Source of the DNA: Candidatus Bathyarchaeota archaeon
Lineage (GTDB): Archaea > Thermoproteota > Bathyarchaeia > TCS64
Assembly: GCA_043826455.1 (NCBI GenBank)
Contig: JBDRQD010000015.1
Location: forward strand, 1-64,000
DNA length: 64,000 nt
Direction: 5' to 3'
Shown: piece after piece, positions 1 through 64,000 of the stretch
Layout: every line of letters begins with the position of its first letter
Position numbering within the stretch: the stretch's first letter is position 1
The notes under the pieces: model-generated
Told to the model about the DNA's origin: nothing
What the model saw: only the letters and a program-made list of their open reading frames with translations
Database searches by the model: none
Made by a program: the position numbers and the translations under genes

Positions 1-142
1 CATCATTAAACATGATACCTCTTGTTATTTACTTATTCTTATTAACTTATCATATGCATGTTATTGTATTAATATTTAGGTATCAATAAACCCATGAGAA
101 ATGTTATATTAATTTTCTCGATACACTATTATATTTTTAGAG

Positions 143-1948
143 ATGACTGAGATGGATGAGTTTTCGCTTCTGATTAAAAACGCAACCATAGTTGATGGCT
201 CCGGAAAACCAGCCTACAAGGGCTCCGTCGGGGTGAAGGAGAACAAAGTGGCGGCGATAGGCGACGTCAAAGGAGACTTCGCGAGGGAGATCGACGCCAA
301 GGGCTTGACCGCTGTCCCCGGATTCATAGACTCCCACAGCCACGGGGACATGGATGTCTTGTTCTTCCCCAAGTGTGAGAGCTACCTGCTCCAAGGAGTG
401 ACCACCATGGTGGCCGGCCAATGCGGCATGTCCCTGGCCCCCATCAAAGACAAGATCACCCTTCCGGGGATCGCTTCGGAGTACCTAGAGGATCTGGAAC
501 CCCACAAGTACTATCCAAAGAGAACGGTCTTGCCCAGGGACGAGGTAAACTCCCTCATGAAGGAGAAGTTCGGGTGGACCATAGACTGGCACAGCATGGA
601 GGACTGGTTCAAGGTCGTAGAGAAGAAGAAGATATCCCTGAACATGGCCACCCTCGTCGGCCACGTAACGGTGCGGCACACAGTAATGCAGGACGACTAT
701 GAGCGACCAGCCACCCAGGATGAGAGAGCCGAGATGGGGGCCCTCATCAAGCAGTCCCTGAAGGAGGGCTGCTACGGCATGTCCGTGGGCTTGGACTATG
801 ACCCGGACACCTTCGCTGATCACGAGGAGCTTGTGGAGCACTGCAAGATGGTCGCAGACCACGGCGGGATATTCGTACCCCACTCCCGGAGGACGGGGAG
901 GAGGCGCAACATAGCCGCAGGCCACAGGCAGCACGACAAGATCGACGGCATATTGGAGGTCATCGACCTGTGCAGGAAGTCAGGCGTCAAGATGAACATC
1001 GCCCACCTGTTCACCGGTTGGAACATCTCGCCCCAGGGCTACCCCAGCATCCTGGAGGAAGCTAACCGCAGGGCCACGCTGATGGTGATAGACGACGCCA
1101 GGAAGGAGGGCCTTGACATCAGCTTCGACCTGATCCCCAGCACCCTCACAGACGAGTTCGGGAGCGCCCAGTACCTGTGCGGCTCCTTCTCGCCCTGGGT
1201 CAGGGAGAAGGGGACCCGGACAGAGTTCGCCAAGTGGCTTAAGCTGGACGAGTACCGGCAGGAGATCAAGGACGCCATCAAGGCGGGTAAATGGTTCATC
1301 CGGGTGAACTATAACCCCAACACCAACCCCAGGTGGGCGGAGAACTACACGATCCTCCAGCACAGTGAGCCAGAGACATTGAACAAGACGATAGCGGTGA
1401 TCGCCGAGGAGAGGGGCAAGGACGCCTTCGACGTCTGGTTCGACCTCATCGTGGAAGACCCGGACGCCCTTTGCGGCCAGACCTTTGTGTACCCCAGCGG
1501 AACGCCCGACCTGAACGCGCCTTACCACAGCATCTTCTTCGAACACCCCCAGAGCTGCATCGGCATCGACACCGGCGTGGACGACTATAAGTACGAGTCC
1601 AAGAAGCCGACCGCGTACCGCCCCATGATGCTGTCCTACTCGGCTTTCCCGGCCTTCTTCGAGAAGTTCGTGAAGAAGGATAAGAAGTTCACCCTGGAGG
1701 AAGCCGTCCACAAGACCTCAACCCAGGCCGCGGTGCGCCACGGCATACAGGGCAGGGGAACCATAACCAGGGGCAGCTACGCCGACATAGTCCTCATGGA
1801 CCTGAACAAGGTGAAGGTCACCGCCACAGCCCTGAAGCCGCGGAACAAGCCCAAGGGAATTGAGTACGTGGTGGTTAACGGGGATGTAGTCGTGGAGAAT
1901 GGCAAGCACAACGGTGCCACACCCGGGAAGGTGCTGAGGAAGAAGTGA
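143..1948 (+). CDS. N-acyl-D-amino-acid deacylase (D-aminoacylase) family amidohydrolase
   Basis: N-terminal 'LLIKNATIVDGSG', PGFIDSHSH metal motif, GVTT...GQCG, C-terminal 'GSYADIV...VVVNG'. Confidence 0.85.
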   Translation: MTEMDEFSLLIKNATIVDGSGKPAYKGSVGVKENKVAAIGDVKGDFAREIDAKGLTAVPGFIDSHSHGDMDVLFFPKCESYLLQGVTTMVAGQCGMSLAPIKDKITLPGIASEYLEDLEPHKYYPKRTVLPRDEVNSLMKEKFGWTIDWHSMEDWFKVVEKKKISLNMATLVGHVTVRHTVMQDDYERPATQDERAEMGALIKQSLKEGCYGMSVGLDYDPDTFADHEELVEHCKMVADHGGIFVPHSRRTGRRRNIAAGHRQHDKIDGILEVIDLCRKSGVKMNIAHLFTGWNISPQGYPSILEEANRRATLMVIDDARKEGLDISFDLIPSTLTDEFGSAQYLCGSFSPWVREKGTRTEFAKWLKLDEYRQEIKDAIKAGKWFIRVNYNPNTNPRWAENYTILQHSEPETLNKTIAVIAEERGKDAFDVWFDLIVEDPDALCGQTFVYPSGTPDLNAPYHSIFFEHPQSCIGIDTGVDDYKYESKKPTAYRPMMLSYSAFPAFFEKFVKKDKKFTLEEAVHKTSTQAAVRHGIQGRGTITRGSYADIVLMDLNKVKVTATALKPRNKPKGIEYVVVNGDVVVENGKHNGATPGKVLRKK

Positions 1949-1990
1949 CCCATCCCCTCTTTTATCTTGGAAACATGGGAAGGTGAGAAA

Positions 1991-2800
1991 ATGATAATCG
2001 ATGCTCACGTGCACCTGATGGAGAAGAAGCCGGACAAAGAGTGGGTTCACACCCAGTGGCCGGGCCAGACACCCTACGGCATCACAGCCGAGGAGTACAT
2101 CAAGAAGATGGACGAGTGCAAGCCCAAGATCGATAAGGCCCTCGTCTTCGGTTTGTCAGGCCTAGCCAGCGACACACCCCAGAGGATGGTGGATGAGAAC
2201 AACTACATCATGGACGTCCTGAAGAGGCACCCCACCCGCTACATAGGGGCGGGGCTAGTCGACCCAAGCTGGGGCGACCGCGCCATAGAGGAGCTTCACA
2301 GGTTCGTGGAGAAGGGGCTGAGGGTCGTCAAGATCAGGTTCAGCTCCATGCACTACCACGCCAACTGCAAGGCCGGGCAGAGGTTGTTCGCCGAGATTGA
2401 GAAGCTTGGCGCCCTGCCCATCTGCCACAGCGACTGGACCCACTATAGCAACCCCCTAATGCTGGGGGACCTGGCCCGCATGTTCCCGAACCAAAAGATG
2501 CTCATGCAGCACTTCGGGGAGTACCTTAGCCTGGACGCTCTCAGCGTCTGCAAGAGCCTGGACAACGTGTACGTCGACACCAGCGCCCTCGTGCATCCCA
2601 AGAACATCGTCACTTTCATGGACGAGGTGGGCGAGGACAGAATACTCTTCGCGTCGGACACCCTGAGCATCAGAGGTGGCCTGCAGCCTCAGGACGCGCT
2701 GAACAGGGTCCTTTGCGTGGACCTGCCTAAGAAGAGGCTTGACAAGCTTCTGGGCGGCAACACGGTTAAACTGCTGAGCTCTGTGGGGATGAAAGCATGA
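1991..2800 (+). CDS. Amidohydro_2 family metal-dependent hydrolase
   Basis: IIDAHVH, HSD, QHFG, VYVDTS, ILFASD motifs; ATG at 1991 follows SD AGGTGA. Confidence 0.8.
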   Translation: MIIDAHVHLMEKKPDKEWVHTQWPGQTPYGITAEEYIKKMDECKPKIDKALVFGLSGLASDTPQRMVDENNYIMDVLKRHPTRYIGAGLVDPSWGDRAIEELHRFVEKGLRVVKIRFSSMHYHANCKAGQRLFAEIEKLGALPICHSDWTHYSNPLMLGDLARMFPNQKMLMQHFGEYLSLDALSVCKSLDNVYVDTSALVHPKNIVTFMDEVGEDRILFASDTLSIRGGLQPQDALNRVLCVDLPKKRLDKLLGGNTVKLLSSVGMKA

Positions 2801-3513
2801 AGATAGACGTCCACAACCACATAGGGTACGACCCCGCCTACGAGATCAAGCGGACAGCCGATGAGCTGGTAGAGGAGATGGACAAGGCGGGCGTCAATAA
2901 GTGCATAGTTTTCCCTTTCACCACGAACCCCGACCTCGTCGAGCAGAACAATCTGGTAAAGGCCGCCGTGGACAAGTACCCCGACAGGCTCATAGGTTTC
3001 TTCCTCATGAACCCTCGGCTCCCGGAGATGGTGAACCTCATGTATGGTTACAAGGAGCAAGGCTTCGCCGGCGTGGTCACGGATCCCAGGTTCGGGGTGG
3101 ACCACGGCTCCAAGCAGTTCCATGAGCTTGTGGAGTGCGCCCTGACCCTAGACCTGCCCGTGTGGCTCCACTCGGATGACAAGGACACCATGAGGGTGTA
3201 CATCTCACCCCTGGAATCTATGCTGGGCAAGTACCCCCAGGTCCGGTTCATACTGAGCAGCATGTACTACGACTCCACGGGCATAGCGGCCAAGTACAAG
3301 AACGTGTATCTAGATACGGCCACAGCCATGTCGGGTAGCATGGCAGCTGCAGTGACCCAGCCAGTGGGCACCCACAGGGTGCTCATGGGGGCCAACACGC
3401 CCTACGGGCTTCTGAGGCGAGAGATCGATAAGCTGGAGTACGCCGAGGAGCTGACTAGCTTCCAGAGGAAGCTGATATACTCGGAGAACTTGAAGCGGCT
3501 GCTTAAAATCTAA
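2797..3513 (+). CDS. Amidohydro_2 family protein, metal ligands partly degenerate
   Basis: IDVHNH, LHSD, VYLDTA, VLMGANTPY; ATGA overlap with upstream paralog. Confidence 0.75.
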   Translation: MKIDVHNHIGYDPAYEIKRTADELVEEMDKAGVNKCIVFPFTTNPDLVEQNNLVKAAVDKYPDRLIGFFLMNPRLPEMVNLMYGYKEQGFAGVVTDPRFGVDHGSKQFHELVECALTLDLPVWLHSDDKDTMRVYISPLESMLGKYPQVRFILSSMYYDSTGIAAKYKNVYLDTATAMSGSMAAAVTQPVGTHRVLMGANTPYGLLRREIDKLEYAEELTSFQRKLIYSENLKRLLKI

Positions 3514-3670
3514 TTTTTTTTTCTATATCTACATTCTGATGAAAATAAAGGCATGTGTTGTATGCATTCTTAGTCTGCTTACTGAAACCTCCGTCGAATA
3601 GCATGTGGAAAAGATATTACCAACCACTCCACTCTTATTGGAGCCCCCGCGCTCACTGGACGCTGGACAC

Positions 3671-5104
3671 ATGGAGATCAAACGAAAGGAGCTGCTGTCC
3701 GTAGGAATAGACGTAGGTACCACGACGTCTCACCTAGTCTTCTCCAGGCTGGTACTTCAGAACGACCCCTTCTCCAGGTCCAACAAGTACGAGATAGCTG
3801 AACGGCACATCCTCTACAGGGGGAGAATATTCATGACCCCTCTGAAGCCGGGCAACAAGGAGATCGACCTAGACGCTTTGGTCACTCTTCTGAGAAGCGA
3901 GTACGATGAGGCCGGGATAAACCTCTCGGACGTGGAGACGGGGGCCGTCATAGTCACTGGGGAGTCAGCCCGGAAGGAAAACGCCGAGATGATAGTGGAG
4001 CAGCTGTCAAGGGAGGGGGGAAGGTTCGTGGCGGCTACAGCGGGCCCCAACTTCGAGGCCGTGATATCCGCCTACGGGGCTGGGGCAGTCGAGTACTCCA
4101 AGCTGAACCGCTGCAGACTCATCCACAGCGACGCCGGCGGCGGCACATCCAACATCGCTGTAATAGACTCAGGCATCATAGTTGCGACGGCTTGTGTCAA
4201 CATAGGCGGTCGCCTTATCGCCTACAACCAGGACATGGAGATCACGAGGCTAGAAGACGCCGGCAGGCTGCTGCTGAGTGAGATTGGGCGAAAAGGCGAG
4301 ATGGGTGAAACGATCAGCGTCGAAGTTCTGGACGATGTGAGCCGCGTAATGGCCTCCATACTGTTAGACGTGTTAACCGGCGCCCCCGAAACCAAGTTAA
4401 CAAGGGCATTAATGATGACCCAGAGTCTGCCCCCCGCGGCCTTCAGGGGTGATGTCTACTACAGCTTCTCGGGAGGAGTCGCCGAGTACATATACGGATA
4501 TGAAGCCGGGAACTACGGCGACCTAGGGGACAGGCTGGGGCGCAGTATCAGGTCCACCGTAGATGAGAGGGGGCTCCAACTCGTGGCTCTCCCTGAGAGG
4601 ATAAGGGCCACCGTGATAGGTGCCAGCAGTTACACCCTTGAGGTGAGTGGCCCTACCACCTTCACGTCTCCAGGCTTCAAGCTACCACTAAGGAACATAC
4701 CCGTAACCTCGCCACAAATAGAGAAGGGGCGGCTCTCGTTTGGCTACGTGGAGAAACAGATCAGGGCAGCCTTGAAGAAGATCGACTTGGATGACAAACA
4801 CTCGCCCATCGCCCTCGCCTTCAGAGACCCCGTGAAAATGGACTACGCGAACCTGAAGGTCTTCGCCCGCGGGGTGGCCGCGGCTCTGCCTAAGAGAAGC
4901 GGGAGCGAGGTCCCCCTCATCCTCATCTTCGAGACGGACGTGGGCAACTCGGTGGGCAATGTCCTCGCCAGGGAGACGGGCCTTGTGAACGTGCTGGCCA
5001 TCGACGAGATTTCCCTCAAGGAGGGGGACTTCATAGACGTGGGTGAACCCATGAACGAGGGAGTCACATACCCCGTGGTGGTCAAGTCGCTTGTGTTCCA
5101 ATAG
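3671..5104 (+). CDS. eutA: EutA-family ethanolamine ammonia-lyase reactivating factor (ASKHA ATPase)
   Basis: LLSVGIDVGTTTSHLVFS, TGESARKENA, FVAATAGP, DAGGGTSN, RIRATVIGAS, PVVVKSLVF; likely start ATG 3671 (ORF track starts 3605). Confidence 0.85.
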   Translation: MEIKRKELLSVGIDVGTTTSHLVFSRLVLQNDPFSRSNKYEIAERHILYRGRIFMTPLKPGNKEIDLDALVTLLRSEYDEAGINLSDVETGAVIVTGESARKENAEMIVEQLSREGGRFVAATAGPNFEAVISAYGAGAVEYSKLNRCRLIHSDAGGGTSNIAVIDSGIIVATACVNIGGRLIAYNQDMEITRLEDAGRLLLSEIGRKGEMGETISVEVLDDVSRVMASILLDVLTGAPETKLTRALMMTQSLPPAAFRGDVYYSFSGGVAEYIYGYEAGNYGDLGDRLGRSIRSTVDERGLQLVALPERIRATVIGASSYTLEVSGPTTFTSPGFKLPLRNIPVTSPQIEKGRLSFGYVEKQIRAALKKIDLDDKHSPIALAFRDPVKMDYANLKVFARGVAAALPKRSGSEVPLILIFETDVGNSVGNVLARETGLVNVLAIDEISLKEGDFIDVGEPMNEGVTYPVVVKSLVFQ

Positions 5105-5193
5105 CACCTTATGTTTAAAAACGAGTGATTTTAACATGATTTTTTTTTATTAATATTTAATATTCGCGGTTCACATCGATTCACGGATACTTT

Positions 5194-5580
5194 ATGATAA
5201 GTTACATCAAGTTATTTGGCCCGCCCATTTACGACGCCATCAAGGTGCTTGAGAAGATTGCCATCGACATGCCCGAGGTGTGCATCATGGACACCATGAT
5301 CGCTGCCTCCGTCCCAGTGTCAGGTTATGGAACCGACGACAGGATGGGGGGCACCACGCTTGTCCCGGGCGGCGTCTACAACTACTTCCTCGAGATGGGT
5401 GAGATCACCCGTGAACGCTGCGACAATATCATCAGCAAGAGCGGTGAGAGACTCGGCGAGTACGACTTCTACTTTGAGTGGTTTACGAAGCCTAACATGG
5501 ATCAGATGAACGACCTGATACAAGCCATTGACAAGGCACTGGCCCCCACAGGCGTTAGATACTCAATAACCACAAAGTAA
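5194..5580 (+). CDS. Conserved hypothetical protein (128 aa)
   Basis: Clean ORF between AT-rich spacers, followed by a T-tract; globular alpha/beta-like sequence. Confidence 0.7.
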   Translation: MISYIKLFGPPIYDAIKVLEKIAIDMPEVCIMDTMIAASVPVSGYGTDDRMGGTTLVPGGVYNYFLEMGEITRERCDNIISKSGERLGEYDFYFEWFTKPNMDQMNDLIQAIDKALAPTGVRYSITTK

Positions 5581-5720
5581 CAATATACACACTTTTTTTT
5601 AAATTCATAGACGATAGATATTCCGCTCAGTCACGATCCCTTTAAAATCACTATATTACAAGTAGCTTGTAACAAACCCTAGGCCACACCTATAAAAGCC
5701 GCGACTCCCCACACCCAACC

Positions 5721-6179
5721 ATGTTTAAAACCATCCTAGCCGCAGTAGACGGCTCAAAACCCAGCCAACACGCCCTCCACCTAGCCGCCCAGCTAGCCAA
5801 ACAACAGGGCGCCCAGCTACACATAGTAACCGTGACCCCCCTCCTACCCGCCATAGCAGTAGACGGCTTCAGCCCAGAGTACCTACCCCAGTACCAGGAA
5901 GACTTGGAAAAAGCCATGCAACAGACCCTAGACAAGGCAGCAGAAGAAACAAGAAAAAACCACCCCAAACTCAAGGTCACCACCCACCTCAAAGAAGGAA
6001 GACCAGCCAAAAAGATCACAGAAACAGCCGCAGAGATAGACGCCGACCTCATAGTACTCGGCAGCAGAGGCACCAGCGGAATCCTCACCTGGGTCCTAGG
6101 CAGCGTCACCCGAGAAGTAGCCGACAGCTGCACCGTCCCCGTCCTCATAGCCAAAGACCAAACCTACTGCCAAGCGTAG
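5721..6179 (+). CDS. Universal stress protein (UspA family)
   Basis: ILAAVDGS start, DLIVLGSRG...LGSV ATP-binding motif, PVLI end. Confidence 0.92.
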   Translation: MFKTILAAVDGSKPSQHALHLAAQLAKQQGAQLHIVTVTPLLPAIAVDGFSPEYLPQYQEDLEKAMQQTLDKAAEETRKNHPKLKVTTHLKEGRPAKKITETAAEIDADLIVLGSRGTSGILTWVLGSVTREVADSCTVPVLIAKDQTYCQA

Positions 6180-6230
6180 CCCCCACCCACAAACAACACC
6201 ACAAATAGGGCCAGCATTTTATCTCAACCA

Positions 6231-6431
6231 ATGCAGCAGCTAACACACCCCACACTAGACGAAAACCACACCCTACGCCAGACAACACAGCTAATGATCG
6301 ACACAGGCACCTACACCATCACCGTCACCCGCCACGGCCACCCAACCGCAAACATTACCATACAGGACATCCTAAACGCCGCCCGAGCAGGAAAAAACAC
6401 CCGAGACACCCGCCTAGCAGACATACTATAA
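6231..6431 (+). CDS. Single, possibly degenerate CBS-domain protein
   Basis: Aligns by eye with the first CBS domain of 8249..8680 (TLRQTTQLMIDTG/TVREAARMMIDFG; ITIQDIL/VTYRDVL). Confidence 0.5.
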   Translation: MQQLTHPTLDENHTLRQTTQLMIDTGTYTITVTRHGHPTANITIQDILNAARAGKNTRDTRLADIL

Positions 6432-6477
6432 AACAAGCTTTATCACCCCAGAAACCAACAAAACCACAGAACAAACC

Positions 6478-6654
6478 ATGACCCCCCTCAAACCCGAGGA
6501 AAAAACAAGGATCACCATGGACCTCACCGACGCCGCCACCCGCATCACCGCCCAAGGCATAAGAGACCAGAACCCAGGCATCACCGAGGAACAAGTCATG
6601 GAAGAGCTAAGGAGACGCATCGCCCAAACTAGAAGACCCAGAAAAGAGGAGTAG
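6478..6654 (+). CDS. Small helical antitoxin-like protein (Rv0078B/MenA1-like), 58 aa, not in ORF track
   Basis: Manual translation MTPLKPEEKTRITMDLTDAATRITAQGIRDQNPGITEEQVMEELRRRIAQTRRPRKEE; directly precedes a nucleotidyltransferase. Confidence 0.65.
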   Translation: MTPLKPEEKTRITMDLTDAATRITAQGIRDQNPGITEEQVMEELRRRIAQTRRPRKEE

Positions 6655-6657
6655 ATT

Positions 6658-7186
6658 CTGGACACCTTCGAAGGGCTAATCAGAAGGCTCATCGCAAGCC
6701 TAAACGCCTCACGCCTAGACTACATGTTCACAGGCGCCGTAGCCGCCAGCTACTACGGAACACCTCGCACAACCATGGACGTGGATATCATCATACAGGC
6801 AACCCAAAAAGACGTAGCCAAACTGGCCGCCGCCCTCAAACACGCAGACATACACCACCAGGAGACCCAGATCAGCGCAGCCATATCCTCAGACTACCGG
6901 ATCCTCTCCCTCCACGACGCCCAAACACCCTACACAGTAGACATAATCCTCTCCAGCGAACCCCTGGAGAAACGAGTCGCCACCATAGCCGACCAACCCA
7001 CCTACATCCAGACACCCGAAGCCCTCATCCTGGCCAAGCTACGCATGATCAAGACCACCGTCCCAAGAGAAAGAGCAGGACGACATCAAAGCCATCCTCA
7101 GAAACACACAGGTAAACCTTAAAAACATCAAGAGAGGGGCGAAGAAAGAAGAAACCCTGCCCATCCTGGAAAACCTACTAAACTAG
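6658..7186 (+). pseudogene. Nucleotidyltransferase toxin-like gene with frameshift near 7078
   Basis: YMFTGAVAASYYGTPRTTMDVD NTase motif, PEALILAKL; plausible C-terminus DDIKAILRNTQVNLKNIKRGAKKEETLPILENLLN* is in the +1 frame; in-frame CTG start at 6658. Confidence 0.65.
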
Positions 7187-7250
7187 CCCGAGACACCGCC
7201 AGAAAAACACCTAATACCCAGCCACCGGGTACAAACCCAGAAAGCTCCTA

Positions 7251-7266
7251 AAAACCCCTTATAAGG
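7251..7266 (+). promoter_or_regulatory. Putative BRE/TATA promoter of tfb
   Basis: AAAACCCCTTATAAGG about 70 nt upstream of the tfb ATG. Confidence 0.45.
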
Positions 7267-7331
7267 ATTGTAGATCAAACCCACAAACACACCAATAAAA
7301 ACCCAGCCACCCCACAACAACCCTGATTCTC

Positions 7332-8252
7332 ATGGCGGCGGTCCTCCAGCGAAGAACATGCGAAGAATGCGGCTCCACCAAACTGGTAACCGACAACGAG
7401 ACCGGCGAGATCATCTGCACCGATTGCGGAGCCGTCGTAGCCGAGTCCCTCATAGACCACGGCCCAGAGTGGAGAGCCTTCGACCTCGACCAGCAGGAGA
7501 AGCTCACACGCGTCGGGGCACCCCTCACCCTCACCATCCACGACAAGGGTCTCAGCACAACCATCAGTTGGCAGAACCAGGACGCCACAGGCCGCAAACT
7601 CACCCCCGAGGAACAGGAGCGGCAGTACAGGCTACGTAAGTGGCAACGCCGCACCAGTAGCAACGACAGCACCCAGCGCAACCTCACCCACGCCCTCAGC
7701 GAGATGAACCGCATAGCCAACAAACTCAACCTACCCAAGAACACCACGGAGACAGCCGCCATGATCTACCGCCGAGCCATCACCAAGCAGCTCATCAGAG
7801 GCCGCACCATCCAGAGCGTAGTAGCCGCCGCCCTCTACATGGCAGCACGCCAGTGCAACGTAATGCGCAGCCTCGAGGACGTAGCCAAGGCCGCCAACAT
7901 CACCCGCAAAGAGGCCGCCCGCAACTACAGGTTCCTCTACAAGGAGCTGAAAACCGATGTACCACCCGTAGATCGGGACAGCCTCATCACCAAGTTCGTC
8001 AGCAAGCTCCGCATCAGCGGACCCACAGAGCAGCTGGCCCGCCGAATACTCGACCAGGCCAACGACCAGAAGCTCACCATAGGCCGAGCACCCGAAGGCA
8101 TAACGGCCGCATGCATCTACATAGCCTGCAAGCTCAACCACGAGGAGCGCACCCAGGGTGAGATAGCCAAGACCGCCCAGATCACAGAGGTCACCATACG
8201 CAACCGGTACAAGGAGCTCATCAAGAACCTGGACTTCGAGGTGCAGCTATGA
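7332..8252 (+). CDS. tfb: Transcription initiation factor IIB (TFB)
   Basis: Zn ribbon CEECG...CTDCG, GPEWRAF, RVGAP, HDKGLST, two cyclin repeats, TEVTIRNRYKEL. Confidence 0.97.
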   Translation: MAAVLQRRTCEECGSTKLVTDNETGEIICTDCGAVVAESLIDHGPEWRAFDLDQQEKLTRVGAPLTLTIHDKGLSTTISWQNQDATGRKLTPEEQERQYRLRKWQRRTSSNDSTQRNLTHALSEMNRIANKLNLPKNTTETAAMIYRRAITKQLIRGRTIQSVVAAALYMAARQCNVMRSLEDVAKAANITRKEAARNYRFLYKELKTDVPPVDRDSLITKFVSKLRISGPTEQLARRILDQANDQKLTIGRAPEGITAACIYIACKLNHEERTQGEIAKTAQITEVTIRNRYKELIKNLDFEVQL

Positions 8253-8680
8253 GGCTCCAGGTACGCCACGCCATGAACAGGGACCCCGTCACCATCGGCC
8301 ACGACTACACGGTCCGCGAGGCCGCCCGCATGATGATAGACTTCGGCCTAGAGACCCTCATAGTCACAGTGGAGGACGAGATCCTGGGCGCCGTCACCTA
8401 CCGAGACGTCCTGGACAGCCTCCTAAGCTCATCTTTCAACCCCGACAAGGTCACCATAGGCGACATCACCGACGAGGACCTCATCCTGGTCCGGCCCTCC
8501 ACGGCCTTGGGCGACGCCACAGAGATAATGCTGGAATCCGACAGGGGCACCCTCCCCGTCGTCGACCGGGAGCTAGTAGGCTACATAAGCTTCAGCGACA
8601 TACTGAAGTTGGTCCAGAGGACGACCCGGGACGAGGAGGAAGAGGATGAGGCCTTCGACCCCGGCTACTACATCGTGTAA
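8249..8680 (+). CDS. CBS-domain pair protein with acidic tail
   Basis: Two CBS motifs (LGAVTYRDV; LPVVD..LVGYISFSDIL); ATGA overlap with tfb. Confidence 0.88.
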   Translation: MRLQVRHAMNRDPVTIGHDYTVREAARMMIDFGLETLIVTVEDEILGAVTYRDVLDSLLSSSFNPDKVTIGDITDEDLILVRPSTALGDATEIMLESDRGTLPVVDRELVGYISFSDILKLVQRTTRDEEEEDEAFDPGYYIV

Positions 8681-8857
8681 ACTATTCAACGAGGTGAGCC
8701 CGTCAAAGGCGAGGCGCTTATCCGTCGTACATTGGATAAACCAGCCCACCACACCAAACATTTAGCGTTATTAGATAATATGTGTTGTTAATGGGAAGTA
8801 GTTGATTGAACATATCTCCATATTGTTTTTTATTATTATTAGGGAAAGTACACTGCT

Positions 8858-11356
8858 TTGGGCTTAAAAAACGCCGCAGATAGTCCCACGATGAAGGTTA
8901 TCCACATCGACGACGAATCATCCCACCTGCATTTCACCAAGATGTTTCTTGAGATGGCGCACCCCGGCCTCAAGGTGCACTCAGCGTCATCAGTCGAGGA
9001 GCTGAACAATCTTCTGGCGATGGGCGCCGACTGCATAGTATCCGACTACAAGATGCCCAGAGTAAACGGTATCGAGCTCTGCGAATCCATAAAGAAGAAA
9101 GTAGACGTGCCCTTCATACTGTACACTGGCCACGGCAGCGAGTTTGTAGCAGAGAAAGCCTTCGCTGTGGGCGTGGATGACTATATAAGAAAGGAAATGG
9201 ACCCAAGCCATTACAGGGTCCTCTCCAAGAGAATCACTCAGGCAGTTGAGAAGTACCGGTCACAGAAAAGCAACAACCTGTATAAGAAGAGGCTGGAAAC
9301 CCTCCACAGGTACGCCATCAATATATCCTCCGCAATAGAGGTAGACGAGATTGCCTACCTGTCCTTCGAGGCTATAAAGGAGACCCTCGAGTGCAGCTTC
9401 GCCGGGTTTCATCTCCTTAGAGGTAATGAACTTGTGGAACTTTACATCACAGGAGCCACAGTCAACGAACCATACGTGCAGCCTTTAGATGGACCTGGGG
9501 TAACTGTAAGAGCAGTGAAATCGGGCTTGACACAAATTGTACACGACACACGACAGGACGAAGACTACGTCAGCTGGCCCAAAGACCTTGTTCTACTGTC
9601 AGAAGTTGCCGTGCCATTCACCCTTGGTGAGCAAGTCGCAGGAGTGTTGAACGTTGAGAGCGAGCGACAGGACGCTTTCACGAAGGAAGACGTAACACTG
9701 CTCGAGATACTGAGCTCATACATATCATCATCTTTAACAAGGCTACAGCAGGTTGAAACATACCGGGAATCAGAGAGGAGATGGAAGAGCTTTCTTGAGT
9801 CCTCGATGGATGCAGCGTTCGTCATGGTCGGCACCGAGATCGTTTATGCCAATAAAAGAGCTGTAGAACTATTGGGATACCATGACAGATCCGAGTTCAT
9901 TGGCTTGAACTCTCTATTACTAGTTAAATATGAGGATAGAGAGATGGTGCGGTCTAGGATGCTTAGCAGGCAGCGTGGTGAGGATCAGCCAAACCAATAC
10001 GACCTCACGCTCATCGATAGACAGGGAAAGGAGATCGTGGTTGAGACCAATGCCAGCCTCATAGAGTACTACGGGGAACCAGCCTCTCTCTCCTACTGCA
10101 GGGACATCTCGGCTAGGAAGAGATACGAGAAAAAGTTGACGGCTCTACACAAGTCAGCGATCAGACTGGGAAAATCTTACAGTCTGGACGATGTGTGTGA
10201 CGTGATTCTTGACACCATTGAATCTGTTCTAGGTTTCCAGTTCGCAGGCATTGCCATGCACGAGGACGGGTACCTGAAGTATGTTAAAACAAGGGGAGTC
10301 GTTTTCGCTAAAGAGTGGGTTATTCCTGTAACTGCGAAATGCGTCACGGCTCGAGCCTTTAGATCCCGTAAAACTCAAATTATTAGAGACACACGGCTTG
10401 ACCCTGATTACACTAACCCTCCAGTTGACACTGCATCAGATTACACTTCATTATCCGAATTGACATTGCCCATTAACGAGAACGGCAACATTCTAGGGGT
10501 AATTAACATCGAGAGCAAAGACCTAGACGCCTTTACAACATATGACGCTGAGCTCGTGGAGATACTAGCTATGCACTCGGCCTCAGCCATACGACGTATC
10601 CTTGAAAAGAACGAGCTCCAGAAGATCATCGACCAGAAGACCAGGGAGTCTATAGAGTCTGAGAAGCACAAAGCCATAGCAATGATCTCCTCCATGGTGG
10701 CCCACGATATGAGGGGCCCGCTACAGACGATAAAGAACTGCGTATATTTCTTGCAGAAAGACGACGAAGGCTATTCGGCTAAAATCAGCAGCGCAGTGGA
10801 CTACGCCGTCAAGATGCTGGAGGATCTTCAACAGTACACTGACCGCACTCCCCTGAACCAGGCACCCATCAGCCTAAATGCGCTGGTCCTCCAAACGATC
10901 CAAGATATCATCATGCCCATTGCCGTCGATGTGGAGGTTACCCTAGAGGACCTGGATGGGCTCATGCTTGACTACACCAAGATGCGGCGCGTCCTGAACA
11001 ACCTCGTGGCTAACTCCCTGGAAGCAATGCCCCAGGGCGGCTCACTGAGAATAAACGGGTATCTTGACGAAGACATGGTGCGCATAGAGGTAAGCGATAC
11101 AGGGGTCGGGATATCAGAAGACGTGATGAATAAGCTACTGACCGACTTCATCACCACAAAACCTAACGGACACGGCTTGGGGCTTCCCTTCTGTAAGAGA
11201 GTCATCGAGGCTCACGGAGGCAGGATACAAATACAGTCCAAGGTCAACGAGGGCACAGTTGTCACAATGACTATTCCATACGTGCATGAATCCGTTGAAA
11301 ACCCGGAGCCTCATATATACAGCGCACAGTACACAGTGAAAGAGGCTCAGTCTTAA
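8858..11356 (+). CDS. Hybrid sensor histidine kinase REC-GAF-PAS-GAF-HisKA-HATPase
   Basis: HIDDE/SDYKMP/YTG/YIRK receiver; two GAF domains (SEVAVP..GVLNVES; SELTLP..GVINIES); PAS (YANKRA); H-box AHDMRGPL, N-box NLVANS, DTGVG, GHGLGL; start may be ATG 8891. Confidence 0.93.
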   Translation: MGLKNAADSPTMKVIHIDDESSHLHFTKMFLEMAHPGLKVHSASSVEELNNLLAMGADCIVSDYKMPRVNGIELCESIKKKVDVPFILYTGHGSEFVAEKAFAVGVDDYIRKEMDPSHYRVLSKRITQAVEKYRSQKSNNLYKKRLETLHRYAINISSAIEVDEIAYLSFEAIKETLECSFAGFHLLRGNELVELYITGATVNEPYVQPLDGPGVTVRAVKSGLTQIVHDTRQDEDYVSWPKDLVLLSEVAVPFTLGEQVAGVLNVESERQDAFTKEDVTLLEILSSYISSSLTRLQQVETYRESERRWKSFLESSMDAAFVMVGTEIVYANKRAVELLGYHDRSEFIGLNSLLLVKYEDREMVRSRMLSRQRGEDQPNQYDLTLIDRQGKEIVVETNASLIEYYGEPASLSYCRDISARKRYEKKLTALHKSAIRLGKSYSLDDVCDVILDTIESVLGFQFAGIAMHEDGYLKYVKTRGVVFAKEWVIPVTAKCVTARAFRSRKTQIIRDTRLDPDYTNPPVDTASDYTSLSELTLPINENGNILGVINIESKDLDAFTTYDAELVEILAMHSASAIRRILEKNELQKIIDQKTRESIESEKHKAIAMISSMVAHDMRGPLQTIKNCVYFLQKDDEGYSAKISSAVDYAVKMLEDLQQYTDRTPLNQAPISLNALVLQTIQDIIMPIAVDVEVTLEDLDGLMLDYTKMRRVLNNLVANSLEAMPQGGSLRINGYLDEDMVRIEVSDTGVGISEDVMNKLLTDFITTKPNGHGLGLPFCKRVIEAHGGRIQIQSKVNEGTVVTMTIPYVHESVENPEPHIYSAQYTVKEAQS

Positions 11357-11385
11357 GGCTCATCGGATAAAAATTGTTGCGTGTG

Positions 11386-11844
11386 TCACCTGGTTTCCTC
11401 GTCTGTGAGCGTTGAATTCGCGAGATACGAGTCCAGGAGTCCCACCGACTTCTCCACACCCTCCTCGATGAGCTGCAGCATCTCCGTGGGGGACTCAATG
11501 TTGTACCTGGCCACGTGGACTGCCATCTTCACGCTGGCCATGTTGAACCGGAGGGCCTTCAACGAGTCCAGAAGCTCGTACAGGAACCCGTCCACTGCGT
11601 CAAGCTCATCCTTCATCGCCCTGTGGAGGAGGTACACGACTACGGTGAACCCCAGGTAGCTCACAACAGTCACCCCGTGGCTCCACAGGGCCATGGGGGT
11701 CATGTTCCTGGCGATCACGTCGATTATGGTCTTGTTCTCGTAGAACACCAGGTAGTCCACGGCCAGGTCCAGCAGTACCACGAAGATGCTCAGAGCTGCC
11801 CCGATGATCAGTATCTTGTACGGAGACCTCTTGAACCTGAGCAT
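11386..11844 (-). CDS. Two-TM membrane protein with His-less HisKA-like helical hairpin
   Basis: Two hydrophobic segments then amphipathic helices resembling a DHp domain; likely start MLRFKRS at 11844. Confidence 0.6.
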   Translation of the reverse strand: MLRFKRSPYKILIIGAALSIFVVLLDLAVDYLVFYENKTIIDVIARNMTPMALWSHGVTVVSYLGFTVVVYLLHRAMKDELDAVDGFLYELLDSLKALRFNMASVKMAVHVARYNIESPTEMLQLIEEGVEKSVGLLDSYLANSTLTDEETR

Positions 11845-11974
11845 CTCGGTCTGGATGCCATATGTGCCGATATAAGTGATATGAATAAATGTATCATATA
11901 ATGGGCGACCCTGTGTGTTGCTACACGTTACACACATTACGATATACACCTACAATGCAGGAAAAACTTGAAAC

Positions 11975-12427
11975 ATGGATTTAATTTCATCAATAATAGA
12001 GTTATACTTCAAGTTAATAGACTCAATAAACCTACGTAACGTAAGCATAGTCATAATAGTAATTATAATAGGCATAGAGTTCCTAGAGTTCTTCGTGGAT
12101 ACAGATGAAAGCGAAGAAACCGACGTGAAAGAGAAGAAACCCAGAAAGAGACGAGATAATACGTATTTTAAGAAGCTGTTCGGCTTAGAGGGTAAGAAGA
12201 GAAGCGTGAGAAGCGGTCTAGATAAGAGCGGACCCAGTGCCAGCCAGCCGGAAGCCCCCGCCACTGGAAGTAACCCGGGCCAGGGCTATCTGGCCGAGTA
12301 CGACGAGGCGCTCTCCTCGGGTAAGGGCAAGGTCCAGGTCATAGGCTCCAAGACCTACACGGTGAGGACGGTCCTGGACGGCAACTACATCTACCTGGAG
12401 GAAGTCGAGGAGAAGGCCTCGGGCTGA
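11975..12427 (+). CDS. Hypothetical protein with N-terminal TM helix and charged linker
   Basis: VSIVIIVIIIGIEFL hydrophobic stretch; first gene of the surface locus. Confidence 0.6.
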   Translation: MDLISSIIELYFKLIDSINLRNVSIVIIVIIIGIEFLEFFVDTDESEETDVKEKKPRKRRDNTYFKKLFGLEGKKRSVRSGLDKSGPSASQPEAPATGSNPGQGYLAEYDEALSSGKGKVQVIGSKTYTVRTVLDGNYIYLEEVEEKASG

Positions 12428-12441
12428 CATGTACCCGTGTT

Positions 12442-13002
12442 ATGTATCATTTTAACATAATCTACATATGGATAGAGGCTTTCCATCGCCTCGTGGAAGG
12501 ACCGGCCAACAACACGGGACACCCAGTTCTGGGTAAGGTGAAGAAGATCTGCTTATTCGTCCTTCCGTTCCTAGTGGGCTACATGGTGTTGCAGAGCGCC
12601 CTGCACACCAGTGAGCCCCTGGCGGTGTCCAAGGGCCGCAGCATGGAGCCCACCATCAGGGAGGGGGACGTACTGGTGTTCCGGGGTGTGTCCACCGAGG
12701 AGGTGAAGGTGGGGGATGTCCTCCTCTTCCAGGTGCCCGACGAGATGGTGGGGCTTCTGCCTGAGCGCATCACCCACCGGGTCGTCGAGATTAGGAAGGA
12801 GGCCGGTGTCACCTACTTTAGGACCAAGGGGGACAACGCGCCCCTGGATACCTTCGAGATCCCCGCCGATAAGGTGGTGGGGCTTAACATCGCCGTCATC
12901 CCGTACGTGGGGACCCCCGTCCTGTTCGCCCAGTCCCCCATCGGCATGGGGGCCATAATGGTGCTCATCGTGGCGTCTGAGAGGAGGGGGGTCGGGAGAT
13001 AG
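12442..13002 (+). CDS. Signal peptidase I, SEC11/SipW (S26B) type
   Basis: GRSMEPT (catalytic Ser), ITHRVV (His), FRTKGDN, N- and C-terminal TM; true start may be GTG 12538. Confidence 0.9.
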   Translation: MYHFNIIYIWIEAFHRLVEGPANNTGHPVLGKVKKICLFVLPFLVGYMVLQSALHTSEPLAVSKGRSMEPTIREGDVLVFRGVSTEEVKVGDVLLFQVPDEMVGLLPERITHRVVEIRKEAGVTYFRTKGDNAPLDTFEIPADKVVGLNIAVIPYVGTPVLFAQSPIGMGAIMVLIVASERRGVGR

Positions 13003-13673
13003 ACATCCTCCGCGTTGAGAAGCCGGATCTGGAGGATCTCCGCTCCTTCGTCAAGTACATCAAGGAGAAGGGGATCAAGATGGAGGAGATCAACGAGCTG
13101 CTGTACTACTTCGCGGAAAAGTACGGCTACGATCCCCTGGACTATAAGATCAACCTCATGACGGGTATCGTGGTGCCGAAGAAGCAGGAAAGCGCCGTGA
13201 ACTCGGGGGTGAGGGAGCCATCCCATGTACAATTGGAGAAGACCCATTCGAGTGGTCAAAGTCGGCCCCCTGCCGTGAATGAGGAGCAGGCGCCCCCAGA
13301 TAGGAAGAGGGTGGAAATAGAGGACAGCGTGGAGGGGCTGAGAACCTACAGGATATACGCCTACTCGCAGCAGGAGACAGCCGTTGGTCTAGTTCCCTCG
13401 GATCCGGGAGACTATCTCCGCGAGTTGGACGAGTGGATCACCTGTAATGGCCTGTCCTACTTGGAGGCCCGCCGGCTCATAGCATCCCTGGAGCTGAACA
13501 AGCGTATGGGGGAGCTGTACCCGCACCTGGATAGGAGTAGCGGCGAAGGGGTCCTATCGGAGTTCGATGAGTGGATACTGCTCCGGCACCTGAGCTACTT
13601 CAGGGTTAGGATGATGATCGCCGAGCTGGGGCAGGAGGAGGAGCGTGGCCGGCTGGAAGCCGTCGCGGCGTAG
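12999..13673 (+). CDS. Hypothetical cytoplasmic protein with three ~26-aa helical repeats
   Basis: Frame open from 12981; ATA 12999 overlaps the peptidase stop after SD GGAGG (ORF track start 13080); repeats LRELDEWITCNGLSYLEARRLIASL / LSEFDEWILLRHLSYFRVRMMIAEL. Confidence 0.6.
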   Translation: MDILRVEKPDLEDLRSFVKYIKEKGIKMEEINELLYYFAEKYGYDPLDYKINLMTGIVVPKKQESAVNSGVREPSHVQLEKTHSSGQSRPPAVNEEQAPPDRKRVEIEDSVEGLRTYRIYAYSQQETAVGLVPSDPGDYLRELDEWITCNGLSYLEARRLIASLELNKRMGELYPHLDRSSGEGVLSEFDEWILLRHLSYFRVRMMIAELGQEEERGRLEAVAA

Positions 13674-13680
13674 ATTGGAA

Positions 13681-14115
13681 ATGAGCGAAGAAAAGGTGAT
13701 GGGGGGCAGGGCCCTCAAGGTGGTGTTCATGGCCGCCTTACTGTTGGCGCCCATTTACTCGCTGTACCTGTTGGTGAGCACCTGGAGTAGGCCTGTGCCC
13801 AGAGTTGATTTTCTGGTCTACAAGGCCAAATATAACGCGACGGATGAGATGGTCACGGCCTGGATCGACCACAACGGGACCCGGACAGCGTACGGTGTTC
13901 GGGTTTTCGTGGAGTGGGGGACTGAGTGGACCGTGGATCGGGTGGGCCCTGAGGAGTTCATCAAGATATCGTATAAAAAGCCGCTTTCTGCTCAGGATTT
14001 TCCGTACTGGGAGGAGGTTTTCATGGAGTGGAAGTACCTGGATGAGGAAAATAAGCTAGTTGACGGCGATAATATACTATTTATTATACTCACGAGAAAT
14101 GATATAGTCTATTAA
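13681..14115 (+). CDS. Membrane-anchored small beta-rich (Ig/CARDB-like) protein
   Basis: N-terminal TM then 'VTAWIDHNGTRTAYGVRVFVE' beta pattern; NAT/NGT sequons. Confidence 0.6.
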   Translation: MSEEKVMGGRALKVVFMAALLLAPIYSLYLLVSTWSRPVPRVDFLVYKAKYNATDEMVTAWIDHNGTRTAYGVRVFVEWGTEWTVDRVGPEEFIKISYKKPLSAQDFPYWEEVFMEWKYLDEENKLVDGDNILFIILTRNDIVY

Positions 14116-14204
14116 TATTAAATAAAAACTAATGATGTTGCTAATATGTATTTACTAATCCATAGTCTTTATGAACAAAATTTTGTGTCATTTGTCTGAG
14201 TACT

Positions 14205-14792
14205 ATGAAGAAAAGAGGTAAAATAGGCGAGTTCTTCAACAGGAAAAGCATAAAACTAGGTCTTCTACTGATCTCAGCTCTTCTCATAGCCACCACCAGC
14301 ACCAACGTATACTATGGCCTACTGTCGGAAAGCTCAGTGGGCATCGTCGAGGCCAAGGTTCACTTCACGGCTGGAGACGACTCCACGGCGGCCGGGTACA
14401 TCCCAGGCGCCAACGAGACCTACTGTCGGCTGTCTCTGAACGCGTACGCTAACGTGACCCTGTACTATGAGCAGGCCGTCAACATCACCAACACCGACAC
14501 CGCTGCACACGACATCAGGTTGAGGCACGTGACCATCAGCCCCACAAGTGGAGATGTCAGCGTGGGTAACTTCACCCAGATTGACTTCAAGATCGTGGAT
14601 AAGGCTGGGGTCGTGCAGAGAACCCTGACGTACACTACCACTGGAGACACATGGAACGCCCCTGGGGCCCCAACGGCCTACATAACGCTGCCCGCCTCGA
14701 CTGAGTGGACCGTTCAGATTGAGACAAGGGCTGCGCCGGGTGCGAATAAAGTGTCCTGTTGGATCGAGATCGCCATAGACGTAGACGAGTAG
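14205..14792 (+). CDS. TasA/AbpA-like secreted fibre (bundling pilus) subunit
   Basis: Basic N-region plus hydrophobic signal, mature start near NVYYG, ~160-aa all-beta domain with 'AVNITNTD...DIRL', no C-terminal anchor, encoded near a SipW-type peptidase. Confidence 0.7.
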   Translation: MKKRGKIGEFFNRKSIKLGLLLISALLIATTSTNVYYGLLSESSVGIVEAKVHFTAGDDSTAAGYIPGANETYCRLSLNAYANVTLYYEQAVNITNTDTAAHDIRLRHVTISPTSGDVSVGNFTQIDFKIVDKAGVVQRTLTYTTTGDTWNAPGAPTAYITLPASTEWTVQIETRAAPGANKVSCWIEIAIDVDE

Positions 14793-14838
14793 TCTACACC
14801 CGAACCCTAAGGCGAAACCGAGACGGAGATAGTGGGCA

Positions 14839-15510
14839 ATGGGAGTATACGCGCCGGAGCTTCTGATACTTTATGCATTGGACATGTTTCTGGTCCTAAG
14901 CATAGTTACTTGTATGTTTGACTCCCATTTCCCTGTCGCTGTACCCTACTTCTTCCAGCTTCTGAGCATTGCCGGTACCGGCCACATGTACGTGAGCCGG
15001 TTCTACGAAGGCATGTTCACTGTTGAGAGCCGCTTCCTTTACAGCGTGTTCTACTTAGGGGCCTTCATGACCTCATCTTTCGCGGTTTCAGCCTATTTAT
15101 TCTTAGCAAAGAACAGGGCCAAGGGGCTCATGTTCTTAGGTGGCTTCAGCCTCCCGTCGACGCTCTTCGGCGTCTACATAGTGACGGTGTTCAGGAACGA
15201 GTTGCCCATACCCTGGTTCCTCAGCTCAGGCTTCTTCGCAAGCTGGCTGCCTGTGCTGCTGTTGCTCAGCTTCACCATCCTGTTCGCCGGGATGTCCATG
15301 TTCTTTGATCCGGGCTCCGCAAAGCTACCGTCCATGAGGAAGCTCATCCAAGGGCTACTTCAGAGGCGGGTGGGCGAAGAGGTGGAAGAAGAGGAAGAGG
15401 AGGAGGAAGAAGCCTACTATGAAGCTCTCGACGAGTTCAACCCCGTCGACTTTGTCCACGTCACCCGTCTGGAGGAGCACGATGAGGTTGACTATGACAG
15501 GAGTCGCTGA
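14839..15510 (+). CDS. Multi-pass membrane protein with poly-Glu cytoplasmic tail
   Basis: About 5 hydrophobic segments, then an E-rich tail (15376-15411). Confidence 0.7.
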   Translation: MGVYAPELLILYALDMFLVLSIVTCMFDSHFPVAVPYFFQLLSIAGTGHMYVSRFYEGMFTVESRFLYSVFYLGAFMTSSFAVSAYLFLAKNRAKGLMFLGGFSLPSTLFGVYIVTVFRNELPIPWFLSSGFFASWLPVLLLLSFTILFAGMSMFFDPGSAKLPSMRKLIQGLLQRRVGEEVEEEEEEEEEAYYEALDEFNPVDFVHVTRLEEHDEVDYDRSR

Positions 15511-15525
15511 CTGGGGTGAGGCCGT

Positions 15526-18500
15526 CTGAGGGCTTCGAAGAGAGTCAAATTTATTTTACTTGCGTTGATCCTGGGGGCCTTATCCCAGGCTCACGCCCTG
15601 GTATATTATGGGTTTAACTCCGGGTCGAAGGCGTCTATTACTGGCTCGGATGTTATCTTGGAGCAGGGGACCTCGGGCACCAGTGTTGTATACACGAATG
15701 CGACGAGCGCGTACTCTGAGGTGGATAGTCACTCCACCACCTTCTATCCGAATGACTACAACATCACTCAGGGCGTGTACGTGTCTGGGGCCACGCCCGA
15801 CGATGTCATGGGCATCGATAATGACTACTTCATTGTGGACGCCACCGGGTATACCACTAGTACAGCGGTGTACTATCCCTCAATCTACAATCTGTTAGGG
15901 GGGACCACTCTCTTCTCCGGCTCTATCAGCGATGTGAGCAGCGATAACGGTGTCTACATGTCCTTCAAGAGCTACCTGAGCGACAACCCGAACATAGAGG
16001 ACTACGTCGACAACGATACCTCAGACGTCGACTCCACCGCGGACAAGGGATTTAGCAGCAACTTTACCGACCAGCAGGTCGGGCCCGACGCATCGTACGA
16101 TGAGTTGAGGGAACAGTACTTTGGGGGGCTGGTGGAGGACTACGTTGACCTTGATACGAGTGACGTGGACTCTTCAAGTGACGTAGGTAACCTCGTCGAC
16201 TTCTCCAACATGAAGAGCCTAAGTTTGGGTTATTCCACATTATCGGAGGCAGTAAGCCCGGTTAAAAACGTGAGCAGCGCTGAGAGTTGGAGTGGCACAG
16301 GCGCTAACTCGCACAGCTTCCAGTATAATCTTCAGAGTGGGGCAGGTAATAACAGGCTCGTCGTGGTAGGTGTTACTTGGGAGGACGCCGAGGCCTCGGC
16401 TTCTGCCAGTGTCACCTTCGACGGCGTACCAATGATCAATGTAGCGTCTGTCACCATCGGTTCCGGCTATTCGGCTTATGCTGGTATGTGGTACATGAAC
16501 GAGTCTCTGCTTCCCTCAACCACAGGAAACAAGTGGGTCAGTGTCAGCGTCTCCCAGGCGATAACCCGAGAGATATACGTTACAGTGGCAGAGTACACCG
16601 GCGTCGCCCAGGAAGCCCCGGACGATTATGCTACGCATGCAAACACCGCCAGTGGTAACACGGCTGTTACATTGACGGTCGCTGACAGTGGCTCCATAGT
16701 TGTCGCGGTGGGTGTGCAAGGCGGCACCAACTCCTGGGCCAACACGAATAATCTGGACAATATCCAAGACGCCCTGCTCACAAGCTTCGGAGGGGCGTTA
16801 GGCAACCACGAGAATGCGGCTTCCGGTGACATTACAGTTGGCTGGAACAGTCTTGACACAAGAGAAGGAATGGTTGGGGCTGTTTGGTCGGCTTTCACGA
16901 ATTATCAGCTCGACCAGGAGATCCAGTGGACTAATCCTGTTAACTATCTGCAGGGAGCTGAGCTCGTGGTAATGACTGGTGCCCATACAGGCAACGAGGA
17001 CCTCACAGTCCAGTACTGGAGCATCGGCTCCAGCCAGTGGGTGACTCTGGGGAACTTGACAGCGAACTCATGGAACAATTATACAATCGGTTCGTATCTC
17101 ACAGGCTTGGACTTCACCATCAGGTTCAAGGGTACCATCGAGACCGGCGATGTCGTCCAGGACACTTGGCAGATTGACGCCGCTTTCATCCGGCTGCTTG
17201 GAAGTGGGAGCAGAGAGGATTATGTGGACAACGATGCCAGTGATATGGACTCTTCACCGGACAAGGGGACTCATTCCAGCTTCGCATCACAGCAAGCTGG
17301 CCCAGACGCGGTCTACGATACCTTAACAGAAAGCGGGAAAATAAACACAACGTTGATCGACGCTGAGAGCTTCGAGAGCACGTGGCCTCCGACGGGGTGG
17401 AGCGCAACGGGGAACTGGAACCGGGAAGCCAACGAGGCTTACCAGGGGACCTATTCGGCGGACTTCGACGGGAGCTCTTCAGGCAACCTAGTTACACCCA
17501 GCTTCGACTGCTCTGGAGCATCCTCAATATATGTAAGCTTCTGGTTTAGGGACGACGACCTCGATGACGACGACTTTCTTCTCCAGTACTGGGATGGGGG
17601 CCAGTGGGACACAATACAGGACATGAATGGCTACTCGGAGGACACCTGGCACCACTGGGAGCAGAACGTCACCGACAGCCAGTACTTCATCAACGGCTTC
17701 CAGGTCCGATTTGTGGGTAACACCGTATTCTGGGGTGAGACCATCTATGTCGACGTCGTGACAATAAAGAAGGAGGTGAAAAGCTGCGAACTGGACCTAG
17801 AAGTCCAGTGGACAAACGTAGATCACCTCCTACCCTACGAGGAACTATGCATATATGCCGGGACAACGGGCGCCGAGGACCTTAAGGTTGAGGTCTGGAA
17901 CACGACCACGTCCAGCTGGGAAACGCTGCTAAGCGACCTGACAGCCAACAGCTGGAACAACGTATCTATCTCCGGGTGGCTCACAGGCAACAACTTCACC
18001 ATCAGGTACATAGGCGGCACCGAAACAGGTGACTCCACCCAGGACCAGTGGCAGATCGATGTAGCTCTGATAAAGGTCTGGGCCAACGAGACGGCCCAGT
18101 ACACCCTCGACTTTGAGTACCAGTGGACAGGCGCCGACTTCTGGGAGCAGAACGAGGAGCTCTGCATATACGGGGGAACCATGGGTGCCGAGGACATCCT
18201 CGTGGATGTTTGGTACGGCGACGCCTGGAACAACGTGCTCTCGGACCTCTCCCCAGGGTGGAACAACGTATCCATAACGTCATACTTGGACTCTTCAAGC
18301 CTTACCATCAGGCTGAGAGGAGGCTCAGAAGCCTCCGATGCGATCAGAGACGCGTGGCTGATAGATGCCTCGCTAATCCACGTGTGGGGCCCAGAGTACA
18401 CCGCGGAAGTCGAGCTACTGGGGACAAGCAACCTCTACGAGTGGTCACAGGTCGAGTGGACCACTGACAGCGCCTGGACCAACGAGTCAGTCAGGGTCGA

Positions 18501-19404
18501 GCTCCAGCTATACGACTACAACTCCAGTTCCTACCCAACCGCAGGCGACGGTTACACGAGTTACACAGTTGAGACGGCCGACTTAGACGAGACTAAAAAT
18601 CAGGTGATAACCAGCAGCCCTGAGAACTTCAGAAACGCCACCGGATGGTGGAAGATGAAGTTTACCGGCAAAATGTACACCCAGTTCGACCTAAACCTGG
18701 ACTACCTGGCCTTAAACACGACCTATTACTCTGAGTACACGGCTGAGACGGAGTTCATATTCACCGACATAACCGACAACCAGAGCCCCTACCTGAACTT
18801 CACCGTCGTGACCCACAACAGCGTGGACGGAGCCACGGTCACCATACAGGTCTGGAACTACACCTCATCAAGCTTCCCAACAAGCGGCCAGGGCTACCTA
18901 TCATACGTGTCCACCGGCTTCAACAACACCAGCCACCTCAACGTCACCCTGAACCCCGGCACCCTCCTCAGCGGCACCTACGCCAGGATAAAGGTAACCT
19001 CCGCCCTGGCGACCACCCTCAGCTACCAGCAGCAGACAAACTTCGTCAGGCTCCTGCAGGACGAGTCCCAGAGGCTCCACGACTACGCGTTGAGGATTAC
19101 GAACACGGGCGCGGACCCCTACACCGTGAGGCTGAACCACCTGGGCGACGCGGACATCGGCAGGCTCATCAACTGCACCATATACCTCAGCTCGGGGGGC
19201 ACCCAGTTACAGGTCCTAGACGGCATCGTAACCGTTTCTCAGGGCGGCTGGGTCGGCCTGGGCGGCTTCAGCAGCCTGGACATCCTCATAAGCGCCTCAT
19301 CTATCACGCGTGATCCTAAGAGCATGATAAGCGCCGAGGTGGAGGCCCTGAAGACAGGAACAAGCACCTACACCAAGCTACCAATACAGCTAGTCATATA
19401 CTAG
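15526..19404 (+). CDS. Giant pilin-paralog surface glycoprotein/adhesin with nested repeat domains
   Basis: CTG start after SD GGGGTGAG gives the full signal peptide MRASKRVKFILLALILGALSQAHA-LVYYG (ORF track start 15565); both ends resemble 14205; repeated EDYVD, QW...WNN...W.ID and EYTAE segments; many N-x-S/T sequons. Confidence 0.8.
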   Translation: MRASKRVKFILLALILGALSQAHALVYYGFNSGSKASITGSDVILEQGTSGTSVVYTNATSAYSEVDSHSTTFYPNDYNITQGVYVSGATPDDVMGIDNDYFIVDATGYTTSTAVYYPSIYNLLGGTTLFSGSISDVSSDNGVYMSFKSYLSDNPNIEDYVDNDTSDVDSTADKGFSSNFTDQQVGPDASYDELREQYFGGLVEDYVDLDTSDVDSSSDVGNLVDFSNMKSLSLGYSTLSEAVSPVKNVSSAESWSGTGANSHSFQYNLQSGAGNNRLVVVGVTWEDAEASASASVTFDGVPMINVASVTIGSGYSAYAGMWYMNESLLPSTTGNKWVSVSVSQAITREIYVTVAEYTGVAQEAPDDYATHANTASGNTAVTLTVADSGSIVVAVGVQGGTNSWANTNNLDNIQDALLTSFGGALGNHENAASGDITVGWNSLDTREGMVGAVWSAFTNYQLDQEIQWTNPVNYLQGAELVVMTGAHTGNEDLTVQYWSIGSSQWVTLGNLTANSWNNYTIGSYLTGLDFTIRFKGTIETGDVVQDTWQIDAAFIRLLGSGSREDYVDNDASDMDSSPDKGTHSSFASQQAGPDAVYDTLTESGKINTTLIDAESFESTWPPTGWSATGNWNREANEAYQGTYSADFDGSSSGNLVTPSFDCSGASSIYVSFWFRDDDLDDDDFLLQYWDGGQWDTIQDMNGYSEDTWHHWEQNVTDSQYFINGFQVRFVGNTVFWGETIYVDVVTIKKEVKSCELDLEVQWTNVDHLLPYEELCIYAGTTGAEDLKVEVWNTTTSSWETLLSDLTANSWNNVSISGWLTGNNFTIRYIGGTETGDSTQDQWQIDVALIKVWANETAQYTLDFEYQWTGADFWEQNEELCIYGGTMGAEDILVDVWYGDAWNNVLSDLSPGWNNVSITSYLDSSSLTIRLRGGSEASDAIRDAWLIDASLIHVWGPEYTAEVELLGTSNLYEWSQVEWTTDSAWTNESVRVELQLYDYNSSSYPTAGDGYTSYTVETADLDETKNQVITSSPENFRNATGWWKMKFTGKMYTQFDLNLDYLALNTTYYSEYTAETEFIFTDITDNQSPYLNFTVVTHNSVDGATVTIQVWNYTSSSFPTSGQGYLSYVSTGFNNTSHLNVTLNPGTLLSGTYARIKVTSALATTLSYQQQTNFVRLLQDESQRLHDYALRITNTGADPYTVRLNHLGDADIGRLINCTIYLSSGGTQLQVLDGIVTVSQGGWVGLGGFSSLDILISASSITRDPKSMISAEVEALKTGTSTYTKLPIQLVIY

Positions 19405-19811
19405 GGTAGTAACGAGTCCAGGATTTCTATAATAACGATACATACACCACACCAGCGCCAGAGCCCCAGAGGGGGGAGGGGGGTAGAGCAAGATAGACCG
19501 GAAACGGACCCCCCACGCTAAAAGGAGCCCGGGAACCGGTCCGATGCCGCATGAATCTACGCAAAAACGCTGTTCATACTATACAAAAATGCGGCACATT
19601 CATCACATCAAGCACAGGGCAACGAGGGTTGATGTGTAAAAAAACATAGGGGGGGTATCACCTAATGGCGAATTTTTCCATTATTATAAGGGTGCTCGAC
19701 CTTGAAGAGGTAACATAAAAAAATGACCCGGCGTCTAAGATTGCCCCCACAGAAACAGAGGACGCCACCACCGCGTCTAACCTTTTAAACCATCAACCCA
19801 ATGTCAACTCC

Positions 19812-20894
19812 ATGAAGCACAGGGTCGCCGTCGTCAAGACAACTGAAGGCGTCGAAAAAGCCACCAAAGACGCCATAAGGCTCCTCGGAGGCATAAGCTG
19901 CTTCATCGAGCCGGGGGAGACCGTCCTCCTCAAGCCCAACCTATACATAACCAAGGGGCCCGAGACGGGCGCCACCACCGACATGAGGGTGGTCCTGGCC
20001 ATCGTTGAATTGCTAAAGGCCCAGGGCAGTCGCCTCATACTGGGGGAGTGCCCCGCCACCGGCAGCTACACCCGGCCCGACATAGTCTTCGACGGCCTCG
20101 GCGTCAGGGAGCTCTGCCGGGAGCACGACATAGAACTCAACGTCCTTGACAGGGACCCCCCGGTCAGGGTCGAGGTTGATGGGGTGGTCAAGGACGAGTT
20201 CTGGTACCCCGAGACAGCCATGAATCACCCCGTCATCAACTTCCCCAAACTCAAAACCCACAACCTCACCACCCTCACCTGCGCCGTCAAGAACCTATTC
20301 GGCCTCCAGCAGGGCGGCACCAAGGCCCACCACCACGTCAGCGTGGCCAACGACGCGGAGGCCTTCAGCCAACTCCTCCTAGACATATACTCGGGCATCC
20401 GCGGCCAGGTGAGGCTCAACGTAGTGGACGCCCACATCGCCATGGAGGGGGAAGGGCCCACGGCGGGAGACCCTGTAGACCTGGGCCTCATAATTGCAGG
20501 CGCCGACGCCGTAGCCGTTGACCTGGTCGCCTCCAGCATCATGGGCTGGGACCCCATGGACGTGGGCACCAACTACCTGGCCAGCGTCAGGAGCCTTGGC
20601 CCCAGGGGCCTGGACGAGGTGGATGTGATAGGCGAGCCCATCGAGGCCGTCCGGCGACGCTTCCGCAAGCCCATGATCCACAGCGACGGCGAGATGTTCG
20701 TCAAGATCAGGATGCCCATAGTCTGCGACGCGACCAGATGCAGAGCCTGCGGCGTCTGCGAGAAGGTCTGCCCCACCGGAGCCATCACCGTCGCGGACAT
20801 CCCAGAGTTTACCATGGATAGCTGCATCCAGTGCTTCTGCTGTGCGGAGCTGTGCCCCCACGATGCTTTAAAGGCGGTCAGGCCCCCAGATTAA
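19812..20894 (+). CDS. DUF362 protein with C-terminal 2x[4Fe-4S] ferredoxin
   Basis: VLLKPN, PKLKTH, AVKNLFG, MEGEGP, two CxxCxxCxxxCP. Confidence 0.9.
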   Translation: MKHRVAVVKTTEGVEKATKDAIRLLGGISCFIEPGETVLLKPNLYITKGPETGATTDMRVVLAIVELLKAQGSRLILGECPATGSYTRPDIVFDGLGVRELCREHDIELNVLDRDPPVRVEVDGVVKDEFWYPETAMNHPVINFPKLKTHNLTTLTCAVKNLFGLQQGGTKAHHHVSVANDAEAFSQLLLDIYSGIRGQVRLNVVDAHIAMEGEGPTAGDPVDLGLIIAGADAVAVDLVASSIMGWDPMDVGTNYLASVRSLGPRGLDEVDVIGEPIEAVRRRFRKPMIHSDGEMFVKIRMPIVCDATRCRACGVCEKVCPTGAITVADIPEFTMDSCIQCFCCAELCPHDALKAVRPPD

Positions 20895-20897
20895 ACC

Positions 20898-21320
20898 ATG
20901 TGCATCTTCTGCAGGATCATCGAGGGAACCGCGCCAGGATACGTGATCTACGAGGACGATCTCACTTTGGCCTTCCTGGACATCAACCCCATCAGCGACG
21001 GCCACACCCTCATAGTGACTAAGATCCACGAGGCTAGATTGGAAAACCTGGACGCTGAGAACTATCACGCCCTCTTCAAGACGCTACACAAGATCGTGGG
21101 CCCAATACAGAGGGCCATGGGCGCCCCAGCCACCAGCATAAGCATCAACAACGGCCGAGAGGCCGGGCAGCTGGTGCCCCACGTTCACATCCACGTCATC
21201 CCCCGGGACACCGCTGGCAAGAGGATGTTCAGCGACGCGGTGAGCCGCATCAAGCCCCGCAGCTCCGAGTACTTCCAGGGTGTGGCTGAGAGGATCAGGA
21301 AAGAGATACAGGCTGAGTGA
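20898..21320 (+). CDS. HIT family hydrolase
   Basis: CIFCRI, FLDINP, GHTL, HVHIHVIPR. Confidence 0.95.
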   Translation: MCIFCRIIEGTAPGYVIYEDDLTLAFLDINPISDGHTLIVTKIHEARLENLDAENYHALFKTLHKIVGPIQRAMGAPATSISINNGREAGQLVPHVHIHVIPRDTAGKRMFSDAVSRIKPRSSEYFQGVAERIRKEIQAE

Positions 21321-22998
21321 GGTACTCCGGGAATGGCCACGCCCTCAGGCAGCCGTCCAGGAACACCACATCCTCAAAGCCGAGACCCCTGAGAACCCTC
21401 TCAGCGATGTAAGCCCTGACCCCGATTATGCAGAAGGTCACGATGGACTTGTCCCTGGGCAGCTCCCCATGCCTCTCCCTCAGCTCCTCTACAGGTATGT
21501 TCACGGTCCTTGGGTCACTGAAGGTCTGGGCACCGTACTCGTCCCTGGCTCTCACGTCCAGGAGGACGAAGTCTTCGCCCCTGTCCAGCATCTCACGAAG
21601 CTCCAGGGGGCTCACACCGTGGGCGTTCCCCTGAACCTTGTTCCGGAGGACGTTGGCGGCGTGGGCCAGGGCGTCGATGGCCGTGCTGTAAGCCGGGGCG
21701 TAGCCCAGATCAATGTCAGCCACACCCTTGAGGTTAGAGCCGAACTTTATGGCCGTAGCCGCCACGTCTATACGCTTCACGCCGTCGCCCTCGCCGGCCA
21801 CCTGGCAGCCCAGGAGCCTGCAGGTCTTCCTGTCAGCCACCAGCTTGATGACCGTGTACTTGGCGCCGGGTATGTAGCTGCTGTAGTCGTGCCTAGGGCA
21901 GAGGGTGGTGACAACATCGTAACCCAGCTGCCTGGCCTTGCCCTCGGTGATTCCTGTGACTCCTATGTGCCAGTCCAGAACCTTGAAGACCGCTGTGCCA
22001 GCTACCCCGGGGAACTTGGTCTCCATGCCGTTGATGTTGTCGGCTATCACCCTGCCGTGCTTGTTGGCCGTTGACCCCATGGGGGCGTACACCTTCTCTC
22101 CCGTCAATGTGTGGGTGTTCTCCACGCAGTCACCGCCGGCGTAGATGTCCTGGTCGCTGGTGCGCAGGTACTCGTCCACAGCAACAGCGCCCGTAGTCCC
22201 GATCTCAAGCCCCGCCTCCTTCGCCAGCTCCACGTTGGGCCGTACGCCTATAGCCACGATCACCAGGTCGGCCTCCACTCTTCTTCCGTCGGCTGTCTCC
22301 ACGGCTCGGGCCTTACCTGCTTCCCCGATGATCCTTGACACGGGGCTCCCGTTCAATGCCATTACCCCCTTAGATTTGAGGTAGTCCTCCAGAAGCATGG
22401 CCATCTCCGGGTCCAGCAGGTTGGGCACCAGCCGATCCATCATCTCCATGATGGTTACCTTGCAACCCCGGGCCACGAAGGCGCCGCAGGTCTCCAATCC
22501 TATGAGGCCGCCGCCGACAATGGCCACGTTTCTCGCCCCTGCGTCCACCGCGTCCTTGATGGCCTTGGCCTGGTAGGGGTTGTAGAGCCTGTGGACGCCT
22601 CCGAGCTTTACGCCTTCGATCCTGGGGACGAAGGGGCTGGCGCCGGTGGCTAGGACCAGTTTGTCGTAGGGTAGCTCTCTGGCTTCTCCTGTTCTCAGGT
22701 CCTCTACCGTCACCGTCTTCTTGTTCCTGTTGATCTTCTTTGCCTCGGTCATGTCGAGGACCGTGAAGCCCTTGTGCTTCTTGAAGTAGGCGGTGTCCCT
22801 GATGGTTGCCCCGCCCAGGAGCTCGTCGAAATCCTCTATCACGTCCTCGATGTAGAAAGGCAATCCGCAGCCCGCGTAGCTGATGAGGTCCTGGCGCTCA
22901 ACAACGGTGATCTCCGCCTCGGGGTCCAGCCTCCGGCACCTAGCCGCCGTCTTGGGCCCCGTGGCGACTCCTCCGACTATGAGTATCTTCTTGGCCAT
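21295..22998 (-). CDS. CoA-disulfide/persulfide reductase with C-terminal rhodanese
   Basis: GGVATG FAD motif, SYAGCGLP redox Cys, GGGLIG NADH motif, YAP, LLDVR...FCIIGVRA rhodanese. Confidence 0.88.
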   Translation of the reverse strand: MAKKILIVGGVATGPKTAARCRRLDPEAEITVVERQDLISYAGCGLPFYIEDVIEDFDELLGGATIRDTAYFKKHKGFTVLDMTEAKKINRNKKTVTVEDLRTGEARELPYDKLVLATGASPFVPRIEGVKLGGVHRLYNPYQAKAIKDAVDAGARNVAIVGGGLIGLETCGAFVARGCKVTIMEMMDRLVPNLLDPEMAMLLEDYLKSKGVMALNGSPVSRIIGEAGKARAVETADGRRVEADLVIVAIGVRPNVELAKEAGLEIGTTGAVAVDEYLRTSDQDIYAGGDCVENTHTLTGEKVYAPMGSTANKHGRVIADNINGMETKFPGVAGTAVFKVLDWHIGVTGITEGKARQLGYDVVTTLCPRHDYSSYIPGAKYTVIKLVADRKTCRLLGCQVAGEGDGVKRIDVAATAIKFGSNLKGVADIDLGYAPAYSTAIDALAHAANVLRNKVQGNAHGVSPLELREMLDRGEDFVLLDVRARDEYGAQTFSDPRTVNIPVEELRERHGELPRDKSIVTFCIIGVRAYIAERVLRGLGFEDVVFLDGCLRAWPFPEYLTQPVSLS

Positions 22999-23043
22999 GC
23001 CGTGTCCTTAGCAACAAAGGTGACGGTAAAGATATTTTAGGGG

Positions 23044-23844
23044 TTAGGTGCGGAGGACGCTGAAGAAGGCTCTCAGCCTGTCCTCCAAGGGCTTACCCAT
23101 GGCGTAGGTGTTATGCCCTACTTCATTGAAGAGCTCCAGCTTCACCTCTCCGCCGGCTCTCCTCAGCGCCTCGGCGAGGGGCTTCGCGTTGGTGTCCGCG
23201 GGGATGTTATCATCCTTGGAGCCATGGTATATGGCCGTCTTGGGCAGCTTCGTTCCCTTCTTGAGCTTCTGGAGCCTGGGCATGGGGTCATACTTTATGA
23301 TCCTCTTGATAGCCTTCTCGTCCGGCGTGTTCTCAGGTACGCCGTAAGCCACTAGGCAAGGCGCCTTGAACTTCTGCTCTCTGACGCAGGCAGAAAGGTT
23401 GGCTACGGCCTGCATGACGGCCACAGCCCCGGCTCTACCGGCGTAGGGGCCTAGGACGCTGTTCCAGATGAGGGCGCCGCCAAGGCCGCCCCCCATGAGG
23501 CCCAGCCTCGCCGTGTCCAGGCCCTTCACCTTGTCCAGGGCCTCCAGCAGAGCCTTGTTTGCCTCCACGGCGCAGCTGTTCCCCCAGTGGTCGCCGCAGG
23601 CGTGGCTTCCGGCGACTGCGCCGCCTGAGCCCTCCATAACGGCCTTCAGGAACGCTGTCTTGGAAGGGGTGTCCAGCCAGTCGGCCTCCCCCTCCTTCAC
23701 GTAGCCCCTGGCTCCGTGGTGATGGATGACCACGGGCACAGGCTTATCAGGGCTGAAGCCGGGGGGAGTCCACAGGTAGCACCACTCTCCGCCGGCCTTG
23801 AAGAACACCTTCTGCTCTCCCTTCTTGAGGTTAGGGACGCTCAT
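23044..23844 (-). CDS. Alpha/beta-hydrolase-fold protein lacking the nucleophile Ser
   Basis: PVVIHHHG, LGLMGGGLGG elbow, YHGSKDDNIP, VGHN. Confidence 0.7.
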   Translation of the reverse strand: MSVPNLKKGEQKVFFKAGGEWCYLWTPPGFSPDKPVPVVIHHHGARGYVKEGEADWLDTPSKTAFLKAVMEGSGGAVAGSHACGDHWGNSCAVEANKALLEALDKVKGLDTARLGLMGGGLGGALIWNSVLGPYAGRAGAVAVMQAVANLSACVREQKFKAPCLVAYGVPENTPDEKAIKRIIKYDPMPRLQKLKKGTKLPKTAIYHGSKDDNIPADTNAKPLAEALRRAGGEVKLELFNEVGHNTYAMGKPLEDRLRAFFSVLRT

Positions 23845-23928
23845 AGAACCACGTTTCGATCAGGGGCTTCTCGGCTTATAACATGTGCCTGCGATACTTT
23901 TCTAAGCACCCATACACCTTAATGGGTT

Positions 23929-24996
23929 ATGATCGACTTGTTTGAGCCCTTCCAGGTCAGGGAGCTACCTGTTCGTAACCGTTTCATGAGGAGCGCCACC
24001 ACCTCAGCCTACGCGGACGAGGAAGGCGTCGTCAGGGACGCCATCATAAGAACCTACGAGCGACTGTCCAAGGGCGGGGTGGGCCTAATAGTGAAGGGCC
24101 ACCTCTACGTAGCGGATAACGGCAAGGCCCACGACGGAATGGCTGGGATAAGCAGCGACAAGCACATACCTCGCCTCAAGGAGCTCACAGACGCCGTACA
24201 CAGGCACGGCGGCCACATAGTGGCTCAGATCAACCACGCCGGCGTGGTTCACCAGCCCGATAGGGCCGGGCCCAGCAAGTACGCGGAGGCCGACTGGGTT
24301 GCGCGCGAGATGACCGTGGACGAGATAGAGGCGGCGATACAAGCCTACGGGGACGCCTCGGAGAGGGCCATGCAGTCCGGCTTCGACGGCGTCCAGATCC
24401 ACGGCGCTCACGGGTACCTCATCAGCCAGTTCCTCAGCAAGCTCAGCAACAGACGCACCGACATGTGGGGTGGAAGCCTAGAGAAGAGAATGAGGTTCCT
24501 GATGGAGGTCTACGACGAGGTCAGAGGCCGGGTAGGCAACGAGCCGGTGCTCATCAAGATGAACTGCGACGACTTCAGCCCGGACGGCTTCACCGTGGAG
24601 GACAGCGTCAAAGTCGCGAAAGCTCTTGCGGATAAGGGCATCGATCTCATCGAGGTAAGCGGCGGAGGAAGAGGCCAGATCCAGGAGCTCAGAGTTCGGG
24701 CCAAGCACAGTGACCAGGCGTACGCTGAGCTGGCCTTCGCGGGCCACGCCGAGAAGATAAAGGCCGCCGTCAAGCCCACGCCCATGGCCCTGGTCTACGG
24801 GTTCAGGCGCCAAGAAACCATGAAGCTGGCTGTGAACCGGGGGCTGACTGATTTCGTGAGCATGAGTCGACCCTTCATAAGAGAGCCTGACTTGGTGAGG
24901 AAGTTACAGAGTGGTCAGGGGGAAGTGGGCTGCATCAGGTGCGATGCTTGCCGCGCCAACTTCGGCAAGGCCATGATGCACTGCCTCCTGGAGTAG
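23929..24996 (+). CDS. NADH:flavin oxidoreductase (Old Yellow Enzyme family) with C-terminal Cys cluster
   Basis: NRFMRSAT, QINHAG, IHGAHGYLISQFLS, RTDMWGG, SRPFIREP, CIRCDAC...C. Confidence 0.92.
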   Translation: MIDLFEPFQVRELPVRNRFMRSATTSAYADEEGVVRDAIIRTYERLSKGGVGLIVKGHLYVADNGKAHDGMAGISSDKHIPRLKELTDAVHRHGGHIVAQINHAGVVHQPDRAGPSKYAEADWVAREMTVDEIEAAIQAYGDASERAMQSGFDGVQIHGAHGYLISQFLSKLSNRRTDMWGGSLEKRMRFLMEVYDEVRGRVGNEPVLIKMNCDDFSPDGFTVEDSVKVAKALADKGIDLIEVSGGGRGQIQELRVRAKHSDQAYAELAFAGHAEKIKAAVKPTPMALVYGFRRQETMKLAVNRGLTDFVSMSRPFIREPDLVRKLQSGQGEVGCIRCDACRANFGKAMMHCLLE

Positions 24997-25032
24997 CGGG
25001 TATTTTAAAAACCCGATACCCCTCTATGGTTC

Positions 25033-26244
25033 ATGACCGAGTCGGCCGTTCAGAGGGCTCTTGGCTTCTTCAAGCGCCAGAAGAACGCCTACAAGGTAAA
25101 CATAGTCCGTAACTTCATCCAGAACTTTAGCATCGGTCTGACCCAGCAGTACCAGTCCATCTACATCTACCAGTTGGGGGCCACACCCCTAGAGGTGGGA
25201 TACGCAACCGGCGTAGGAGGCCTAGCCAGTACCCTCGTCACTCTTCCGACAGGCTGGCTGGCCGACAGGTACGGTATCAAGCGGATGCTTCTAGTAGCCA
25301 TGCCTGTGATGGCGCTGGGGTACCTGGTCTTCGGGCTGGCTCAGGGTTGGCAGATAACCATGCTGGCTCTCTTCCTCACAAGCCTCAGCTGGGACATGGC
25401 CATGACGGTGTGCCCCATGATCTGCGGTAACTCCCTGGCCAGCGCAGAGAGGGCCACAGGCATGCAGCTCTGTGATACCCTGGCGGCTATCCCCCGGATA
25501 GTGGCCCCCGTGGTGGCAGCCTTCATCATATCCCGGTTCGGGGGCATCAGCGTAGAGGGCATCAGGCCGTTGTACTGGATGGAGGCGGCTGGCCTCCTCC
25601 TAGCGGCCTTCGTCATCTACAGGTGGTTCAAGGACCCAGTCGCGGTTAGAGCCGAGCGGCGGAGCCTCTCCGAGGGTATCAGGAGGATCCTCGCCGAAGG
25701 CGTCACCGTGAAGCGTTGGATACTGTACCAGATGACATCCATGCTCACCATGTACATGGCCTTCTACGTGCCCCTTTACGCTAGAGAGGTGAAGAACGTA
25801 GACCAGTACACCCTAGGGGCCATGGACATGGCCTTCTACGTTGTGGTGGTCCTGTGCTCTGTTCCTGGTGGCATCCTGGCAGACAGGATAGGTAAGAAGC
25901 GACTCATCATGCTGGTCACCCCCCTTTACTGTGCGGCTATGCTTCTCCTGGTACGCGCTGACACAGGCCCCCTCCTCATCCTGGCGGGCCTCCTGAGCGG
26001 ATTCAACTTCGTGGCCGGGGTAACCGGGGGCGCCATAAGCGTTGAGCTGGTGCCCCGGGACCTCCTGGGCAGCTGGTTCGGCCTCAACGGCCTCTTCCGG
26101 GGCCTGGTGAGCATGGCCTCCCCGGTCCTCGGGGGCGTCATCTGGAACAGCCTGGGCCCGGAGTACGTGTTCTACTTCCTAGCTGCTACCCAGATCCTTA
26201 AACTAGGCATACTGGCGACGGTCCCGGAGCCTGGACGAGGCTAG
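25033..26244 (+). CDS. MFS transporter
   Basis: GWLADRYGIK and GILADRIGKK motif A, about 12 TM. Confidence 0.9.
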   Translation: MTESAVQRALGFFKRQKNAYKVNIVRNFIQNFSIGLTQQYQSIYIYQLGATPLEVGYATGVGGLASTLVTLPTGWLADRYGIKRMLLVAMPVMALGYLVFGLAQGWQITMLALFLTSLSWDMAMTVCPMICGNSLASAERATGMQLCDTLAAIPRIVAPVVAAFIISRFGGISVEGIRPLYWMEAAGLLLAAFVIYRWFKDPVAVRAERRSLSEGIRRILAEGVTVKRWILYQMTSMLTMYMAFYVPLYAREVKNVDQYTLGAMDMAFYVVVVLCSVPGGILADRIGKKRLIMLVTPLYCAAMLLLVRADTGPLLILAGLLSGFNFVAGVTGGAISVELVPRDLLGSWFGLNGLFRGLVSMASPVLGGVIWNSLGPEYVFYFLAATQILKLGILATVPEPGRG

Positions 26245-26780
26245 TCTTCTCCGAAATCAATGACCCTGAGGACCCTTCTCAGGAGGCTCCGTACATTTAG
26301 ATCTCTTGAGCCTGTTAGGCCGTTGGGGAAGAAGGCCGTGGCTGTGAGTAGGAAAATCAGTGGCAGCAGCCCCTTCCAGGTCTCGGCGGCGAGCCCGAAG
26401 AAGATGAAGAACAGGTTCTTCAACGTGTTCTCGGCAAGGGCTATGAATATGCCGCCGATAATGGCGCCATAGATGCTGTATAGGCCGCCGAGGACGGCGC
26501 CGCTCATGACGTTGACGATGAGGCCCTCCGTGCCCTCGATGCCTACCCCCCTATGTATTGTAATGATGCTGCCTGCGAGGGCCGAGAACGGCCAGGTGAG
26601 GTAGGGGTTTAATCCGATGATGCGGGCGAGGTAGAAGCTCACTAAGGCGCCTATGCTGGCGTACCCTGTGTGGGCGAAGTTGGGGAATCCCTCCATCATG
26701 TAGGTGAAGGTGAACCCTATGCAGAGGATTATCATGAGGGCCACGTTCAGGAGGGTCTCGGCGTCTAGGAGGGGAGCCAT
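26241..26780 (-). pseudogene. Internally deleted branched-chain amino acid ABC permease (LivH-like)
   Basis: N-terminal GFPNFAH joined directly to C-terminal AVLGGLYSIYGAIIGG...PNGL; only 179 aa; no ABC partners nearby. Confidence 0.65.
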
Positions 26781-26887
26781 TAACGGTGTGCTGGGCAGGA
26801 GGCTTAAAGCATTTTTGAGGGCCGTCGAGCCTTTTTCTTGGGATCATGTTTTTTGTTACAAGCTACTTGTAATTTGGTGAAATCGTT

Positions 26888-28228
26888 ATGCTGAGTGATG
26901 TTGAGAGGCAGGTGCTGGGCTACGTTGAGGCTCACAGGGACGAGTTGGTGGCCTACCTGCAGAGGCTTGTATGGGTGGACACCCAGGTGCCGCCCGGCCG
27001 CAACTACGATGTGGTCTGCGAGATGATGGCGGACAGATTCAGCGAGCTGGGCTGCGATACCAGCATTCACGAGGCCACCGAGAAGTACATGAGGCTCTCG
27101 GGCGCAGGCTTCCTGGGCCTGGAGGGGCCTAGGAGCAACGTTGTGGCCATCTACAGGGGTAGGGGCGGGGGCCCCACGCTGCACATCAGCGCCCACACCG
27201 ACTGCGCCGCCATCCAGGAGGAGGGCTGGACAGTGGACCCCCTGGGCGGTGAGGTCACAGCTGACACGCCTTACACCAAGAGTGTCTACGACAGGGGCGG
27301 CGGCTACATATGGGGCCGCGGAGTCGCCGACGACAAGGGGGAGATAGCCGCCATGACCATGGCTCTGCAGGCTATCCACTTGAACGACGTCAAGCTGGGG
27401 GGCGACCTCATCCTCACGGGCAACTGCGACGAGGAGATCGGAGGCGTGGCCGGCCTCGGCTACCTCATCAAGGAGGGTATTGTGAAGGCGGACATGGGCG
27501 TACAACTGGACGGCGGCATGACGGGCATAGGCCTCGCAGCCCAGGGCCGGACCCGGTTCCTGCTGCGCACTAGGGGCGTAAGCTACCACGGCCAGGTGCC
27601 CATCCTGGGCGTCAACGCCATAGAGAAGATGAGCAAGCTCAACGTGGCCCTCAACGATTACTGGAGGAATGTGCTTCTCAGGCGCAGGGTGCCGGCCCCG
27701 GGCATCGACCTTGGGGACGCCCTAAGTGAGCGTGGCATAACTGACCTCACGGCCATGCTCAACATAGGCACCATCAAGGGCGGCGTCCAAGGCGCCACCG
27801 TCCCCGACACGTGCGAGGAGGAGGTCCTAAGGGGCATGGTGCCCGGTGAGACCTTCCAACAAGTCCACGACGAGTTCAAGGCCGTCCTGGACGGGGTGAA
27901 GGCCACGGACCCGGACCTGGTGTACGAGCTGGAGGTGGTCAACAGCCGGGAGGGCTACGTGGTGCAGGCAGACGATCCTTATGCTTTGAGCTGCCGGGCC
28001 ACCATCAGGGAGGCTGTGGGCAGGGAGCTGCCCTTCACGGGCACCCTGGCCAGCACGGACATGAACTACCAGGTGGTGGACGGTGGTATGCCCTGCGTCA
28101 ACTTCGGGGTCGGAGGCCCCTACAGCAGAGGCCACAAGCAGGACGAGAACGCCAGCATCGACGAGGTCGTGGAGTGCTGCAAGGCGGTGGCCCTCATATT
28201 CATGAGGAAGCTGGGTGTGGCCCGGTAG
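26888..28228 (+). CDS. M20 metallopeptidase (ArgE/DapE family)
   Basis: SAHTD, GRGVADDKG, DEEIGG, H...GVNAI, STD, HKQDE. Confidence 0.9.
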   Translation: MLSDVERQVLGYVEAHRDELVAYLQRLVWVDTQVPPGRNYDVVCEMMADRFSELGCDTSIHEATEKYMRLSGAGFLGLEGPRSNVVAIYRGRGGGPTLHISAHTDCAAIQEEGWTVDPLGGEVTADTPYTKSVYDRGGGYIWGRGVADDKGEIAAMTMALQAIHLNDVKLGGDLILTGNCDEEIGGVAGLGYLIKEGIVKADMGVQLDGGMTGIGLAAQGRTRFLLRTRGVSYHGQVPILGVNAIEKMSKLNVALNDYWRNVLLRRRVPAPGIDLGDALSERGITDLTAMLNIGTIKGGVQGATVPDTCEEEVLRGMVPGETFQQVHDEFKAVLDGVKATDPDLVYELEVVNSREGYVVQADDPYALSCRATIREAVGRELPFTGTLASTDMNYQVVDGGMPCVNFGVGGPYSRGHKQDENASIDEVVECCKAVALIFMRKLGVAR

Positions 28229-28300
28229 CCCGTGTTAAATATTCCTCCCCCTAATATCTAGCCGTTGAGCCCGGCACAGCCGGGATGTGAGGTGACAAGT

Positions 28301-29791
28301 ATGGTTGTTTTGGATGAGCCCATCAAGGGCGTTGTTGAGGTCAAGAACTATATCGACGGCGAGTGGGTGGAGTCGTCGTCTGATGAGCACCGGATGGCCG
28401 TTAACCCGGCCACCATGAAGACCCTAGCCAAGGTGCCCATGGGGTCAGCGGAGGACGTGAAGGTCGCGGTGGACGCAGCAAGGGACGCGTTCCCCATGTG
28501 GAGGAGGACCACTCCCCTGACCCGCTCTCGGTACTTCTTCAGGCTTAAGGAGCTCCTGGAGCAGCACTTCGAGGCCGTGAGCAGGGTCTGCACCATGGAG
28601 CACGGCAAGACCATAGACGAGTCGAGGGGCGAGGTGCGGCGCGGCATCGAGAACGTGGAGGTGGCCGCGGGTATCCCCAGCCTCATGATGGGGTACAACC
28701 TGGAGGACATAAGCACGGGCATCGATGAGATTCTAATAAAGCAGCCCCTGGGCGTCTTCGCCTGCATCGCCCCCTTCAACTTCCCCTTCATGGTGCCCCT
28801 CTGGTTCATGCCCACGGCCGTGGCCACCGGTAACACATATGTGGTGAAGCCCAGCCCGTGGACGCCTCTCAGCATGGTGAAGTTCATGGAGCTGGTGGAG
28901 GAGGCCGGGTTCCCCCCCGGGGTCATCAATATGGTGCACGGCGACGTGGAGCCCGTCCAGGCAATCCTGGAGCACCCCGACGTCAAGGGCGTCAGCTTCG
29001 TAGGCTCGACGAAGATCGGCCGCGACGTCATCTACAAGGAGGCCGCGTCCAGAGGCAAGCGGGTGCAGGCCCAGTGCGGAGCCAAGAACTTCCTAGTGGT
29101 GATGCCAGACGCCGACGTGGACTCCACGGTGCCGGGGCTCCTCTCCAGCTTCTTCGGCAACACGGGGCAGAGGTGCCTGGCGGGAGCCAACCTTGTGATG
29201 GTGGGCGACGACAAGAAGTTCATCGACGGCGTGCTGAATAAGATACTGAAGGCCACGCAGGGCATCAGGATCGGTTACGGCCTGGAGGAGGGCGTCCAGA
29301 TGGGGCCCCTGCAGGCGGTGCCCAGGAAGCAGCGGGTCCTGGGCTTCATCGAGAAGGGCGTCGAGGAAGGGGCCAAGCTGAAGCTGGACGGCAGGAAGTT
29401 TGACTGCGGAGGGTACCCGCGGGACTGCTTCCTGGGGCCCAGCATCTTCCACGACGTACAACCCGACATGACCATCGCCAAGGAGGAGATATTCGGGCCC
29501 GTCATGAGCGTCCTCCACGCAAAAGACCTGGGTGAGGCCATCGAGATGGTGAACATGAGCAGCTACGGCAACGCGGCCAGCATCTTCACAGGCAGCGGAA
29601 AGACGGCCAGGAGATTCCAGTACGAGGTGGAGTGCGGCAACATAGGCGTCAACATCGGCACGGCGGCCCCCATGGCCTTCTTCCCCTTCAGCGGCATGAA
29701 GGACAGCTTCTTCGGGGACCTCCACGGCCAGGGCAGGGACGCCGTGGACTTCTTCACCGAGAGCAAGGTTGTCATCCAGCGGTGGCCCTAG
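28301..29791 (+). CDS. mmsA: CoA-acylating (methyl)malonate-semialdehyde dehydrogenase
   Basis: PFNFPFM, SFVGST, KRVQAQCGAKN, GQRCLA, EEIFGPV, FSGMKDSFFGDLH; ATG 28301 after SD GAGGTGA. Confidence 0.9.
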   Translation: MVVLDEPIKGVVEVKNYIDGEWVESSSDEHRMAVNPATMKTLAKVPMGSAEDVKVAVDAARDAFPMWRRTTPLTRSRYFFRLKELLEQHFEAVSRVCTMEHGKTIDESRGEVRRGIENVEVAAGIPSLMMGYNLEDISTGIDEILIKQPLGVFACIAPFNFPFMVPLWFMPTAVATGNTYVVKPSPWTPLSMVKFMELVEEAGFPPGVINMVHGDVEPVQAILEHPDVKGVSFVGSTKIGRDVIYKEAASRGKRVQAQCGAKNFLVVMPDADVDSTVPGLLSSFFGNTGQRCLAGANLVMVGDDKKFIDGVLNKILKATQGIRIGYGLEEGVQMGPLQAVPRKQRVLGFIEKGVEEGAKLKLDGRKFDCGGYPRDCFLGPSIFHDVQPDMTIAKEEIFGPVMSVLHAKDLGEAIEMVNMSSYGNAASIFTGSGKTARRFQYEVECGNIGVNIGTAAPMAFFPFSGMKDSFFGDLHGQGRDAVDFFTESKVVIQRWP

Positions 29792-30214
29792 GTGATCAGG
29801 ACCACAAGCCAGCTCATATCACTGCACGCGAAGCTTGAGGAGGAGGCAGCTGAGAAGCTCCGCGCCCTCGCCCAGCGCCACCCGGGGGCAGCCGAGGCCC
29901 TCAACAGGCTGGCCGACGAGAACATACAGCACAGGGACACAGTCACCAGGGTCTACCGGGAGGGCGTGACGGACGCATTCGAGGTGGGATACCTGTCCCA
30001 GCCACTGAACGAGGGCGATTATACCGTCAAGGAGCTGGATGGTCCACTGAAAGAGGCCGTAAGAACCGCTATTCTCAACGAGGACGCCGTCATAAGGTTC
30101 TGCTTGGACGCCTCCAGGGACGCCAACCAGCTGATACCCAGCCTACCCCAGACGTTCCAGAGGCTGGCTAAGAGAAAAGAAAAGAGGAAGGCTCTACTAG
30201 AGTCCCTCGTCTAG
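29792..30214 (+). CDS. Ferritin/rubrerythrin-like four-helix-bundle protein
   Basis: LEE...LADENIQH...NED helical pattern; abuts mmsA. Confidence 0.55.
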   Translation: MIRTTSQLISLHAKLEEEAAEKLRALAQRHPGAAEALNRLADENIQHRDTVTRVYREGVTDAFEVGYLSQPLNEGDYTVKELDGPLKEAVRTAILNEDAVIRFCLDASRDANQLIPSLPQTFQRLAKRKEKRKALLESLV

Positions 30215-31539
30215 TGGGTTTCCTTGTCCGCCACCTTCAGGGCCTCACCCAGCGCCCTGGCTCCTTCATCAATCTCCTTCTCCGTCGATATCAGGGGTGG
30301 CGCGATGATGAGGGTGTTTATGAAGTTGCTGATGTAAACTCCCCTCTTCATGGCCTCGGCGCTGACCCTCTGTATCATGTTGGGGTCCGCCTTCACGTGC
30401 CTCGCTACAAAGGGCTCCTTGGTATCCCTGTTCTTGACCAGCTCGACGCCCCAGAAGAGGCCCTTGCCTCTGACTTCGCCAACCGACCTGTGCTCCTCCG
30501 CCAGCTCGTTCAGCCTCCTCCCCATCACCTTGCCCATCTTGGCCGCGTTCTGAACGATCTTCTTGTCCTCGTACTCCTTGATTGTGGCGAGAGAGACCGC
30601 GCAGCACATCGGGTGATTGGCGTACGTCTGGCCGTGGTTGAACTGGTTCTCCGGCTGGTCGAAGAACTCCGCTATCTTCCTGCTGGTCATGGTGGCGCCC
30701 ACGGGCAGGTAGGCCCCGGAGATGCCCTTGGCCATGGACATGATGTCTGGGGAGACGCCCCAGTGCTCGACGCAGAACATCTTACCGGTGCGGCCGAAAC
30801 CCGTCATGACCTCATCGTCAATGAGCAGGGCATCGTTCTCGTCGCATATCTCCCTGAGCCTGGGCATGTACTCGTCCGGGGGCACCAGTATCCCGTTGGA
30901 CCCAACTATAGGCTCTACGACTACCCCCGCCACAGTGTGGGGACCCTCCAGCTTAATGATCTCGTCGATGTACTCGGCGCAGGTTAGGCCGCAGCCCGGG
31001 TACGTCTTACCGAAGGGGCACCTGTAGCAGTAGCAGTCCGGGGCCCTCACCACGCCGGGCATCCCAACGGCCTGCTGGCTCCTGGGGTCGCCAGTGAGGG
31101 CTATCGCACCCGAGGAGGCGCCGTGGTAGGACCTATATCTTGAAATGAGTTTGGACTTTTTAGTGTACATGCGGGCTATCTTGATGGCGGCCTCGTTCGC
31201 CTCGGCTCCACCGATTGTCAGGTAGCTCTTGCACAGGTCGCCCGGAGCTATCTCTGCCAGCTTCTTGCCGAGGAGAGCCGCCGGCATCGTCGCGAAGCTT
31301 GGTGAAGCGAAGCAAAGCTTCTCGGCCTGCTTCATCATGGCTTCTATTACAGCCCTGTTGCCGTGGCCCAGGTTGCTGCACATAAGCTGGGAGCTGAAGT
31401 CCAGTATCCTGTTCTCGTCGGCGTCGGTTACGTAGCAACCGTCACCGCTGACGATGACCCTGGGGCTCCACTTGTTCTGGTAGGTCCAGGTCCCGTAGAC
31501 GAACTTCTTCTCCATCTCAGCGTAGTCTATTTTGCTCAT
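30211..31539 (-). CDS. Class III PLP aminotransferase (beta-alanine/taurine/omega-amino acid type)
   Basis: LDFSSQL, GGAEANE, SYHG, EPIVG, DEVMTGFGRTG, MAKG; likely start MSKIDY at 31539. Confidence 0.9.
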   Translation of the reverse strand: MSKIDYAEMEKKFVYGTWTYQNKWSPRVIVSGDGCYVTDADENRILDFSSQLMCSNLGHGNRAVIEAMMKQAEKLCFASPSFATMPAALLGKKLAEIAPGDLCKSYLTIGGAEANEAAIKIARMYTKKSKLISRYRSYHGASSGAIALTGDPRSQQAVGMPGVVRAPDCYCYRCPFGKTYPGCGLTCAEYIDEIIKLEGPHTVAGVVVEPIVGSNGILVPPDEYMPRLREICDENDALLIDDEVMTGFGRTGKMFCVEHWGVSPDIMSMAKGISGAYLPVGATMTSRKIAEFFDQPENQFNHGQTYANHPMCCAVSLATIKEYEDKKIVQNAAKMGKVMGRRLNELAEEHRSVGEVRGKGLFWGVELVKNRDTKEPFVARHVKADPNMIQRVSAEAMKRGVYISNFINTLIIAPPLISTEKEIDEGARALGEALKVADKETH

Positions 31540-31595
31540 GGCTGTGACTAGTCGGGTGAGCATATAATGTTTAGGCTGCGCCCAGGCACAGGGGT

Positions 31596-32033
31596 CTATA
31601 CTGGCTTTATCCATTCCCTCAGATGCTTTACGATGGTCTCGCCGGTGGCTGCTTCCATCTGTCTCGCGTCGGCGGTTACGAGGGGGGCGGCCATTTTCTT
31701 ACTCAGCCAGATGTAAGCGGCGTCGTAGATGCTAATGTTTCTTCGGTTGCTGAGAGCCAGTGCTCCGAGGAAGTCGTCAAGTTCTATATTATCAATGTCA
31801 AGTTTAAGCCCTAGAAATGCCTGATACGCTTCTCCAGACTCCTCTTCACTGATCTCTTTCCTGGCAGTGGCGGTCCTCAATGCGTTCCCAACTTCGTAGC
31901 TGATCAGTGTAGGAGCCAGGAGATTGTACTCACTCTCAATGAAGCCTTCAATGATGCTTTTTGCCTCATCGTAGAGGTCCTCACTAAGGACGAACCTCGT
32001 GGCCACCGAGGCGTCGATGACGTACCTGTTCAA
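31596..32033 (-). CDS. vapC: VapC PIN-domain toxin
   Basis: YVIDAS, YEVGNAL, IYDAAY, LVTAD. Confidence 0.9.
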   Translation of the reverse strand: MNRYVIDASVATRFVLSEDLYDEAKSIIEGFIESEYNLLAPTLISYEVGNALRTATARKEISEEESGEAYQAFLGLKLDIDNIELDDFLGALALSNRRNISIYDAAYIWLSKKMAAPLVTADARQMEAATGETIVKHLREWIKPV

Positions 32034-32254
32034 CGGGCGTCCCTAGCCTCACGTATAGTCGCTTCGATGAAGCCGGGCGGGACGCGCCTCTTCTTAGCCT
32101 TCATGTCTTCTAGGAGTTTTTTTGCCGCGTTCCTCCGCTCCTCCATCTCGAGGCGTTGCCTTATAGCGTCCCGCAGGTAGGCGGACCAGTTCTCGTCCAC
32201 CTCACTCATGCGTTTCTTGAGTTCAGGCTCCACCTTGATCGTCACGGTAGTCAA
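32030..32254 (-). CDS. vapB: VapB antitoxin (RHH-like)
   Basis: TVTIKVEPELKKRM..NWS..LRDAI...IREARDAR; overlaps vapC. Confidence 0.85.
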   Translation of the reverse strand: MTTVTIKVEPELKKRMSEVDENWSAYLRDAIRQRLEMEERRNAAKKLLEDMKAKKRRVPPGFIEATIREARDAR

Positions 32255-32371
32255 ATACTATCAACAATACTTACTATAGTCATTATAATAAACATTACCC
32301 GGGTAACTACCGATGTGTAAGAAAACCCCTGGATCAACCATATAGTGTTTAGTACTCTGAGTAACTTTACC

Positions 32372-33985
32372 ATGATCGAGGTTTTAAAGTTGAAGGCTGA
32401 CTTGGCGCTCATCAACGGAAAGATAGTGACCATGGACTCGAAGGAGTCCCTCGCAAAGGCCGTTGCCGTCAAGCACGGTAGGCTCGTCAAGGTGGGTAAG
32501 AACCAGGACGTTAAGCTCCTCATGGGCGACGATACCAAGGTAATCGACCTGAAGGGGCGCACCGTGGTTCCGGGTTTCATAGACAGCCACTGCCACATGA
32601 TGTCCGTGGGGGCCAGAAGGAAGATGAACGTGGACCTGAGCGAGGAAGCCGGCGTCCACAGCATCTCGGACCTTGTCGACCGGCTGAAGCGGCGGGCTGA
32701 GGTAACTCCGAAGGGTGGCTGGGTCTTCGGGTATCAGGAGGATGACAGTAAGCTGGCTGAGAAGCGGCACCCCACCAGGTGGGAGCTGGACGGGGCCAGC
32801 ACGGATCACCCCATCATCCTGTCCACCGTAGGCGGCCACTTCAGCGTAGCCAACAGTTATGCCTTCAAGCAGGCTGGCGTCACCCGGGAAACCCCTGACC
32901 CGGTGGGGGGAAAGTTCGACAGGGACGATGAGGGTGAGGTGACAGGCGGCCTACACGAGAAGGCCATAGACATGATCCTGCCTGAGGGCACAAACGAGCC
33001 CACCAGGGAGATGGCACGGGAGGGCGCCAAGGAGATACTCACGGAGTGCGCGTCGGTGGGCCTAACATGCGTCTACGACACCGTGGAGAGGAGCCAGATG
33101 AGGGCCGCCCTGGACCTTAAGAACGGCGGCGGCCTTCCCGTCCGGGTCCGGATGGATATAATGATCGACCTGTTCCCGGAGCTCAACAAGGTAGGCATCT
33201 ACCGGGGCCTGGGGGACGACTGGCTCGCCATACGGGGCCTCAAGTTCTTCTTCGACGGAGCAATTTCGGCGAGGACCGCCGCCGTCACCGAGGAGTACCT
33301 GAACAAGCCCGGCTTCTACGGCGTCATGGCCACCACCAGGGAGATAGCGACAAAGACCATCATGGACGCATACGCTGAGGGGTACAGGATATCGGCCCAC
33401 GCCAACGGCGACGCCGCCATAGCCATGTACCTGGACATCATGGAGGAGGCCCAGCGGAAGTATCCTAGGAGCGACCCCAGGAACAGGGACATCCACTGCA
33501 CGGTCATCACCCCCGAGCTGGTTAAGCGCATCAAGGAGCTGGGCATACTGCCCACCATCTTCGGACCTTATGCTTACTACCATGGCGATAAGCTCATCCC
33601 GGCCTTCGGGGAAAAGCGGCTGGAGCGCATGTTCGCCGCCCGCAGCTTCCTGGACGCCGGAGTGAAGATCGCCGCCCACAGCGACCACCCCTGCGCCCCC
33701 TACCCTCCGCTCATGGCTATTCACGCGCTAGTGAACCGCCGGACCAAGTCGGGTAAGCCCCTGGGCATGAGCCAGAGGGTGACGGTCATGGAGGCCCTGA
33801 AGCTGTACACTGTCCACTCGGCGTACCAGCAGTTGGACGAGGACAGGCTGGGTAGTCTAGAGGAGGGTAAGCTGGCGGACATGGTGGTGCTCGGCCAGGA
33901 CATCCTCACGGTTCCCCCGGAGCGAATCAAGGACATACCCGTGGACATGACCATAATAAACGGAAAAGTGGTCTACCAGCGGTGA
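32372..33985 (+). CDS. Amidohydrolase 3 (YtcJ-like)
   Basis: PGFIDSHCH, KFFFDG, HANGD, HSDHP, GSLEEGKLAD; start either 32372 or TTG 32390. Confidence 0.9.
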   Translation: MIEVLKLKADLALINGKIVTMDSKESLAKAVAVKHGRLVKVGKNQDVKLLMGDDTKVIDLKGRTVVPGFIDSHCHMMSVGARRKMNVDLSEEAGVHSISDLVDRLKRRAEVTPKGGWVFGYQEDDSKLAEKRHPTRWELDGASTDHPIILSTVGGHFSVANSYAFKQAGVTRETPDPVGGKFDRDDEGEVTGGLHEKAIDMILPEGTNEPTREMAREGAKEILTECASVGLTCVYDTVERSQMRAALDLKNGGGLPVRVRMDIMIDLFPELNKVGIYRGLGDDWLAIRGLKFFFDGAISARTAAVTEEYLNKPGFYGVMATTREIATKTIMDAYAEGYRISAHANGDAAIAMYLDIMEEAQRKYPRSDPRNRDIHCTVITPELVKRIKELGILPTIFGPYAYYHGDKLIPAFGEKRLERMFAARSFLDAGVKIAAHSDHPCAPYPPLMAIHALVNRRTKSGKPLGMSQRVTVMEALKLYTVHSAYQQLDEDRLGSLEEGKLADMVVLGQDILTVPPERIKDIPVDMTIINGKVVYQR

Positions 33986-34021
33986 GCCGGTGATCCGTTA
34001 AACGACGGTACAACCTTTTAG

Positions 34022-34183
34022 TGCTACCAGACGCCCCGCAGGGTCAACGTGGAGAAGGTGGCCGAGAGAGCAGGGGTACCCCGGACGACGCTCCAAGAGC
34101 ACCTGAACAAGGCCGATAACAAGCTCATCTCCTCGATCATACCCAAGATACAGCTCTACTCAAGGAAATACCATAAAAATTAG
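34022..34183 (+). pseudogene. C-terminal remnant of an HTH_10 (Bat-like) regulator
   Basis: Manual translation CYQTPRRVNVEKVAERAGVPRTTLQEHLNKADNKLISS...; in-frame TAG immediately upstream, so the N-terminal domain is missing. Confidence 0.7.
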
Positions 34184-34251
34184 CTAAAAGCAATTTAAAA
34201 AACACTTCACATTCTACCCAGTAGCAGTCAAGAAAACCAATAGAAAGACTG

Positions 34252-35052
34252 ATGACCCCACTCAGGGGATATTTTCTTGCATTGGTCTCAGGTTACATTG
34301 ATTCAAAGGACGGCATCAGGATCAGCTACAGGTGCGAAGGCGATGGCCCCGCGGTGATGCTCATCCATGGGGGTGGGGACACCAAGGAGGCCTGGTGGCG
34401 GGTCAGTTACCCTGAGAGGCTTAAAGGCTACAAAGTCATCGCCCCCGATGTCAGGGGTAACGGGGACAGCGACAGGCCACCCAAGCCAGACGACTACTAC
34501 ATAGACCTCATACTGGACGACCTGCTGCGGGTGGCCGACACCTGCGACGCGGACAGGTTCACTGTCATAGGGTTCAGCTTCGGCGGCAACGTAGCTAAGT
34601 ACCTTGCCGCATCATCGGACCGGGTGGAGAAGCTGGTCATCATAGGCAACGGCTTCGGATCGGCGGTTTACGGCGGCTTCGCGGAGAACCTGCCATCCAT
34701 TTGGCGGAGGTTCAGGATACTGGCCGAGGAGCTGGACCACAGCGTCCTGGACTTCAGCTGCCTGACCCCCACCGAGAGGAGCTGGGTGGAGAACTATCAT
34801 CTTCCCTCCTGGGCCCACATATTGGCTCAGCTGAGCCACTGGCACGTGGTGAGGCCCGGGGACCTCAAGTGTCCCGCGTTGCTGATCATGGGCTCCGGTA
34901 ACGCGGACGCCGTGGCCCAGGCCGAGAAGTACAGGGAGGAGATGTTGGAGGCGGGGGTGCGGGTGGAGGTCTTCAAGGGGCTGGGCCACTACCAGGAGTT
35001 CACGGACGTGGACAGGGTGTTCCCTGTCATCCAAAGGTTCCTAAACGAGTAG
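34252..35052 (+). CDS. Alpha/beta hydrolase
   Basis: LIHGGG, PDVRGNG, GFSFG nucleophile elbow, GLGH. Confidence 0.88.
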   Translation: MTPLRGYFLALVSGYIDSKDGIRISYRCEGDGPAVMLIHGGGDTKEAWWRVSYPERLKGYKVIAPDVRGNGDSDRPPKPDDYYIDLILDDLLRVADTCDADRFTVIGFSFGGNVAKYLAASSDRVEKLVIIGNGFGSAVYGGFAENLPSIWRRFRILAEELDHSVLDFSCLTPTERSWVENYHLPSWAHILAQLSHWHVVRPGDLKCPALLIMGSGNADAVAQAEKYREEMLEAGVRVEVFKGLGHYQEFTDVDRVFPVIQRFLNE

Positions 35053-35064
35053 TCCACCAAATCC

Positions 35065-36054
35065 TTGATGGAGTTCTTCAGTAAGCGGGTGGACAAAGGG
35101 GAGAAGGTGGCCTTCAAGCAGGAGGTGGCCAGCTACCCCAACGGGGACCCCATATCGGTGACGGTGCGGGCCTGCGTGGGTGTCAGGGAGGGGCTCCGGC
35201 TGGCCCTGCTGGGGGTTCAGCACGGGGACGAGTACAGCGGCATGGAGATCATCAACCGGGTCATGGACAAGGTGAACCCCGGCAGCCTCTCAGGCGTCCT
35301 AGTAACGGTGCCAGTCTCCAACCCCCTGGCCTTCAACTCGGCCGAGCGGATAACTCCACCAGGGGTAGGGTACGAGAACCTGAACATGAACCGGGTGTGG
35401 CCCGGCAACCACGAGGGGCTCCTCATGGAGCGCATTGTGGCCCAGCTATGGGATCACGTGGTGAAGGGCAGCGACGCGGTGCTGGACCTCCACGAGGGGG
35501 GTCGCGCCTTCATGGCCAAGTACCTCCACGCCCGGGGAACAGAGGAGACAGACAGGATAGTGGGCGAACAAGTGCGTCAGCTGTACACGTGGTTCGGGCA
35601 GGGTGTGCCGGTGCTGGGCGGGGTCCGCACCGCGAGCCACATGATGGGCAGCCTAAGCGTACAGGCCGGCCTGGAGGGCATACCCTGCCTGGGGCCGGAG
35701 CTGGGGGGCGGAGGCAGGCTGTGGGATGATCTGGTCCAGGTGGGTGTGCAGGGGGTCAGGAACATCATGATAGCGTACGGCATGGTTCAGGGGGAGCCCG
35801 TGGGCCAGGGGCTGCCCCAGCACGTTGCGTCTGAGAGCATGTGGCCAAAGACGAAGCAGGGCGGGGTCATGTTCAACAACTGCGAGTTGGGGGACGTAGT
35901 TGAGGCTGGGGCTGTCCTCGGTGAGCTGCGGGACGTAGCGGGCAGGACCCTGGAGAAGGTGAAGGCGCCCTACAGGTCGGTGATCTTCGACACAAGGTAT
36001 ACGCCCAGCGTGTACCCCGGTGACTGGACCTTCCACTGCGGCAGGCTTACCTAG
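35065..36054 (+). CDS. Succinylglutamate desuccinylase/aspartoacylase (M14-like) family
   Basis: QHGDE, NMNRVWPG, LDLHEG, ELGGG, C-terminal biotinyl-like hairpin. Confidence 0.88.
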   Translation: MMEFFSKRVDKGEKVAFKQEVASYPNGDPISVTVRACVGVREGLRLALLGVQHGDEYSGMEIINRVMDKVNPGSLSGVLVTVPVSNPLAFNSAERITPPGVGYENLNMNRVWPGNHEGLLMERIVAQLWDHVVKGSDAVLDLHEGGRAFMAKYLHARGTEETDRIVGEQVRQLYTWFGQGVPVLGGVRTASHMMGSLSVQAGLEGIPCLGPELGGGGRLWDDLVQVGVQGVRNIMIAYGMVQGEPVGQGLPQHVASESMWPKTKQGGVMFNNCELGDVVEAGAVLGELRDVAGRTLEKVKAPYRSVIFDTRYTPSVYPGDWTFHCGRLT

Positions 36055-36114
36055 TTTTCGTATCGTTTATATTGGGGGCATCGGTGCACCGTACAATCAA
36101 CCGGGGTATTAGCT

Positions 36115-37344
36115 TTGGCGCCCGTAATCAAGACCATACGCGACATGATGAAGAGCCGTAACCTGATGGTTATCACCGTCACCCAGAGCCTCTTCATGTT
36201 GACGGCAAGCCTATGGTGGCCCTACTGGAGCCTCTACATCCTGGAGCTAGGCACCAGCAAGACCCTCATGGGCATGATGTTCATGGCCGAGACCGTGGCC
36301 CAGCTCCTGTTCCAGCTGCCTGGGGGCATCCTCACGGACAGGCTGGGCAGGAAGAAGATGATCATGCTGGGCAGCGTCCTCCGTGCCACTTCGCCCCTCA
36401 TTTACGTGTTGACGGGGAGCTGGCAGTTCGTCCTCCTGGGCATGTTCGTCACCCAGATGAGCAACATGATGATCCCCGCCATCGACGCCCTCATCGCTGA
36501 GAGCACCAGCGTGGAGCACCGGGCCATGGGGTACGGCACCTTCAGGATGATGACCCTCCTACCCATGATCATCACCCCCTACATCGGCGGGGTCGTCACC
36601 GACACCCTGGGCGTCTACGGAGGCGTACGCGTCGCCATAGCCTGCACCGTGGCGGTGGCCTGGATCAACGTGCTCATCAGGTGGAGATTCCTGGAGGACA
36701 AGTACACGTCTGAGCACACCTCAAGCCGCCTGGACGCCCTGAAGGAGGTGCGCTCCGTCCCCAAGCCCATATGGACGCTCATAGCCGTAGCGGCCTTCGC
36801 CAGCATCGGCCTAAGGGTCGCGTCCCAGTTCCTGGCCGTCTACGCCGTCCAGGTGGTGGGCCTCACAAGGACTCAGTGGGGCCTCATCATGACCACGGTT
36901 GGCGTCGTCTCCACGGCTCTAACTGTTCCGAGTAGCATGTGGAGTGACAGGGTGGGCAGGAAGCCCGGCATCATGATAAGCCTCGGCCTCACACCTCTCA
37001 TGTATCTGGGGTTCCCCATGTCGAGCAGCCTCATCCAGTTAGCCGCCAGCAGAATAGTGGGCGCCGTTAGCGAAGGCTTCGGCGGAGCCGTCACAGGCCT
37101 GGAGGGGGGCTCAGCCTGGCTGGCTCTAGTGGCTGACATCGTGCCCGCCAATCAACGTGGTAAGGTTATGGGGCTCATAGCGACCATCGCGGGGGCTCTC
37201 AGCTTCCCCGGCGCCTGGATCGGCGGAGTCCTGTGGGACACGGTGGGGCCGCAGGCCCCATTCTACGTGTCAGTTGTTTCAAGCACCGTGGCTTTCCTTG
37301 TGTTTGCCGTCTACGTGAAGGAGCCTAAGCAAAAAGCTGATTGA
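36115..37344 (+). CDS. MFS transporter
   Basis: GILTDRLGRKK, SDRVGRKP, about 12 TM. Confidence 0.9.
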   Translation: MAPVIKTIRDMMKSRNLMVITVTQSLFMLTASLWWPYWSLYILELGTSKTLMGMMFMAETVAQLLFQLPGGILTDRLGRKKMIMLGSVLRATSPLIYVLTGSWQFVLLGMFVTQMSNMMIPAIDALIAESTSVEHRAMGYGTFRMMTLLPMIITPYIGGVVTDTLGVYGGVRVAIACTVAVAWINVLIRWRFLEDKYTSEHTSSRLDALKEVRSVPKPIWTLIAVAAFASIGLRVASQFLAVYAVQVVGLTRTQWGLIMTTVGVVSTALTVPSSMWSDRVGRKPGIMISLGLTPLMYLGFPMSSSLIQLAASRIVGAVSEGFGGAVTGLEGGSAWLALVADIVPANQRGKVMGLIATIAGALSFPGAWIGGVLWDTVGPQAPFYVSVVSSTVAFLVFAVYVKEPKQKAD

Positions 37345-37369
37345 CCGCCGAGGGGGTTATTGGTTCGAA

Positions 37370-38080
37370 ATGAGTGACAGCGTTCCCCTGTACGTGGATG
37401 ACAGCTACATCAAAGAGTTCAAAGCCATGGTGGTGAGGAGCGGCCCCAGGTTCGTGGTGCTGGATGTCACCGCCTTCTACCCTGAGGGCGGAGGGCAGCC
37501 CAGCGACACGGGCACCCTGGAGGCGGGCGGAGAGACCCTCAAGGTTCTCAAGGTGATGAAGCGGGGCACCCAGATATTCCACTACCTGGATGGTGATCTG
37601 CCTGAGGGCGCGGAGGTCAGAGGCGTCGTAGACTGGGACCGGCGGCTCACTCACATGAGGCTCCACAGCGGCGAGCACCTCCTCACAGGCCTCTTTGAGG
37701 CGGAGGGCGGCGGCCTCAAGGTGTTCAGCAGCTTCACCCAGCTTGACTTCCAGCCCAGCGGTATCGACGAGGAGACCCTGAAGCGGGTATGGACGAGGTT
37801 CGATTCCATCATAGAGGAAAACATACCCGTCGCCATCTACTATACGAGCCGGGACGAGCTGGACGTGGGGGACGACGCCCGGAAGCAGAGCTTCCTGGAG
37901 AAGATGCCCCCAGGAGTCCATGAGCTCAGGATGGTCCAGATAGGCGGCTACGCCCTCACCTTCTGCATGGGCACCCACGTCAGGAGCACCGGCGAGATAG
38001 GGAAACTAAAGAGCCTGAGGCTTGAACCCAAGAAGAAGCAGCGGAAGATCATCTACTTCGAGCTTGATAACGTTAAATGA
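37370..38080 (+). CDS. alaXM: AlaX-M trans-editing enzyme (alanyl-tRNA editing domain)
   Basis: TAFYPEGGGQPSDTG, HMRLHSGEH, CMGTH. Confidence 0.88.
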   Translation: MSDSVPLYVDDSYIKEFKAMVVRSGPRFVVLDVTAFYPEGGGQPSDTGTLEAGGETLKVLKVMKRGTQIFHYLDGDLPEGAEVRGVVDWDRRLTHMRLHSGEHLLTGLFEAEGGGLKVFSSFTQLDFQPSGIDEETLKRVWTRFDSIIEENIPVAIYYTSRDELDVGDDARKQSFLEKMPPGVHELRMVQIGGYALTFCMGTHVRSTGEIGKLKSLRLEPKKKQRKIIYFELDNVK

Positions 38081-38110
38081 GCCCTACCCCAGTATTTCAC
38101 CGGTGCATGT

Positions 38111-39190
38111 ATGAGGATTAAACCCTTCAGGCTTGAGCGGTGGCTCCTCGAGAAGGCCGAGATCGACCTGGGCGGCGGAGGCGTGACAAAGCTCAGGCTC
38201 AGAGACGTGGTCCCTGACTTTGACCTGGGCCAGGCCATGAAGTACGGGATGACGGACGGCTCAGATGAACTCAAGGGCCTTGTGGCCGAGTGGTATACTG
38301 TGGAGCCTGAGAACGTCCTCATAACCTCCGGGACCAGCGAGGCCAACCTCATCCTAAACCTCACGCTCCTGGAGCATCGTGACCACTACGTCACGGAGAA
38401 CCCCCAGTACGAGCAGACCACCCGGTTCGCGGAGGCCCTAGGCTGCAAGGTGTCGGAGTTCCAGCTTGTTGAGGAAGACCAGTGGAGGCCAAACCTGGAG
38501 GAGCTCAAGGAGAAGGTGGTCAAGGGTACAAGGGTCGTCTTCCTGGATAACCCCAACAACCCCACGGGGGCCGTCCTCTCTAGGGCCGAGATGAAGGCCA
38601 TCGTAGATGTCGCTGAGGACGCCGGCGCATGGCTACACTGCGACAACGCCCTCAGGGGCTCCGAACTGGACAGAAAACCAGCGCTGACTCCTTACCCCGG
38701 GTACGAGCGGGGCGTCACCACGGGCAGCATATCCAAGCTGGGGGCCACCAGCCCAAGGATCGGGTGGATCATCGGCGACCCGGAGTTCATCCGCAGGTGC
38801 TGGGAGATGAAGGACTACACGACCCTCGGTCACTCAGGCATAGGCGAGAACATAGCCTCCGCCCTTCACAGGAAGAGGGATCAGTTGATGAAGAGGAACC
38901 TGGAGATCAGCAGAAGGAACCTGGACACGTTAGATACATGGATAAAGGCCCATGATGATGTGTTCCGCTGGAGGAGGCCGGAAGCCGGTTTCACAGGGTT
39001 CCCCGGGTACACGCTCAGCGTAAGCTCCGAGGAGCTCTGTAGGAGACTCCTCAGGGATAAGGGGCTTCTTCTCAGCCCGGGCAGCTACTTCGGCGTAGAC
39101 CACCACCTCCGCATCAACACGGGCTCGGCCCCAGGCGTCCTTGAGGAAGGTCTTGAGAGGCTGACCGGCTTCGTCGAGGGCCTCCAATAA
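38111..39190 (+). CDS. Class I/II PLP aminotransferase
   Basis: GTSEAN, NPNNPTG, SISKLG...RIGW. Confidence 0.88.
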   Translation: MRIKPFRLERWLLEKAEIDLGGGGVTKLRLRDVVPDFDLGQAMKYGMTDGSDELKGLVAEWYTVEPENVLITSGTSEANLILNLTLLEHRDHYVTENPQYEQTTRFAEALGCKVSEFQLVEEDQWRPNLEELKEKVVKGTRVVFLDNPNNPTGAVLSRAEMKAIVDVAEDAGAWLHCDNALRGSELDRKPALTPYPGYERGVTTGSISKLGATSPRIGWIIGDPEFIRRCWEMKDYTTLGHSGIGENIASALHRKRDQLMKRNLEISRRNLDTLDTWIKAHDDVFRWRRPEAGFTGFPGYTLSVSSEELCRRLLRDKGLLLSPGSYFGVDHHLRINTGSAPGVLEEGLERLTGFVEGLQ

Positions 39191-39220
39191 TCTTATCCCG
39201 GTTCCAGACACTTCTCCCCT

Positions 39221-39922
39221 ATGAACCACGTCCTCAACCTCCTCAAAGACTGCCGGGTCATAGACCTGAGCCACACCTTTGAGGAGGGCATGCCCCGCCC
39301 CCAGGTGCCCTACGGCCACATACCGTGGAAGAGCCACACACGGGGCGACGCCTTCAACACCTACATGTTCTTGGTCTTCGAGCACGCCGGCACCCACGTG
39401 GACGCCCCCATCCACCTGGGCGGAGTTGAAGGGCCAGCCATAGACAAGGTGCCACCTGAGAGCTGGATGGGACCCCTCTGCGTCCTGGACATGACCCACA
39501 AGAAGGAGAGAGAGTTCGTTCAAGCCCAGGAGATCATGAACTGGGAGAAGCGGCACGGTAAGCTAGCCGAGGGCGACATCGTTTTGGTCAACTACAGGTG
39601 GGAGCGGAACTGGAGCAACGCCCACGGCGTCGAGAACCAGCCCTACCTGCGCAACAACCCCGGCCTCTCAGAGGAAGCGGCTAGACTCCTCGTAGACAGG
39701 GGGGTGAAGCTGGTGGGCGCGGACACACCCACCATCGACAGCGACGCGGACCCGGAGGAGCGTGCTCACAGGGTGCTTCTGCCCGCCGGCGTCCTCATAC
39801 TTGAGAACGCCTGCAACCTCAGCCAGCTCCCGCCCCGGGGCGCCTTCTTCATGGGGCTACCCCTTAAGATCAAAGACGGCACAGGGTGCCCAGTGAGGGC
39901 CGTGGCCCTCGTCCCCAAGTAA
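39221..39922 (+). CDS. Cyclase family (kynurenine formamidase KynB-like) metal hydrolase
   Basis: IDLSH, EHAGTHVDAPIH, GADTPTID, ILEN, GCPVRAVA. Confidence 0.9.
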   Translation: MNHVLNLLKDCRVIDLSHTFEEGMPRPQVPYGHIPWKSHTRGDAFNTYMFLVFEHAGTHVDAPIHLGGVEGPAIDKVPPESWMGPLCVLDMTHKKEREFVQAQEIMNWEKRHGKLAEGDIVLVNYRWERNWSNAHGVENQPYLRNNPGLSEEAARLLVDRGVKLVGADTPTIDSDADPEERAHRVLLPAGVLILENACNLSQLPPRGAFFMGLPLKIKDGTGCPVRAVALVPK

Positions 39923-39949
39923 AATATAGGTTAAAACATATCCTAAGTT

Positions 39950-40945
39950 GTGGCATGGATCAGCGAGCTGAGGGCCGACCCCACAGACTGGCTTCTGGAG
40001 CCCTCCAACCCCAGCGTCAGGTACATGGCGCTCTTGGAACTCATGGACAGGAAGCCGGGAGACCCAGAGGTGGAGGAGGCCCGTGAGGCCATCATGGGCT
40101 CCGAGCCGGTGAAGGCCATCCTCGCTGCCCAGGAGCCTGGCGGTCACTGGGTTGAGCCAGCGGACATGTACCTCCCCAAGTACAGGGCTACCACCCACCA
40201 GCTTCTCATCCTCGCGGAGCTGGGGGCCACCCGGACCCCGGCCATCGAGAGGGCCGTGGAGCACATTTACAGGTTTCAGAGGGTCAGCGGCCACTTCCTC
40301 ACCGAGATGCCCAAGACGGAGCAGGGAAGGGCCAGCGTCGTGAAGGACGGTTGCTGCCTGGACGGTAACGTGCTCTACTACCTCATCCACTTCGGGTACC
40401 TGGACGACCCGAGGACGGGTAAGCTCCTGGACTTCATATTAGACTACCATGACGACGTGGACGCGGGGTGGAGGTGCCGCGCTTTCCCCATCAACCCCGA
40501 CGCCGTGTTCCCGGTGAACTGCTACATGGGGGCGACCAAGGTCCTCAAGGCTCTCAGCACCATGCCTGAGAAGAGTCGAACACCGGAGATCAAGGCCCTC
40601 ATCAGGCGCGAGGTGGAGAACGTCCTGGAGAACGGCGTCTACAGGTACCTCCGAAACCCTGACGGCAGCAGGAAGGACAAGGCCGGGTGGAAGAGGTTCG
40701 GGTTTCCCCTCTTCTACCAGGCGGACGCCCTTGAGGTGCTTGACACGTTGACTCGGCTCGGCGTAAAGGATGATCGAATGGTGGACACGGTGGAGTTGGT
40801 GAAGGCCGCCCAGCAGATGGACGGCGCTTGGCTGCTGAAGGACACCTTCAACGGGAAGATGTGGGTGGACATCGAGGAGAAGAACAGGCCCAGCAAGTGG
40901 GTCACCCTTAGAGCCATGAGGTCCCTGAAGAGGCTCCGCGGGTGA
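39950..40945 (+). CDS. Prenyltransferase/terpene-cyclase-like alpha/alpha-barrel protein of unknown function
   Basis: QW-like repeats (AQEPGGHW, FQRVSGHF, AQQMDGAW), FGFPLFY, PSKWVT. Confidence 0.6.
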   Translation: MAWISELRADPTDWLLEPSNPSVRYMALLELMDRKPGDPEVEEAREAIMGSEPVKAILAAQEPGGHWVEPADMYLPKYRATTHQLLILAELGATRTPAIERAVEHIYRFQRVSGHFLTEMPKTEQGRASVVKDGCCLDGNVLYYLIHFGYLDDPRTGKLLDFILDYHDDVDAGWRCRAFPINPDAVFPVNCYMGATKVLKALSTMPEKSRTPEIKALIRREVENVLENGVYRYLRNPDGSRKDKAGWKRFGFPLFYQADALEVLDTLTRLGVKDDRMVDTVELVKAAQQMDGAWLLKDTFNGKMWVDIEEKNRPSKWVTLRAMRSLKRLRG

Positions 40946-40985
40946 TCCGCCTTGCCAATACCATGGATTAACTTTATATCCCCTT

Positions 40986-42251
40986 GTGCAACCGCCTCAT
41001 GGATTCAACGAAGGTGACGATGTGGCGGTGGGTGAACGAAGCCTCAGGATGGATGTCATAAGCATCTACGTTCCCTCGTTCTTCATATTCGTGGGCATGA
41101 GCATCGTCTCTCCCGTCCTACCCCTGTACGCCAAGAGCTTCAACGTCAACTACACCCTGGTGAGCCTGGCAATCTCGGCCTACGCCTTCGGTAGGTTCCT
41201 GGCGGACATCCCCAGCGGCTGGCTCTCAGACAAGTGGGGCCGGAGGCCCCTCATGATCTGGGGCACCCTGCTCATAGCCGTCATGGCTTTCCTGAACGCC
41301 AGGGCCACCAGTTTCATCGAGTTCCTCATCTACCGCCTCATCCAAGGGGTCGGCTCAGCCATGTGGATGACCTCGAGGACCACTCTGCTAGCCGATATAC
41401 TGAAGCCCAGCGAGAGGGGCCGCATCATGGGATACTTCCAATCGTTCCAGCTCTTGGGCAGCAGCGCCGGTCCCGTGATAGGCGGGTATGCGGCCTCTCT
41501 GTGGGGCCTCCAGTCTACCTTCTACCTCTATGCCCTATTTGGACTTGTCAGCCTGGTCATCACGTACCTCTGGATACAGGAGCCTGAGGGTATAGCCACG
41601 AGGAAGCATGAGACCCACTTTGACTGGCCGACCGCCAAGCGTCTCCTCTCCAACAGGAGTTACAGCCTAGCCTGTCTGGCCACCTTCACCATCTTCTTCA
41701 TGAGGACGGGCATCAGGAGCACCATGATACCCCTCTACGCCGACAGCGAGCTGGGCCTCAACGAGACGGACATAGGGGCGGTCATCGCCTACTCCACCAT
41801 AATGAACCTGATCCTGGCTGTGCCCATGGGCCACGCCATCGACTACTTTGGGAGGAAGCCGGCTATCGTGAAGAGCCTCTTCGTCACCATGTTCGCGGCC
41901 TTGGCGTTCCCTTACACCACCGACTACTTCACTCTGAGCCTGGCAGCCGTCCTCCTGGGCATAGGAACGAGCGGGGCCGGGCAGGCGCCCCTGGCTTTAG
42001 CCACCGACGCCACTGAAAATGAGCCTCGGGGGATAAGCATGGGTATGTATAGGCTCTTCGGCGACATAGGGTTCATGGTGGGGCCTATAATCCTGGGCGT
42101 CATCGCGGACAACATGGGGCTAAGGGCGCCCTTCTACTTCACCGCTGTGCTGCTGTTGGTCAGCACCATCCTGATTCAGGTTTTCGCTGTAGAGACCTAC
42201 TCGAAGAGGGCCAACGACATGGTGAAGAGACAACGAGGCCTCGAGGCTTAG
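40986..42251 (+). CDS. MFS transporter (DHA1-like)
   Basis: GWLSDKWGRRP, RLIQGVG, GPVIGG. Confidence 0.9.
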   Translation: MQPPHGFNEGDDVAVGERSLRMDVISIYVPSFFIFVGMSIVSPVLPLYAKSFNVNYTLVSLAISAYAFGRFLADIPSGWLSDKWGRRPLMIWGTLLIAVMAFLNARATSFIEFLIYRLIQGVGSAMWMTSRTTLLADILKPSERGRIMGYFQSFQLLGSSAGPVIGGYAASLWGLQSTFYLYALFGLVSLVITYLWIQEPEGIATRKHETHFDWPTAKRLLSNRSYSLACLATFTIFFMRTGIRSTMIPLYADSELGLNETDIGAVIAYSTIMNLILAVPMGHAIDYFGRKPAIVKSLFVTMFAALAFPYTTDYFTLSLAAVLLGIGTSGAGQAPLALATDATENEPRGISMGMYRLFGDIGFMVGPIILGVIADNMGLRAPFYFTAVLLLVSTILIQVFAVETYSKRANDMVKRQRGLEA

Positions 42252-42359
42252 CCGAAGAAACACTCAGGCGGGGCAGGAAGCTCCCCCATCTTGACAACGT
42301 TGAGCCGTTAGTTCACTTTCCCCTTATCCTTTAAATCACTCCGTCCACAGGGCTTCTCC

Positions 42360-43820
42360 ATGGCACGCGACGAGGACCCGAGAGAGTTGACTTTAGACCC
42401 AGAGAACTGGGGTGAGCTCAGGAAGCTGGGTCACAGGATGCTAGACGACATGATGAACCACCTGGAGCAGGTGCGGGACCGGCCTATAATGCAGAAAGTG
42501 GCCGACGAGGCCAGAGAAGCGTTCACGCAGCCTCCGCCGATGCAAGGGGTAGGAGCTGAGGCTGCCTACGAGGAATTCGTCGAGCAGCTGCTACGGAACC
42601 AGTCTAACTTCAATAAGCACCCCCGTTTCTGGGGCTTCGTTGTGGGCACCGGAAGCCCCTCTGGTATGCTCGCGGACATGCTGGCCTCCGGTCTCAACGT
42701 GAACATGGTGGGTGGGCCACTGGCGTCCACCATGCTCGAGATGCAGGTGACCGCCTGGATGAAGGGGCTCCTCGGATTCCCTATGGAGGCTGGCGGAATC
42801 CTCGTTTCAGGCGGCTCCATGGCAAACCTCCTAGGCCTAACAGTTGCCAGGAACACTTTGGCTGAAGAAACCAAGCAGCTTGGAGCCCGCCGCGGTTTGA
42901 CCGTGTACGGCTCAGATGAGATGCATGTCTGCATCCAGAAGACAGTGGAGATGCTGGGCATAGGAAGCGACAACCTACACAAGGTACCCGTCGACAGCGG
43001 GTACAGGATCAACATCCAGGCATTGGAGGAGCGGATACGCGAGGATAGGGCCGCGGGGATGGAGCCCTTCTGCGTCGTAGGCAACGCGGGCACCGTGAAC
43101 ACGGGCAGCTTCGACGACCTTGAAGCCTTAGCCGACCTGTGCAGCCGCGAGGACCTGTGGCTGCACGTGGACGGCGCCTTCGGGGCGTGGGCGGCCATCG
43201 TGCCGGAGCTCAGACACCTGGTTAGGGGCTTGGAGAGGGCGGACAGCGTGGCCTTCGACCTCCACAAGTGGATGTACATGCCCTACGATGTGGGCTGCGT
43301 TCTGTTCAAGCGGCAGAGCGACCAGGTGAAGACCTTCAGCAACAGGCCCGACTACTTCTCTATGAGCAAGGATACGCCGCCACAGTTCGCCAACTTCGGG
43401 TTCGAGCTCAGCAGGAGCTTCCGCGCCCTCAAGGTGTGGATGGGGTTGAAGGAGAACGGCGTCGCCAAGTACTCGGCCCTGGTGAAGCAGAACGTCGACC
43501 AGGCAGAGTACCTGAAGACGCTGATAGAGTCGCGTCCAGAGCTGGAGCTCATGGCGCCCGTTCCTCTGAACACGGTCTGCTTCAGGTACAAGGGCAGAGG
43601 CATCCCCGACCCGGTGCTGGATGAGCTGAACAAGGGCCTATCCATGCGGCTGATGTTCAGCGGGGCTGGGGCCACCTCCGAGACCAAGGTGAAGGGCAGG
43701 GTGGCTCTCCGCGTGTGCATCACGAACCACAGGACGACTCGACGAGACCTAGAGGAGTTCGTGAAGGCAGCTGCTCAGATGGGGACGATGATGGCCCAGA
43801 ACCCCAGTTTAAACCCCTGA
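42360..43820 (+). CDS. Group II PLP-dependent (aromatic) amino acid decarboxylase
   Basis: HPRFWGF, SGGSMAN, AGTVNTG, WLHVDGAFG, DLHKW, SRSFRALK. Confidence 0.9.
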   Translation: MARDEDPRELTLDPENWGELRKLGHRMLDDMMNHLEQVRDRPIMQKVADEAREAFTQPPPMQGVGAEAAYEEFVEQLLRNQSNFNKHPRFWGFVVGTGSPSGMLADMLASGLNVNMVGGPLASTMLEMQVTAWMKGLLGFPMEAGGILVSGGSMANLLGLTVARNTLAEETKQLGARRGLTVYGSDEMHVCIQKTVEMLGIGSDNLHKVPVDSGYRINIQALEERIREDRAAGMEPFCVVGNAGTVNTGSFDDLEALADLCSREDLWLHVDGAFGAWAAIVPELRHLVRGLERADSVAFDLHKWMYMPYDVGCVLFKRQSDQVKTFSNRPDYFSMSKDTPPQFANFGFELSRSFRALKVWMGLKENGVAKYSALVKQNVDQAEYLKTLIESRPELELMAPVPLNTVCFRYKGRGIPDPVLDELNKGLSMRLMFSGAGATSETKVKGRVALRVCITNHRTTRRDLEEFVKAAAQMGTMMAQNPSLNP

Positions 43821-43950
43821 AAAGATTAGCTCCTTTACGCTGAACGGCTTCTCGGCCCAGTTTTTCCTATCCTAACTAAAATTTTGGCTTAATTATGAAA
43901 TAGGTTTATAATGTAAGGCTCTAAACCATCCCTTAAGGTGAAACAAGGAA

Positions 43951-44499
43951 ATGGTTGACCTACTGATCGGAGGAATAATAGTCATCGGAGCGGCACTCGT
44001 ACTGCTCTACATCACCTACTATAACAGGATAAGAACCCTGGGGAACAGGATCGAGGAGGCATGGGCCCAGATAGACGTACAGCTGAAGAAGCGGTACGAC
44101 CTGGTGCCCAACCTGGTGGAGACAGTGAAAGGCTACGCCAGCCACGAGAAGGAGATATTCGACAACATCGCCCAGGCCCGGGCGGGCATGGTGAGCGGCT
44201 CACGGCAGGACCGTGTCGCCGCGGACGGCATGCTGAACCAGGCCCTAGGGAGGCTCTTCGCCGTGGCGGAGGCTTACCCGAACCTGAAGGCTCAGGAGAA
44301 CTTTAAGCTCCTGCAGGAGCAGCTGGAGGGCATCGAGAACAAGATCGCGTACAGCAGGCAGTTCTACAACCAGAGCGTGCTGACCTTCAACAACCTGATT
44401 ACTACCATCCCTGGCATGTGGTTCGCGGGTGGCCGCAGCAAGCACGAGTTCCTCGAGATACCCGCAGAGCAACGCGAAGCCCCTAGAGTGAAGTTCTAG
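43951..44499 (+). CDS. lemA: LemA family protein
   Basis: N-terminal TM, IDVQLKKRYDLVPNLV, EAYPNLKA, SRQFYN. Confidence 0.95.
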   Translation: MVDLLIGGIIVIGAALVLLYITYYNRIRTLGNRIEEAWAQIDVQLKKRYDLVPNLVETVKGYASHEKEIFDNIAQARAGMVSGSRQDRVAADGMLNQALGRLFAVAEAYPNLKAQENFKLLQEQLEGIENKIAYSRQFYNQSVLTFNNLITTIPGMWFAGGRSKHEFLEIPAEQREAPRVKF

Positions 44500-44500
44500 C

Positions 44501-45409
44501 ATGGGACAACGAAGCTTTCAGGACGAGATGTCCCGCAACAGGCGGGACAGCCTTCTTTTAGCCGTCATAGTCAGTGCGGTCCTCTTCGCCCTCATAGTGA
44601 GCATCGGCTACATGTGGGACCCCACCAGCGTCTACATCATGGTGCCCATAGCGGTAATCATGGTGTTCGTGTACACTTGGAGCAGCTACCAGTACGGGGA
44701 CAGGGTGGTACTTTCCTCGGTGGGCGCTTATCCCGCTGAGGGCCCCCAGTTCATTTACCTCAACGACACGGTGGAGGGCCTAGCCATAGCGGCGGGCATC
44801 CCCAAGCCCAAGGTATACGTCATGCCCAGCGACGAGCTCAACGCCTTCGCCACAGGCAAGAACCCGGAGAACGCCTCCGTAGCGGTGACCACGGGCCTCA
44901 TGCGCACCCTCAACAGGCAGGAGTTGGAGGGCGTCATCGCCCACGAGATGAGCCACATCAGGAACAGGGACGTCCAGTTCATGACCCTGGTGGCCGTGCT
45001 GGTCGGCCTCATAGGAATCCTGAGCCACATGATTCTCCGCAGCTACTGGTGGGGTGGCGGCAGGAGCGATAGACGGGAACGCGGTAAGGGCGGTGACATC
45101 AGGATGCTCATCATAGTGGTGGGCTTCGTCATGGCCATCTTCGCCCCCATAGTCACACGGCTGGTTCAGTTGGCGGTCAGCAGGCGCAGGGAGTACCTGG
45201 CCGACGCCTCGGGGGCCGAGCTGACCCGGTACCCGGACGGTTTGGCGAATGCTCTAGAGAAGATCAAGAACACTAACAGGGGTAACATGAAGGTGAGCGA
45301 GTCCGTAAGCCACCTCTTCATAGCGGACCCCGTCCACAGCGCCCTGGACGCCATATACAGCACCCATCCGCCAATAGAGGATCGCATCAAGCGGCTACGT
45401 GAGATGTAG
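44501..45409 (+). CDS. htpX: HtpX M48 zinc metalloprotease
   Basis: NAFATG, AHEMSH, SRRREYLAD, STHPPIEDRI. Confidence 0.95.
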   Translation: MGQRSFQDEMSRNRRDSLLLAVIVSAVLFALIVSIGYMWDPTSVYIMVPIAVIMVFVYTWSSYQYGDRVVLSSVGAYPAEGPQFIYLNDTVEGLAIAAGIPKPKVYVMPSDELNAFATGKNPENASVAVTTGLMRTLNRQELEGVIAHEMSHIRNRDVQFMTLVAVLVGLIGILSHMILRSYWWGGGRSDRRERGKGGDIRMLIIVVGFVMAIFAPIVTRLVQLAVSRRREYLADASGAELTRYPDGLANALEKIKNTNRGNMKVSESVSHLFIADPVHSALDAIYSTHPPIEDRIKRLREM

Positions 45410-45412
45410 CCT

Positions 45413-45808
45413 CTAAACTTCCTTTATTGAGAAACATTCCAGACCCGCCTCTCTACCTTTTTCAGACATCTGTGCGTCCTCTGTGACAAGGGGGAGCTCT
45501 CGCTTCAACGCGAAATAGATGTACGAGGCATCGTAGAAAGGGATCTTCAGCTCAGAGGCCAGCTCCAGTACCCCTTTTTCGTGCCCCTTTAACTGAAGAA
45601 AATTCATCACATAGAAGATGTCCATGAACAACTGCATCATCTCCGTAGCCTCTCTAATGGAATAGCTACCCAGCCGCGAGGTGTGCTTCCATAAAGTGTT
45701 CCCGATCTCATAACGGGCGATCTCCACCGTGTAGAGTCCGTCAAGCTCACATACCCTATCTATTCGAGCCGCCTCATAGATGGATGATGCATCTATCAGC
45801 GGCTTCAT
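45413..45808 (-). CDS. vapC: VapC PIN-domain toxin
   Basis: LIDASS, YEIGN, FYDASY, LVTED. Confidence 0.9.
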   Translation of the reverse strand: MKPLIDASSIYEAARIDRVCELDGLYTVEIARYEIGNTLWKHTSRLGSYSIREATEMMQLFMDIFYVMNFLQLKGHEKGVLELASELKIPFYDASYIYFALKRELPLVTEDAQMSEKGREAGLECFSIKEV

Positions 45809-46035
45809 CTCTTATTCCTGTCCTCTCGGATAGATCTCACAACTTCCTCTGTGGTTACTCTGTCGAGCAGCGGTCTAAGCCTCTGGGCGTGTTCCTTAAG
45901 ATCCTCCAACTCCTTTCTACTCACCTCCTCTTCGAGGGCCTCCCTGATCACTTCGGAGGTCTTGACGTTGTACTTGTCGATCTTCTCCTTGAGTTCGGGG
46001 GGTATCCGGGCGGACACGGTCTCGTACTTCACCAT
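45805..46035 (-). CDS. vapB: VapB antitoxin
   Basis: TVSARIPPELKEK...SEVIREALEEEV...IREDR; start MVKYE at 46035. Confidence 0.85.
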   Translation of the reverse strand: MVKYETVSARIPPELKEKIDKYNVKTSEVIREALEEEVSRKELEDLKEHAQRLRPLLDRVTTEEVVRSIREDRNKR

Positions 46036-46037
46036 GG

Positions 46038-46055
46038 TATTACAATTATGTAATA
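46038..46055. promoter_or_regulatory. Inverted repeat, putative vapBC autoregulatory operator
   Basis: TATTACA-ATTA-TGTAATA immediately upstream of the vapB start; another TGTAATA half-site at 46062-46068. Confidence 0.5.
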
Positions 46056-46158
46056 ATATTTTGTAATAAATAAACGTAGCCGTAGCCATCTTCTTACTTT
46101 GTGTGTCGCCTCTTGGATGGCACAAATCCTCTTTTAGCGGTAATTGAAGGGATCAAAT

Positions 46159-46269
46159 ATGAGGAGACTAGGTGAGGGGCTAGCAATAGTGGCCTCATTG
46201 ATAGGAGTGGGCCTGGCGCTGCTGTACCTCTTCCTGGTTTGGATGCCCAACTTCAAAATTAGCTTGTGA
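46159..46269 (+). CDS. Putative 36-aa single-TM microprotein
   Basis: Manual translation MRRLGEGLAIVASLIGVGLALLYLFLVWMPNFKISL. Confidence 0.4.
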   Translation: MRRLGEGLAIVASLIGVGLALLYLFLVWMPNFKISL

Positions 46270-46391
46270 GCAACGAGCCTCCGTTTTACTTCTGTAGCTG
46301 GTAAAAGGCCACCCGAAAAACCGTGAATTCCCAGCCACTAGGAACAAACCGATCAACAGATTTCAAAAACAAGTGTCAGCAACCATACACC

Positions 46392-47522
46392 ATGACAGCC
46401 CTCAAAGGAGTACGCGTCCTCGACCTCACCCACGCCCACGCCGGCCCCATATGCACAATGTACATGGCCGCCATGGGCGCCGAGGTCATCAAGATCGAGC
46501 CCAAGTGGGGCGAGATGACCCGCATGTTCCCCCCGCTAATCAAGGGCCAGAGCCCATACTTCGTGTATGTGAACCGCGGCAAGAAAGGAGTCACCCTGGA
46601 CCTGAAACACCCCCGGGGACGAGAGATATTCGTGGAGCTGGTTAAGAAGAGCGACGTGGTCATGGAGAACTTCAGCCCGGGCACCATGGACAGGCTGAAC
46701 CTCGGCTGGGACGTGCTGAGGCAACTCAACCCGGGCATAATATACGCCAGCGTCAGCGGCTTCGGCCACACAGGCCCCTGGGTCGACCGCCGCAGCTTCG
46801 ACCCCATAGCCCAGGCCACCAGCGGCTACATGTGGCTCATGAAGGAGGCCGTGAACCCGAAGGGCCCGCCGCTCCAGGCGCCGGACGCCATAGCGGACAC
46901 CATTCCGGGCTTCACCTGCCTCATAGGCATCCTGGCCGCCCTGGTCCACCGGGAGAGGACTGGCAGGGGCCAGCGCGTGGACGTGGCCCAGATGGACGCC
47001 ATGATCGCCTGCATGCAGAGCTTCAGCTTCTGGAACCTGGCAGGAACCACCTTCCAGAGAGCCCTGAGAATGAATGACGTGAACGTCTCGGGCCTCCACG
47101 AGACCCTGGACGGGTACGTCATGTTCAGCCTGCCCGCAGGCCGCATCACCGACTGGTTCCGGGAGCTCCTGGGCGTAGAGGAGCTCACGGAGGCCGTGGT
47201 GAAAGACTGGGTTAGGAGCAGAACCACCGAGGAGGTGGTTAACATACTCGCGGAGACGGGGGTGCCCGTGGGCGAGGTCCGGGACCTGGATCAGGTCCAG
47301 GCCTGCCCTCAGGCTGCAGCCCGGGAGATGTTCGTCAAGGTCAGCCACCCGACTCTTGGCAAGATCACTGAGCCGGGGTTCCCAATAAAGTTCAGCGAGA
47401 CCCGGGGGAATATCGCGGAGCCGGCGCCCCTCCTGGGCGAGCACACAGCGGCTGTGCTGGGCGAGGTCCTGGGTTTGACGGCTGACGCGGTGGAGGCGTT
47501 GAGGAAAGAAGGCGTCGTCTAG
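46392..47522 (+). CDS. CoA-transferase family III (CaiB/BaiF/Frc)
   Basis: LKGVRVLDLT, AGP, GAEVIKIE, NRGKK, ENFSPG, FDPIAQA, APLLGEHT. Confidence 0.92.
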   Translation: MTALKGVRVLDLTHAHAGPICTMYMAAMGAEVIKIEPKWGEMTRMFPPLIKGQSPYFVYVNRGKKGVTLDLKHPRGREIFVELVKKSDVVMENFSPGTMDRLNLGWDVLRQLNPGIIYASVSGFGHTGPWVDRRSFDPIAQATSGYMWLMKEAVNPKGPPLQAPDAIADTIPGFTCLIGILAALVHRERTGRGQRVDVAQMDAMIACMQSFSFWNLAGTTFQRALRMNDVNVSGLHETLDGYVMFSLPAGRITDWFRELLGVEELTEAVVKDWVRSRTTEEVVNILAETGVPVGEVRDLDQVQACPQAAAREMFVKVSHPTLGKITEPGFPIKFSETRGNIAEPAPLLGEHTAAVLGEVLGLTADAVEALRKEGVV

Positions 47523-47571
47523 CCCGCACCCTTTTAGTACCCATATGCGTGTCTTCTCTATGTGAGATTCT

Positions 47572-49224
47572 GTGAAGGTTGACGCGGTTAGAGGGCTCGT
47601 GAAGATTCTCAAGGCTGAGGGGGTGGGCTTCGTGTCCACGTTCCCCACCTGCCACATCAACAACGCCATCGGCGAGGAGGGCGGGGTGGACCTGTTCATG
47701 GTCCGGGATGAGCGGTACGCAGTGGCCGTGGCCGACGGCTACAGCAGGGTCATGGACGGCAAAGGCCTGGGGGTCTGCACCGTCATGGGGGGCCACAACG
47801 CGGCTGGCCTCCAGATGGCTTACGGCGCCCTAGCCCAGGCCTACGAGGACAGTGTGCCTCTGCTGTGCTTGACTGAGGGTTCGCCCCAGGAGTCCATGGG
47901 GCGGGAGAGGTTCAACATCGAGGCCGCGTTCAAGGGTGTCACCAAGTGGAGCGGCTACATCAACAGGGCCGAGAGGGTGCCCGAGTACATGAGGCGGGCC
48001 TTTACGTATATGAGGACGGGTAGGCCCAGCCCTGTGCTGCTACAGGTGCCCAGGGGCCTGGGCGAGTACGACACCGATCTGCACCCGTATAAGCCGGTGC
48101 AGGGGTGGAGGAGCATGGGCGATCCGGGGGACGTAGAGAAGGCGGTGAGGGCGCTGCGGGCGGCGAGGAACCCTCTTCTATATGTGGGGGCCGGGGTGTT
48201 CTCAGCCGACGCGTGCTCGGAGCTCAAAGAGTTCGGGGAGCTGGCCCAGGTGCCGGTCCTGACGACTCTGAAGGCGAAGAGCGCTTTCCCCGAGGACCAT
48301 GAGCTGAGCCTCGGTGTGAGGGGTGAGCCTGCTGAGCGTTTCCTGGGTAAGGCGGACCTGGTGGTCACCGTGGGGGTGGGCTTGACGCCCAGCGGCTTCA
48401 TGCACGGGATTCCCGACGCTGTCCACAAGAGGATCATCCAGTGCACCGTGGACGAGTCTGACCTGAACTGCGACTACGGCGTTGATCACGCTGTCGTCGG
48501 TGACGCCAAGCTGGTTCTTGGGCAGCTGACGGCCGAGCTGGAGAAGCAGGGGGCTCCGAAGCGTAAGGAGAGCCTGGTTAAGGAGATCACCGACGCGAAG
48601 AGTGCTCTCATGGAGAAGTACGGCCCCTTCATGGAGTCCAGCGAGAAGCCCGTCAACCCCTACAGGGTGTACGCGGAGATGATGGCGGTGCTTGACCCCC
48701 TGAACAGCTCGGTGACCCACGAGTCCGGCAACACCAGGGACCAGCTGAGCACCGTGTACGTGAGCAGGGTGCCTCACGGCTTCCTGGGCTGGGGCAACGT
48801 CTCCACCCTGGGCTACGGCCTGGGGGCCGCCATGGGGGCCAAGCTGGCCACGCCGGGCAGGCAGGTGGTGAGCGTCACGGGGGACGCGGGTGTCGGCTAC
48901 CAGATGGGCAACTGGGAGGTCCTGGTACGGTACGGGATGGGGGTCACCACGATCCACATCAACAACGACGGCTTCGGAGGCTACGGCGCCGGTTTCTGGG
49001 GGAAGGGCCACAGCCCCTATACATATGAGTTGACGCCCAGTAGCGTGCAGAGCTCGGCTGGGGTGGCGGAGGCCCTGGGGATAGGTGCGGAGCGGGTGGA
49101 TGACCCCGACGAGGTGGCCCCCGCCTTGAAGCGGGCGCTGAAGGCTAACGCGTCGGGTAGGCCTTACCTTGTGGAGGTCATCTGCTGCAAGCACCCGGTT
49201 TACCCGGGCTGGGTGCGCGCCTAG
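47572..49224 (+). CDS. ThDP-dependent enzyme (acetolactate synthase/oxalyl-CoA decarboxylase superfamily)
   Basis: RDERYA..ADGYSR, TGRPSPV, TGDAG...INN ThDP motif. Confidence 0.88.
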   Translation: MKVDAVRGLVKILKAEGVGFVSTFPTCHINNAIGEEGGVDLFMVRDERYAVAVADGYSRVMDGKGLGVCTVMGGHNAAGLQMAYGALAQAYEDSVPLLCLTEGSPQESMGRERFNIEAAFKGVTKWSGYINRAERVPEYMRRAFTYMRTGRPSPVLLQVPRGLGEYDTDLHPYKPVQGWRSMGDPGDVEKAVRALRAARNPLLYVGAGVFSADACSELKEFGELAQVPVLTTLKAKSAFPEDHELSLGVRGEPAERFLGKADLVVTVGVGLTPSGFMHGIPDAVHKRIIQCTVDESDLNCDYGVDHAVVGDAKLVLGQLTAELEKQGAPKRKESLVKEITDAKSALMEKYGPFMESSEKPVNPYRVYAEMMAVLDPLNSSVTHESGNTRDQLSTVYVSRVPHGFLGWGNVSTLGYGLGAAMGAKLATPGRQVVSVTGDAGVGYQMGNWEVLVRYGMGVTTIHINNDGFGGYGAGFWGKGHSPYTYELTPSSVQSSAGVAEALGIGAERVDDPDEVAPALKRALKANASGRPYLVEVICCKHPVYPGWVRA

Positions 49225-49480
49225 CCCCTTTTTCTTCTGGGGTGACGGTGGCTGGGTAGAATGCATCTTCTCCTCTTGGGCCTGATCGCATCTTTAACAC
49301 ATAAACGCTTAAACCAATATGCTTATAAGTGGATACGCACATAAGGTATAATGCGGATAAGCAAGGTGAAACAAAGATGATGATAAGAACAATGGCAATA
49401 ACAAGCGAAGGCATAAGACACTTTGCTCACTGGAAAAACGTCTAGCGTGTGGCGCGCAAAAAAAACTGTTGGTGATTGAA

Positions 49481-49624
49481 GTGGGTAGAATCAGCGCAAT
49501 GCTCTCAGATGAACTGGAGAAGAAGCTAAGACTCAGAGCCCTCGAGATATTCGGAGGAAAAAAGGGTGACCTGTCCAGAGCAGTCGAAGAAGCCGTAAAA
49601 ACGTGGGTTACCACAGAGAAATAG
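49481..49624 (+). CDS. Small ribbon-helix-helix DNA-binding protein (47 aa), not in ORF track
   Basis: Manual translation MGRISAMLSDELEKKLRLRALEIFGGKKGDLSRAVEEAVKTWVTTEK; SD GGTGA upstream. Confidence 0.75.
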   Translation: MGRISAMLSDELEKKLRLRALEIFGGKKGDLSRAVEEAVKTWVTTEK

Positions 49625-49806
49625 GTTGGGCGAAATAAACTCCAGGAGGGCAGCGCCAAAACGGTAATGGGGCTGACCCCCCTCCGCACGCGGTACAAAA
49701 TAAGGGTATTACCATAAAGAGCGCGCGCGGAACAAAACTGGATTGCAGTATTTTCGTTAAGGGGATCAGAAAGTAAACGGAATGAGAGTGAAAGGAGAAC
49801 AAGATA

Positions 49807-50286
49807 ATGTCAAGCAACATTCAGGAGCAAGAGACGCGCCGATTAAGCATTCTCGATGGAATAAACGGGGGCTTCGCATACTCGAAGATCGCAGCAAAAC
49901 TAGGGGTCCACATATGGGTCGTGATGAGTGACCTGAAAAGAATGCGTCACAACAGGGACCCAGAGCTCAAGCAGGCGATCAGGAAGGGGCAGGAACAGGT
50001 CCAGGCGAAGAAACGATCAGTCGCTAGCCTGCCTGATGAGAGGTTCCACCGTATGACGGGGATGACCTTGAAGGAGAAGACGTTCAGCAATATGATGAGC
50101 TTCTATGAACCTGAGCTCACGAAGATACTTGAATCTAATAACGAGTGCGCCGCGATTAGAGACCTACCTAAAAGCGTTAGAAGAACTTTGAAGCATAATG
50201 GAATCATCGTTCAGGGGTGGAAAACTCCCGAGATCACCGCACTAGCCCGTACATATTTAACATGTGCGCCACCTGCGAATAGCTAA
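49807..50286 (+). CDS. Hypothetical protein with N-terminal HTH
   Basis: GFAYSKIAAKLGVHIWVVMSDLKRM HTH-like segment. Confidence 0.6.
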   Translation: MSSNIQEQETRRLSILDGINGGFAYSKIAAKLGVHIWVVMSDLKRMRHNRDPELKQAIRKGQEQVQAKKRSVASLPDERFHRMTGMTLKEKTFSNMMSFYEPELTKILESNNECAAIRDLPKSVRRTLKHNGIIVQGWKTPEITALARTYLTCAPPANS

Positions 50287-50329
50287 ACCCACGCAAACGT
50301 GAAAACTTACTCTAATCTCTTCGAACGAG

Positions 50330-50614
50330 ATGGTTGTATACACAATGATCCAAATAAATGATAAAAATAAAATCCAGAAAGATGAGCCTAGTTCAAGGTT
50401 TGCATGTGCAGAGGTACAAAAACACCTACCCCAAGACCTTCTACCCCAAGTCACGGTACTGCTTCAGGGCTCAGGTTACATCACCATAAGCCCAAGAGTG
50501 TTGACGAGGCCTGATTGGCAAAGAATCGATGAGAAAGTAAGACAAATGGGCGGTCTCTGGGTTTCGAATGAAAGATACAATCATTGGAGCATCCCCTTCT
50601 CCCGAACACGGTAA
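50330..50614 (+). CDS. Small hypothetical protein
   Basis: ORF with DWQRIDEKVRQMGGLWVS...HWSIP. Confidence 0.55.
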   Translation: MVVYTMIQINDKNKIQKDEPSSRFACAEVQKHLPQDLLPQVTVLLQGSGYITISPRVLTRPDWQRIDEKVRQMGGLWVSNERYNHWSIPFSRTR

Positions 50615-50820
50615 CAACATCTTCTCAAAACGACTTATCCGTTCGCGAAGAGCCCCGCGAAAGAGGGCGCGCTACATTAGCCAATTCATATTTTACGCTA
50701 ACGCTACGACCACAACTATTGATGTTATTCTATAAATTTTTACTTTAAACGATGCCATATTTTTAAATAAATACATCTCCTTTAAATGGCGCGCAGCGTA
50801 TAATTCTATGGATTCAGACT

Positions 50821-51135
50821 TTGGGTAAGAAACTGGTGAAGACTGAGGTAGACATCCGCAAAGGGATGATGTACCCCAATAAGAACGATATTCTCGGTAT
50901 CGTGATCAAGAACTATGGCCAGACGCGCATGAACATCAAGTGTCAAGATGGAGAGACACGCATGTGCCGCGTGAGAGGTAAGATGAAGAAGCGCATGTGG
51001 GTGCGTGAGGGCGACGTGGTCCTAATAAGCCCGTGGGATTTCCAGTCAGCTGAGAAGGGCGACATCATATTCCGGTACACCAGTAACCAGGCCTACCTTT
51101 TGAGGGAGCGAGGATACCTCAACATAGAGGCGTAA
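50821..51135 (+). CDS. eif1a: Translation initiation factor aIF-1A
   Basis: CQDGETRMCRVRGKMKKRMWVREGDVVLISPWDFQ..KGDIIFRY. Confidence 0.95.
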   Translation: MGKKLVKTEVDIRKGMMYPNKNDILGIVIKNYGQTRMNIKCQDGETRMCRVRGKMKKRMWVREGDVVLISPWDFQSAEKGDIIFRYTSNQAYLLRERGYLNIEA

Positions 51136-51286
51136 ATAATCGACTAGACCCATTTCTGTACACGTAAGATTGAATACCAATTCCGTGCGGAATTTTAACT
51201 CCCTGCGGTTCTATCTTACGTTTTTATAGTGTTGATTCGTTCGGGTTAGCTCTCTTCAGGGCGCGTAGAACGGAGCAGGTGTAACG

Positions 51287-51607
51287 TCATCTTAGAACAT
51301 GGTGGATAAGCGTCAGGATGTATTGTGTGTTATACCCGACTTCGTTTCTCATCTTCTGTTTAATGCCGGGTACGTCGTCGATATAATCATTGTAGTACAG
51401 TGCTACCTTCTCGAACTCGGGGAACGCTATCGTGCGTATTCCCTTTATTCCTTTACCCTCTATGAATATCCGGTCTGAGGCGGCTCGCGCATAGAAGCGG
51501 CCGCTTCTGGGTTTTAGTGACCATGTTTCTAGTTCTAGGTTACTGCTGAGCTCTGCTTGTAGTTGTTGCCAGTAGTTTCTAATCTCTTTTGTTTGTAGAC
51601 GTATCAA
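51287..51607 (-). CDS. Hypothetical protein (106 aa)
   Basis: Intact ORF in the AT-rich patch with protein-like composition. Confidence 0.55.
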   Translation of the reverse strand: MIRLQTKEIRNYWQQLQAELSSNLELETWSLKPRSGRFYARAASDRIFIEGKGIKGIRTIAFPEFEKVALYYNDYIDDVPGIKQKMRNEVGYNTQYILTLIHHVLR

Positions 51608-51934
51608 ATAGTTTCTGGCTTATTGTTGGAGGACGTGCATAAAAAGACGTGGGCTGACCAGCTAGTTTCGTCGCATACACTGGAGGTATGTATAGGGTTG
51701 CACGGCGCGCGAACATCGTCCACATGTCTGAGGATGTTTTTCCCCTTTTCTTACCTGCGAACATCCTCAATTAAGAACCCTTAAGTTAGGCGCCACTCTA
51801 CCCGTGTGTGGTGTAAGAGATGACCAAGGTGAAGGAGAATGTTGATGAACCGCCTTGGCGTATACTCGGCGGTTCGTGAGGTAGAACTCGTTTCATCGTT
51901 AACTGAGGAGGTGAACCCCTAGGGGTGATGCCAC

Positions 51935-52096
51935 ATGAAGGACATATCGCCCCAGGAGTACGGCATCGGGTACCTCCGCCTCAGGAAGAGCTGCCGAGAC
52001 ACTCCGATAACATTGACATCCAACTGCAGAATGTGTTCCGAGTATCGGGGATGTAGGCATGCCTGGAGGGTCTCCGAGCAGTTGGAGGATTTTTAA
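51935..52096 (+). CDS. Putative 53-aa four-Cys metal-binding microprotein
   Basis: Manual translation with C-x10-C-x2-C-x5-C; SD GGGGTGA upstream. Confidence 0.45.
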   Translation: MKDISPQEYGIGYLRLRKSCRDTPITLTSNCRMCSEYRGCRHAWRVSEQLEDF

Positions 52097-52221
52097 TATT
52101 TTACTTTAAAGAATAAGATACTTAGAAAATATTATTCCGCATAATTATTCGAAAAATAAATTGAGGAACGGAGTGAGCAAAAAGAAATTTGATGCATACA
52201 CTGTGTGCATCAGATGCGTCT

Positions 52222-52698
52222 TTACTTTACTACTAGGACAGGTATCTTAGACTCGTTTACAACCTGGTGGCTCACGCTTCCCAACACGAGCTCCGCTAAG
52301 CCGCCCAGACCTCGGCTACCAATGACGACTAAATCATATTTCCCTTCCTCTGCCTCAGAAACAATGCTTTTCCCAGGTCTCCCTAACAGGAGCTTGGTGG
52401 TGATCTTCAGTTTGGGGTACATAGTCTCTGCGTTTTTCAATGCTTGACTCAGCATTTTTTCGTCGTTTTCTCTAACCTTGGCCATGTACTCGTTTATCCA
52501 TTCCGGAGGGGACAACGATTCCTCCTGCATGGGGCCCACATCTGACTCAGATTTTGTGGGCATGATTTCTTCCGAGAAACTTGTGACGTGTAGTATCTCA
52601 AGCTCAGACTTGTGTATCTTTGCTAGCTCCAGAGCTGTTTTCAATGCGCGGTGAGCGTGCTTTGAGCCATCTATGGGTACCAATATTTTGTTAAACAT
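52222..52698 (-). CDS. Universal stress protein
   Basis: ILVPIDGS, DLVVIGSRG..LGSVS, PVLVVK. Confidence 0.93.
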   Translation of the reverse strand: MFNKILVPIDGSKHAHRALKTALELAKIHKSELEILHVTSFSEEIMPTKSESDVGPMQEESLSPPEWINEYMAKVRENDEKMLSQALKNAETMYPKLKITTKLLLGRPGKSIVSEAEEGKYDLVVIGSRGLGGLAELVLGSVSHQVVNESKIPVLVVK

Positions 52699-52915
52699 TA
52701 TAATCGATAATTTGTTTGGGTTTCAATTATTTAAGCTCAGACACATTTCCAGAATTTTTATTCCATGTAACAATACTTTCTTGATCATTAACAGGCCTGC
52801 GCCTGTTCAGAGGTTTAATTCCTCAACGTGGAAACCGGAAAAAGAACACAATGGGCTACAACCATACCCCTCTTAAGGTGCTGTCCCCGATCATTTATTA
52901 CCTGAAAGAGGCTCC

Positions 52916-54100
52916 TTGGCTTCAGGTATTGCCATGGATGCTTCGCATATCGACGAGAAAGCCCTGGTGGAGCTTCTCAAGAACCTTATACGGATCGACT
53001 CCGTGAACCCTTCCCTGGTCCCAGGGGCCGCAGGGGAAGCCGAGATCACCGGCTACATAGGCGACTGGATGGAGGCCCTGGGCCTGGAGACCCGCCTCTA
53101 TGATGTGGAGCCGGGCCGCCCCAACGTGGTGGGCGTCCTCAAAGGAGCAGGAGGAGGCAGGAACCTCATACTCAACGGTCACACGGACACCGTGGGCGTT
53201 GACTACTACGAGGGCGACCCCTTCAACCCCATGGTCAGGGACGGCCGCCTCTACGGCAGAGGCTCCATCGACATGAAAGGGGGCCTGGCCGCTAGCATGG
53301 CCGCCGTGAAGGCTCTGATAGACTCAGGGGCTGAGCTCAGGGGCGACGTGGTGCTGGCGGCTGTTTGCGACGAGGAGTACGCCAGCATAGGCACCGAGGC
53401 CCTAGTGAAGGAGTACACCGCGGACGCGGCCATCGTGGGCGAGCCCACAGGCGGCCACGTGCTGGTAGCCCACAAGGGCTTCGCCTGGGTGGACGTGGTG
53501 ACCCGCGGCGTGGCTGCCCACGGAAGCTCCTTCAAGGTGGGGGTGGACGCCATAGCCAAGATGGGCCAGGTCCTCATCGGCCTGGAGGCCCTGGGGCAGC
53601 TCCTACTGGAGGAGACTCACCCCCTGGTGGGGCCGGGCAGCGTCCACGCCAGCATCATCGAGGGCGGAAACGAGCTCAGCACCTATCCCGCCTCGTGCAG
53701 GCTGCGGCTGGAGAGGCGCCTCATCCCGGGGGAGACCCGGGACACCGTGGAGAAAGAGATGAAGGACATGCTCCAGTCCATCGGTGAGGGGGACACCAGG
53801 TTCAGGGCCGACCATCGGGTGACCTTCTACAGGGACCCCATGGAGGTGAGCCCAGAAGAGCCCATATGCAGGGCTCTGGTCGAGGGCTCAGCCAAGACTC
53901 TGGGCTTCAAGCCCCTGTTCATCGGCGGCTCGGGTTGGCTAGACACCCAGATAATGACTGAGAAGGGCGTGCCGTCTGTCAGCTACGGGCCCACAGGCTA
54001 TGGGGCCCACGCCAAGGAGGAGTGGGTGGACCTGAAGTCGGTGCTGGACGCGGCCAAGGTGCAGGAGTACGCCGTCAAGGCCTTCTGCGGCCTAGTCTAG
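52916..54100 (+). CDS. ArgE/DapE family M20 deacylase
   Basis: LNGHTDTV, GRGSIDMKG, DEEY, GEPT, AHAKEE. Confidence 0.92.
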   Translation: MASGIAMDASHIDEKALVELLKNLIRIDSVNPSLVPGAAGEAEITGYIGDWMEALGLETRLYDVEPGRPNVVGVLKGAGGGRNLILNGHTDTVGVDYYEGDPFNPMVRDGRLYGRGSIDMKGGLAASMAAVKALIDSGAELRGDVVLAAVCDEEYASIGTEALVKEYTADAAIVGEPTGGHVLVAHKGFAWVDVVTRGVAAHGSSFKVGVDAIAKMGQVLIGLEALGQLLLEETHPLVGPGSVHASIIEGGNELSTYPASCRLRLERRLIPGETRDTVEKEMKDMLQSIGEGDTRFRADHRVTFYRDPMEVSPEEPICRALVEGSAKTLGFKPLFIGGSGWLDTQIMTEKGVPSVSYGPTGYGAHAKEEWVDLKSVLDAAKVQEYAVKAFCGLV

Positions 54101-54586
54101 GTCGGCCAGCCACGCCGTCCTCCTCTCCGCGTCCAGGAAGGCTATGGTGCTCCTGCCGGTCACGTAACCGCAGGCCTCACCCGGGTTCACCACCAGAGTC
54201 CCCCCTTCCTCCGCCACACTGGCCCTGTGGGTGTGACCCCTAACGATGACATGGTATCCGCCCCGGTACGCCTTGTCCACGTCCTCCTTCCTGTGGCCGT
54301 GGATGAGGGCCACTCGGAGACAGTCAACCTCCACCTCGGCGAAGAAGCCCCTGATCTCCGCGCCGAACTCGCCGTAGGCCTTCTTGAGGTTGTCCCGCTC
54401 GGCGCAGTTGTTGCCGTAGACGCCTATGAGGGGGGCCTCCAGGGGCTGGAAGTGGCGGGCCGTGAACATGGCTATGTAGTCGCCTCCGTGCAGCACGAGC
54501 CCGACGCCCTCCTCGTTGAACCTCCTGACGGCCTTGTCTATGGCGTATATGTTGTCGTGGGTGTCCGAGACGAGCCCGATGATCAT
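54092..54586 (-). CDS. Metallophosphoesterase (YfcE/MJ0936 family)
   Basis: SDTHDN, HGGD, GNN, IHG, GHTH, NPGE. Confidence 0.92.
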   Translation of the reverse strand: MIIGLVSDTHDNIYAIDKAVRRFNEEGVGLVLHGGDYIAMFTARHFQPLEAPLIGVYGNNCAERDNLKKAYGEFGAEIRGFFAEVEVDCLRVALIHGHRKEDVDKAYRGGYHVIVRGHTHRASVAEEGGTLVVNPGEACGYVTGRSTIAFLDAERRTAWLADLD

Positions 54587-56022
54587 TCCCTGTCACTCCC
54601 CGTGATCTCCGTGAAGCGCTGATAAGGCTCGTCCCAGGCCTCGGGGCCCAGGGGCATGTAGACGCCCGTGACCATGCTCTCAGCGATTATCCTCCTCGCC
54701 TCCCAGATGTCCTTCACCTCGCCGTGGGCCATGAACTGCACCACAGCGTTCCCCAGGGCCGCGGCCTCCACGGGCCCCGCTGTGACCCTGAGCCCAGTGG
54801 CGTCCGCCGTCATCTGGTTTAGAACCCTGTTCAGCGAGCCTCCTCCGATGACGTGAATGGCCCTGTACCCGGCTCCCGTCACCTCCTCCAGCTGCCTCAG
54901 GGTGCGCCTGTAGTTGAGGGCCAGGCTCTCGTAAACGCACCTGATGTGCTCCCCCACGGACATGGGCTTGGGCTGCCCCGTCTCCTGGCAGAACTCTATG
55001 ATCCTTGGCGTCATATCCCCAAGCCCTATGAACCTGGGGTCCCCTGGGTCTATGAGGCTAGTGAAGGCGGGGCTCTTCTCCGCGGCCTCGTATAGCTCAG
55101 AGTAGCTCGGCACGGAGCCCTTCATCCTCCACTCCCTGAGGAGCTCCTGCTCGAACCAGAGGCCCGGCAGGTTCTTCAGCAGCCTGAAGGTTCCCTCCGC
55201 GCCCCCCTCATTGGTGAAGTTGAGGCCGTATACCGCCTCGTCTATGTGGGGCCGGTCCACCTCGGTGCCCATGAGGCTCCAGGTGCCGCTGCTGATGTAG
55301 GCGAAGCTCCTGTCTCTGGAGGGAACCGCCGCCACCGCGCTCCCCGTGTCGTGGCACGCCGGGGCCACCACCGGCGTCCGGCCGCTGAAGCCCACCACCT
55401 TCCCCGGCTGGATGACCTCAGGGAATATGTGGTCCGGCAGCTTCACAGCCTCGATGATCTCCCTATCCCAGTCCCCCTTCACGGGGTTATAGATCTGGGT
55501 GGTGGTGGCGTGGGTGAACTCGGCCTTCTTCTCTCCTGTGAGCCAGTGGTTGAACAGGTCCGGGAGCCCCAGGTAGGTCTCCGCCCGCCTCAGAGCTTTC
55601 TCCCTGCGCCTCACCATGCTCGCCAGCTGGTACAGCGTGTTGAGCTCCAGGAACTGGACGCCTGTGCGCCTATATATCTCCCACCTGGGCATCCGCTTGA
55701 ACACCCAATCCATCATGCCCCTGGTCCTCTGGTCCCTGTAGTGGTACGGGTCCCCCAGGAGGTTCCCCTCACGGTCCAGGAGCCCGTAGTCCACGCCCCA
55801 CGTGTCCACCCCCACGCTGAGGGCCCCCTCACGGGCCCTGTCGATGCCTCTCACCGTCTCACGCCACAGCCGCTGAGCGTTCCACCTGAGTGAGCCCCCC
55901 CTCCTCAGGGGCTCGTTGCTGAACCTGTGGGCCTCCTCCAGGGTGAAGGCGTCCCCGTCGTAGGTGACCTTCATGGCCCTCCCGGAGGCGGCGCCCAGGT
56001 CCACGGCCACGACGTGGGACAC
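54583..56022 (-). CDS. rhaB: Rhamnulokinase-like FGGY sugar kinase
   Basis: AVDLGAASGR, DTWGVDY, YRDQRT, HDTGSA, SSGTWS, FTNEGG, GPVEA. Confidence 0.85.
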   Translation of the reverse strand: MSHVVAVDLGAASGRAMKVTYDGDAFTLEEAHRFSNEPLRRGGSLRWNAQRLWRETVRGIDRAREGALSVGVDTWGVDYGLLDREGNLLGDPYHYRDQRTRGMMDWVFKRMPRWEIYRRTGVQFLELNTLYQLASMVRRREKALRRAETYLGLPDLFNHWLTGEKKAEFTHATTTQIYNPVKGDWDREIIEAVKLPDHIFPEVIQPGKVVGFSGRTPVVAPACHDTGSAVAAVPSRDRSFAYISSGTWSLMGTEVDRPHIDEAVYGLNFTNEGGAEGTFRLLKNLPGLWFEQELLREWRMKGSVPSYSELYEAAEKSPAFTSLIDPGDPRFIGLGDMTPRIIEFCQETGQPKPMSVGEHIRCVYESLALNYRRTLRQLEEVTGAGYRAIHVIGGGSLNRVLNQMTADATGLRVTAGPVEAAALGNAVVQFMAHGEVKDIWEARRIIAESMVTGVYMPLGPEAWDEPYQRFTEITGSDRE

Positions 56023-56025
56023 CTG

Positions 56026-57666
56026 CTACCCCACCTTCACGTCGCCGCAGATGTGAACCTTAATCCCGAGGGCGTGGAACATGGCCGCCTTGGCCGCCAG
56101 GGCCCTGTCCGCGGTCTCCGCGTCCGGCGCGTAAACCACCTGCACGTGGTTGGCCTTGTGCCGGGCCATGAACTGGTCCCTGGTGATCCCGTGGAGCACC
56201 GCGCTCATGATAGGCCACTGGGGCGTGGTGAGGTCCCACCTCCGCCTGGTCTCCTCGGGGGGCAGGTCAACCACGGTTCCCCTGCCCGCGTCCAGGTGGA
56301 GGCCGTCCGGCAGCACGTAGACGCGGCTCCAAACGATCTCGCCGGGCCTGCTCTCCCCCTTCAGGGTGCCGCCGCCCAGGGGGAAGTACATGGGGGGCTG
56401 GCGCTCGCTGCTGGCCCCCCTGTATCCGCCCTTGAAGTGGCTGGGAGGCGCCGAGCCGCTGATGAGGAACACCCACACGTACTGGCCGCCGTACCAGTCC
56501 CCCCACCTGACGTCGTGGAGGGTGGTGGCCGGGTCCAAGCCCATGGCCCTCCAGACCCTGTTGGTTACCAGGCCGTCCAGGCCGGCGCCCTCATCCACCT
56601 CGTTGAAGTGAGGCAGAGCCTCCCCCTTGTACAGCTCCTCACCCGTCTCCGCGTGGTAGACGGGGGGCCTGTCCACGTTGTTGAGAAGCCCCTCCGCCAG
56701 GTCGCTGGCCGGAGCCATGTCCTTCAGCCCCTGCTGGTACTGGATGCCTATGGTGGCGCACCCGAACTCGTGGGCCATCCTGACGGCCGCGATATACATC
56801 TTGAGCTGCTCAAGGACCTGGGCGTCTGTGAGCTCCGTCGCCGGGTCCCTCCCCGTGACGAAGTTCAGCCCCTTGACGTCCAGCCAGTACCTGGCCTTCG
56901 CGGCCTCGGCGTCCGTCACCGTTTTCATGGCCGCCACAAGGGCCGACTGGCTGAGTCTCTCCTTGTAGACCCCCAGGGGGTTCAGGAGCTCGTCCTCGAT
57001 GATGGCGTTGTACATCCCCATGCACCCCTCGTCGAAGACCCCCATCACAGCCTTCTCGCGCCTCAGCTGCTCGGCCAGGGCCTCCCCCAGCCTGCGCTCC
57101 TCCCTGGGCAGCTTTCCCGCCCTCAGGTTCCGGACGTGGCTCGTGTCGTGGGTGATCCTGCCCTCCCTGAGCCACTGCCTGATGCCATCCAGGAAGAACG
57201 GGTCGTCGAAGCCCTCGCTCCAGATGGTGCTATAAGGTTTACCCATCTTGGCCAGGCACGCGTTCAGGTTCAGCATGCCCACCAGGCCGGGCCACTGGCC
57301 GCTCCAGTTAGCCAGCGTCAGAATAGGTCCCTCGTGGTCCCGGAGCCCCGCGAGGACGTGGTGGCTGTACTGCCACACGGCCTCAGCGACTATGACCCGC
57401 GCATCCCTGGGTATAGTCTTGAAGACGTCCATCCCCATCCTCTGGCTCCAGATGAAACCGTGGCCCAGCTCAGGGTCGTAGGGGTGGCCCCTGAGGACGT
57501 GGACACCCTCGGCCTGGAAGGCGGCCCTCACCTTCTCCTCCATCTCCGCCTGGGCGGGCCAGCCCATCCTGTTGGCGCTGAGCCGGAGGTCCCCGCTGGC
57601 CACCAGCACCGCCTCGTTGGGGGCCAGGGGCTCAGGCACCTTGATCTCGGGCACAGAATACTTCAT
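56026..57666 (-). CDS. L-fucose/L-arabinose isomerase superfamily protein
   Basis: NWSGQWPGLVG, GIQYQQG, HFNEVDEG (E/D metal ligands), ANH near C-terminus; start MKYSV at 57666. Confidence 0.7.
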   Translation of the reverse strand: MKYSVPEIKVPEPLAPNEAVLVASGDLRLSANRMGWPAQAEMEEKVRAAFQAEGVHVLRGHPYDPELGHGFIWSQRMGMDVFKTIPRDARVIVAEAVWQYSHHVLAGLRDHEGPILTLANWSGQWPGLVGMLNLNACLAKMGKPYSTIWSEGFDDPFFLDGIRQWLREGRITHDTSHVRNLRAGKLPREERRLGEALAEQLRREKAVMGVFDEGCMGMYNAIIEDELLNPLGVYKERLSQSALVAAMKTVTDAEAAKARYWLDVKGLNFVTGRDPATELTDAQVLEQLKMYIAAVRMAHEFGCATIGIQYQQGLKDMAPASDLAEGLLNNVDRPPVYHAETGEELYKGEALPHFNEVDEGAGLDGLVTNRVWRAMGLDPATTLHDVRWGDWYGGQYVWVFLISGSAPPSHFKGGYRGASSERQPPMYFPLGGGTLKGESRPGEIVWSRVYVLPDGLHLDAGRGTVVDLPPEETRRRWDLTTPQWPIMSAVLHGITRDQFMARHKANHVQVVYAPDAETADRALAAKAAMFHALGIKVHICGDVKVG

Positions 57667-57698
57667 GGGTGAAGATGGGCGGCTGGGGGTGATAAAAC

Positions 57699-59135
57699 TT
57701 AGTCTCCGTGGTCCCACCTGGAGAGGATGTCCCGTATGCTGAGGATGTCCAGGGTGGTGGTCTTGCCCGGCTCGATGAGGGTGGACCCGGAGACCACGGC
57801 TACGACATCCCTGTCATAGACGTAGCCCAGCTCCAGGCTCCTGTGGACGGCCCCCACGATGAGCTCGTCCCTGTTATCCGTCCAGGGCACGTCCAGGGGC
57901 TCCACCCCCCAGTACATGTGGAGCCTGCGGCCTATCCTGGGCTCCCGGGTCACGGCCAGTATCTTGGTCTTGGGCCTGTACTTGCTCACCATCAGGGCGC
58001 TGAACCCGCTCCTGGTGACCACGATGATGGCGGCGGGCTCCACGGCGTCCACGGAGCGGGCCGCTAGCTCTCCCACCACGTCCGCGACGGGCAGCGCCTT
58101 GAGGGGCGGCCTGTCCCGCTGGGTGATCTGCTCCTGCACCACCCAGCTTATGTTGTTCATGACGCGCACAGTCTCCACGGGGTACCTGCCCACGGCGGTC
58201 TCTCCGCTGAGCATCACCGCGTCGGCGCCGTCCAGGAGGGCGTTGGCCACGTCGCTGGCCTCGGCCCTGGTGGGCCTGGGGTTGCCAACCATGGACTCCA
58301 GCATCTGGGTGGCCACTATGACGGGCTTGCCCAGCCTGTTACACGCCGATATGATCTTCTTCTGGAGCAGAGGCACGTCCCAGGGAGGAATCTCTATTCC
58401 CAGGTCTCCTCTGGCCACCATGACGCCGTCGCTGGCCTCAATGATCTCGTTGATGTTCCCCACGGCGTCCCCGTGCTCTATCTTGCTGATGATGGGCTGG
58501 TCGCCCCCCGCGCGCACGATCTCGGCCCTCACGTCCTCCACGTCCCTTGCGGACCTGATGAAGCTTGCAGCGAACCAGTCGCAGTCCATCTCGACGCCGA
58601 ACCTGATGCCTTTTATGTCCTTCTCCGTGGGCGGCTTCAGGGTGTGCCTGGCGCCGGGCGCGTTCAGCCCCTTCCGGCTGGAGACCTCCCCACCGGACAC
58701 CACCCTGCCGGTGAAGCCCTTCAGGTCCTCATCCAAGCCGGTGATCTCCAGGTCTATGATGCCGTCGTTGATGAACAGGTGCCCCCCTACGGCCACCTCC
58801 GCCGGGAGCCGCCCGTAGCTTATGCTCATCTCCCGCCTGTTCCCGGCCACCTGCTCCGTGGTGAAGTGGACCACGTCGCCCTCCTCCAGCAGGTATGAAC
58901 CGTCCAACTCCCCCAGTCTGATCTTGGGGCCTGGCAGGTCCACCAGGATGCTGGTGCCCCCGATCTTCCTAAGGGCCACGAAGACGGCTCGGTGCTCCTC
59001 CGGCTCCCCGTGGCTCATGTTGATCCTCGCCACGTCCATGCCTGAGGCCACCATGGCCCGGAGGGTCCCGGGGCTCCTGCTGGCTGGCCCTATGGTGCAG
59101 ACGATCTTGGACCTGGTGAACTGGGGCAGACTCAT
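57699..59135 (-). CDS. pyk: Pyruvate kinase
   Basis: KIVCTIGPAS, RINMSHG, DLPGPKIR, SKIE, MVARGDLG, ATQMLESM, RAEASDV; start MSLPQF at 59135. Confidence 0.97.
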   Translation of the reverse strand: MSLPQFTRSKIVCTIGPASRSPGTLRAMVASGMDVARINMSHGEPEEHRAVFVALRKIGGTSILVDLPGPKIRLGELDGSYLLEEGDVVHFTTEQVAGNRREMSISYGRLPAEVAVGGHLFINDGIIDLEITGLDEDLKGFTGRVVSGGEVSSRKGLNAPGARHTLKPPTEKDIKGIRFGVEMDCDWFAASFIRSARDVEDVRAEIVRAGGDQPIISKIEHGDAVGNINEIIEASDGVMVARGDLGIEIPPWDVPLLQKKIISACNRLGKPVIVATQMLESMVGNPRPTRAEASDVANALLDGADAVMLSGETAVGRYPVETVRVMNNISWVVQEQITQRDRPPLKALPVADVVGELAARSVDAVEPAAIIVVTRSGFSALMVSKYRPKTKILAVTREPRIGRRLHMYWGVEPLDVPWTDNRDELIVGAVHRSLELGYVYDRDVVAVVSGSTLIEPGKTTTLDILSIRDILSRWDHGD

Positions 59136-59175
59136 GGCTCTCAAGTAGGCTGAGGCCCCGGAAATTAAAAGGTAC

Positions 59176-60006
59176 ATGGAGCCCAAGCCTCAAAAGCTGG
59201 CAGACCACTCCTCCAACATGACTGACATGAGATGCGTGGCCCCCACTGTGTCACGGGCTCTGGGGGTGAGGCCGCCCTCCTCCTCGGAGAAGGGGCCTCA
59301 CCGTGATGTGGTCGGGACGCTGGAGGCCACCGGCAGGCTGGTGGTGGTCGTCGTGGACGCCTTCGGCTTATCCACCTGGCGGGTGGTCAAGGGGCGCACA
59401 CCCTGCTTCAACTCCCTTCACGCGGTCCACGGCGCCGCTATCGATTCCGTGATGCCCACCATCACGCCCGTCAACTTCGCCACCATGCTCACGGGGGCCT
59501 CCCCGGCGAGCCACGGCATCACCAACAGGGAGCAGCCCCTGGAACTGGAGACGGTCTTCCACGTGCTCAGAGGCGAGGGCATGGCCTCAGCCACCGCCGC
59601 CAGGGCCCTGAGCAGCCTAGGCATACTCATATCGCCCCACGCCGACAGGCCGGGGATCGCCTCGTCAAACACAGACGACGAGGTGACCAGGATCGCCCTC
59701 AAGGCTCTGGAAGACGAAGCCAGCCTCCTCTGGGTGCAGCTCCTGGACGTGGACGACGCCGGCCACGCCTATGGCCCCCACAGCAGGGAGGGGCACGAAG
59801 CGGCCTCAAGGGCTGACTCAAACCTGAGAAAGATACTTGGTTCAGCCCACCGGGGAGGCTACTCGGCCATCGTCCTCGCTGACCACGGGCAGCACACAGT
59901 CGAGAAAGATGGCAGGGTTCAGGGAACCCACGGCACAGACGCGCCGGAGGATGTTTTAGTGCCCCTAGTGTGGGCCAACAACGATGAGCTAGGAGGCATA
60001 GGGTAG
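59176..60006 (+). CDS. Alkaline phosphatase superfamily (NPP/phosphodiesterase-like)
   Basis: VVDAFG, PTITPVN (Thr nucleophile), DDAGH, ADHG. Confidence 0.8.
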   Translation: MEPKPQKLADHSSNMTDMRCVAPTVSRALGVRPPSSSEKGPHRDVVGTLEATGRLVVVVVDAFGLSTWRVVKGRTPCFNSLHAVHGAAIDSVMPTITPVNFATMLTGASPASHGITNREQPLELETVFHVLRGEGMASATAARALSSLGILISPHADRPGIASSNTDDEVTRIALKALEDEASLLWVQLLDVDDAGHAYGPHSREGHEAASRADSNLRKILGSAHRGGYSAIVLADHGQHTVEKDGRVQGTHGTDAPEDVLVPLVWANNDELGGIG

Positions 60007-60011
60007 CGGCG

Positions 60012-60566
60012 TTGAACCGGAGAGCGCTCATCATCCACGGCCCCATAGGGGGAGGCAAGACGGCCCGCGCCCTCGAGCTGGCTGAGAGAGCAGGGGAGAA
60101 GGGCCTCCACGTGATGGGCGTGACGAGCCTTAGGGTTGTGGAGGAAGGCGAGACGGTGGCTTATGATGGCCTCGACCTAGCCTCTGGGGCCCGGTTCCCC
60201 CTGGTGCTTCTCGGGGACAGGGCCGGCTCCTCTGACTGGGTGAAGCTGGGGCCCTGGAAGTACACATTCAGCGAGCAGGGTTTCAGCCGCGCCAACCGGC
60301 TGCTGGCCGAGGCTGCCTCCAAGATGAGTGAACGCAGCCTCGTCGTTGTGGACGAGTACGGCCACATCGAGAAGCTGGGATGCGGCCTGTACCCGGGCCT
60401 GGTGAAGGTCGTGGAGGCTCTAGGCAGGGGGGGACGGCTGGCGGTTACTTGCCGAACGGACAAGGTGGACCCGCTGCTACGTCTCCTCTCACCATGTGAA
60501 CGAGTCCTGGTGTTGGAGGCCGATGGACGAGACTTCTGGGCCGCCCTGGGAGATTCTTTTATTTAA
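60012..60566 (+). CDS. P-loop NTPase (NTPase_1/DUF2478-like)
   Basis: GPIGGGKT Walker A, VVVDEYG Walker B. Confidence 0.8.
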   Translation: MNRRALIIHGPIGGGKTARALELAERAGEKGLHVMGVTSLRVVEEGETVAYDGLDLASGARFPLVLLGDRAGSSDWVKLGPWKYTFSEQGFSRANRLLAEAASKMSERSLVVVDEYGHIEKLGCGLYPGLVKVVEALGRGGRLAVTCRTDKVDPLLRLLSPCERVLVLEADGRDFWAALGDSFI

Positions 60567-60613
60567 AACCTAGAACCTAGAATAGCTCAACACCGTCACA
60601 GGATGATCCCCCA

Positions 60614-62920
60614 TTGGAGTACGATAAGATACTTGAGATACTGGGCAGAAAGGAGTTCCTAGTCGTCGGCAAGAACGTCACACGCACAGACGCCCTGGAT
60701 AAGGTTCTGGGCAAGGCCAGGTACACGGCCGACTACGTGCCCAGAGGCACTACCCTCCTGAAGGTCTACAGGAGCAGCATACCCCACGGCATCATCACAC
60801 GCATCGATGTGGACGAGGCCCTGAAGGTTCCCGGCGTTGAGGGCATATACACGGGCGCCGACGTCACGGGCAATAACCAGATAGGGTACGCGCTCCCCGA
60901 CCAACCCTTCCTCAACGACGCCAAGGTCCACTACGTGGGCGACCCCATAGCCCTTGTCTGCGCCAGGGACGAGTACGCCCTGGAGGCCGCCTTCGACAAG
61001 ATTCACGTGGAATACGATGAGCTGCCCCCAGTCCTGGACGTGGACGCGTCCCTGGCCGAGGACGCGCCGAAGGTGCATGAGGGAGGAAACGTGGCCGTCA
61101 CCACCCGCATCAGGAAGGGCGACTCAGAGAAGGGCTTCACCGAGGCCGACGTGGAGGTCAGCGACACATACTGGAGCCCCTACCAGGACCACATGTACCT
61201 GGAAACCGAGGCCGCCTACGCCGTCCCCGATAGGGACAAGGTCACAGTCATCTGCAACGGGCAGAGCCCCTTCCTCATCAGGGAGAAGGTGGCCCACGTC
61301 ATGGGCTGGGACCTGAACCAGGTCAGGATAATCCAGGCCCTCACGGGCGGAGCCTTCGGAGGCAAGGACGACCAGGGGCCCCTGGTGGCCGCCTACGCCG
61401 CCTTCGCTGCCCACAAGCTGGGCAAACCCGTGGCCCACGTGTGGAGCCGGGACGAGTCCCTCTGCTACAGCAACAAGAGGTTCCCGGCCAGGATCAGGTA
61501 CAGGAGCGGCGCCGACAGGGAGGGCAAGGTCACCGGCATCGAGGTGGACATCACCCTGGAGTGTGGAGCCTACGCCAACAGGTCGCCCTTCTGGCTGTGG
61601 AGGCAGACCGCCCACGCCGCCGGACCCTACGAGGTGGATAACTGCAGCGTCGACGGTAGAGCCGTCTACACCACCAAGGTGTACGGCGGCAGCTTCAGAG
61701 GATTCGGCGACCTGGCCCTGCACTACGCCGCTGAGAGCCAGATGGATAAGCTGGCCTACGAGCTGGGCATGGACCCCATCGACTTCAGGCTCCGGAACGT
61801 GCTGGTGGAGGGTGGCCGGACAACCTGCGACCAGGTGCTGGACCACAGCGTCGGCATCAAGGAGTGCCTGGAGGCTGTGCGTGACGCCTCAGACTGGGCC
61901 AGCCACCGTCAGCCCATGTGGAACGGCTCCAAGGTACGGGGCTACGGCGTCGGGCTTGCATACCACGGCATCAGCACCAGCAGGAGCACCCCGGACTGGA
62001 GCGGAGCCAGCCTCATAATGAACCAGGACGGCAGCGTCACCTACCGCACAGGTATCGTGGAGATAGGGCAGGGCTCCCCCTTCGGCCACGCCAAGATAGT
62101 GGCCGAGATCATAGGCGTGGACCCAGCCACCATCAGGATAGAGCTACCTGACACGGATAGCACCTTGAATGCCAAGCCCACCCACGGCAGCCGGGGGCTC
62201 ATGATGGGTGGAACAGCAGCGGCTAAGGCCGCCTTGAAGCTCAGAGAAGAAATGGTGGCCTGCGCCTCGGAGCTCTTCGAGGTGGCCTCTGAGCGGATCG
62301 ACCTGGCTGAGGGCAGGGCCTTCGATAAGGAGAACCATGAGACCAGCATCAGCATCCGGGAGCTGGCCGAGGAGATGTACGTCCGCGGCTACGACCCTGC
62401 CGCATATGGGTTCTTCAGGGCCCCTGAACGGTTCTTCGACCCCGCCACGGGTCTGGGCGTCAACTACAGTGTCTACACCTTCGCGGCCACCGTGGCCGAG
62501 GTGGAGGTGGACACCGAGACGGGGGAGACGACACTCCTGCGGGTGTGGCCCGCCATGGACTGCGGAAAAGCCATCGACCCTATGATGGTGGAGGGCCAGA
62601 TCGAGGGCGCCGTGAGCCAGGGCATGGGCCTGGTGCTCATGGAGAACATGGAGCTCAAGGGCGGCCGAGTGCTGAACCCCGGGTTCAAGGATTACGTGGT
62701 GCCCAGCAGCGTGGACACCCCCCAGATAGAGCCCGTCATCATCATCGAGAAGCCCTACAGGCACAGCGCCTTCGGGGCCAAGGGGGTGGGCGAGCCCGCC
62801 ATCATAAGCGTGGTCCCCACCATCACCAACGCTATCTATCACGCTACGGGCCTCAGGTTCAATGAGCTGCCCGTGAGGTCGTGGACTATCCACAAGGCGC
62901 TGAAGGAGGCTAAGAGATGA
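60614..62920 (+). CDS. Xanthine dehydrogenase family molybdopterin-binding subunit
   Basis: GGAFGGK, SFRGFG, GQIEG, GAKGVGEP. Confidence 0.92.
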   Translation: MEYDKILEILGRKEFLVVGKNVTRTDALDKVLGKARYTADYVPRGTTLLKVYRSSIPHGIITRIDVDEALKVPGVEGIYTGADVTGNNQIGYALPDQPFLNDAKVHYVGDPIALVCARDEYALEAAFDKIHVEYDELPPVLDVDASLAEDAPKVHEGGNVAVTTRIRKGDSEKGFTEADVEVSDTYWSPYQDHMYLETEAAYAVPDRDKVTVICNGQSPFLIREKVAHVMGWDLNQVRIIQALTGGAFGGKDDQGPLVAAYAAFAAHKLGKPVAHVWSRDESLCYSNKRFPARIRYRSGADREGKVTGIEVDITLECGAYANRSPFWLWRQTAHAAGPYEVDNCSVDGRAVYTTKVYGGSFRGFGDLALHYAAESQMDKLAYELGMDPIDFRLRNVLVEGGRTTCDQVLDHSVGIKECLEAVRDASDWASHRQPMWNGSKVRGYGVGLAYHGISTSRSTPDWSGASLIMNQDGSVTYRTGIVEIGQGSPFGHAKIVAEIIGVDPATIRIELPDTDSTLNAKPTHGSRGLMMGGTAAAKAALKLREEMVACASELFEVASERIDLAEGRAFDKENHETSISIRELAEEMYVRGYDPAAYGFFRAPERFFDPATGLGVNYSVYTFAATVAEVEVDTETGETTLLRVWPAMDCGKAIDPMMVEGQIEGAVSQGMGLVLMENMELKGGRVLNPGFKDYVVPSSVDTPQIEPVIIIEKPYRHSAFGAKGVGEPAIISVVPTITNAIYHATGLRFNELPVRSWTIHKALKEAKR

Positions 62921-63780
62921 AGCCACTACCCAGGTTCCAGTACCATGCACCGACGACGGTGGAAGAGGCTCTGCTTCTATTAACCACCCTGGACCAGGCC
63001 AAGCTCTTCGCAGGAGGCACCGACCTGGTGCCTCTTCTGAGGGAGGCGGCTTGCAGGCCGAGCCACCTTGTGGACCTGAACAACGTCGCCGAGCTCAACT
63101 ACATCCGTGAGGACTCCGGCTTCATCTGCATAGGGGCGACGGCCACCCACACCCAGGTGGCGGCGAGCCCCATAGCGGCCAAGGCGCCGGCCCTAGTGGA
63201 CGCCGTCTCACAGATAGGAAGCCCCCAGGTGAGGAACAGGGCCACCATCACCGGTAACCTATGCAACGCGTCGCCGGCGGCCGACTCGGCTCCGCCTCTG
63301 CTGGTCCACGAGGCCGAGGTGACTATAAGGAGCCTGGAGGATACCAGAATAATACCCCTGGATGATCTATTCGCGGGGCCAAAACTCAACAGCCTGGAGC
63401 CGGATGAGCTTGTGACCGAGATCAGGTTCCACGTCCCCCCAGAGGGCTCAGCCTCGTCCTTCAAGCGCATAGGCCGGCGCAAGGCCTTCACACTGTCCGT
63501 GGTCAGCGCGGCCGCCTACGTGGAGATGGACGGCGGCAAGGTGAAGGAGACCCGGCTAGCCTTCGGGTCGGTGGCCGAGACGCCTTTGAGGACACCAGAC
63601 GTGGAGACCATGCTACGGGGTAAACTCCTCACCGACAAGCTCCTGGAAAAGGCCGCAGAGGCCGTGAAGAGCAGCGTCGCCCCCATCACCGATGTGAGGG
63701 GCACCGCGGAGTATCGGAGGGACATGTGCGGGGTGCTACTCAAGAGGGCTCTGACCGAGGCCGCGGAGCGTGCGAGGTGA
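62917..63780 (+). CDS. Xanthine dehydrogenase family FAD-binding subunit
   Basis: AGGTDL, QVRNRATITGN, ASPAAD, DVRGTAEYR. Confidence 0.93.
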   Translation: MKPLPRFQYHAPTTVEEALLLLTTLDQAKLFAGGTDLVPLLREAACRPSHLVDLNNVAELNYIREDSGFICIGATATHTQVAASPIAAKAPALVDAVSQIGSPQVRNRATITGNLCNASPAADSAPPLLVHEAEVTIRSLEDTRIIPLDDLFAGPKLNSLEPDELVTEIRFHVPPEGSASSFKRIGRRKAFTLSVVSAAAYVEMDGGKVKETRLAFGSVAETPLRTPDVETMLRGKLLTDKLLEKAAEAVKSSVAPITDVRGTAEYRRDMCGVLLKRALTEAAERAR

Positions 63781-63785
63781 AAGCC

Positions 63786-64000
63786 ATGATGATAAACTTT
63801 GAGCTGAACGGACTGCCCACGACAGTGGAGGTGGAGCCCTACACCAGCCTGGTGGACATGCTGAGAGACGAGCTGGAAATCAAGAGCGTGAAGAAGGGCT
63901 GCGAGCAGGGAGAGTGCGGCGCCTGCACGCTGCTACTGGACGGCAGCCCCGTTGCCAGCTGCCTGGTACTGGCGCCCCAAGTGGAGGGCCGCCACGTCAT
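63786..64000 (+). CDS. Xanthine dehydrogenase family 2Fe-2S subunit (partial, runs off window)
   Basis: Manual translation MMINFELNG...KKGCEQGECGACTLLLDGSPVASCL. Confidence 0.9.
   Translation, partial: MMINFELNGLPTTVEVEPYTSLVDMLRDELEIKSVKKGCEQGECGACTLLLDGSPVASCLVLAPQVEGRHV

Follow-up and report, generated by a model that had tools for sequence, protein, structure and literature searches.

The frame at 15526..19404 on the forward strand of the window (64,000 nucleotides of Candidatus Bathyarchaeota archaeon DNA, contig JBDRQD010000015.1) encodes what is, at a probability of roughly 75%, a secreted cap or tip subunit of a strand-donation pilus resembling archaeal bundling pili and threads, one that carries a recursively nested, two-headed insert in its pilin fold. 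The base of this large protein would be one copy of the fold of a small pilin, with, as in the major subunit, an N-terminal tail donatable to a neighbouring subunit; the loop between positions equivalent to 84 and 90 of the small subunit would take an insert of 1,113 residues. Within the insert, a sandwich A would contain a sandwich B, which would contain a jelly roll C, and C would contain two C-type rolls in tandem, one bearing a head D and the other a head E. Because the chain would cross each host domain twice, outward and back, the predicted result is a two-pass stalk that holds both heads off the fibre. The features are collected in Table 1.

Table 1. Operon genes and assigned segments of the large protein in the window
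Feature	Position	Strand	Basis or remark
First conserved operon gene, 150 aa	11975..12427	+	one N-terminal hydrophobic segment, residues 13-44
Archaeal-type signal peptidase I (SipW/Sec11-like), dedicated	12442..13002	+	NCBIfam TIGR02228 sigpep_I_arch
Conserved 197-aa protein	13080..13673	+	homolog in 8/9 related loci
156-aa protein, N-terminal hydrophobic segment at 18-47	13645..14115	+	homolog in 3/9 loci (L002, L003, L004)
Small subunit, 195 aa: signal peptide, N-terminal tail VYYG..., beta-sandwich head	14205..14792	+	AF2, VIA, Foldseek
223-aa polytopic membrane protein, acidic C-terminal tail	14839..15510	+	several hydrophobic segments
Signal peptide of large protein	15526..15597	+	LRASKRVKF...SQAHA; hydrophobic segment residues 7-28
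pN, pilin N-half: tail VYYGF... and first strands	15598..15741	+	hhalign to small-subunit family
A1, N-half of sandwich A	15742..15870	+	profile 'a' match; weak likeness to B1
B1, N-half of sandwich B	15871..15996	+	co-folds with B2 in model
C1, N-half of outer host jelly roll C	15997..16134	+	profile 'c' match; repeat scores
C1', N-half of jelly roll C'	16135..16257	+	repeat scores, half-domain profiles
Head D, ~215-aa all-beta domain	16258..16902	+	AF2 model
C2', C-half of C'	16903..17214	+	repeat scores, half-domain profiles
C1'', N-half of C''	17215..17349	+	repeat scores, half-domain profiles
Head E, complete MAM/CBM-like jelly roll	17350..17784	+	structure matches of model
C2'', C-half of C''	17785..18099	+	repeat scores, half-domain profiles
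C2, C-half of outer jelly roll C	18100..18393	+	repeat scores, half-domain profiles
B2, C-half of sandwich B	18394..18732	+	113 residues; model 885-997
A2, C-half of sandwich A	18733..19080	+	homologous to B2, z 14.2
pC, pilin C-half and stop codon	19081..19404	+	hhalign to small-subunit family; no membrane anchor

Order and proposed pairing of the half-domains

An earlier note on this DNA had read the order of repeated segments in the large protein as matched brackets. The motifs that it quoted are all in place when residues are numbered from 15526, and most of its repeats lie far above chance by Smith-Waterman score against 200 shuffles. The C N-halves score 137 (C1/C1'', z 21.5), 75 (C1/C1', z 10.0) and 75 (C1'/C1'', z 11.4), the C C-halves 249 (C2'/C2'', z 32.3), 247 (C2''/C2, z 31.4) and 160 (C2'/C2, z 21.3), and the pair B2/A2 scores 104; in each case 0/200 shuffles score as high. 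The claimed likeness of A1 to B1 is weak (score 40, z 3.2, 1/200 shuffles as high), and no sequence similarity of A to C was found. Head E, which had been taken for a unique domain, proves to be related to the C repeats, resembling C2' with z 4.4. Only one way of reading the half-domain order is well nested, namely pilin[A[B[C[C'[D] C''[E]]]]]. Other, independent evidence agrees with it, so that the bracket reading is well supported; from it we infer the pairings and contacts C1-C2, C1'-C2', C1''-C2'' and A1-A2.

Relatives of the protein follow the same rule. Half-domain profiles (a and c for N-halves, A and C for C-halves) were applied to 57 full-length relatives having both pN and pC, with the inner tokens shuffled to generate the expectation: the order is well nested in 51, against 11.4 expected, with equal counts of a and A in 53/57 and of c and C in 54/57. 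Five of the six non-nested relatives are explained by an extra insert that splits the host halves or by a tip that weakly matches the C profile. The rule-abiding relatives present 8 distinct nested architectures; those seen among relatives run from the simple pN c C pC through pN a a c c X C C A A pC to the branched pN c c X C c Y C C c Z C pC, and include the mirror orders c x6 X C x6 and a c a X A C A. Many relatives have Laminin_G_3 heads. The earlier note had suggested looking for homologs that nest to a different depth or have their tips swapped, and such homologs exist; depth, branching and heads vary through gain or loss of matched half-pairs.

Structure prediction bears most directly on sandwich B. 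The AF2 model of A1..A2 has a mean pLDDT of 79.9 and a pTM of 0.44. In it B1 (model residues 44-85, pLDDT 84-88) and B2, ~800 residues apart, make one compact sandwich, and single-domain PDB chains span the two with 124-143 residues aligned at rmsd 2.5-3.1 A (range 40-44..994-995): 9eui_D (Z 14.0, rmsd 2.5, 143 aligned, range 40..995), 2j22_A (125/137 aligned, 41..995), 2yc4_B (124/131, 42..994) and 1gui_A (127/155, 44..994). B2 by itself has 113 residues, fewer than these alignments cover, and the long-range B1-B2 pairing of the earlier note is borne out in the model. A1 (model 1-31) is modeled at pLDDT ~40 and A2 at 47-75. The pTM is such that relative domain placement, and hence the Y shape, draws no support from the model; the geometry of the stalk is presumed from the nesting.

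For roll C the argument is one of profiles. The C profile matches the family of head E with a probability of 94% (E 1.4e-7; C 31-98 on E columns 80-150), and by this alignment the C C-half covers the final two-thirds of a full MAM/CBM-like roll and would be incomplete alone. The ~45 N-terminal residues of the complete roll that are left over equal the length of c, and the 45-residue c N-half would fill the missing part. It could instead be held that the protein is a linear string of beads, the a and c segments being linkers or calcium-binding motifs ahead of A and C, with no co-folding of distant halves. The c segments are indeed short, acidic and DxD-rich, and profile comparison detects no similarity between c and the N-terminal part of E. 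A linear arrangement, however, predicts neither the equal half counts nor the mirror orders, and it sits poorly with a compact B1+B2 domain, with a C that is an incomplete roll when alone and with a pN and pC that jointly cover one small-subunit fold (below); we consider it very improbable.

The heads differ in what they match. Head D (pLDDT 85-94) has 0 matches in Pfam, PDB sequences and the Atlas, and its domain recurs in 38 distinct homolog segments. Head E (model 536-679) aligns near end-to-end with MAM/CBM rolls (Z 12-13.2, rmsd ~3, 133-141 aligned), among them the meprin MAM domain 4gwm_B (Z 13.2, rmsd 3.1, 139 aligned) and CBM61 2xom_A (Z 12.5, rmsd 3.0, 136/145 aligned). The window's own head E has no Pfam MAM or CBM match; a family member (P0103) matches Pfam MAM at E 1.5e-5, below cutoff. 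Its MAM/CBM-like fold makes head E probably glycan- or protein-binding, and both heads would be ligand-binding.

The pilin-like base and its operon

The small subunit is well modeled (pLDDT 91.3, pTM 0.75), and its closest structural relatives by VIA are 7pnb_A (Z 13.1, rmsd 3.3, 152/183 aligned) and 7ueg_A (Z 12.8, rmsd 2.8, 140/180 aligned), the next match falling to Z 8.7; Foldseek finds the same two chains (7ueg_A, E 1.1e-6; 7pnb_A, E 3.4e-6). On the strength of the model it is probably a major pilin of the ABP/thread type. It has 72 representative homologs, nearly all of ~185 aa; neither the subunit nor its 46-member alignment matches a Pfam family (TasA/Peptidase_M73 and DUF1102 included) or a PDB sequence.

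That a pilin fold is split between the ends of the large protein, as the earlier note proposed, is upheld by hhalign: the small-subunit family matches pN with a probability of 79.9% (E 1.7e-6, small 35-84 on pN 1-46) and pC with 90.6% (E 1.6e-7, small 90-197 on pC 1-97), the two mapping colinearly, and the controls a, c, C and A all stay below 3%. The pilin-C motif by which the split had been recognized is weak in pairwise comparison with the small subunit (score 49, z 3.6, 3/500 shuffles as high) and is confirmed by the profile-profile comparison. In other genomes, large ORFs that adjoin small-subunit genes are matched by the small-subunit profile in their N part (query 3-90) or in their C part (query 77-183).

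The neighbouring genes form a conserved set. The signal peptidase matches TIGR02228 at E 3.1e-28 (98.6 bits, cutoff 51.85) and a SipW model at E 2.4e-15, below that model's cutoff, with weak Pfam S24/S26 matches; it is present in 6/9 related loci, and the remaining three contigs begin downstream of it. The first operon gene, whose product matches no Pfam or NCBIfam family, has a homolog upstream of the peptidase in 6/9 loci (L001, L002, L005, L006, L007, L008). The 197-aa product has no family match (Pfam, NCBIfam) and no hydrophobic segment. The small-subunit gene is followed by the membrane-protein gene in 9/9 loci and then by the large gene in 7/9; in one (L003) an unrelated convergent gene follows the membrane gene and the large gene is absent. 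The membrane protein, with no family match in Pfam or NCBIfam, is a possible anchor or assembly platform.

Export and proposed position in the filament

The large-protein frame opens after a stop at 15517-15519 and runs through 1,292 codons with 0 internal stops. With its signal peptide and 26 N-x-S/T sequons, the product is probably secreted and heavily N-glycosylated. The codon at 15526 is CTG, unusual as a start; five of five orthologs inspected (L001, L002, L004, L005, L006) have ATG at this site, and the earliest ATG, GTG or TTG of the frame is the TTG at 15565. Translation from there would shorten the signal peptide and leave it without a charged N-region, which makes expression and export of this copy uncertain. 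It might accordingly be argued that the copy is silent or decaying after loss of its ATG, and that the architecture is the family's rather than that of a working protein here. The frame is uninterrupted, though; Logan contigs of X1, a run that is probably of the source sample, match 14712-19498 with 0 differences; the large and small-subunit genes are each the sole copy in a 97.7%-complete genome; a relative (P0007) is also called from the internal Leu codon, suggesting a common non-ATG state; and CTG may itself serve as start. Decay is on balance unlikely.

A hydrophobicity scan finds no hydrophobic segment or membrane anchor at the C end of the large protein, which is why it would most likely sit at a filament end as cap or tip. 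The assembly of a filament and this tip position are part of the proposal, as is strand donation by the small and large subunits, which is put forward by analogy. Subunits that have both a pilin-like domain and a donor tail are discussed as caps or tips in the literature: Saci_0405 (PMC9715654) and AbpB/TapA (PMC9245690), as well as TafC, a proposed tip whose laminin-G-like domain faces outward (PMC11821415). The nested protein might instead be a cell-proximal nucleator or anchor (TapA/TafF-like), or a stand-alone surface lectin held by the membrane protein, and several observations lend this some substance: thread/ABP filaments could have either polarity, and Saci_0405 is discussed as both proximal and distal cap (PMC9715654); a role in nucleation or anchoring has been suggested for TapA and AbpB (PMC9245690); and a gene for the polytopic membrane protein sits immediately upstream (9/9 loci). 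The lack of any membrane-spanning segment or other anchor beyond the signal peptide, the usual build of distal adhesins (long stalk, lectin-like heads) and the outward-pointing domain of TafC lean the other way, none of them decisively. A non-distal placement is the most likely of the competing accounts: improbable, yet somewhat ahead of decay.

Comparison with known systems

The fold of the small subunit is that of the AbpA bundling pili of Pyrobaculum calidifontis (7UEG) and the Saci_0406 threads of Sulfolobus acidocaldarius (7PNB), and, as in them, a Sec-type signal and then an N-terminal tail precede a beta-sandwich head; membership does not extend to the sequence level (no PF12389 match). 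A larger second operon gene with a pilin-like domain and like tail also has its counterpart, as proposed for Saci_0405 (PMC9715654). The cap or tip candidate here has its insert nested inside the pilin fold rather than appended domains. The operon here carries a signal peptidase I, which PMC9245690 describes as absent near abpA, and the hosts of ABP and threads are hyperthermophilic Thermoproteales or Sulfolobales, whereas the present lineage is mesophilic Bathyarchaeia.

Haloarchaeal tafi, as described in the available parts of PMC11821415 and PMC12337348, comprise TafA/E pilins, a TafC tip and the signal peptidase I TafD. Like the related Sec-dependent DUF1102 clusters, they have an in-cluster signal peptidase I, as here, and small strand-donation subunits, as proposed here, and their larger proposed tip joins a pilin-like domain to a lectin-like head, as in the large protein. 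They are considered a third group, separate from the ABP/thread pilins that the present subunit resembles (PMC12337348, in part); the system here has no twin-arginine motif, its neighbours give no DUF5305 (TafG) or DUF1102 Pfam match, and TafC, as far as described, has two domains in series rather than nested. The one trace of DUF1102 was a lead from the Atlas (0.93).

The MAM/CBM rolls (meprin MAM 4GWM, TmCBM61 2XOM, CBM16, CBM22) share the fold of head E, to which the C host module is homologous; the C modules here are insert-split hosts and do not serve as terminal binding domains. For the nesting itself the earlier note's "very unusual" is an overstatement: the family is large, and nested tip adhesins and recursive branched insertion are already known. 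In RrgA, the sortase-pilus tip adhesin of Streptococcus pneumoniae, D3 lies within D2 and D2/D3 within D1 (PMC5333627, in part), the hosts being built of N- and C-terminal segments with the chain running out and back, as here. SI3 of the cyanobacterial RNA polymerase beta' subunit is a six-level recursive insertion of sandwich-barrel hybrid motifs with bifurcating nodes (PMC13114784, in part): a small beta domain type is inserted recursively in its own copies, and single hosts have more than one insert, again as here. SI3 is, on that description, a cytoplasmic enzyme module of another fold, neither an adhesin nor furnished with variable heads; RrgA is bacterial and sortase-linked, with isopeptide bonds and unrelated folds, and has three unbranched levels where the large protein has five, a bifurcation and self-similar host modules.

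The large gene and its internal repeats

The open frame of the large gene extends on the + strand from a stop at 15517-15519 to 19404, and the residues of its product are numbered here, as in the earlier note, from 15526 (1,292 codons). The first usual start in this frame is TTG 15565; codon 15526 is CTG in the window (LRAS...) vs. ATG in orthologs (MRAS...; the five inspected are those of the related loci L001, L002, L004, L005 and L006). A start at TTG 15565 leaves the signal peptide without a charged N-region, and one of the listed relatives, P0007, is likewise called from an internal position matching 15565. Logan contigs of the probable source sample agree with the window sequence of the gene, and translation may begin at CTG 15526, or at TTG 15565 with a truncated signal. 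The protein holds 26 N-x-S/T sequons; no hydrophobic segment follows its signal peptide, and its C terminus (...KLPIQLVIY) bears neither a sorting motif (LPXTG) nor an anchor, the host being an archaeon. Pfam and NCBIfam searches return nothing above threshold (a match to CIS_spike_tip, E 0.039, lies below threshold and is disregarded). A search of 5.8 billion proteins yields 7,999 scored candidates, 157 of them at E <= 1e-3, of which the best 120 are used here as relatives; the best of them are hypothetical proteins, and the named ones come mostly from Bathyarchaeota/Bathyarchaeia MAGs.

The earlier note had read the segment order as a set of matched brackets, pilin[A[B[C[C'[D] C''[E]]]]], in which a pilin fold is split by nested insertions and two heads, D and E, are carried on a branched stalk (1 and 2 mark the N- and C-half of each domain). 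The motifs quoted for that reading all lie where it placed them. Scored by Smith-Waterman alignment against 200 shuffles, the three C N-halves are mutually similar (z 10.0 to 21.5), as are the three C C-halves (z 21.3 to 32.3) and the pair A2/B2 (z 14.2), with 0 of 200 shuffles reaching the scores in each case. The similarity of A1 to B1 is weak (z 3.2, a score reached by 1 of 200 shuffles), and C2' also resembles head E (z 4.4). Profile-profile comparisons of A with C, of a with c (the N-halves of the A/B-type sandwich and of the C-type jelly roll), of c with E, and of A or C with the pilin C-half find no relation.

The pilin base, the enclosing sandwich and the stalk rolls

The small subunit encoded nearby, a protein of 195 aa, has 72 representative homologs, almost all of ~185 aa. 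Its head is predicted to be a beta-sandwich (a jelly-roll variant) with the fold of AbpA (7UEG) and Saci_0406 (7PNB): the model, built on an alignment of 46 homologs (pLDDT 91.3, pTM 0.75), superimposes on the Sulfolobus thread subunit 7pnb_A with Z 13.1 (rmsd 3.3, 152/183 aligned) and on the Pyrobaculum bundling pilin 7ueg_A with Z 12.8 (rmsd 2.8, 140/180 aligned), the next row standing at Z 8.7 and the cannula subunit 9h8b at Z 7.8. Foldseek places 7ueg_A and 7pnb_A as its top two, at E 1.1e-6 and 3.4e-6. Tail residues 35-51 are unstructured in the monomer model, and the 7pnb_A alignment begins at residue 34. Searched at E up to 1, PF12389 (TasA/Peptidase_M73) matches neither the small subunit nor any of the 46 aligned members; profile-profile methods are reported to be necessary even for AbpA to give a TasA-family match (PMC9245690).

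That the ends of the large protein are the two halves of such a pilin, as the earlier note proposed, is borne out by profile alignment (hhalign): the small-subunit family matches the pilin N-half, pN, at 79.9% (small-subunit 35-84 on pN 1-46) and the C-half, pC, at 90.6% (90-197 on pC 1-97), and four other half-domain profiles used as controls stay below 3%. The matches run colinearly and adjoin at a single loop; pN and pC would thus make up a single small-subunit-like fold, with the 1,113-residue insert falling between the positions of small-subunit residues 84 and 90. Ahead of VYYG in both proteins, and across the family, lie a charged N-region, a hydrophobic segment and a small-residue site. 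In 301 sampled genomes of the class, large ORFs next to small-subunit genes are likewise matched by the small-subunit profile, either in an N part (query 3-90) or in a C part (query 77-183).

The insert was folded as the piece A1..A2 with AlphaFold2 from an alignment of 35 sequences (mean pLDDT 79.9, pTM 0.44; pLDDT is <50 over the first 31 residues, in A1, 47-75 in A2 and mostly 80-94 elsewhere), and domain pairing was read from the structural aligner's aligned ranges on this model.

Coordinates of features in the window, in related loci and on the A1..A2 model, with the structural alignments to the model
Feature	Coordinates	Z	rmsd (A)	Aligned
Skewed stretch	window 6001-8000			
Hybrid sensor kinase gene	window 8858-11356			
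Metatranscriptome contigs	window 12646-15618			
Small-subunit gene	window 14205-14792 (+)			
Large gene	window 15526..19404 (+)			
Folded piece A1..A2, 1,113 residues	window 15742-19080			
B1	model 44-85			
Head E	model 536-679			
B2, 113 residues	model 885-997			
9eui_D	model 40..995	14.0	2.5	143
9euf_H	model 40..995	12.7	2.5	138
2j22_A	model 41..995	10.4	2.9	125/137
2yc4_B	model 42..994	10.8	3.0	124/131
1gui_A	model 44..994	9.9	3.1	127/155
Convergent gene in L003	L003 2395-3411 (-)			
Large-gene frames in L008	L008 6799-8586 and 8459-11626			

All five alignments begin at B1. Because compact single-domain chains span both B1 and B2, the model predicts one sandwich formed from halves 800 residues apart, in agreement with the pairing of B1 with B2 in the earlier note. 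Everything from C1 to C2 lies inside B, so the chain must come back to where it started. By fold match on the model, head E is a complete MAM/CBM-like jelly roll (Z 13.2 with meprin MAM, 4gwm_B; Z 12.5 with CBM61, 2xom_A, 136/145 aligned); no Pfam MAM or CBM profile matches the window's own head E. The best Atlas score of head D, 0.84, is too low for an assignment, and a 99.4% match between the D family and c was rejected as an artefact because the envelope coordinates took in flanking c. Sequence searches of the PDB with D, E, the small subunit and its family profile, and the C profile return nothing meaningful.

The case for the stalk rolls is built differently. The C profile matches the E family with 94% probability (E 1.4e-7), C 31-98 aligning on E columns 80-150; C would thus be the last two-thirds of a complete roll of ~145 residues. 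The N-terminal part that C is missing, ~45 residues, has the length of c, and the c segments are modeled as two or three strands (pLDDT ~75-89), with no similarity between c and the N-terminal part of E detectable by profile-profile comparison. The pairing of c with C is argued from the bracket grammar, from enclosure by B and from homology to E, which together make it probable. More generally, grammar and profile matches suggest that the host domains C, C', C'' and A, as well as the pilin base, are each made of two distant segments. No single-domain row spans a c/C pair among the structural matches listed, a list filled by E and B. Rows that cover several domains fit c'+C' and c''+C'' rolls but are not interpretable (3cqo_A, 242 aligned, rmsd 8.7, range 128..780; reelin fragments likewise span 129-132..880-882). 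Two-chain complex prediction of C2 with C1 scores 0.00 in both runs, made with an uncertain partner fold and no controls, and counts neither for nor against the pairing. Mean-field direct-coupling analysis of 282 nested c-C pairs (effective number 147) gives no usable contact signal; its top inter-segment couplings are gap-driven end columns, and the intra-C scores look artefactual.

Bracket order and possible portability of the stalk

Six half-domain profiles (pN, a, c, C, A and pC, lower and upper case denoting N- and C-halves), built from window segments and iterated on the 120 listed relatives, turn each protein into a token string in which X, Y and Z stand for heads. Both pN and pC are found in 57 proteins, a set that includes the window protein; P0001, a call of the same window gene with its start placed further in, is left out. 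Within this set the bracket order is general: 51 of the 57 are well nested vs. 11.4 expected from shuffled inner tokens, and among the matches listed the counts of a and A agree in 53 of 57 and those of c and C in 54 of 57. Matched halves are gained and lost together among the relatives. Eight of the 12 distinct token strings are nested. Among the matches listed, the simplest, pN c C pC, occurs in 9 proteins, pN c c X C c Y C C pC in 22, the window's own string in 9, pN a a c c X C C A A pC in 5 and the three-headed pN c c X C c Y C C c Z C pC in 3. The relatives with other nesting depths and swapped tips for which the earlier note proposed to look are thus present, as read from token strings and Pfam heads among the listed relatives: laminin-G-like, F5/8 type C and MAM-like heads and folds without assignment are exchanged, and nesting reaches six layers.

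The order a c a X A C A occurs in P0099 and P0114, and six copies of c, a 141-residue head and six copies of C in P0024, P0027 and P0030 (~2000 aa), all five being proteins without pilin ends. The P0024 head matches F5/8 type C at E 4.4e-13, and 790-860 N-terminal residues of these three long proteins carry no assignment. Mirror orders of this kind are not predicted by a linear repeat model. Six of the 57 proteins depart from the grammar. In P0010, P0016 and P0018, the extra A is a single A-half split by a further insert of 314-326 residues that contains Laminin_G_3 (and also DUF2341 in P0016), which points to a second insertion site in the A sandwich, beside that used in the window protein. 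In P0035, one C-half is split by 137 residues; the tip of P0048 gives a weak, 15-bit match to the C profile; and P0007, in which tokens are absent between residues 102 and 480, is an exception without explanation.

The stalk also occurs on other bases. P0088 (1018 aa) combines a c c X C C cassette with an N-terminus matching the archaeal type IV pilin domain PF07790 (E 1.2e-9), so that the nested stalk module is not tied to a strand-donation pilin base. P0040, P0058 and P0102, without pilin ends, have an a a c X C A A (or a c ...) cassette followed by ~230-340 C-terminal residues matching DUF835/DUF7504, and may represent a different, membrane-linked use of the same stalk. Bases among the relatives accordingly comprise strand-donation pilins, the type IV pilin N-terminus of P0088, PKD arrays and DUF835/DUF7504-ended proteins.

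The broadest reading is that the c/C roll (45 + 100 residues) and the a/A sandwich constitute a portable, self-nesting two-pass stalk module, copies of which, inserted into one another's loop side by side or nested, yield branched multi-headed Bathyarchaeia adhesins of programmable length on different bases; we place its probability slightly below even, at about 0.45. If it is true, extracellular proteins would here be put together by a combinatorial grammar to which no described adhesins offer a counterpart, and the module could be a natural protein-engineering scaffold, a use for which the Jo-In pair of RrgA is a precedent. The family, with dozens of architectures built to a single bracket rule, is also a clean natural experiment in recursive domain insertion that bears on the folding and evolution of discontinuous domains, and a caution to gene callers and domain annotators: read linearly, such proteins resemble orphan repeats.

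The locus and known systems

The operon runs p150, signal peptidase I (TIGR02228, E 3.1e-28, 98.6 bits vs. a cutoff of 51.85), p197, p156, small subunit, polytopic membrane protein, large protein; Pfam matches none of the seven proteins except the peptidase. In nine loci whose small subunits are closely related to that of the window, the membrane gene follows the small-subunit gene in all nine and the large gene comes next in seven. The L007 contig stops inside the membrane gene. In L003, the membrane gene is followed by a convergent, sugar-phosphate nucleotidyltransferase-like gene with no large adhesin gene there; the small subunit can thus occur without an adjoining large protein. Heads vary between loci, that of L009 being single. 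The large gene of L008 is divided between two frames that overlap (pN a X a c c / X C c X C C A A pC), either through a frameshift or because of faulty assembly. A single small subunit and a single C-bearing gene are encoded in the window's genome (2.95 Mb, 97.7% complete, 7.2% contamination); across the class, 42 of the 301 genomes sampled carry the small subunit (30 of 151 of high quality; 8 of 31 of the same genus).

Immediately before the pilus operon, and on its strand, is a hybrid sensor kinase gene (receiver, GAF, PAS, GAF, HATPase_c), whose product possibly regulates the operon. Farther upstream, a 2-kb stretch with GC skew -0.28 and AT skew +0.48 (within ~+/-0.16 and +/-0.25 elsewhere) overlaps a 132-aa ORF without a family match and the start of a TFIIB gene. 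As for expression, none of the listed holders of the stretch is recorded as RNA. Metatranscriptome contigs from libraries X6 and X7, of the same study as the probable source, lie on the genes for the peptidase, the small subunit and the membrane protein and on the opening bases of the large gene, with peak word depth (~50) on the small-subunit gene; being only 90-97% identical, they derive from relatives, and DNA carry-over is possible in such libraries. The lack of X6/X7 cover over the rest of the large gene is no evidence of its silence.

By analogy, the large protein would be exported, cut by the operon's signal peptidase and joined through its pilin base and tail to one end of a small-subunit fibre, where heads D and E would be presented on the two-pass stalk. 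The analogues drawn on are the candidate thread cap Saci_0405 (PMC9715654), AbpB/TapA (PMC9245690), and the tafi tip TafC with its outward laminin-G-like domain, together with the peptidase TafD (PMC11821415; PMC12337348). The locus gives Bathyarchaeia a candidate strand-donation pilus, a signal peptidase dedicated to it and a two-headed tip that can be exchanged, which bears on attachment to particles, polymers and partner cells. Bathyarchaeia are among the most abundant archaea of sediments and groundwater, and are almost uncultured. Archaeal strand-donation pili have been known since 2022; to our knowledge, this type has been solved only in hyperthermophilic Thermoproteota.

A dedicated signal peptidase I is shared with tafi-type clusters (TafA-G). 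Unlike those clusters, the operon proteins have no Pfam match to DUF5305 (TafG) or DUF1102 (the latter arising only as an Atlas lead), and unlike the Tat-signal subunits of tafi, the small subunit and the large protein show no visible RR motif in their signal peptides. The literature searched, subscription journals and supplements apart (the supplements of PMC9245690 and PMC12337348 list TasA-like/TafE-like homologs and may include Bathyarchaeia), contains no description of the large-protein family. The view, put forward in the earlier note, that recursive, branched insertion is very unusual compared with beads-on-a-string adhesins is too strong in the light of two precedents: in the RrgA tip adhesin, D3 lies within D2 and D2/D3 within D1 (PMC5333627), and SI3 of cyanobacterial RNA polymerase is a recursive, bifurcating insertion of up to six levels (PMC13114784). 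The large protein resembles RrgA-type sortase-pilus adhesins in design only. Undescribed, as far as the literature searched shows, is the combination: an ABP/thread-type locus in Bathyarchaeia with its own signal peptidase, a tip candidate consisting of a pilin fold with a five-level, branched, self-similar stalk, and a large family in which this stalk varies under a strict bracket rule.
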